A stretch of 64,000 nt of DNA from Sminthopsis crassicaudata (lineage: Eukaryota): positions 69,896,937 to 69,960,936 of the forward strand of contig NC_133617.1 in the NCBI RefSeq assembly GCF_048593235.1. The letters run 5' to 3'. The position numbers and the translations under genes were made by a program. A model generated the notes under the pieces. That model was not told the origin of the DNA. It did not search any database and saw only the letters and a list, made by a program, of their open reading frames with translations. Positions 1-64,000 of this stretch are shown piece after piece (the stretch's first letter is position 1; each line of letters starts with the position of its first letter).

Positions 1-13196: not shown

Positions 13197-14250
13197 GCAG
13201 CAGCAGGAGGAGGAGAAGGAGGCGGGCGGCTGAGCGAGAGAGGGAGGGGAGTCGGGGGTTGAGAGGGGAGGGGAGAGCGGAGGGAAGGGGGGGGCGCCGC
13301 GCTGGGAGGGAGGCGGCGCGCACGGTGCAGCCGGGCCGGGCGGGAGGCATGGCGGGGCCCCCGGCCCTGCCCCCGCCGGACACGGCGGCGGCGGCCGCCG
13401 CCTCGTCGTCCCGCCTCGTCCCCCCGCTACCAGGAGTGGATCCTGGACCACCATCGACTCGCTGCGCTCGCGCAAGGCGCGGCCGGACCCTGGAGCGCAT
13501 CTGCCGGATGGTGAGGCGGCGGCGGCACGGGCCGGAGCCGGAGCGCACGCGCGCCGAGCTGGAGAAGCTGATCCAGCAGCGCGCCGTGCTTCGGGTCAGC
13601 TACAAGGGGAGCATCTCGTACCGCAACGCGGCGCGCGTGCAGCCGCCGCGTCGGGGCGCCACCCCGCCCGTTCCTCCGCGCGGCCCCCGGGGGTCTGCCG
13701 CGGCCGCCGCGCCGCCCCCGCCCCCGCCCGCTCCGCCTGCGCCCGTCGCCTCCCCGCCCCGAGCGCCCCGGGCAGCTGCGGCCACAGCGCCCCCCTCTCC
13801 CGGCGCCCCGGCCCCGTCGCCGCCCCCCAGAGCGCAGCGGGCCGCGCCCCTGCCCCCGCCACCGCCTCCGGCCGGGGCGCCCTCGCCCGGCCCGCGCCGT
13901 GCCCCCCCGCCCGCCGGGGCCGCCGCCCGGGAGCCGGCGCCGCCGTCGCCGCTGCCTCTGCCGCTGCCGCCGGAGGGGGGCGCGTCTCGGAGCGGACCAG
14001 CCCGGCCCGTGAGCCTGCGGGAAGTGGTGCGCTACCTCGGGGGCAGTGGCGGCGGCGGAGGCCGGCTGACTCGCGGGCGCGTGCAGGGGCTGCTACTAGA
14101 GGAGGAAGCGGCGGCTGCCCGAGGCCGTCTAGAGCGCACCCGTATCGCCAGTCTTGCTCTGCCCCGCAACGATCGTTCCGGAAGGGCGCCTCCTGCCACT
14201 AGCTCCCGAGCAGCCCGAACCAAGGTAAGACTAGGACTGGGAATGAAAGT
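11950..14250 (+). promoter_or_regulatory. SAMD1: CpG island covering the SAMD1 promoter and exon 1
   Basis: Very high GC and CpG density, CCAAT at 12499-12503, several GC boxes, CT tract at about 12560-12625, GGC repeat at about 13146-13203. Confidence 0.9.
13349..14224 (+). CDS. SAMD1: SAMD1 exon 1 (winged-helix CpG-binding domain plus Pro/Ala-rich region), containing three apparent +1 C insertions
   Basis: MAGPPALPPP...LERICRMVRRRHGPEPERTRAELEKLIQQRAVLRVSYKGSISYRNAAR...AARTK|gtaag. The conserved YQEWILD/TIDSLRSRKARPD motif is recoverable only in shifted frames. Confidence 0.9.
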
Positions 14251-14749
14251 CCTGCACTGGGAGGGGAAGACCGGGTGATCAAGGCTGAAAGCAAGACTGG
14301 AGGAGAGTACACCGGGGAGGAGGGATAGGGAGAGCGCAAAGGATGGATGAGATCAGTCCCGGTGGAGAGTGCAAGGGTGTTTTTATGAGAACTAGAGCTC
14401 CATGAGCTTAGAATCTCTAAGCTCCTCCTCAGCCAAGGGTAGAAGGGAAGAGATTTGGGCTAAGTACCCAGAAAGGCCTGGTCATGGGGTCAGTAAGTGG
14501 CCCCCCCCTCTCCTCAGAAATAGACCAGACAGTCTGGTTTGGGACCTAGAAAAGGGTGTCATGTTAGGATTCCCAGGAGTTAATTCCCTGGAACATGTTA
14601 AAGACTCCCAAGAGCAGAAGTCAACTTTGGACCCAGAAATCTGGACAGCCCCCATGTTTCAAGTCTTAACAGATAGAATGAGGACATCTAGGGAATATAT
14701 AGATCAGAAAAGATTGTGGAAAACATTCCAAACTCTTCATTCCTCACAG

Positions 14750-15032
14750 AAGTCTGGGGAAGAGTCCCTGAGGGAGGAGGAAGAAGAAGAGGATGAAGAA
14801 GAGGTGTCTGCTTTGTCAGAGGGTTCTGAGGTGCCTGAGGGAGAGGGTGCCCACGGTGGGCAAAACCAGTACAATGGAGAGACTGGCCAGCGGGAAAGTG
14901 GGAAAGAGAGGCCCAGGGAGTGGAGCTCCTCCATAGCACCAGGTCGACAGGATGAGAGTCACCGTTCAGCTCTAGCAGATGGAACCAGGGAAGCCTTCCC
15001 AATGGGAGTGGTGAAGATGGAAGGGGGTTCAG
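14750..15032 (+). CDS. SAMD1: SAMD1 exon 2 (acidic tract)
   Basis: cacag|AAGTCTGGG...TTCAG|gtaag, 283 bp, phase 0 to 1, EEEEEEDEEEVSALSEGSEVPE. Confidence 0.88.
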
Positions 15033-15236
15033 GTAAGAAAGAAGTTCCAGAAACTGAAGTTCCTTTTGTGATGGAGGAGCAGGAGAGCTACCTCACTTTC
15101 TAAAGTGGGTGGGGTCCCCTGGGAAACAAGGTACATATGAAAGAAAAAAAAAATTCAAAAGAGTTTAGGATTGGGATATGTCTAAAGGAAGGAGGATAGA
15201 GGGATAGAGCTGACCAATATGCCCTTTTTACCCTAG

Positions 15237-15333
15237 CCTCAGCTGCTACAGGTCCAGATTCCCCTTCACCCGTGCCTTTGCCCCCCGGAAAACCAGCTTT
15301 GCCCAGCGCTGATGGAACTCCTTTTGGTTGCTC
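15237..15333 (+). CDS. SAMD1: SAMD1 exon 3
   Basis: cctag|CCTCA...TGCTC|gtaag, 97 bp, ATGPDSPSPVPLPPGKPALPSADGTPFGC. Confidence 0.93.
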
Positions 15334-15814
15334 GTAAGTCAATGAATGTTTTTGTCTCTTGAGGCTGGGTCTAATGTTGATTTGGGATCAGGGCTGATCC
15401 CTAGGGGTCCACTGAAAGACAATAGTGTTTTATAAGTAGAGTCATAGACTTGGTCATACTAATTTCTCAACAAATGCTTAGAAGCTAGAAAGTGGGTACA
15501 GTTAACTATGTTACAAGGTTACGAGCAGTAGTGGGACTCTTGAAGGGCTGTAACATCATCTATTCATCCCAAGGGCTGAATACAATCAACGTTTATTTAA
15601 TTTAACTGATAGTCAAAGCCAGATCTTATGACCTTCCAACTTTCTCCTTCCATCCTCCTTTGAAATAAGAATTGTAATCCTTAACCCATCCCACCCCTAT
15701 CTGCTACAGGAGGATGAAATGAGAAAATGATTTGCAAAGAATTTTCAAATGTTAAATGTTTGATAGTGTTAGATGGGATGATGACAATATTGTGGTCTGT
15801 TTGGGCATCCATAG

Positions 15815-15926
15815 CTCTGGTAGGAAAGAAAAACCATCTGACCCTGTGGAGTGGACAGTGATGGATGTGGTAGAGTATTTCACTGAGGCTGGCTTCCCTG
15901 AACAGGCTTCTGCTTTCCAGGAACAG
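15815..15926 (+). CDS. SAMD1: SAMD1 exon 4 (SAM domain, N-terminal half)
   Basis: atag|CTCTGG...GAACAG|gtgag, 112 bp, GRKEKPSDPVEWTVMDVVEYFTEAGFPEQASAFQEQ. Confidence 0.95.
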
Positions 15927-16141
15927 GTGAGACCTCCATTCTGCTGAAGCCAGAACCCTTGGGGTTCCTTGCTTCCTTCTGAGTCCCTTGCCCTTACATC
16001 TTGTGTGTGTGACACACCACACACACACAGATGATCAGAGTAATGTCAACTACAAACCAGAAAGATGCCCATGTATATAAAGGGGACTTGGAGGGAGTTT
16101 CAGGCCTGATCCAAGTTGAGCTCTGCTTCTTTCCCCTCCAG

Positions 16142-16300
16142 GAAATTGACGGGAAATCCCTTTTGCTGATGCAGCGCACAGACGTGCTAACTGGCCTCTC
16201 AATCCGCCTGGGGCCAGCCCTCAAAATCTATGAGCATCACATCAAGGTCCTTCAGCAGGGCCACTTTGAAGATGATGACCCTGATGGGTTTCTTGGCTGA
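16142..16300 (+). CDS. SAMD1: SAMD1 exon 5 coding part (SAM domain, C-terminal half)
   Basis: ccag|GAAATT...GGCTGA encodes [52 protein letters not shown]. Confidence 0.96.
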
Positions 16301-16912
16301 GCCCCCACCCTCCTGTGACCCCTAAGCTTCCCCTACTCCTTTCCCTCAGTTCCCTTGTACCCCATCTGCCTAAGAGTCCCTAGCATCCAGGAACTCCCTA
16401 AGGGGGAGAATACCCACTTCCCAACACACTCCCCAAAGAGATTCCAGGGAGGCAGGCGCCTCATTGTCACCCCTTCCCAACTTTGTCTCCCTTAACTGTA
16501 GGTATCTTTCTCCTATCCACATCCTGCATTCCAAGCTGGGGGTGATGGCAAGGGCAGATGCAGGTTCCTGCAGCATACCAGGAGGGGACCCCAACACCCT
16601 CCCCCATTAGACTCCTTTGGAGGGGGGAAGAAAGCCCTCCTTTTTCCCTAGCCCTTCCCCCAATTCAGCCAGACTTCACCTTTGTAAATGTTTCACCCTG
16701 AGGAAGTAAGGACAGGACTGGACTGGCCTTTCCCTCTCAACCCACCTGTTCCCCTAATCCTAATGCCTGTCCTTCCAGCCTCCATCCTCCAACCTTGCCC
16801 AGGGTTGAAGTGGTGGGTTGTCCTGTTTCCTTCCTCTCTTTTTCTCGTTTTCTCTCTTTCTGGTTGTTGCTCTGGCTAAGTTGCTTTTTAATATTGCACC
16901 TGAGGTTTTTTA

Positions 16913-16918
16913 AATAAA
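16913..16918 (+). terminator. SAMD1: SAMD1 polyadenylation signal
   Basis: AATAAA about 610 nt after the stop, with a downstream GT-rich tract (tgtgtgtatgtatg). Confidence 0.8.
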
Positions 16919-17977
16919 ATTAAAAGAAAAATCTCTGATGTGTGTATGTATGTATGAATCTGTCTAAATGTCTCTGTGTTCATGCATCTGTCTAATATGG
17001 GGGTTTGAGTAGGGGGATTCCCTCCTTACTGGATTCTGTCATTGGGGAAAATGGGAGGTCATTATCATATCCTAGGCTGGAGTCCTAGAAGGTATCTTAA
17101 AACATCTAGTCCAACCTACTAATTTACAAAAGAGAAAACTGAGATGAGGTCCTGACCCCAGGATTGAATGAGTTAATAGTTGTAAAGCACTTGTGCCAAC
17201 CTTTTAAAAGTGCTCAATAAATTCTAGCTCTTATTGCTTCTACCTCCAAATTCAGTGTTCCTGCCCTATGTTGTTGGTCTTAGAGCTGAAAGAGGCCTTA
17301 GAGACCACCGAGTCCTTTTCCCTATATCTTTGGGAAAGGGCTGTTTTCACTTCAGGATGTCAGTCATCTGTTCCCCCCTCCCCCAAAAAAAGGTTGAATT
17401 AAATGATCAAGAGATCCTCCTTCCATCTATGGACTCAATTATGATGTCATTACTCTGCTGGGCCTCAGTTTTCCCACCTGAAAATTAAGGTCCATCTGCA
17501 ATCCATTAACCATCGATTATGGCTAGGGGTCCCTTCTGCCCCAATGTTTTATGTTTCTAAATTGCCTCCTCTCCCTGGGCCTCAGTTTCCTACTTTAACA
17601 TGTGGTTATAAACTGCCAATCCCTGGGGAAATCTTGAGAATGGCGGTAGTTCTTTTGAAAAGGCAGATATGTTTCTGGGCAAGGAGAGTGAAGCAGCATA
17701 GGTAAATATGAGTATATAAATAGGTATATATGAGAGAGAAAGTGAACCCGAACATGGAGCGTGCTATTCCGCGGCGCGTGGCTGCTGGGAGAGAAGCTCA
17801 ACCCTGACCTGGCGCGTGTTGACATTCAAATGAGGCCCGGCCCCTCGCCCCAGCCTCCCTTCTGTGGTAGTGGGAGTCGGCAAGCAGAAAGCCTGGGAGC
17901 CTGCTGCCCCGGAAAGCTGGGGAGGATTCTCCACTGGGGGAGGAGGGTCTAGTGCGGCCTCCCCAGTTATCTCCCCC

Positions 17978-18315
17978 ATGGCCAGCGAGCCCTGGTTCGG
18001 GGGGCTTCTGCCTACCGGAGTCCGAGACTCCCTCCCAGCAGGAGACTCGGTCCCCGGACCCGCCCCTACCCCACACGGTGGAATTGAATCCCCTTGGCCT
18101 GTGGTCCCTAGTCGAGCAGGGGCTCCGGCAGATGCTGAGCCTGGGGGGCCTGTCCCAGGGCAGCCTCTGGCTTCAGCCCCGCTGCCTGGCCCGCCCCAAG
18201 CCCCCGCCCCCGGCCCTGCCCTACTGCCTCTGGAAAGTATGTTCAGCCCCATCACGGAGCAGCTCCGCTACCTGCTCAAGAAAGCGGAGGATTTCCAGAG
18301 CTACCTGCTCTACAG
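17978..18315 (+). CDS. C19orf67: C19orf67 (UPF0575) exon 1
   Basis: MASEPWF...[25 protein letters not shown]|gtgat, 338 bp, matching recalled human [24 protein letters not shown]. Confidence 0.88.
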
Positions 18316-18422
18316 GTGATGGGACCAGACTGCCTGGCTATCCTGGGGATCAGGAAAGGGGGATGGGTGCTGTGGGCGGAGCAAGTGAGGTGGAAGCCCA
18401 AGCTGGAGCTCCCCTCCCATGA

Positions 18423-18662
<240 letters not shown>

Positions 18663-18744
18663 TGAGGATTAGGAGCTTGGGCATAGGATGGGGAACTACC
18701 TTCCCCTGCAACTAGGGTTGATATGTACTGTCCTCTCCCTCTAG

Positions 18745-18846
<102 letters not shown>

Positions 18847-19529
18847 TAACTGGGTTGGGGGAAGGGAGACAAACAAGGAAATCTGGGTCGAGAATATGGT
18901 CCTAGGTACTTCCCTTCCCCACCCCTTTGGACTCTCCCATCCCATAAATATCGTAACTAAGAAGGTCCCTCTCTAAAGGTCACCTCTAACTAGCCCCCCC
19001 CCCAATCCTCTAGCCATTGAGCCAAATATCCCCTGCTTGGACACTTCAGGTCACTGAAATGTCACTGTCAGCTCACTAGAATATGGGCCCTCACACTTTC
19101 TAGCTAAACAAGTCACTACATATATTCTTTCATGTGTAAAACAGAAATACTTGTACTACTTTCTTTAAGTTGTTTAAGGGAAAGCACTTTTTGTGAGCTC
19201 TGCTCAATCAGAAAAAAACAAAACCAGAAAGTTTTTCACAGCATGGGTTCAAATCCTAGTTGTACTAACCTTTCCTATGTATGGAGCAAATGATGTAGTG
19301 GGAGGCAAGATCTGAGTTCAAAATGTCTTTTCAAATACCATCTATTCCAATCCTGAACAAATGGTTTAATTTGTGGGCCTCCGTTTCCTTTTCAGTAAAA
19401 TGAGGTCTTTAAGAACCTCTCTAAGGGTTCGTCCAATTCCAATCTATAACCGTAGGCAAGTTATTTAAATTCTCTAGGTCTCGAGGAGTTAGTAGTGGGT
19501 TTGGGGGATTTGAATTCAATGATTTCTAA

Positions 19530-19756
<227 letters not shown>

Positions 19757-20242
19757 GTGAGTCTCCCTGACTCACCATCATTACCATTTAAAATTTCCTT
19801 CCTTCAGAAAAAGACCTCTAAATCAAATCCTGAGTACTTTTCACTCCTAATGAAAATCCCAGTCTCCCTAGTCTAGGCTGCCCCTAAAGAAAATCGAAAC
19901 AAAAGCATGTATCCTTCCACCAAAAGGTGGCCTGAGCTCTGTGTTGGAAGTCAAGACACCTGGCTTCAATTTCCAGCTCTGACATTAGAGTGATGAGTCA
20001 CTTCAGTTCCCTGGGCCTGTTTTCTAATCTTTAAAATGAGAAGGAATATTATTTGTACTACCTGAGACTTAGAAGTTGTATGACTGTGGCCAATAAATTA
20101 GCCTTCCAAATTCAGGTTTCCCCACCCAAAAATGAGAATAATAATACACTGGCTCATTCAAAATCCTATTGGGGAAAACCTAGAAAACTGCTAGAGAAGA
20201 TGCTATTTTTGCTAAAGTCCCTCTTTACAAATACTTCAGTGA

Positions 20243-20494
<252 letters not shown>

Positions 20495-20505
20495 TAAGGG
20501 AGTAG

Positions 20506-21000
<495 letters not shown>

Positions 21001-21339
21001 GCCCTCGGTAGCTCTCGGTTCTGGCTACATGGGGAAATGGGGGATGGGTAGGAGAGGGACGCGGATCCTTCTCCAGCCCTCGAACCCGCAGGCAGCTTAG
21101 GCAGGGGAAGACGAGGACGCGGCGATTCCCTCAAGACTTGTATAGATAGTTGTGGATTTAATAAAGAGAAAGAATTCAGAGGTGCCTCAGTCTGAATAGC
21201 GCCGGAGAAGCAAGCTAGTCCTTCCCGTCGAGTAAGGTCGGCAAAACTGGAGAGGGGGAAGGGGTGGAGATGGGGGCGGGCGAACTACCTAGGGATTGAA
21301 AGGGAGTGGTACATAATCCCAAACGCGGAGGGAGGGCTG

Positions 21340-22330
21340 AGGGTGGCGCATGCTCAAACGAACACTGGAAGCCAAACGGAAGCACCCCGACCCATACACT
21401 TCCGGAAGTGGGAGTCCTAGTCACGAAGTTGATTGATAGGACCGCGGTCCTTTCCGTAGCCTGGCCGGTCTGGTTAACTGCGAGACCACGGAACAGGGCT
21501 TCTAAAAGGAATGCAGCGGAGGGGATCACGTTTTAGCCGTGAACGATCTCTTTCGGGAAAAGGCTGCTTCCAGATGTAACAGAAAGATTCCTGTATTGGG
21601 AGAAACAGGACCCGGGTTCGAATTTTTGCTCTGCTACAAAGTTGCTGTGTCACTCTAATGGGGTAGTGGGTGGGAGAGAGACGGGAGAGCCCTTTCTTTC
21701 CTCCAGAATCCCACACCCCGCCGGGAAGTAGAGAGATTGGCTGGTTAATTTCCGCCTTAGTTTCTTCCTCTGTAAACATAACTCTTAACTTGGCTGCCTC
21801 CAGATGTAATAGAAAGATTCCTGTATTGGGAGAAATAGGATCGGGTTCGAATTTTTGCTCTGCTACAAAGTTGCTGTGTCACTCTAATGGGGTGGGAGAG
21901 AGACGGGAGAGCCCCATTCCTTCCTCCAGGATCACACACCCAGCCGGGAAGTAGATTGGCTGGTTAATTTCCGCCTTAGTTTCTTCCTCTGTAAACAGAG
22001 CTCTTAACCTGGCTGCCCAACGTAGCATTTAATGACCTCCAAGGTCCCTTCCAGCTCTGGCCTCTAAAGGACTACGATTCCCATTGTGCCGCGCGAGAGC
22101 CAGGCCTATCATGTGTCCTGGTTTGTTTCCCAGCCGCAGGAGTAGGCTGGGAACCGGGTGTAGGAACCTCTGTCTCAGATTCCCGCCTGGGTATGGATGG
22201 CAATTGATGCCTCCCTTTTTGCCGAGGGGTGAACAGGCTCCATAGCATCCGCCCTTCCCCTGCAAGGGTCGCGGTTATATCTTCCGGTTAAATCTGCGTG
22301 GGCTGAGACCAGAGTTGCTGTCCCCGGAAA
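21340..22330. promoter_or_regulatory. Orphan CpG-rich housekeeping-type promoter region
   Basis: NRF1-like GCGCATGCTC at 21346, perfect ETS palindrome CACTTCCGGAAGTG at 21397-21410, ZNF143/THAP11-type ACTACGATTCCCATTGTGC at 22071-22089, CTTCCGG at 22281, two inverted CCAAT boxes. Confidence 0.65.
21562..22017. repeat. Tandem duplication, two copies of about 230 and 219 bp
   Basis: GGCTGCYTCCAGATGTAAYAGAAAGATTCCTGTATTGGGAGAAA starts at 21562 and again at 21792. The copies are highly similar throughout, with short indels. Confidence 0.95.
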
Positions 22331-23549
22331 CCTCGGCTGGCCCCTGGACTTGAAGTAGCCGAGCCGCTCCCGGACGCCTCCCTGTGGCCGCAGTGGAACT
22401 CGCATCTCAGCGTCTGCTCTATTCAGACGAATCTTGCTCGTAATCGTGGGTCTCCCTCCCCTCCCCCACCCATCTGGTTTAGGAGTCCCCAGGTTTAAGA
22501 AGTCAAGGGTCACAGAGCTGGAAGAGATCTAACCCAAAAGATTCCAACCCGAAATCGGACATGTATCCTTCTCTCTCTGCGAAGAGATCTGTAGTGAAGA
22601 AAAGCTAATTCCTTTCTAAGGCATTCCCTTCAGCTTTCTAAATCTGATTACTGGACAGTGTTCTATATAGGCAAAAGCTAGGGGATTTCGTCAGCATGAG
22701 GGGGAACTCCTCCACCAATGTAAATTTCAACCAGCATGTGATTGATAAAATGGAGGGGAGAAGAGAAGGAAGCAAGCATCTGTCAATCAATGAATGCACT
22801 AGTCTCGAAGATTTGGTGCTGAAAATGAACTCAGAAGGTTTTTAGTCCAAACCCTGCATTTCACAGATTTGGAAACTGAAAATTAAAGAGACAACGGGGC
22901 ACTTGCCCATGGTCACACAGGCAGTAAGCAGCAGAGATTCTCTGAACCAATGCTTAAAATAAGACTATTAGTCCGAAGAGGTGCCTGAGATGCTCACGAG
23001 TTCAATGACTTGTATCTGGTCCCCCGCTAAATGTGCCGCCTCATTATTTCTGGCTCTGCCCTTTGGTTTTAATATATCTAATCCCTCTTCCCAAGGACAA
23101 TCCTTCAAACATTTGAAGACACTTATCACTTCCCCAAGTCTTCACTTTTCCAGGCTAACCATCTGCAGTTACTTCAGCAGAGCCTGCCAAGTCATCAGCT
23201 TTATAGAAGCATTCTTGACCTTCAAATATTCAAAGTCCTTCCTCAAATGTGGTACAAATGGTACACTTTGCTATTTAAAATCTTGCATTTTGTAACATCT
23301 CTTGTGCTGTTGCTCACTTCTGTTACCATTTAACTTTTTGTCTTGTCTTGAGAGCTAGATAAGTCCCTTGAGAGTTCTTATGGATCCCCCACGATATCTT
23401 ATAATAGGCTAAAAACAGCAGATGTTCAATGAATGTATGTTGCTGACTGATGGATGTTCAGTCCAGGCTGAAAAGGAGAGCATTCTAAGAAGAAGCAGAC
23501 AGCAAGAAGAATAATAGGCTTTCTACCTTTGTGGAAACCAGTCTGATAG

Positions 23550-23726
23550 AAGGGGTTCTTAACCTCCTTTGAGTCATGAATCCCTTTGGTAATCTAATGA
23601 AATCTATATACACCTTCTTAGAACGGTATTTTTAAGCATATCAATAAAATACATAGGATTACAAAGGAAATTAATTGACATAGTTTAAAAAAATATATGT
23701 TCACAAACTCCAGCTTAAGGATCCTG
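23550..23726. mobile_element. hAT/Charlie-type MITE remnant
   Basis: Ends AGGGGTTCTTAAC...CTTAAGGATCCTG, similar to the MITE at 39517-39700. Confidence 0.55.
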
Positions 23727-24843
23727 AAAGATGTGCATAGATAACTTGAATAGGGGAGACTTCCTAGCTATGTAACTGGGCAAATAATTTCATCTACAAG
23801 TGAAGTTTTCTTCATTGTAAAATGTGGATAATAATACATCTGATACCTTTGTCACAGGGTGATTATGAAGATTAAAAGAGGCTAGTGATGTAAGGCATTT
23901 TACAAACCTTACATCACTCTACAAATGTTAGCTGTTATTATGATCATTTCAAAGGGTCATAAAAGGAGAGAAAGCATACCTATCTAGAGCAGTGAGGGGG
24001 GGGGGGGGAGAGAGAGCTCTAGCCGGCTGGGCTTTCCAGACATTTTATTCCACTTCCATTTCCCCTCTAGAATGTTTTATGTTCCAGTAAGACTGGCATT
24101 CTACCTATTTAATTCTCTGACATCAGCCTTCCACATAGTGCTTTGGAACCAGCTAAGTGGTATAATGAGGCAGCTAACTGTGAAAGTAGATAGAGTGCCA
24201 ATCCTGGATTCGGGAAGACGAGTTCAAATCTACCTTCAGACTTTTACTAGCTGTTTGCCTCAGTTTACTCATCTGTAAAATGAACTGGAAAAGGAAATGG
24301 CAGACCATTCCAGAATCCCTGCCAAGAAAACACCAAATGGGGTTACAAATCAAATATGACTAGACTGGCATAATAGAGCCCAAGTTCAGATCTGGCCTCA
24401 GATATTTACAAGGTATATGGCACAGGACAAGATACTTTGTTTGCCTTGGTTTTCCCAACTGTAAAATGAGACTGATAATAGTACCTCCCAGGATTGGTGT
24501 GACGATAAAATGAGACTACAAAGTACTTTGCAAACCTTAAAGTACCACATGAATGCTAGCATTTCCTCTGTGCTGAGGTACACCCTGTATCTCTCATGCC
24601 TGCCATGTACTCTCCTCACCTATGCTTTTTATAAGCCCTCCCTTGTTTCAAGGCTTACCAGAAGAGACACTCTTAAGAAACTCCTTTTTGATCTCTTCTC
24701 AGTTAGTCCTTCACCAAATTTATTTAAATTCATCTCTGTGTAGCTGGGTGGTACCGAATAGTGCAAAGGGCTCTTAGCCAGAAAGACCTCAGTTTAAATA
24801 CAACCTTACATACTTCAGTGCCATTAGCTGTTTAAAAGGGTGG

Positions 24844-24990
24844 GGGGCAGCCAAGTGGTGCAGTGGATAGAGCACCAACCCTGAAGTCAGGAGGACACCA
24901 GTTCAAATTTGACCTCAGACACTTAACACTTCCTGGCTGTGTGACCCTGGGCAAGTCACTTAACCCCCTTGCCTAGCCAAAAAAAAAAAA
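24844..24990 (+). mobile_element. Marsupial tRNA-derived SINE
   Basis: GGGGCAGCCAAGTGGTGCAGTGGATAGAGC...GTTCAAA...GTGACCCTGGGCAAGTCACTTAACC plus A tail. Confidence 0.9.
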
Positions 24991-26605
24991 GAGGGGGGGG
25001 TAGAAGGATTCCCCCCAAGTTTCTAACCAACTGTTGTATTCTCCCTCTATACTAATTGGGGCTTATTTTTTAGCTTTTGTTTTTCTACTTCCACCACTTA
25101 AGACTTAAGTGCTAAATACATTTTCTTGGTCAAATGAATGGATTTGGCATTTGAGCTAGGTCCTGAAGCAGAAGTAGATTTTCAACAGGTAGCTAGGAAA
25201 GGAGGGCAGACAAAAGAAACAGTATGAGCAAAGAAATATTCAGAGGGAAAAATCCCGTATGCATTTGGGATCTTCATTGAGCCAGCACTTATTAGGCATC
25301 TGGGAGATACAAGACTGAAAAATAACATTCTTCTCCTCACAGACGTTACAATCTAAGGAATGTGGAAGAGGGGAGAGTTAGTATGATATATACACAAATA
25401 ATTGTTATAAGAGATGGAATGTATAAAGAAGATAATTAAGGAAAATAATCTAAGGAATGTGAGAGGATCAGGGTAATGTTTAGCTGAAAACAGTAAAAAC
25501 TTCCAAAAGAAGGTGGCACCCAAGTAGGGTTTTCAAGGAAGAGAATATCCTGCACAGAGATGAGGAAAACACATTAAGGATGGCTATTGCCTCTCCAGAA
25601 TTAATATGGGAAGATAGGAGATACCAAGTTGAAATACTCTTGTATAGATAAAATGGAGCTTTTGGAGGGGAAGGACTGGAAAGCCTTGAATGCCACAATA
25701 AAGAGTTTGTATTTTATCCTATATAAAATGAGGAATCAACTGAAGGATTTTGGTTCAAAGACCTGACATGCTCCCTTCCAAACATGAGGAAAATTTATTT
25801 GTCAGTAATGGATTGGAGAGGGGAGAAACTGAAAACCTGAATACCAATTCAGAGACAATGTGCACAGTGGAGAGTTGACTATCTTAGTTTTGAATGTGTC
25901 AACTATTTAGGGATGACTACGGGCAAATCACTTAATCCCCAGAGTCTTGGTTTTCTCTTGTAAAAAGGTAGGATTCCATTGGCTCCCCATCAGCTCTCAA
26001 TCCTATGTTAGTAGCTGTATGTGTCTGTCCTAAGAGTGCCTACAGTCCATCTTCCAATCTCTCTTTCAGCTTCAGTTTTTCAAGGGGAGAGGAAAGGGGG
26101 AAATCCAATTGAGATTGGACTTCCTATTTTTGGCCACGAGGAGGCAGCATGAGACAAGACCTAGAGACTCCAGCTGCAGGGGATGAGGCTTCCCCACCCT
26201 GATCATCCTAGAATACGCTGGGGGGGAGGGGGGGAAGGGGAAATAGAACTCTGAGCACCGGGCAGCCCAGAAAAGAAGGATATGAACTGATCTGTCCCTT
26301 CCTCCTCCTCCCACGACTGTGGTCCCAGGGAACAAACTGGGCAAGGGCAGCAGATAAGGGGCTGCCAATTGCCTCCTAAGTAACAAGAGCCAGATTCCAA
26401 AGGGCTCCTCCCGTAGCTTTCCCAGGCCCTGATGCTCTCCCCCACGCCCCGCATCCCACCACCTCCTCGGGTTAGCTAGAATTAGACCTACCAGAAATGT
26501 TTTGGTTGCTCTTCCCCCCCCCCCCCCACACCTTCTTAGGCAAGGTAACACAAAGTCGCTGAAGAATGAAGAGCTACAGACAAACAACCCTTGAAAGAAG
26601 GGGTG

Positions 26606-26611
26606 TTTATT
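26606..26611 (-). terminator. MISP3: MISP3 polyadenylation signal
   Basis: AATAAA on the minus strand (plus TTTATT) about 370 nt after the stop. Confidence 0.7.
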
Positions 26612-26980
26612 AATGGCACAGTGAGCAGAGAAAGTTGAAGAAGGTTCCCTCTCCCCCAGCCATGTAACAGTGAGAGGCCTGGGTATGGGCTGGTCAGTTT
26701 CCCAGAGAGGGCAGGGAAGGAAGGCATTCTGTCTCCCTCCAGGGTGGGTTAGGAGGCCACAGCAGCATTGAGACCAGGTGGATTGTCAAGAGCCCCCAGT
26801 CAGCTTTAGGGGAAAGGTGGTGATGTAACCAATCAGAACTCCCAGTCAGAGTTAGTGAGGGAAGTATTTAAGGGGGATGTAACCAATTAAGGCTCCCTAG
26901 CCAGGGCTAGTGGAGGAGAAGGTGTAACCAATTAAGGCTCTTCAGTCCAGGTTAATGAGGGAGAAGGGACAGGTGACCAG

Positions 26981-26989
26981 TTACTCCTC
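26981..26989 (-). CDS. MISP3: MISP3 last coding exon (EE*)
   Basis: Minus strand ccctcagccag|GAG GAG TAA. Phase 0 fits the previous exon. Human ends ...GLEQEERKP as I recall. Confidence 0.6.
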   Translation of the reverse strand, partial: EE

Positions 26990-27948
26990 CTGGCTGAGGG
27001 GCTCCCCAGTGTGGATCAAGATCTTCTTCCCTTTATTAACGGACCAGGCACTACCACGGTAATCCTATGAAGGAAAGGGAACAACAGAGGGTGAGTGCAG
27101 GGAGCAGGAAAAAACAGACAAGCTCCTAAACCAGAGATCTGAGCTTCCTTTCCAGAGCTGAAAGAGACCTTCAATGTCATCCAGTAGTATAACTCCTTCA
27201 TTTCACAGGGATGAACCTCCAGTGCAGCTACTTAGCCAGTTTACACAGTGAACAGAGAGCACAATTAGCACCCAGGATCTCTAACTCCAAGCCCAACATC
27301 TTTTCCAGAGCATCTCATATCTAGACCTTGTATGGGGGATGGGGAAGGGATGACTGGCAGTGGACTTAAACTCTTAAAGTGCCTTCTAGCTCTAATAATT
27401 TTTTTCTAAATCATATGTGTGAGGTATAGTGGGAATATTTGCTCTGGTATAAGAAGAAACTGTTTCTAATCCCATCTTTGACACCTATTAGCTGTGTGAT
27501 CTTGGACTAATCATTTAACCCCTCCTCTCCCCTTCCTTCCCCCCAGGCTTCGGTTTACTTCTCTGTAAAATGAGAGGGTTGTACTAGATGGCCTCTGCAG
27601 TCCCTTCCAGGTCTATATCTATGATCTTATTCTCCCACCCACTTTTTTTTTTTTAACTGATGGGAAAGCCCAGAGAAATGTGAAAGTGAAGGGATTATCT
27701 ATTTCTAGACCCCAATGGGAATGAGTCGCAAAGCCAGTACTGGAACACCGGCTCCAGACTGGTGTTTCCGCTTCACTGAGTATCCAAATGGACAGTGCCT
27801 AGGAGAGCAACGGGCCCAGCCTGAGGTCCCATGAATTTAGTTTCCTTCCCGGATCTGGAGTCTCTTAGAGTGGGGGGAGAGAAGCTGCTCGTGTATGGTC
27901 AGTACTTGGAACATGGATAGATTTCTGAATGTTGAAGACATTTCTCAC

Positions 27949-28019
27949 CTGCTCTAGGCCGTTTTCCGAGTTCCGTCGAGGGGGCCATACCACTGAAAGC
28001 TTTCCAGAAGGTGTGCTCT
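27949..28019 (-). CDS. MISP3: MISP3 coding exon 2
   Basis: ttccttgcag|AGAGCACA...GAGCAG|gtgag, 71 bp, ESTPSGKLSVVWPPRRNSENGLEQ (family motif GKLxVxWPPRR). Confidence 0.9.
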
Positions 28020-28327
28020 CTGCAAGGAAAGGGGGCAAATAAAGTAATGGGGAGCAGCCTCTCCGCCGTCTCACTTCGGTGATTTTCCTGTTTTGTGGCC
28101 CAGAAACGTTCCTCCTCCCCCAGCCTGGCGCCCGGGGCCATAGTAGTCCACGCCCTACTAAATGTAAATAGAAGCTAGAGGCCTATTCAGGTCCTCTCCT
28201 ACCCGATTCCCTTGGCACGGATTCCCTTAGTCCGTAAAGGGGGAGTGGGATTGGGGGTTCGAAGGCGGAAGATCTGAAACTCGCCCAGGGAAGCCCGAGA
28301 GGGGAGGGGGAGGACCCGGCATCTTAC

Positions 28328-29270
28328 CGGTGAGACTCGGGGTCGGCTCCTTGAACTCTGAGGTCCCATAGATGCTGCGCCTCTGGCGCTGTAGCTCCCG
28401 CTCCCTCTGGTGAACTTCTTGAACCTCCTGCTCTAGCAGCGACAACTGGACTCGACGGGTCGGAGTCTGAGCCGTAGCGGGGGCGGGGGTGGTTGTGGGG
28501 GCCGGGGCCAAAGCTAGATCTGGGGCCGAGGACACAATTGGGACCGGCACCGGAGACCGAGCACCTGGAGCTGCTGCCGAAGTGTGAGCTGGAATCGGTG
28601 CGCTCACTGCAGAGGCTGAAGCCGGGGCCGGGGCACGTGGGGCCGGGGCCAGGGCAGGAGCCGGGGCTGGGGCAGGGGCAGGAGCCGGGGCTGGAGCTGG
28701 GGCTAGGGCCAGGTCTGGCGTCCGGGCAACTACTGGAGCCGGGTTTCCGGCCGATGCCGCTGCTGGAACGGGAGCTGGAATAGGAGCCTGAGCTAGAACT
28801 GGTGGCCGAAGCCGGCTGCGATGCTCCAGAACCACCACATGGGCGGCGCCACTGGCCTCGGTGAACGAAGGGCCCCGGCCCACCGTCTCTACCCGAGAAG
28901 GAGCGCCCCCAGCCTCAAAAACCAGCTTGCGCTGGCTCAGCGACTGCGGCCCCTGGCCGCTCTCCTGGCCACTGCAGGGCCCCGAGCCCAGGCGCACCAG
29001 CGCCTCCTCCCGGCGGGCTTCCCGCGCGATGTCGCGCTGCATCTGGGCGCCTGCTCGAGCGCGCTCCACGTCCCGGGGCAGTCCAGGCCCCGGTCCCGGC
29101 AGCAAGCTAAGGATGGGCCGGAGGCGCAGCTCCACCAGCTCCCCGCTGGCGAAGCTAGGACTCAAACCCCGGCTCCGTCGCAGACTCGCCTCGCGCTCCT
29201 GGCTCTGACGGATCTCCCGCTCAATTGGGGTCTCGGCGGCAGTCGCGGCGGCAGCCGCGGGGGTCTCCAT
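28328..29270 (-). CDS. MISP3: MISP3 main coding exon, in a CpG island; alternative in-frame ATG at 29318
   Basis: MET...ETPIEREIRQSQEREASLRRSRGLSP...SLLEQEVQEVHQRERELQRQRRSIYGTSEFKEPTPSLT|gtaag. Confidence 0.9.
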
Positions 29271-29670
29271 GCCCAGCTCTGCGGCCGTGCCAGCGGTGGG
29301 CCGCGAGTTCTGAGACATTGAGAGCTACTGACCGTCGGCCCCGCCCGGCTCTCCTCTCCGGCCCGCCCCTGGCCTCCGGGAACTGCCCCTCCTCGCCCCG
29401 GGGGCAGGCCAGGCCCCGCCCCCTGCACCTGCCTGGACCTCGGCCCCGCCCCGAACGGCCCCCGACACAGCCGCCGCTGCCGCAATTGCAGCCCTCGAGT
29501 TCCTCCAGAGGCCCCGGGCACAGAGTTTAGCTCTTTGCCCTGTGCTGGGACACCCTCTTCTGCCCCTGGGCCCTCTGTCGGAATATAGTCTGTGAAACTG
29601 AGCCGGGCGATAATCCGATTGATACCACCTAGAAGAAGTTCCTTGACTTCTGTGGCCTTGGGCTGGGTAA

Positions 29671-29756
29671 GGGGCATTCTAGGGTGACATTCCAGAATGA
29701 AAAGAACCTTGAGGGGGCATTCTAGGGTGACATTCCAGAATGAAAAGAACCTTGAG
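29671..29756. repeat. Perfect 43-bp tandem duplication with TEAD/M-CAT-like sites
   Basis: GGGGCATTCTAGGGTGACATTCCAGAATGAAAAGAACCTTGAG at 29671-29713 and 29714-29756. Confidence 0.95.
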
Positions 29757-31179
29757 AGCGCTCTCCCCAGGAAACATGCTATCCGATGCCCCCTGGGTTA
29801 GCACATGACTCCAAGTCCACCTTCCCCACACTACTCTGAATGATCATACCCTTTTCAGCTCAGTCCTCACTTTCTTGCAATTGTCCAGACTGTGTTTTAG
29901 CTCTATGTCCCTGGACAAGATCCTTAGTGTCACCCGAACCTGTCCCACAATCCAAGGATCCTAATTCAGCCCTGGGATGGGATCTGCCACTACTCTAAGG
30001 ATTCCGCCTTCCTCCAAAGCCTCTGGAGGCCAACCCCACCCCAGGGGTATTTAAATCCCTATTTCTCTCCTCTCACCCTCCCCTTCCCTAAGAGCGGAAT
30101 TCCCAGTTTGCAAACGGAACTCTAATCTCTGAGCTCTACTCCAAGATAAACACCCCTACCCCATCCCACAGTTCGGTAATCATCTGGCACTTCTCATCCC
30201 CACCTGCAGAGGGATAACTACCCTCAAGCCTGTCTGGTCCTCCCTTGGGGAGAATTCCTGGGCAGCTTCGAGAGTGTGGAAGACCGTATCTAAGCCATCT
30301 TCTACTGCTTCTTCTATAGACTCTGCAGCCTCTGCTTCCTCCTGCTGGAGACCAACTGGGACTCTGGGAGCTGACATTTTCAGCTTCGACATTCCAAGTT
30401 ACAGAAGCTGCTGAGTCGTCTCCTCCACCATAGTGGAAACATTAGAGAATGAAACATTTTCCTTCTCTCCCATCGAATCTGTCCTCGGCAGGTGGACTGT
30501 GGGCAACTGTATATTGTAGTCGACTTTGGACCATTGAGATCCAGATGTAGAAAGTAAGTCTGCTCCAGGTTGTTTGTCGAAGATCGAGCCTTCTAAGGCT
30601 TTCTAAGGAAAAGAGAGACTGGAGTGACACCTACTGTTCTGAGTTTTTCTACCTAGTTTTCTCCCTGAACCTTTCACCATATCTACTTCTGTCTCTTAGC
30701 CCATCATCTTCGCTTTCTCTATTTGCATTTTTTGTTTTCTTCTCTGTCCTTTTATTTTTCCATACTCTGTTTAGGTGATTCTACACCCACACTTGTATCT
30801 CTGTATTTCTTTCTTCTATTTTCTATCACCAATTTCAGTTCTGTGTCTCTCTGTCTTATGCAGAGACCACCCCCACTCCCACCCTACCTCTTAATCAGTC
30901 ACTCACTATATGTCGATTTGTCTTTGCTTCTGTCTCCTTGTCTATCTATTTCTGTTTTTTGGGGTTCCTGGCTCTCTGTCTTTTTTATTTCCAAATTCAT
31001 GTTCTTTAATTTATTTTTTGGTTATACATTAATTTTTTGCACAAAGTTTCTTATGAATCATGTTGGGAAAGAAAAATCAGAACAAAAGGGGAAAACCACG
31101 AGAGGAAAATAAAACAGAAGAAAAAGAAAAAAGAAAGTGAATAATGTTAATTTAATAATTTATTTTCAGTCTGGATTTT

Positions 31180-31800
31180 AATATCTATTGCCTCTGAAGA
31201 AAAGCTATGGCAAATCTAAAAAGCATAATATAGCAACTTAAAAAGTGGAGATATTGGGGCAGCTAGGTGGCGCAGTGGATAGAGTACCAGCCCTGAAATC
31301 AGGAGGACACGAGTTCAAATCTGGTCTTAGACATTTAACACTTCCTAGCTATGTGACCCTGGGCAAGTCACTTAACCCCAGCCTCAGGGGAAAAAAAAAC
31401 ATGGAGAATATCACCTTGCCAACAAAGATCCATATAATCAAAACTATGGTTTTTCCAGTAGCAATGTATGGCTGTGAGGAAAAAAGAAAAGCTGAGCACC
31501 ACAGAATTGTGGTGCTGGAGAAGTTTTCTGAAAATCCTTAGATGTCAAAGAGACAAATTAGTCAATGCCTACAGAAATTAATTCAGGCTATTCACTGACA
31601 GGTCAGATACTAAAGCTAACGTTTAAATTTTACTTTGGCCACAGTGAGAAGATGGAACTCATTGGAAAAGACCATAGAACTGGGGAAAATTGAAGGTGAA
31701 AGGAAAGGGAGATGGATAGTTATGAAAACAAGAAACATGAAATTGGACATGAACTTTGAGAGGTAGTGATATGTGATGGTTCAGGGGGGTCACAAAGACT
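31180..31800 (+). mobile_element. RTE/BovB-like LINE 3' remnant interrupted by a SINE (31256-31399)
   Basis: Translates as ITLPTKIHIIKTMVFPVAMYGCE, resembling the BovB RT C-terminus ITLPTKVRLVKAMVFPVVMYGCE. Confidence 0.75.
31256..31399 (+). mobile_element. Marsupial tRNA-derived SINE
   Basis: GGGGCAGCTAGGTGGCGCAGTGGATAGAG...GAGTTCAAAT... plus A tail. Confidence 0.9.
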
Positions 31801-34785
31801 TGAACATGACTGAGCAATAATCTGCCTTTGTGTCTTTCACTCTTTAACTTTGTTTCTGCTTTTGCCTTGGTCTCTTTCTCTGTTTCTTTGCTTGCCTTTA
31901 TATTCCTCCAGTTTCTGTTATGTTTCTGTCTCTATTGCTATTCTCTTTCTCCATCTATCTCTGTTCTGTCTGTCTGTATGTGTTTCTATCTCTTGGTCAG
32001 TCTGTCTATCGGCCTGCGCTATGTGTGAGTCTTTGCTCTGTTTTATTTTCTTCCTCATTTAGGTGGCTACATCCTGTTTTCCAAAATTCTATTTTTGCAG
32101 CCTTTATCCTTAAGAACTCAGAAGTCCTAGAACCCAGCCTCTATCTCTCTTGTTAATTTTTATGAATAAGCAGAAGGCAAATGAAAATCCTTGAGGAACA
32201 GGGGGTCTATGTTCTATAGTTTTCTGTGGCTGAAGGGTAGCTGGGTCCCCTTACCTTCCTTCTGCACAAATTTTTAATACCTTTCAGTTGGTGTATAGCA
32301 CTCCAAGTGGCAATCTGCAGTAACTGCTGCTCCTCTTTTGTCCCTGGTATTCAGTCCTGACTTATTTTTTATCCCTGAGTCCCAGGAATTGTTTTTTTTC
32401 TTAGGCCTTTTATCCAAAAAAACTTTTATTGTCTCTTCTCCCATAGAATCTTTTTTATTCCCTTCTCCTGATTTACTCTTCTCCCAGCATCCCTCCTTCT
32501 TAAATCATTCCAGTTATTAACTGCTACTTCCTTGCCTATCCTTAGTTTTGCAAAAGAAAGTGGGGCCCAGTTTGAAGCCAGAACATTTATTTCAATCCCA
32601 GCTTTGCCACTAAAAACTTTATAAGTTAAGGTGACTCATTTCCCCCTCCAAATCTCAGTTTATCTTCTGTAAAATGAATACAATGATTCATCAAACTGTG
32701 TCTTTGTATTTTTGTGAGGAAAGTATACTAGAAATGGGTGTGATCACCTCTGTGACATCCAGTAGGTTGATTACTCACCCCTGACTCATTTTCTTCATCT
32801 GTAAAATGGCAAAACTGTACTAGATCATCTCAGGGTCTCTTCTAGTGCTAAATCTTACACCTATAAATCCCATTCCTCTTCAAATCAGTTCTCATGTCCC
32901 TTTTAGATCTTCTATAATCCAAATGAAACATCTCCAATTCCTTCAACTGATCTCCTTATAAGATGATCATCCTAACTTTCTGGGCATCTTCCAATTTGTC
33001 TTTTTTCCTTCCTAAAATGGGGAGACTATATATAAGCAAAAAATTCCAGGCACAATCCCCACTAGGACCTCCTTTAAAAGATCAGTGTTCCTACATGTAG
33101 GCTTACCTTGGGAACATTACCAAAACTCTGACCCAGATGAGATGGAGAGGAGCCAGGTGGGCAAACTACAGGGATTTGATATAGTGAAGCCTGCTGGATT
33201 CTGGAGAGACTATTATTAAGTTTCCAGTATGAGCATTTGCACCTCAGACATCAGCAACTCCTACAAACTGGGTCTTGATATGTTGTTTTGTTCTTTCTTT
33301 AGACTTAAGAAAGTAATTTTTAATATGTTAATAATGCAAATTAAAATATCATATATACTTCTCACCTCCAAGAGTGAATTATTAGACATTTACCACTTCA
33401 TGGAAAGAATACATTAAATTCCTCCTTTTTCTCAAAAGGATACACTTCCTCCTTCTTCTCCTCTATTTAACAAATTCAGGTTCTTCTTAGTATTAGTCAG
33501 CCAACAAACTTCTCCCATCAGAAGGGATGGATGAGAACAATTTGTTCAAACACCTATGAAGGCAACTGAAGTAACCTCTATGGAGTACTTAAAGGTTGAT
33601 TAAACATTGAAGGCACCAAATCATCCACTGCATCCCAGGCCATCATCAGACCGCTTAACTTTTGTCCTGCCACTGGATTTTGATGACTAGAAGAAAGAAG
33701 GGGCTAATAATTTAGTGTTATTTTACATCACTTAAATCCAATTCATATGCAAGCCAGGACATCACCCAACAGCCATCATTTTACTCTAGTGTTGTGATGT
33801 CATTTTTCCTTTTTGAAAAATGAAGGGTGAACAACCATGTGCAAAGCTCTTTGCTAAGTGCCTGTGCTACTCAATCTCATCGGCCACTACCGCCACCACC
33901 TCCAAGTAGTCTTCTTTGATTCCTCTTCCATCCACCCAGAGGTATCTCTTTTCTTTGAGCTTCTATAGCCTGGACTGTCTGCTCACCATTTAAACATTTT
34001 GAGTCATAGACTTGAAGGTTCAAGGGACCTCAGATATAATCTAGTCCAATCATCCCATTACTACAGATTATTGCAAACTTAAGCCCAGACAAGAGAAATG
34101 ACCTTTCCAAGATCACATGGGTAGTAAGAAAGAGAGTCAGGGTTTAAATTTGGATCGTCATCTTTTCATTGCACTACAGGAATTCCCCAGTGCCTGATAT
34201 TGTTAATCATTTATCCTGTGTGAGTCTCCTCTCCTTAGTAAGAGATGAAAGACCTTGGAGGGAAGGGTTCCTGCTTTTAGACTCAACTCTTTGGTAACTG
34301 GAATGTTGTAGTTAGAATGAATTGAATGAATGAATGAAATGGGGAGGAGGTGCTGGATGAGAAGGTCATCTGGTTCAACCCCTACCTTTTACAGATGAGA
34401 GTACTAAGTCCCCAAAAGAGAAATTTATTTGCCCAACACAGGTATTTGTTAAATAATAATAGCTCATATTTCTATTGAAATGATAATAGCAATAATTTGA
34501 TTGTACTTTAAGTTTGGAGTTTATTTTTTGATCCACACTTTATTTTTAATTTATTATTTTAAAAATTAATTTGTAATGAATGATTTAATTGGTCTAAAGG
34601 ACTTCCAAATTAGGAATTACTATGTGCTGAACACTTTAAAAGTATTATATCATTTTGATCCTCACAACAACTCAGGGAAGTAGGTGCTATTATAATCCCC
34701 ATTTTGCAGATAAAGAAACTGAGGCAAACAGACTTTAAGATACTTGCCCAGAGTCACACAGTCAGAAAGTATCTGGGTAGGATTT

Positions 34786-35610
34786 TTTAAAATTAATTTT
34801 TATAATTATAACATTTTTTGACAGTACACATGCATAGGTAATTTGTTTTTTTTACATTATCCCTTGTACTCCCTTCTGTTCCGAATTTTTCCCCTCCTTC
34901 CCCCACTCCCTCCCCTAGATGGCAGGCATTCCCATACATATTAAATATCTTATAGTGTATCTTAGGTACAATATGTTTGTGCAGAACCGAATTTTGTTGT
35001 TGTTGCAAAGGAAGGTTGTATTAGGAAGATAAAAATAATCTGGGAAGAAAAACAAAACAAGAAAATGCTCACAGTTTACACTCATTTCCCAGTGTTCCTT
35101 TTCTGGATGTAGCTGATTCTATCATTGATCAATTGGAATTGGATTAGCTCTTCTCTATGTTGAAGATATCCACTTCCATCAGAATACATCCTTATACAGT
35201 ATCATTGTTGAAGTGTATAATGATCCCCTAGTTCTGCTCATTTCACTCAGCATCAGTTGATGTCTCTCCAAGCCTCTCTGTATTCCTCCTGCTGGTCATT
35301 TCTTACAGAACAATAATATTCCATAACATTCATATACCATAATTTACCCAACCATTCTCCACTTGATGGACATCCACTGAATTTCCATTTTCTAGCCACT
35401 ACAAAAAGGGCTGCCACAAACATTTTGGCACATACAGGTCCCTTTCCCTTCTTTAGTATTTCCTTGGGATATAAGCCCAGTAGTAGCACTGCTGGGTCAA
35501 AGGGTATGCACATTTTGATAACTTTTTGGGCATAATTCCAGATTGCTCTCCGGAATGGTTGGATTCTTTCACAACTCCACCAACAATGCATCAGTGTCCC
35601 AGTTTTCCTG
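34786..35610 (-). mobile_element. 5'-truncated L1 (ORF2 C-terminus plus 3' UTR) inserted into an older MIR/MAR-like SINE
   Basis: Minus frame reads CWWSCERIQPFRRAIWNY...PFDPAVLLLGLYPKE...KMFVAALFVVA. TSD GGGTAGGATTT at 34775-34785 and 35611-35621. Confidence 0.92.
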
Positions 35611-36154
35611 GGGTAGGATTTGAACTAATGCAGATCAGATGGGCTAATATTCTTTAATCTTAGAGAATGATGTGGGGTCCTGAAGAAGTCAAATAGAATG
35701 TGTCTTAGATAGCAGCTGAACTTTTTTACTTTCTGATCCTGAGTCCAGTCTCTGATCATGACACAATATTGCCTCTCAGACTCTAAGCTTTACAAGTCAC
35801 TTTTGTCACTACCACCCTTAGAGATGGATGGCACTATCACTCTTATTCCCATGGACTTGTCCATGGTCATAATCAATAATCAGAGCCTGCCAAGACCAAG
35901 TCTTTTGATTCTCAGTCCTTTCCTCTACTGATTCACAACCTTCAAAAGTTTTGGAGGTGGGGGGACAGGTCCCATTCCTCTCAAACTGTTCCCCTCTGTT
36001 TCTCCAGTATGAAACTAGGATTCCACCAGTAGATTGGTCCTCAGCCTTCCTAGGCTAATCCAACCCCACTCTGACTTTCCTCTCTATCCTGTCCCACAGC
36101 TCAAGAAGAAGGAAGGGGGATCCTGGAAATAGAGACCTATGGCAATGGTTAGAA

Positions 36155-36270
36155 CACTACTGCCACTACAACTACCACCACCATTACTACAACTACTACT
36201 ATCATTACTACCACTGCTACTGCTATTATCACTACTACCATTGTTACCACCACTATTACTCCTACTACCA
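36155..36270. repeat. Degenerate (ACT/ACC)n trinucleotide tract
   Basis: actactgccactacaactaccaccaccattactacaactactact... Confidence 0.9.
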
Positions 36271-36401
36271 GCTAACATTTACATAGCACCTATTATCTGC
36301 CAACTTTTGTATTATCTTATTTGAGACTCCATTTTATAGATGAGTAAACTGAGGCTCTAAGGAGGTTAAGTGGGCATGTCCAGGGTCACACAGCTAATAC
36401 A

Positions 36402-36543
36402 TTGTTTGCTGAGGCAAGTGGGGTTAGTGACTTGCCCAGGGTCACACAGCTAGGAAGTGTTAAGTGTCTGAGGACAGATTTGAACTCGGATCCTCCTGAC
36501 TTCAGGGCTGGGGCTCTATCTGCTATACCACCTAGCTGCCCCT
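36402..36543 (-). mobile_element. Marsupial tRNA-derived SINE nested in an older SINE
   Basis: Reverse complement of the same SINE family, with the head ending ...CCACCTAGCTGCCCC. Confidence 0.88.
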
Positions 36544-36600
36544 AGTTAGTACATTTTTGAGGCTAGATATGAACTCAGGTCTCCCTGACTCCACTATCTA

Positions 36601-36620
36601 CTGTGCCACCTAGTGGCCAC
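36601..36620 (-). promoter_or_regulatory. CTCF core motif inside a SINE head
   Basis: Minus strand TGGCCACTAGGTGGCAC, close to the CTCF consensus TGGCCACYAGRKGGCRC. Confidence 0.6.
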
Positions 36621-36973
36621 TTAGATTTATCTCCCCCAGGTTTTGGGACCTTGGGTCCCTCTCTGGGCCTCAGTGCCCTCAATAGCCCAAATGAAAGGAT
36701 TAAATTAAATTAAGCTTTAAGTCCTATCTTTTCAGAGTTGTTGTCTGCTGCTATCCCTAAAAATGCACAAAGAGTCAGGCTTTAATGGCCAATTTTCCCC
36801 CTTCCTTATTAAATTAAGTGTTATTCTTTTCTTTAATAAGCATTTCTTTTTTTCTCTTTCCCAACTCTCTTCCTGGGAGGAAAAATAAATAGAAAAACAA
36901 AAACTTTATAACAAATATGCATAATGCCAACAAATCCCATATTGGCTATGAACAGACATGTGTGTCTCATTTT

Positions 36974-37243
36974 TTAAAAATTAATTTTATAATTATACAT
37001 TTTTTGACAGTATACATGTATTAGTAATTTTTTTTTATAACATTATCCCTTTTATTCATTTTTTTCAAATTTTCTCCTCCCTCCCTCTATTCCCTCCCCT
37101 AGATGACAGGCAATCCCATAAATTTTACATGTGTTACAGTATAACCTAGATACAATATATGTGTGTAAATCCAATTTTCTTGTTGCACGTTAAGAATTGG
37201 ATTCCGAAGGTATAAGTAACCTGGGTAGAAAGACAGTAGTGCT
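36974..37243 (-). mobile_element. 270-bp L1 3' UTR fragment with an 18-bp TSD
   Basis: ACATGTGTGTCTCATTTT at 36956-36973 and 37244-37261. The interior resembles the L1 3' end at 34786-35050. Confidence 0.9.
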
Positions 37244-37829
37244 ACATGTGTGTCTCATTTTGAAGATGAGTCCATAATCTCTCACTGTCCTGTCAGAAGG
37301 GCAGCAGGCTTAATCATCACTGGTTAGTACCTCGATCAGAGTTCTTAAGGCTTTTAAAGTATCAGCTTTTTATTTTAATGGCAGATATTGTCCTCCTGGT
37401 TCTGCTCTCTTCATTCTGCATCAATTCATGCAAGTCTTTCCAGGTTTCTCCAAAACTGACTGTTTCATCATTTTTCACGCATGTGCCCCATTGCATTCAC
37501 ACAGCAGACTTTGTTCAGTTGTCTGTCTAGTCACCACTGACATATCTGTGCACGTCTGTGAAGGTGTAGGCACAGGATGGCTGCAGCAGCAGAGGGAGGC
37601 AGCTGGTGGCTGGTAAATAATTCATCAGGACAGCTGATAGTGCCTCCCCAAGTCCGCCAGCCAGCTCTGGCTCAGGCCCCCTCTCCCTTCCCTTCCCTCC
37701 CTACTTCCTTCCGCCCAAACCAGCCTGACCAGCTCTCCTGGTGCCCGAAGCAGCCCCCCACCCCCACCTGTCGTCCCCAACCTCTCTGGGCACCTGCTGC
37801 CCAGCTGGGTAGCCCAGCCCACAAGCAAG

Positions 37830-37885
37830 ATGGCCCTACAGAGCCAGGGTTTGCCCCCCAGCGGGTGGACCCCAGCAAATCCAAT
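37830..37885 (+). CDS. PALM3: PALM3 exon 1
   Basis: caagATGGCCCTACAGAGCCAG...CCAAT|gtaagt encodes MALQSQGLPPSGWTPANP(M), resembling the human long-isoform start MALQSQ. Phase 2 fits exon 2. Confidence 0.85.
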
Positions 37886-38191
37886 GTAAGTACCAGGGCT
37901 TGGGAGAGGGCACGGGGACTAGAGCAGCTCGGTAGAGTGACTTACCTAGGCTGCATTGAACCGTGGAACCGGGTGTTGTGGAGAGAGCACTGGATGGGAA
38001 GTCAGAGGACAAGAGTTTAAATTCCAGATTGGCCACTGACTCAATGTGTGACCTTAGGCGAGTCAAGTAACCCTGATAGACCCTACTTCTCTGGTCTGTA
38101 AAATCAGGGGCCGAGCTGTATAATTTCTCAAATCCTTTCAGCCATATCCTGGGATCCCATCTAGTAAGGGGGCAGTTCCTCACTCAAGCAC

Positions 38192-38206
38192 CTGCCCCCT
38201 GGTGGA
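38192..38206 (-). promoter_or_regulatory. CTCF core motif in PALM3 intron 1
   Basis: Minus strand CCACCAGGGGGCAG. Confidence 0.6.
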
Positions 38207-39325
38207 GGTCACAATTGTCCCAGCCTCTGGGGCCCTGACCAACAAGGACCCCACCCCCATGCCATAGGAATATCACCACCCCAGCTGTCATTTTGGAGGA
38301 TACAAATGCTCCAAATCCCAATCTTTTTTCCATGAGAAAAAGAAAGGAGTCTCCCATCCCCTCCCCCTTATAGTTGGACTCTGATACCTACTATTCAGGA
38401 GTCATGGGTCTTGGGGGCAAAGTCTAGGCTGGAGGTAGGAATGTAGCCCAGCATTGCAGGATGAGGCCCTTTGAGAAGAGAGGTCATTGAGTAGGGGGGA
38501 CAGCGCCTCCCTGGGACACTAGGTCAGGACCCCTGGATTTCCTGAGACTCCAAGTAGACCAAGAGGCAGATGGAGGTGTAAGAGGCCTAAAAACCAGTGC
38601 ATCAGAAAGAATACTGGATTTTGGAGGAAGAAAAACTATCCAACTCCTTACTTATTGGTGTGTGTGACAGGGGGACAAGTCATTACCAATTCTTTTTGCC
38701 CATTTATAAAAAAGATAGGATTGGATTAGTTGATCTTTATGATTCATTGAAGCATTAAATCCTATAAACTCGGAGTTAACCATGGGTTCCCAGGACTCCT
38801 TTGCCTATATCCCCTGGGCCTGGACTGACCCCTCAGGCCCTAGATTTTTGGTTGGGGGTAAAAGAGGGCACAGGGCTAGAGGGCTTCAGAGGGACCTGTC
38901 GAACCCCTGGATCTCCTACCTGCATTATTCACCATCTAGAAACCTAGCTGCTAAGCAACAGGGAACCTGATCACCCAGCAGGGAACTGGCAGGGGAGAGC
39001 AAGTCCCCAGAGGGAGTCTTGTGGGGAGGGAGAAGGCCCCCCACAGGAACCTACCTAAGAGAAAAAGCCACTCCTCTGAGAAGACCCAACCACACCCACT
39101 CTAATATAAGCTGGGAGCATACAGCCAGGAATACCATTCTGAGCAGCGGCTGGATCTAGGAGAAAGAATTCCTGGATTGGAGTCCAGAAATCTGCATTTG
39201 AACTGCACTTCTGCTCCTTACTGCTAGTATGACTTGGAGCAAGTATCTTTTCTTAGGTGGGGGGCGGATCTCATCTTCCCATCTTGTAAAATGTAGGAGT
39301 TGAATTAAAAAAAAATTATCTAGAG

Positions 39326-39700
39326 CCTAGCTTCTTAAACTGTGACCCCATACAGAGTCTCATATTTGAATGTGGGAATGGCAAAATTATGCTTTATTGT
39401 CAGTAAATGTTTGATTTGTATACCTATTTTGTATGCCTATATACCTGGGGTTGCATAAAAATTTCTTAGAAAAAAGGGGTCGAGTGGGAAAAGTTTTAAA
39501 AAACTCTGATCTAGAGCAGGGGTTCTTGGCTTTTGTGCATATGTCTTAGACCCCTTTTGGCATCCTGATGAAATTTATGAACCCCTTTCTTAAAATAATG
39601 TTTTTAAATGCATTAGAGAAAGTACATCAATTATATTGAAATAAAGATGTAATTTTTCCCTTCCAAGTTCTCCCCAAGGATTCCAGCTTATGAACCCCTG
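39326..39700. mobile_element. Two abutting hAT/Charlie-type MITEs (39326-39508 and 39517-39700)
   Basis: 8-bp targets ATCTAGAG at 39318 and 39509 and ATCCAGAA at 39701. Ends CCTAGCTTCTTAAAC...AAACTCTG and CAGGGGTTC...GAACCCCTG. Confidence 0.8.
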
Positions 39701-40415
39701 ATCCAGAAGTCCCTTTCCAGCTCCAAACCCTTTAACTGCCTCCAGAGCACCACCCTTCCTAAGGGAGCCTGCCAAGGATCTTGCCTCCTTTGTCCCCCAG
39801 AGCTCACTGGAAGGGATTCAATCAGTAACTCTGGCTAGCATCCCCCATCTACTACTCCCTGAAAGGTCCAGTCAAGTTCTCAATCATGAGAATGAGTATG
39901 GTATGCTGGAAGAGTATAGAATTTTGATTTAAAAAGACTCATTTTCAAATTCTGTTCCTTATCAGCTAGATGACTTTGTCATTAATCACTCTAAATGTCA
40001 GTTTCCCCATCTATAAACTTAAGTGTTTGAACGAGATGATTTGTAATGTCCCTTGTAGCTCTGAACCCTCTATGCTACAGGCTATGGAAGCATCAGGTTG
40101 CATCCCACTCTCCCACCTTCGACCACCCACCAGGGTCAGGGGAACAAGCTATTTCTCCAAGTTGTCATAGTAACAGCAAAGATTTTTCTCCCTTGAGAGG
40201 TGGCAAAGAGGTGCATACAAATCCACATGCTTATCCTGTAAAATCCAATCAGGATGGAGAGGTCCCTTGGTGTCCACAGTCTAGGAAATAAACAGGTTGA
40301 TATTACAAAGACATTAGAGGTAGATGGTAAGGTCCCTTTACCTTTGGGACTGTGAACATACATCATGCCAGTGGTGTTCCTGAGAGTCCCATTATCTTTA
40401 GAATCAAAAGATTCA

Positions 40416-40550
40416 GGGCAGCTAGATGGTACAGTGGATAGAGCCCTGAAGTCAGGAGGACCTGAGTCAGACACCTAACACTTTCTAACTGTATGACCCT
40501 GGGCAAGTCACTTACCCCAATTGCCTCAGCAAAAAAAAAGAAAAAGAAAA
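40416..40550 (+). mobile_element. Marsupial tRNA-derived SINE
   Basis: GGGCAGCTAGATGGTACAGTGGATAGAGCCCTGAAGTCAGGAGG... plus A tail. Confidence 0.88.
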
Positions 40551-41157
40551 AGATTCTGAAGGACTGGATTTATGTACATGTTTATTGGCCATGTAACCTT
40601 GGCGAATTCACTTCCAAAAATCAGTTTCTTCATGTGTGAAATTAAAGGATTAGACAAAATTATCTCTAAAAATCTTTTCATCTCCAATATTTTCTGATTA
40701 GAAGGTTTATACACAGAATGAGACTTGGAGTCATCCATCACACTTTCATCTAAGTAACTACCGGATACAAGGTGGTTGTGTTGAGCACTGAGAAGATATA
40801 AAAAACAGTCCCTGATCTCCAAGAGTTAGTTTACACTCTCCTGGAAAGAGGTACAACAAATCAATCAGTCAATCACTAAACATTTATGAAGCATGACTAT
40901 GTTCCCCGCACTATGTAAGGAGCTTGGGGTATGGAGAAAGGCAAATGGTAGTTCCTGTCCTCAAAAAGCTGGACTCATATAAACTGACTATGTATAAACA
41001 AGCTATGTACTGAATAAATTAGAAATAATCGGCAGGGAGAAAGCATAAGCACTGATCTGGAAAATCTTCCTATAGAATATAAGAAATAAAAAATAGTATG
41101 TCCATGATCATTTGAGGAGGAAGGATCCTAGGATCCCAGATCAAAGGTCTTCTAACC

Positions 41158-41696
41158 GACAGCTTCTTAAATTATGCATCCCGACCCCATGTGGAGTTTT
41201 ATAACTAAATGTGGGGATCACGAAAAATTTGGCAGTGAAAAATTTCTGAATGCAACATCCAAAAATTAATTCAAAATCAAATGCGGAATGAATCCAAGGT
41301 GTTTCTGGCAGAGCGTGCTCATGTTTTGTCGCACAACTTCACTGAAGCCTTGGTTTTGAACACACAACATGTGTACTTTGCATTGCACATGCATGGATGC
41401 TGCCAGAAACGCCTCGGCTCAATTTCAAGCATAAAAATGTCTTGGGTAAAAAAGGGTCATGAGTGGAAAAAGTTTAAGAAGCCCTCATCTAGTCCAAAAA
41501 TGTCAAATTCAAATGGAAACTGGGGCCATCAAAAAGTGTGTTGGAATTCCTGAAGGTTACATTCTGACTTAGAAAACCACAAATTAACATTCTCCATGTT
41601 ATATTTCTCTTTATTTTGTTAAACATTTCCCTATTATAAGTTCATCTGAGTTGGCTCACTCTCAGAAGTATTGTAGGCCCCGTGTTTGATGCCTGT
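41158..41696. mobile_element. Second pair of abutting hAT-type MITE remnants
   Basis: CAGCTTCTTAAA...TTTAAGAAGCCCT, then an ATCTAGTC target, then ...TGTCAAA...TTTGATGCCTG. Confidence 0.55.
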
Positions 41697-44599
41697 ATAA
41701 TGCAATCTTCTCTTTTTTTTTTTTTTTCCTTTTTAATGAGGGGCCTGAAGCAAGGAGAGGTTAAGGGACTTAAGTACCCAGCAACACAGGGGTAGTAAGT
41801 GGGAGAATCAGGATTCAAACAAAGGTCCTCTTATTTCATATCCAGTGATTTGTCCAGTGTATCCAATTTGCACCCAAGAGAAACTATACTGCTTGACTAT
41901 TGGGTTTCCCATAGGAGGTAGATCATAAGTTGAGCCTTGAAGGAAGATTGGGATTTTAAAAGATGATGTTGAAAAGGAATGTATTTCATGCACTTGGGAC
42001 AGACTGTGAAGTAGCTTAAGGATGGAGGAAGAATATCATGTAGCAGGAATAATCATTAGGCCAGCTTGGCTGAAACTTGTTCATAAAAGGCATAATTGGA
42101 AATAAGCCTGAAAGTGTAATCTGGAATTGTAAAAGGTTTTAAATATCAAACTAAAAGGTTTGTATTTTATCCTAGAGGGAATAGGGAACCACTGAAGAAC
42201 CTTGAAAAAAGAAATGTCTTAGTCAAATTTGAGCCTTATAATAATAATGATGGTGATCCCAGTTCTATTTCATATTTACCTGGTATCTATTATACCTCTT
42301 CATTTTTCTTCTCATAAATAAACTTATCTTTTATAAAAAATACTAATGAGCATTTATACATTGTTTTAAGGTTTTCAAAGAGCTTTACAAATATCTTATT
42401 TGATCCTCACAAAACCCCTGGTTTAACAGATAAGGAAACTGAGACTCAAAGAGGTTGTGACTTGTCTAGAGTCACACAGCTAGAAAGTATCTGAGACTGG
42501 ATTTGAAATCAAAACTTCCTGACTCCAAGTCCTGTGTGATATTCACTGTGGCACCTGACTAATGGTTATTCTGTTTCTGTGTGGTTGGAGTTAAAGCAGG
42601 ATATATCAGAAATCTGGAGTCCAATTAGGAGGCTATTGCAGTAGTTTAGATGAAAGATGATGAAGATCAGAATTAGGGTGTTAGCCATAGGAATGAAAGT
42701 AGAAATAACAAGATGTGAGAGAAGTTGTAGAAGTAGAAACAACAAGACTTGGTAACTGATTGTTTAAGGAGGATGAGGTAGGAGGGAAGAGTCAAGTCTG
42801 AGTGATTTGAGGGGAAGTGGTAAATAGAGAAAGAAGCAATCTTAGGGGGAAGAGAATGAGACTCTTGTATATGTTGAGTTTGAAAAGCCTGTGAGACATC
42901 TAGGTGGGGGCATCCTTTAGGCAGTTGATATGTGAGACTGGAATTTGGTGAGAGACTAAAACTGGATTCATGGATCTGGGAGTCATCAGTATAGAGTTAA
43001 CTGAATCCATGGGAGGTGATGGAATCACTGAGAGAGAGAGGAGAGAAAGAGAAAAGAGGAGAACCCAGGACAGATCCTTAAAAGACACCAATAAATAGGG
43101 ATGGGATATAGATGCTGATAGAGGTATAGGAGATGGAAAAGAAATCAAGCAAACATGTTTGTCTTATTTTATTAATGTTTTATTGTTGCTTTTTAAAAAG
43201 ATAGGAAGCTGGGTGGTGCAGTGGATAAAACATCAGCCCTAGAATCAGGGAATTAGAATCAAATTCAGTTGTGTGACCCTGGGTAAGTCACTTAACCCCA
43301 ATTTATCACAAAAAAAGAAAAAGGTTAAAAAGGCAAGTCTTAAAACTCTCCCTTTCCTTAAAAAACTTTCCTTTGTAACAAACAAACATTAACCACATCT
43401 GATGCCCAAGTCAACCACCTTTTTATCAAACAGAAGGATGAGTGTTTCATCAAGTCAGTATAATCAAGATTTAGTTATTTTATTAACCTAATTTCTGATG
43501 CCATTTCCATCATCTTGGGCATTGTGTATATTGTTCTATTGGTTTTGTTTGTTCTGTTCTGCATAGTATAAACAAGCCTCTTCAACTTTCTTGGAACTCT
43601 TTTTCCTTATTTTTTGCTTTAAAAGCATTATTGTTTACCAGGCATTTTGGTAAATGCTGAAGATAGAAATAAAGGAGTTCACATTCTAATGGGGGAGAGA
43701 ATATGTATATTGTTAAGTATATTATATGTATATAGACATAGATAGAGAGATCTCATAATCTCAGGAAAGAATGTCCTTGTAACTGGGAGGATCAAAGAAA
43801 GTCTACTATAGGGAAGCTAGGAGCCAGAGATAGGAAGAAGAACACTCTAGATTTGGGATATAGAAAGTCAAAAGGTAGAGGATAAGGAGATGATGGAGTA
43901 TATTATGGAGAGAAGAACTCGGGGGCCTGTGTAACTGTATTATAGCATGTAGGGAGAGAGTCAAGTATAAAAAGCCTAGAAATATGGGAAGGGGACAGAT
44001 TGGGAAGAACTTTAAATGCTAGAGGATTCTGTTTGATCCTGGTGGTAATATGGAACTCTGGAATTTATTGTGTAGATATGCAGCTAGGTGACACACCTGG
44101 AGCACCAGGCCTGGAGTCAGGAGGACCTGAGTTCAAATCCAGCTTCAGACACTTACTGTGTGACCTTGGACAAGTCATTTAACTCTGCCCCCCATTTTCT
44201 CATATATAAAATGAATTGGAAAAGGAAGTGACAAACGACTTTAGTTTCCTTATCATGAAGAGTCAGACACAATGGAACAAAATGTTTTAGGAAAATCACT
44301 TTGGCAATTGAATGAAGAATATATTAGAGAAGGAAGACCAATAATAAAGCTATTATGCTGGAGTACCCCACTTTAGAGGCTTGTACCAGGGTGGGGGCTT
44401 GTGAGTGAAGAGAAGAGGACATATACAAGAGATGTGAAAGCAGAAATAACAAGATCTGAAATGGGGGGGTGAATGAATAAAAGAAAATCTAGTGGTGTCC
44501 TTGGAAGCCATTTGAGGTTTGAGATGCTTATGGAATATCCAATTCAGGATGTCTAGAAAGAAGATGGTAATTAGAGCTCTATGATACCTCAGTAAAGAG

Positions 44600-45350
44600 A
44601 CTAGCTAGGGATGGATGTATAGAGCTGAAATAGAGATAGGATCATTGAACGCATGGATGCTGTTGAATTTTTTAAATGAGAAAGAATAGAGTGAAAAGAA
44701 AATAGAGTCCAGAACAGAAACTTGGGAAACTCTCGTGATGATGAACAACCAGGAAAGGAGACTGAGAGAAGTGATCAGAGAGATAGGAAGAGAAGCAGGA
44801 AAGAGGTTTATGGACAAAATTCAGAGAAAAGAGACTCTTTAGGAGGTGATGCACAATATCAAAAGCAGAGAAGACAAGAAGTCTATGTAATGAACCACAC
44901 ATTTGGTAACACAGATTTGGTAAATTCACTTCTTTGATGAGAACAGTTTCATTGGAATGATAAGACCTGAAAATAGATTGCAAAGGGTGTAGAAAAGCAT
45001 GAAACAAAAAGGAATAGAGGCACAAAGAAAAAGCGTGGTGATAAATAAAATGATAGCATAATAAGGTGGACATGGTGTGATCTAATGAGGTTTTAATAAG
45101 GTAGGGGTGGGTTTGGAGGCAGTAGGAAAAGAACTGAGATAGGAAGAGAATGAAAATAAGAAAGATTGGGGATGATGGAGGGGGAAATTTGCTGGAAAAG
45201 TAGTTGGAGGACAGGATCAAGGACACACATAGAAGGGTTGACCTTGGCAAAGCAAAGGGCCTCTTCATTCAAGGCCAGAGTAAAAGAGGAGACAATGGTG
45301 GGGGAGGGAGGGATATCTTGGTGAAGTGAGATGAGAAGGAAAAAAGGAGT
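44600..45350. mobile_element. Old degenerate LINE remnant (L2-like)
   Basis: Purine-rich decayed sequence with interrupted long ORFs. Similar tracts at about 3600-4260, 42560-43130 and 50890-52300. Family assigned by resemblance only. Confidence 0.5.
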
Positions 45351-45706
45351 TATCAACAAATATTTTCAATTTTTTCTTATAGCACAAAATTTTCCCATTA
45401 TATTTCTGTGTTACAATTTGTTCATCTACTTCCTCAGTGAATGAGCACCCACTTTGTTTTTAGTTTTTAACTAACCCAAGTGCTGCCATAATGTTATTGT
45501 GACTTATCCTTCATTCTTTAAGAGGACCATGACAACAGGAAGGTGATGACATGACTTGAAAATGAATTGGGTTTAAGGAAGGGCCAGGGCTGTGCAAAGT
45601 CACCAGCCTCATTTTCTCTTCAGGAGCCAATTGGGTCCAGTGTCAAGTTATGGATCAGGACGAGTAGTGATGGCCCTGGATGCAACAGGAGACCTTAGAT
45701 TTTTGC

Positions 45707-46149
45707 TATAATTATTTTGTTGTATATAGGACCTTTCCTGCTGTCTTTGATTTCCTTGTGGTATATACCATACCTAGTACTAATATTGCTGAGTCAAAGA
45801 GCGTAATCAGTTTAGTCATTTTTCCCCTTCAATTCAATCCCTAAAAATAAACTCTGATATCTTTTGTTTTCCTAACATTTACATTTCCCGAGATATCCCT
45901 TACTTCTCCCGATTTGCCTCAATGTTATAATTACTTTGTTGTATATAGGACCTTCCCCTCTGTCTTTGACTTTCTTGTGGTATATACTATACCTAGTAGT
46001 GATATTGTTGGGTCAAAGAATATAATCAGTTTAGTCACTTTTCCCCCCTCGATTCAATCCCTAAAATGTTAATATTTTAAAAAATAAACCCTTAATATCT
46101 TTTGTTTTTCGAATACCTACATTTCTCAAGATATCCCTTACTTCTCCCC
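45707..46149. repeat. Diverged tandem duplication, about 219-bp unit, two copies
   Basis: TATAATTAYTTTGTTGTATATAGGACCTT...GATATCCCTTACTTCTCCC starts at 45707 and 45926. Confidence 0.9.
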
Positions 46150-47079
46150 AGTTATCCTTTATAACAAAGCTTAGGAAGAAGGAGAGGAAAAACATAGCAA
46201 AATAAGCCATTACAGGGGGAAAAAAAAAGTCTGATCTCATCTGGAGGGTTCCACACCCATAGTCCCCTCTACAAAGAAGGAAGGGAGATACATTCTCATA
46301 TTTCCTCTTTGTGGCCAAGCTTAGTTAATTTCATTGCATTTAATTTCAATGGTTTTGTTGCTGATCCTTTTCACGAACATGCTTTCAGGTACTGCATATA
46401 GTGTTTTCTTGGCTCTGTTTATTTCATTTTGCATCATTTCCTATAAGTCTTCCCATCTTTCTCTATATCCATCATAGGTTTAAGTTTTCCACAAATAGTA
46501 ATATTCTACTAGTATTGTGTACCACAATTTGTGGGCATCTACTTTGATTCTAATCCTTTGCTAGACTACCAAAAAATGCTGCTATAAACGTTTTGCTGTC
46601 AATGGGACTATTCATTTTGTCATTGATTTCTTTGGGACAAATGGATAGTAATATAATCTCTGGGTATAGGTGTAGACATTCTGATCACTCTCAAATATTT
46701 CCAGATTAATTTTCCCCCCAAATATCTACACCACTTCACAGCTCTATCAACCATGTATAGTGTCTTTGTCTCTCCCAGCAACCCTCCCAACTTTATTTCC
46801 ATCGTTTGTTTTCTTTGACAATCAGGTGTGAAGTGAAAGCTAAGAGTTCTTTTGCTTTCTTTCCCATTGGTGGTGAATTGAAATGTGGGTTGGCTGATTT
46901 GTTTTTAACGTGGTTCATTGATATTCCCTTATTTTTTAAAGGAAGAAATTGATGCTTAGAGAATGTAAGCAAATTGCTCAGCATCACGACCTGGAAAGTT
47001 TCAGAGCAAGAATTTGGGTCTAGGGTCTGTAACCCCTAAGCCCTTGCTCTTTGTGCTGTATGTTGCTCTTTCCCGCTTG

Positions 47080-48760
47080 AGCGCTGATCCGGGTTAGAGA
47101 TTGACCACCCACACCTCCATTCTCAAGTTCCCCAGACCCTCATTGTTCTCCTGTCCCTTCCTGGGACCCTGACCAGCGCCGGGACTGAGGAGTTACGTCA
47201 TTCAGCTCCAGGGAGCTGAGGGGTTGAGGGCATCAAACTCCCCATCTTTGCTCTTCCGTTGCTCCCCACCTCCCCCTAACCTCGCCCTTACTTTCTCGTT
47301 ATCTCTCGGCAGGCCCATGGTGGAGAGTGCCCTCTACCGTCAGCGTCTGGAGGTCATTGCTGTAAGTGACCGAGCGCGCTTTGGCCCCTCCCTCCGGAGG
47401 CTTCGGGGAATTTCGAACCCCTCTCTCTGCCCCCCTCCGTGAAGGCTGCAGTCCGCCCAGAGCCGGAGACTGCAATCTCTACCCACGCCGGTCCCCGTCC
47501 CGGTTCCCCTTGAGGGTCTGCTCCTCCTGGGGAGGGGGCTGAGGCTGGACGGACTCACCTCTGGAGCGAGCGAGCGGCTGCCTCCGGCCCCAGTGCCTCA
47601 ACCTTCCGTCGGCTTTCTCCCAGTCCTCTGTTCCTCCTTCCCGTCCCCCAGTAGGCTCTGCCTCCCATGGTATACCTCCAGGTTCCCTGTACTCTGTTCC
47701 GCATCTCCTGGTTCTCGTCCCACAAACTGCATCTGATCCATTGTCCGAATCTCTATCCCGACACCCCGGACTCCTTCCTATCTTCCCACACCGCGCTTCA
47801 CCTCCTAGCGGCTCCGAGTCCCGTCTCTCATCCCCCCCTCCCGCTGTACTCTACTTTGTCCATTCCTCCGTTCCTATGCTCCCCATCTCCGTTCCCCGTT
47901 TCCTTTCTGAAGGACCCATCCCCAATCTCGCCACTCCTCCTCTCCATCCAGCTGTGCTCATCCACAGATTTCCTTTTCCCTGACGCTTTTCTAAATCTCC
48001 CATCCCCAGATCTGTTTTACCCAGTCTCCGTTCCTCATTCTCTCCTTTCCTTCATTCCCGCCCCCTCTGGTCCTCTACCTCCCCCCCTCCCCCGTTTCCA
48101 TCTTCTCTCAGTCTCCCGCCTCTGGCAGAGAGCCGCAGGATCCGGCCCCGGGGCGCGGCCAGCACCACCCCTTCTCCTCTCCCTCACAGCCGCCCTCTCT
48201 GGAACTGCTGAGTCAGCGCTTCCCAGACCACCCCCTCTTCCCCCGAACCCACAGCAGGTCTCCGCTCCTTAGAGTAGAGGATAAGGGGTGGGGTGGGGGG
48301 TCTTTTCTTACTCCACCTCTTTCCAGAACCCAAGTAGGACTTCCTTCTCCTCTGCCCTGCCCCTCCCTCGCCCCCAGCCCTAGGCATCTCAGTTCCAGGC
48401 ATCCCCGGGGAGCCCCTCAGAGGCAGAGAGAAAGGAGGGAGCCCGAGAGGGAGGCGCATGCTGGGGCGATCCCTTGTCCTGTCTCCCGGCTCCAGCTCCG
48501 CTGGTCTGGCTAGGCTGGGCTCTGCGAGGCTCCCCGGGGCTGAGATGGGCTAGCCTGGGCTGGGCTCTCTCCCTTCTGGCCTGGACTGGGCTGGCTCGGG
48601 CTTTCTCCTGGACTAGGTTGGACTGGGCAGGGCCGGGCTTCTCTGCTGGGCCGCCACAAGCCCCACTTGCTTCGCTTTGAGCAGGAGAAGCGGCGGCTTC
48701 AAGAACAGATCTGCGGAGCGCGGAGGGAGCTAGAGGAGGAAAAACTGAGAGTGCAACGAC
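47080..48760. promoter_or_regulatory. Intragenic CpG-rich region spanning PALM3 exons 2-3
   Basis: Elevated CpG density, TTACGTCA at 47193, TGCTGAGTCAGC at 48206. Confidence 0.6.
47313..47361 (+). CDS. PALM3: PALM3 exon 2 (internal ATG at 47317)
   Basis: ggcag|GCCCATGGTG...ATTGCT|gtaagt, 49 bp, PMVESALYRQRLEVIA. Confidence 0.93.
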
Positions 48761-48765
48761 TAAAG
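48685..48765 (+). CDS. PALM3: PALM3 exon 3
   Basis: gcag|GAGAAG...CTAAAG|gtggg, 81 bp, EKRRLQEQICGARRELEEEKLRVQRLK. Confidence 0.93.
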
Positions 48766-49055
48766 GTGGGGAGAGACCTGACGGTCCCAATCTGAGGACA
48801 CCCGTGAAGGAGGGCAAGAGTGGAATGCCCCTGTCTTAGCGGGGTCAGTGAGGGAGGGCCTCGGTGGTGGAAGCAAAAGAGAAAGGTCTGTGGGAGGGGA
48901 TAGTGGGAGAGGGGGCGTGTTCCAGTCTAGGGATGGAGTATTTGGGGAAGGGTATGTAGTGGGGTTATTTGTCCTAGTCGGGGTGTGTGTGGGGAGAGTG
49001 GTGTCTTGTCCAGTCTTTGGCTAGGCTCTCATCTTCCTCCCTGCCCTCCCCCAAG

Positions 49056-49192
49056 AGGAAGTCCCTTCGGGAGAGATGGCTGATGGATGGGACAGCTGAG
49101 AGACCTGAGGGCGCTGAGCCAGAGGCGGATCCCCATTCCCCCCAGGGCCAGGCCCAGGCCAGAATCCAACACTTGGAAGACAGTCTGTTCAC
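49056..49192 (+). CDS. PALM3: PALM3 exon 4
   Basis: ccaag|AGGAAG...TTCAC|gtaag, 137 bp, RKSLRERWLMDG...QAQARIQHLEDSLF. Confidence 0.93.
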
Positions 49193-62314: not shown

Positions 62315-62440
62315 CAGTGAGGAAGAATTGCAGGATCTGGCTAGGCTGTCCAGGGCCAGCAATGGTGGATGCTATCACCCACATCTTATAGTATCCTCCA
62401 GGGAGGTTCCACAGGGTTATATTTCTGGTATCTGCACTCA
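62315..62440 (-). CDS. IL27RA: IL27RA FNIII exon
   Basis: tttag|TGAGTGCAG...CACTG|gtggg, 126 bp, VSADTRNITLWNLPGGYYKMWVIASTIAGPGQPS. Confidence 0.9.
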
Positions 62441-63012
62441 CTAAAGAGAGAGAGAGGATGTGGACAGAGTGGTCAGTGAGGAGAAAATAGGGGGGAAGAT
62501 AGGGAGACTTCCTGGAAGAAGTCTGCATTAAGTTCAGGAGCAGTGTGGAACAAAGGAAATAGCTCTATGCCAGGAGCCAGGAAACCTGAGTTTTAGTCAC
62601 TAATTCACAGAGTGGCCTTGGGCCAGTACTTGTCCCCTTCTCTCAGCTTCTTAGTTTCTTCATCTGTAAAATGAAAGAACTGGACTATAATCTCTCAAAC
62701 TCTGTCTAGGACTAAATCCTATGCTGCTAAATTTTTTGTGTGACAAGTAAATTCCTTGTTTTTTATGGGCCTCAGTTTATTTATCTGTAAAATAATATGA
62801 TAATCTCTGATAATCTCTGAGGGCCTTTCCATAATTCTGTGATTCTGTGAGCAACACAGTGCTAGGTCAGAAGTCCTTGGGTGGTAGATTCCAGGATTAG
62901 CCACAGTGGACTGGCTGGAGACAGTGTTTCAAAGCCTTCCTAGGAAGGTGGAGTCTGAACCTGGATTAGGAGCCAATACAGAGGGATGAAGAAAAAGGGG
63001 ATAGATGTTTAC

Positions 63013-63171
63013 CATTCAGAAGGGTGGGGGACCCCGAAGCTGGCTGCACATATATGGTGTAGTGTGTGAAGTGTCCCCCACGTTTTCTTCTGGGGAGCTC
63101 GGCCCATGCTACAGTCAGTGCCCCGCTGGCAGAATTTGGAACCTGCCACAGAGTTGGCCCTTCTAGGGGTG
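63013..63171 (-). CDS. IL27RA: IL27RA FNIII exon
   Basis: ctccag|CACCCCTAG...GAATG|gtaaa, 159 bp, APLEGPTLW...VAWAELPRRKRGGHFTHYTI. Confidence 0.9.
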
Positions 63172-63266
63172 CTGGAGGGAAAAATAAATATCAGAGGCCT
63201 TTGCAACCCCTTCCTCAGGACCCATGTGCCACCACACCTTCTCCTGTGCCCATCCCATTCCTTTAC

Positions 63267-63368
63267 CTATCTCCTGACTGTACCCCCAGACTGGAGAGGC
63301 AAAAGCCAGGCCCTTCAGAGAGACACTGCTCACGGTCACACGGTATGGAACACCTTTCTCGAAGTTTC
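63267..63368 (-). CDS. IL27RA: IL27RA FNIII exon (gene continues past the window end)
   Basis: ttcaag|GAAACTTC...GATAG|gtaaag, 102 bp, GNFEKGVPYRVTVSSVSLKGLAFASPVWGYSQEI. Confidence 0.9.
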
Positions 63369-64000
63369 CTTGAAAGAAGGGAGGGGGCATGGGTCCAGAA
63401 AAATCACAGGAAAAGCCCATTCTACCCATCTCCATTCCGCCTCCATGCCTGTTTTCCCCACCTCCTATCACATCTTCTATTTTTCATCTTTGTTGCCTAT
63501 AAGCCTCTCCTTTCCAAGCTCCCAGAACCACCAAATTTCGGAGTTGTAAAGAACCTTTGAAGACAATGAGAATACTTCCACCTCCAGCTAACCCACATCT
63601 TCTATACATGCTCCCAAAACAGTCAGTCATCAAGCCTAAAGGACTTACAAATAAAAAAGGATCATTGACCCTAAGATAGCTCACTCTGCTTTTGGACAAT
63701 TCTCACCAGGAGAAAGTTTTTCCTGATATTAAGCCTATATTTGCAGCTCTACCAACCATTACCAAAGCCCTTCAGATGTGCAAAAATAGTTATTAGTCAT
63801 TAATCTACTTCTGCCTCTTTTATAAATTTTCTTCTCCAAACTCAGCATTCCCAAGCTGATCTTATGATCTGATCTTATGTCCTCTCACCATCCTGACTGA
63901 ATGACTCTGAACTGAACATAATATGGGGACAAGATCTGAACAAGACAAAAGAGAGTGGGATTATCACTCTTTTGGGTCCAATGACTCTCAATGCAGTCAC

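Follow-up and report, generated by a model that had tools for sequence, protein, structure and literature searches.

The genome of the dunnart Sminthopsis crassicaudata contains, immediately downstream of the gene C19orf67, a CpG-rich segment that carries several transcription factor sites of the type found in promoters. No gene is seen to start there. Is such a segment a promoter, and if so of what product, or does it serve another role, or none? The segment was first pointed out in a sequence-only reading, which took it for an orphan promoter of housekeeping grade located between two genes. It was re-examined here in its window, i.e. a stretch of 64,000 nucleotides (64 kb) whose first letter is position 1, by annotation of the flanking genes, measures of CpG composition, motif scans, comparison of repeats and searches for coding and structured RNA. 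The coordinates of the relevant features are collected in Table 1.

Table 1. Features of the island and its surroundings (positions in the 64-kb window; o/e, observed over expected CpG)
Feature	Position	Strand	Remarks
C19orf67 start	ATG near 17978		Own small CpG island at 17651-17930
Takai-Jones islands	20861-21720 and 21931-22570
Left CpG lobe	20931-21730		Gardiner-Garden; GC 0.57, o/e 0.72
C19orf67 stop codon TGA	20998-21000	+	Terminal exon holds the end of the DUF3314 domain
C19orf67 poly(A) signal AATAAA	21160-21165	+	From sequence
Left unique core	21186-21561		o/e 0.91
GC box GGGGCGGGC, SP1-type	21273-21281	+	Motif scan; absent from the list of the sequence-only reading
NRF1-like half-site GCGCATGC	21346-21353		Full 12-mer has 2 mismatches
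ETS-like site ACGGAAGC	21376-21383	+
Perfect 14-bp palindrome CACTTCCGGAAGTG	21397-21410		Two overlapping CCGGAAGT ETS/GABP-type sites
Central repeat	21562-22075		o/e 0.39, below the island thresholds
MIR-type SINE body, tandem copy 1	21562-21791	+	tRNA-like head, insert of about 75 nt, MIR core
MIR-type SINE, tandem copy 2	21792-22070	+	Runs on into the 3' tail block of the family (22041-22058)
SBS2-type ZNF143/THAP11 composite site ACTACGATTCCCATTGTGCCGCGCG	22071-22095	+	Candidate, by sequence match
Right unique part	22076-22470		o/e 0.68
Right CpG lobe	22091-22600		Gardiner-Garden; GC 0.57, o/e 0.64
ETS core, TTCCGG on the + strand	22282-22287	-
ETS core CCGGAA	22324-22329	+
Second MIR-type SINE tail, opposite orientation	22480-22545	-	Right border of the island
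First AATAAA past the MISP3 stop codon, likely MISP3 3' end	26606-26611	-	4.1 kb from the island

Position of the island relative to its neighbours

The genes of the window follow each other in the order PRKACA (an intron), SAMD1 (+), C19orf67 (+) and MISP3 (-). The end of the DUF3314 domain was recognized in the terminal exon of C19orf67 (Pfam PF11771, E 2.4e-11, profile positions 129-162 of 162). Exons of MISP3 were located by tblastn with eight marsupial MISP3 proteins at 29318-28317, 28032-27949 and 27064-26984, and the MISP3 exon of the window is 72-77% identical to its counterparts in wallaby, koala, Dromiciops and possum. The coding sequence begins with the ATG at 29318 and ends at 26984, about 4.5 kb from the island, with the stop codon at 26981-26983; a second MISP3 poly(A) signal is found at 25799-25794.

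The orientation of these gene models makes C19orf67 and MISP3 a convergent pair, in agreement with the sequence-only reading, which had placed the segment between their 3' ends. The adjacency to MISP3 that this wording implied does not hold: since the coding sequence stops at 26984 and the likely poly(A) signal lies at 26611-26606, MISP3 is 4-5 kb away. The two 3' ends are separated by about 4.6-5.4 kb and the island abuts C19orf67 only, its unique DNA beginning about 25 bp past the AATAAA of this gene. That no flanking gene starts at the island was confirmed by the positions of the ATG codons of C19orf67 (near 17978) and of MISP3 (29318). In the gene models derived in this analysis the island overlaps no gene start, as is the case for orphan islands. 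A search of papers on C19orf67 and MISP3 and of dunnart ChIP-seq supplements brought up no mention of the locus.

CpG composition

The CpG o/e ratio amounts to 0.66 over 21186-22470, compared with 0.28 for the whole window and 0.19-0.28 for the flanks. Two definitions of CpG islands were applied, that of Gardiner-Garden (length of at least 200 bp, GC of at least 0.50, o/e of at least 0.60) and that of Takai-Jones (at least 500 bp, 0.55 and 0.65, respectively). The segment qualifies as a CpG island under both, in the form of two lobes. The 'CpG-rich kilobase' of the sequence-only reading is thus justified as regards enrichment but not as regards uniformity, its centre being the CpG-poor repeat of Table 1; about 40% of the interval then delimited corresponds to a SINE duplication with the ratio of 0.39. 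On the left, the Gardiner-Garden lobe starts inside the terminal exon of C19orf67 and already covers the stop codon and the 3' UTR of the gene.

The island contains 4.9 CpG per 100 bp, whereas the SAMD1 island of the same window reaches about 11, and such a density lends the label 'housekeeping-grade' no support. The nearest other CpG island is 3 kb off, and three much larger CpG islands are also present in the window.

Transcription factor sites

A local motif scan recovered in place every motif that had been listed for the segment. The enrichment in promoter-type motifs is real and the strongest of them are far above chance. Four of the ten CCGGAA cores of the window fall within the island, which represents 2% of its length, and the only two CCGGAAGY sites of the 64 kb are those inside the palindrome CACTTCCGGAAGTG. 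The NRF1-like half-site GCGCATGC occurs twice in the window, once inside the island. The two CCAAT boxes mentioned by the sequence-only reading are present, but the four CCAAT pentamers that the island contains all fall in the duplicated SINE (21562-22017), so the pair amounts to a single site that was copied along with the repeat, and each is one base off the extended NF-Y consensus. The motif scan of the island found no CTCF-type site, CRE, TATA or NF-Y-grade CCAAT.

The most conspicuous site is the candidate SBS2-type element at the junction of the repeat and the right lobe. SBS2 designates a 25-bp motif in which ACTACAN precedes an 18-bp SBS. The dunnart site shares 21 of 25 bases with a validated SBS2 probe, ACTACAATTCCCATTATGCACCGCG, that is bound by both ZNF143 and THAP11 in vitro (PMC3627581). 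The best match to this probe reached 17 of 25 in 300 simulated islands (first-order Markov sequences modelled on the island) and 16-17 elsewhere in the window. The composite ZNF143/THAP11 motif noticed at 22071 is hence upheld, far above chance. It fits perfectly the consensus ACTAYRNNNCCCR of the promoter motif M4, which peaks about 89 bp from transcription start sites (PMC5006282), and shows one mismatch to the THAP11 site ACTACANNTCCCA. The site departs from the probe at position 6 of the THAP11 half, where G replaces A (a change permitted by the M4 consensus but not by the ACTACA form), and by three mismatches in the ZNF143 half. Active CpG-island promoters bound by HCFC1 are defined by motifs for ZNF143/THAP11, GABP and YY1 (PMC3668359). 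Overall, the motif scan supports the presence in this gene-less CpG island of a set of putative promoter-type sites, namely a GC box, an NRF1 half-site, ETS/GABP-type sites and the SBS2-type site.

A motif match is by itself no proof of occupancy, and the moderate CpG density of the island is a further point against a promoter, H3K4me3 being known to scale with CpG density (PMC2944787).

A duplicated SINE in the centre of the island

The two lobes are separated by a MIR-type SINE in two tandem copies. A unit of about 225 bp (21562-21791 and 21792-22017) is duplicated, joined at a GGCTGCC microhomology, and the copies differ by about 5.6% substitutions (about 12 in about 215 aligned positions). 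Inside both lies an unusual insert of about 75 nt, which shows that the pair arose by duplication rather than by separate insertions. The head of the first copy comprises the B-box GGTTCGAAT and a T5 run. This B-box-like sequence is identical in the second copy, within a 52-nt stretch of 100% identity. The head, B-box included, can be aligned to eight further SINEs of the window, and the core and tail blocks match the copies at 62650, 60538, 52747 and 27152. With its colinear head and B-box, MIR core and CR1/L2-like tail, the element belongs to the MIR-type tRNA-derived SINEs.

The SBS2-type site abuts the tail of this SINE, starting 12 nt after its last recognizable block. Other SINE tails of the window continue with TCTATG- or CTAC-like sequences, and in view of this weak similarity the ACTAC half of the site may come from the SINE. 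That the SINE tail may have supplied this part of the SBS2 site is only a lead.

The repeat also bears on the methylation history of the island. The unique lobes have kept their CpGs nearly undepleted against the window background of 0.28. The CpG of the B-box (TTCGAA) is kept in both SINE copies, compared with TTCAAAT or a variant in the eight other aligned heads, although this point is soft because some of these heads are from younger subfamilies, in which the CpG may be missing from the consensus itself. The differences between the tandem copies include no change from CpG to TpG or CpA: the copies have five CpGs in common, all unaltered, and at a sixth they are distinguished by a transversion. 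If the DNA were methylated, the chance of this CpG pattern would be approximately 0.003-0.05, a rough estimate obtained with no fitted model and assuming a CpG transition rate 5-10-fold above that of other changes. That CpGs have survived in so old a SINE, and equally in its two copies, argues for probable long-lasting hypomethylation in the germline.

Coding, splicing and RNA potential

The absence of a convincing open reading frame was corroborated. The longest ATG-initiated frame of the island, which crosses the SINE on the minus strand, has 101 codons, a length reached by 27% of simulated sequences. The microprotein gene that had been envisaged is left without support; in this comparison of lengths with simulated sequences no frame exceeds chance. 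Coding exons between the island and MISP3 were also considered and dropped, the frames tested between 22972 and 26785 having no Pfam match.

Splice sites were scored with an approximate matrix. From the island onwards, no 5' splice site scoring at least 6.5 is found on the + strand before 23890, and the first strong donor of the minus strand is located at 19775. Minus-strand ATTAAA signals at 22033 and 21162 imply that leftward RNAs would end after about 250 nt; the + strand is devoid of poly(A) signals between 21166 and 22882. The lack of a usable 5' splice site either way, together with the early minus-strand poly(A) signals, points to short or unspliced products. A bidirectional housekeeping promoter, with the divergent starts of two genes not more than about 1 kb apart, was not recognized: the island has no gene start, no reading frame beyond chance and no splice donor in either direction.

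Among the limits noted above, the missing + strand donor scoring at least 6.5, the NRF1 match being a half-site and the CCAAT boxes falling short of NF-Y grade count against a promoter, as do the large share of the interval taken up by the CpG-poor SINE duplication and a GC skew with no clear direction.

Searches for known RNA genes in the island gave no candidate. At E values up to 1, Rfam returned sub-threshold noise (HOTTIP_3 at 17.8 bits for a gathering score of 50, mir-4077 with an E value of 0.65), ARAGORN identified no tRNA-like gene, and six 150-nt folds on both strands had z-scores of -0.2 to -1.8, nothing notable. The island has no paralogous segment elsewhere in the 64-kb window, and the idea of a duplicated promoter of a neighbouring gene was discarded on this ground. 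Promoters of the snRNA type combine SBS1 and an octamer in their distal element with a PSE near -55, plus a TATA for Pol III, upstream of a known small RNA. All 56 snRNA/Pol III type-3 sites of a published set (56/56) are SBS1-only (PMC3627581). The island has an SBS2-type site instead of SBS1, no octamer, no PSE with at most four mismatches to the consensus used, and no Rfam family. The snRNA-type gene, an option suggested by the earlier remark on ZNF143, was rejected as unlikely. The product of the island is most likely neither a protein-coding nor an snRNA-type gene.

An orphan promoter as the preferred explanation

Orphan CpG islands represent about half of all human and mouse CpG islands. 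Transcription initiation coincides with 42-44% of them, and the proportion rises to 60% when H3K4me3 is counted, these figures being minimum estimates according to the authors; their products are expected to be mostly non-coding (PMC2944787). Dunnart regulatory elements are enriched for NRF1, ZBTB33 and RONIN motifs (PMC12563553). The combination of ETS and SBS2 sites in a CpG island, taken with the base rate of orphan islands, leads to the following explanation, to which we give slightly better than even chances: the segment would be an orphan CpG-island promoter of an ordinary kind, the source of non-coding RNA that is probably unspliced, perhaps unstable, and made in one or both directions.

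According to this orphan promoter model, an island of about 1.3-1.7 kb, unmethylated in the germline, would follow immediately on the poly(A) site of C19orf67. Its left lobe would bind SP1-type, NRF1 and ETS/GABP factors, and its right lobe ZNF143 or THAP11-HCFC1 at the SBS2 site in addition to ETS factors. Together with the unmethylated CpGs, which act via CFP1/SET1, the bound proteins would maintain nucleosome-poor DNA marked by H3K4me3, on which RNA polymerase II would initiate. Transcription would yield non-coding RNAs that are short or not spliced, and one of them might run antisense to the 3' end of C19orf67. An old MIR-type SINE would have occupied the middle of the island, and the later duplication of its body would have pushed the lobes about 0.5 kb apart. 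We infer the hypomethylation, factor binding and transcription of the island from its sequence.

A more specific scenario assigns a constructive role to the repeat. The ACTAC half of the SBS2 site would come from the tail of the old MIR-type SINE, the duplication would have remodelled the island, and the result would drive an unannotated, lineage-specific transcript, either a lncRNA or one antisense to the 3' end of C19orf67, making of it a marsupial-lineage promoter partly built from a retroposon. We regard this scenario as unlikely, while keeping it in view.

Alternative explanations

The orphan promoter has to be weighed against four alternatives. One of them is a regulatory element that resembles a promoter but lacks its own product, any RNA from it being incidental. 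It would boost a nearby enhancer or promoter or, through ZNF143 and possibly TFIIIC at the B-box, would form an anchor or a boundary where the convergent C19orf67 and MISP3 units face each other. Poised enhancers can be boosted by orphan CpG islands (bioRxiv 10.1101/2020.08.05.237768), and ZNF143 sites are reported to act in chromatin looping too (PMC7154149). In dunnart face tissue, most of the H3K4me3 peaks lying over 3 kb away from transcription start sites are weak and were read as enhancer-associated (PMC12563553). The island itself has a gene-like pattern of donors and poly(A) signals in neither direction, and its two B-box-like GGTTCGAAT sites, kept identical in the fully identical stretch, would suit such a role. 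However, an anchor would have to do without a CTCF-type site in the island, and a TFIIIC-based one with a B-box that matches at 9 of 11 bases and has no credible A-box, in a segment where ARAGORN sees no tRNA-like gene. As for enhancers, just 1.6% of them lie within 100 bp of an orphan CpG island (PMC2944787). A purely regulatory element is an unlikely explanation that still deserves consideration.

Rather improbable is the view that the island belongs to the 3' end of C19orf67, either as a G-rich termination or R-loop zone or as the promoter of a regulatory antisense transcript. The geometry is suggestive, given that the island starts at 20931 in the terminal exon and 3' UTR, that its unique part follows the poly(A) signal so closely and that transcription started near 21400 on the minus strand would run directly into the C19orf67 3' UTR. 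Such an antisense RNA would nevertheless be stopped after about 240 nt by the ATTAAA at 21162, and the next strong minus-strand donor (19775) is 1.6 kb away. GC skew is high on the C19orf67 sense strand, from +0.35 to +0.38 at 21100-21299; it indicates no clear direction of transcription for the island and is uninformative even for the control islands of the window. A terminator would moreover have no need of ETS and SBS2 sites.

Another possibility is a relic promoter: in this lineage a gene would have disappeared, changed place or become a pseudogene, and its island would have outlived its exons. This would account for a motif set typical of housekeeping genes and for the repeat-rich, CpG-poor DNA to the right of the island. 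The relic explanation is very improbable in view of the coding analysis, with no frame beyond chance in the island and no Pfam match among those of 22972-26785, and of the absence of a paralogous segment in the window; no gene is known between C19orf67 and MISP3 in other mammals. Equally improbable is a patch of CpG-rich DNA with no function, arisen by chance or kept neutrally for instance through biased gene conversion or low methylation spilling over from neighbours, with its motifs unoccupied: the CpG density is moderate and the motifs were chosen by eye after the fact, but the SBS2 match (21/25) and the 14-bp ETS palindrome are each far above chance, the retention of CpGs in an old SINE and in both copies needs sustained protection, and a distance of 3 kb to the nearest other island makes spill-over unlikely.

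Comparison with known systems

Four known systems can be compared with the dunnart island, taken as a probable orphan promoter. Bidirectional housekeeping promoters have the same factor repertoire (ETS/GABP, NRF1, SP1 and ZNF143). The island differs from them by the lack of a divergent gene pair, or of any gene, and by two motif clusters that the SINE and its duplication have set 0.7-0.9 kb apart.

A second system is that of the orphan CpG islands (Illingworth et al. 2010, PMC2944787). Like them, the dunnart island is intergenic, remote from gene starts (3.2 kb from the C19orf67 ATG and 7 kb from that of MISP3) and slightly less dense in CpG than promoter islands. The class was defined experimentally, by CAP-seq-type non-methylation, H3K4me3, RNAPII and CAGE, whereas the present candidate is defined by its sequence; its marsupial host and its splitting by a duplicated SINE also set it apart. 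Orphan islands are expected to be promoters of tissue-restricted non-coding RNAs (PMC2944787). Mammalian genomes hold more than 10,000 of them and one more is no surprise in itself. For annotation, the island flags a probable unannotated transcription start adjoining C19orf67 in a marsupial genome.

The SBS2 promoters bound by ZNF143/THAP11-HCFC1 (PMC3627581, PMC3668359, PMC5006282) share with the dunnart island the 25-bp association of an ACTAC-type extension with an SBS core, in a CpG island provided with GABP-type ETS sites; unlike them, the dunnart site has no annotated transcription start nearby. Finally, SBS2 sites are also found on retroelements of the MLT1J type (PMC3627581). The dunnart site resembles these by lying next to or within retroelement sequence, and differs in that its element is a SINE and not an LTR, with an origin from the SINE only suggested by weak tail similarity. 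The locus offers a tidy example of a SINE that was inserted and duplicated within a protected island and that has a strong SBS2 site at its edge. If this site were both derived from the SINE and bound, it would provide a marsupial case of ZNF143/THAP11 sites seeded by a retroelement, alongside the MLT1J elements.

CpG island upstream of C19orf67

A small CpG island, separate from the gene-less two-lobed island just 3' of C19orf67, presumably constitutes this gene's own promoter (see table), so that C19orf67 expression can be explained without invoking the downstream island.

Features of the window outside the downstream island
Feature	Positions	Strand	Remarks
Small separate CpG island	17651-17930		Directly upstream of the C19orf67 ATG (near 17978)
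MISP3 large exon	28230-29318	-	Encodes ~330 residues
Younger tRNA-head SINE	31251-31560		A-rich tail, well preserved
Younger tRNA-head SINE	36240-36548		A-rich tail, well preserved
Younger tRNA-head SINE	51190-51494		A-rich tail, well preserved
Younger tRNA-head SINE	54630-54940		A-rich tail, well preserved
Younger tRNA-head SINE	56103-56410		A-rich tail, well preserved

SINEs

The younger tRNA-head SINE copies form a subfamily with heads ~80-90% alike, a degree of likeness indicating fairly recent activity of the family in the S. crassicaudata lineage. In the tandem duplication of a MIR-type SINE body lying between the lobes of the downstream island, a stretch of 52 nt including the B-box and a T5 run shows 100% identity from one copy to the other (21613-21664 and 21842-21893), the remainder being ~5-6% divergent. 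This identity could be due to chance, gene conversion or constraint. Elsewhere in the window, a run of 190 N (53741-53930) corresponds to an assembly gap or to masked sequence.

MISP3

The probable 3' region of MISP3 carries a run of ~15 G on the - strand (26515-26532), located between two candidate poly(A) signals of the gene. A long Ala/Pro-rich run of the APAPAP type is encoded within the large exon, roughly at 28560-28800. Among the matches listed, MISP3 measures 304-430 aa in marsupials versus ~205-260 aa in most placentals, and its expansion therefore looks marsupial-wide. Upstream of the MISP3 ATG at 29318, positions 29513-29677 (- strand) match koala MISP3 residues 16-74, its N-terminal extension, with 59% identity. 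This match suggests that S. crassicaudata, like koala, has a longer MISP3 isoform or an alternative coding exon further upstream.
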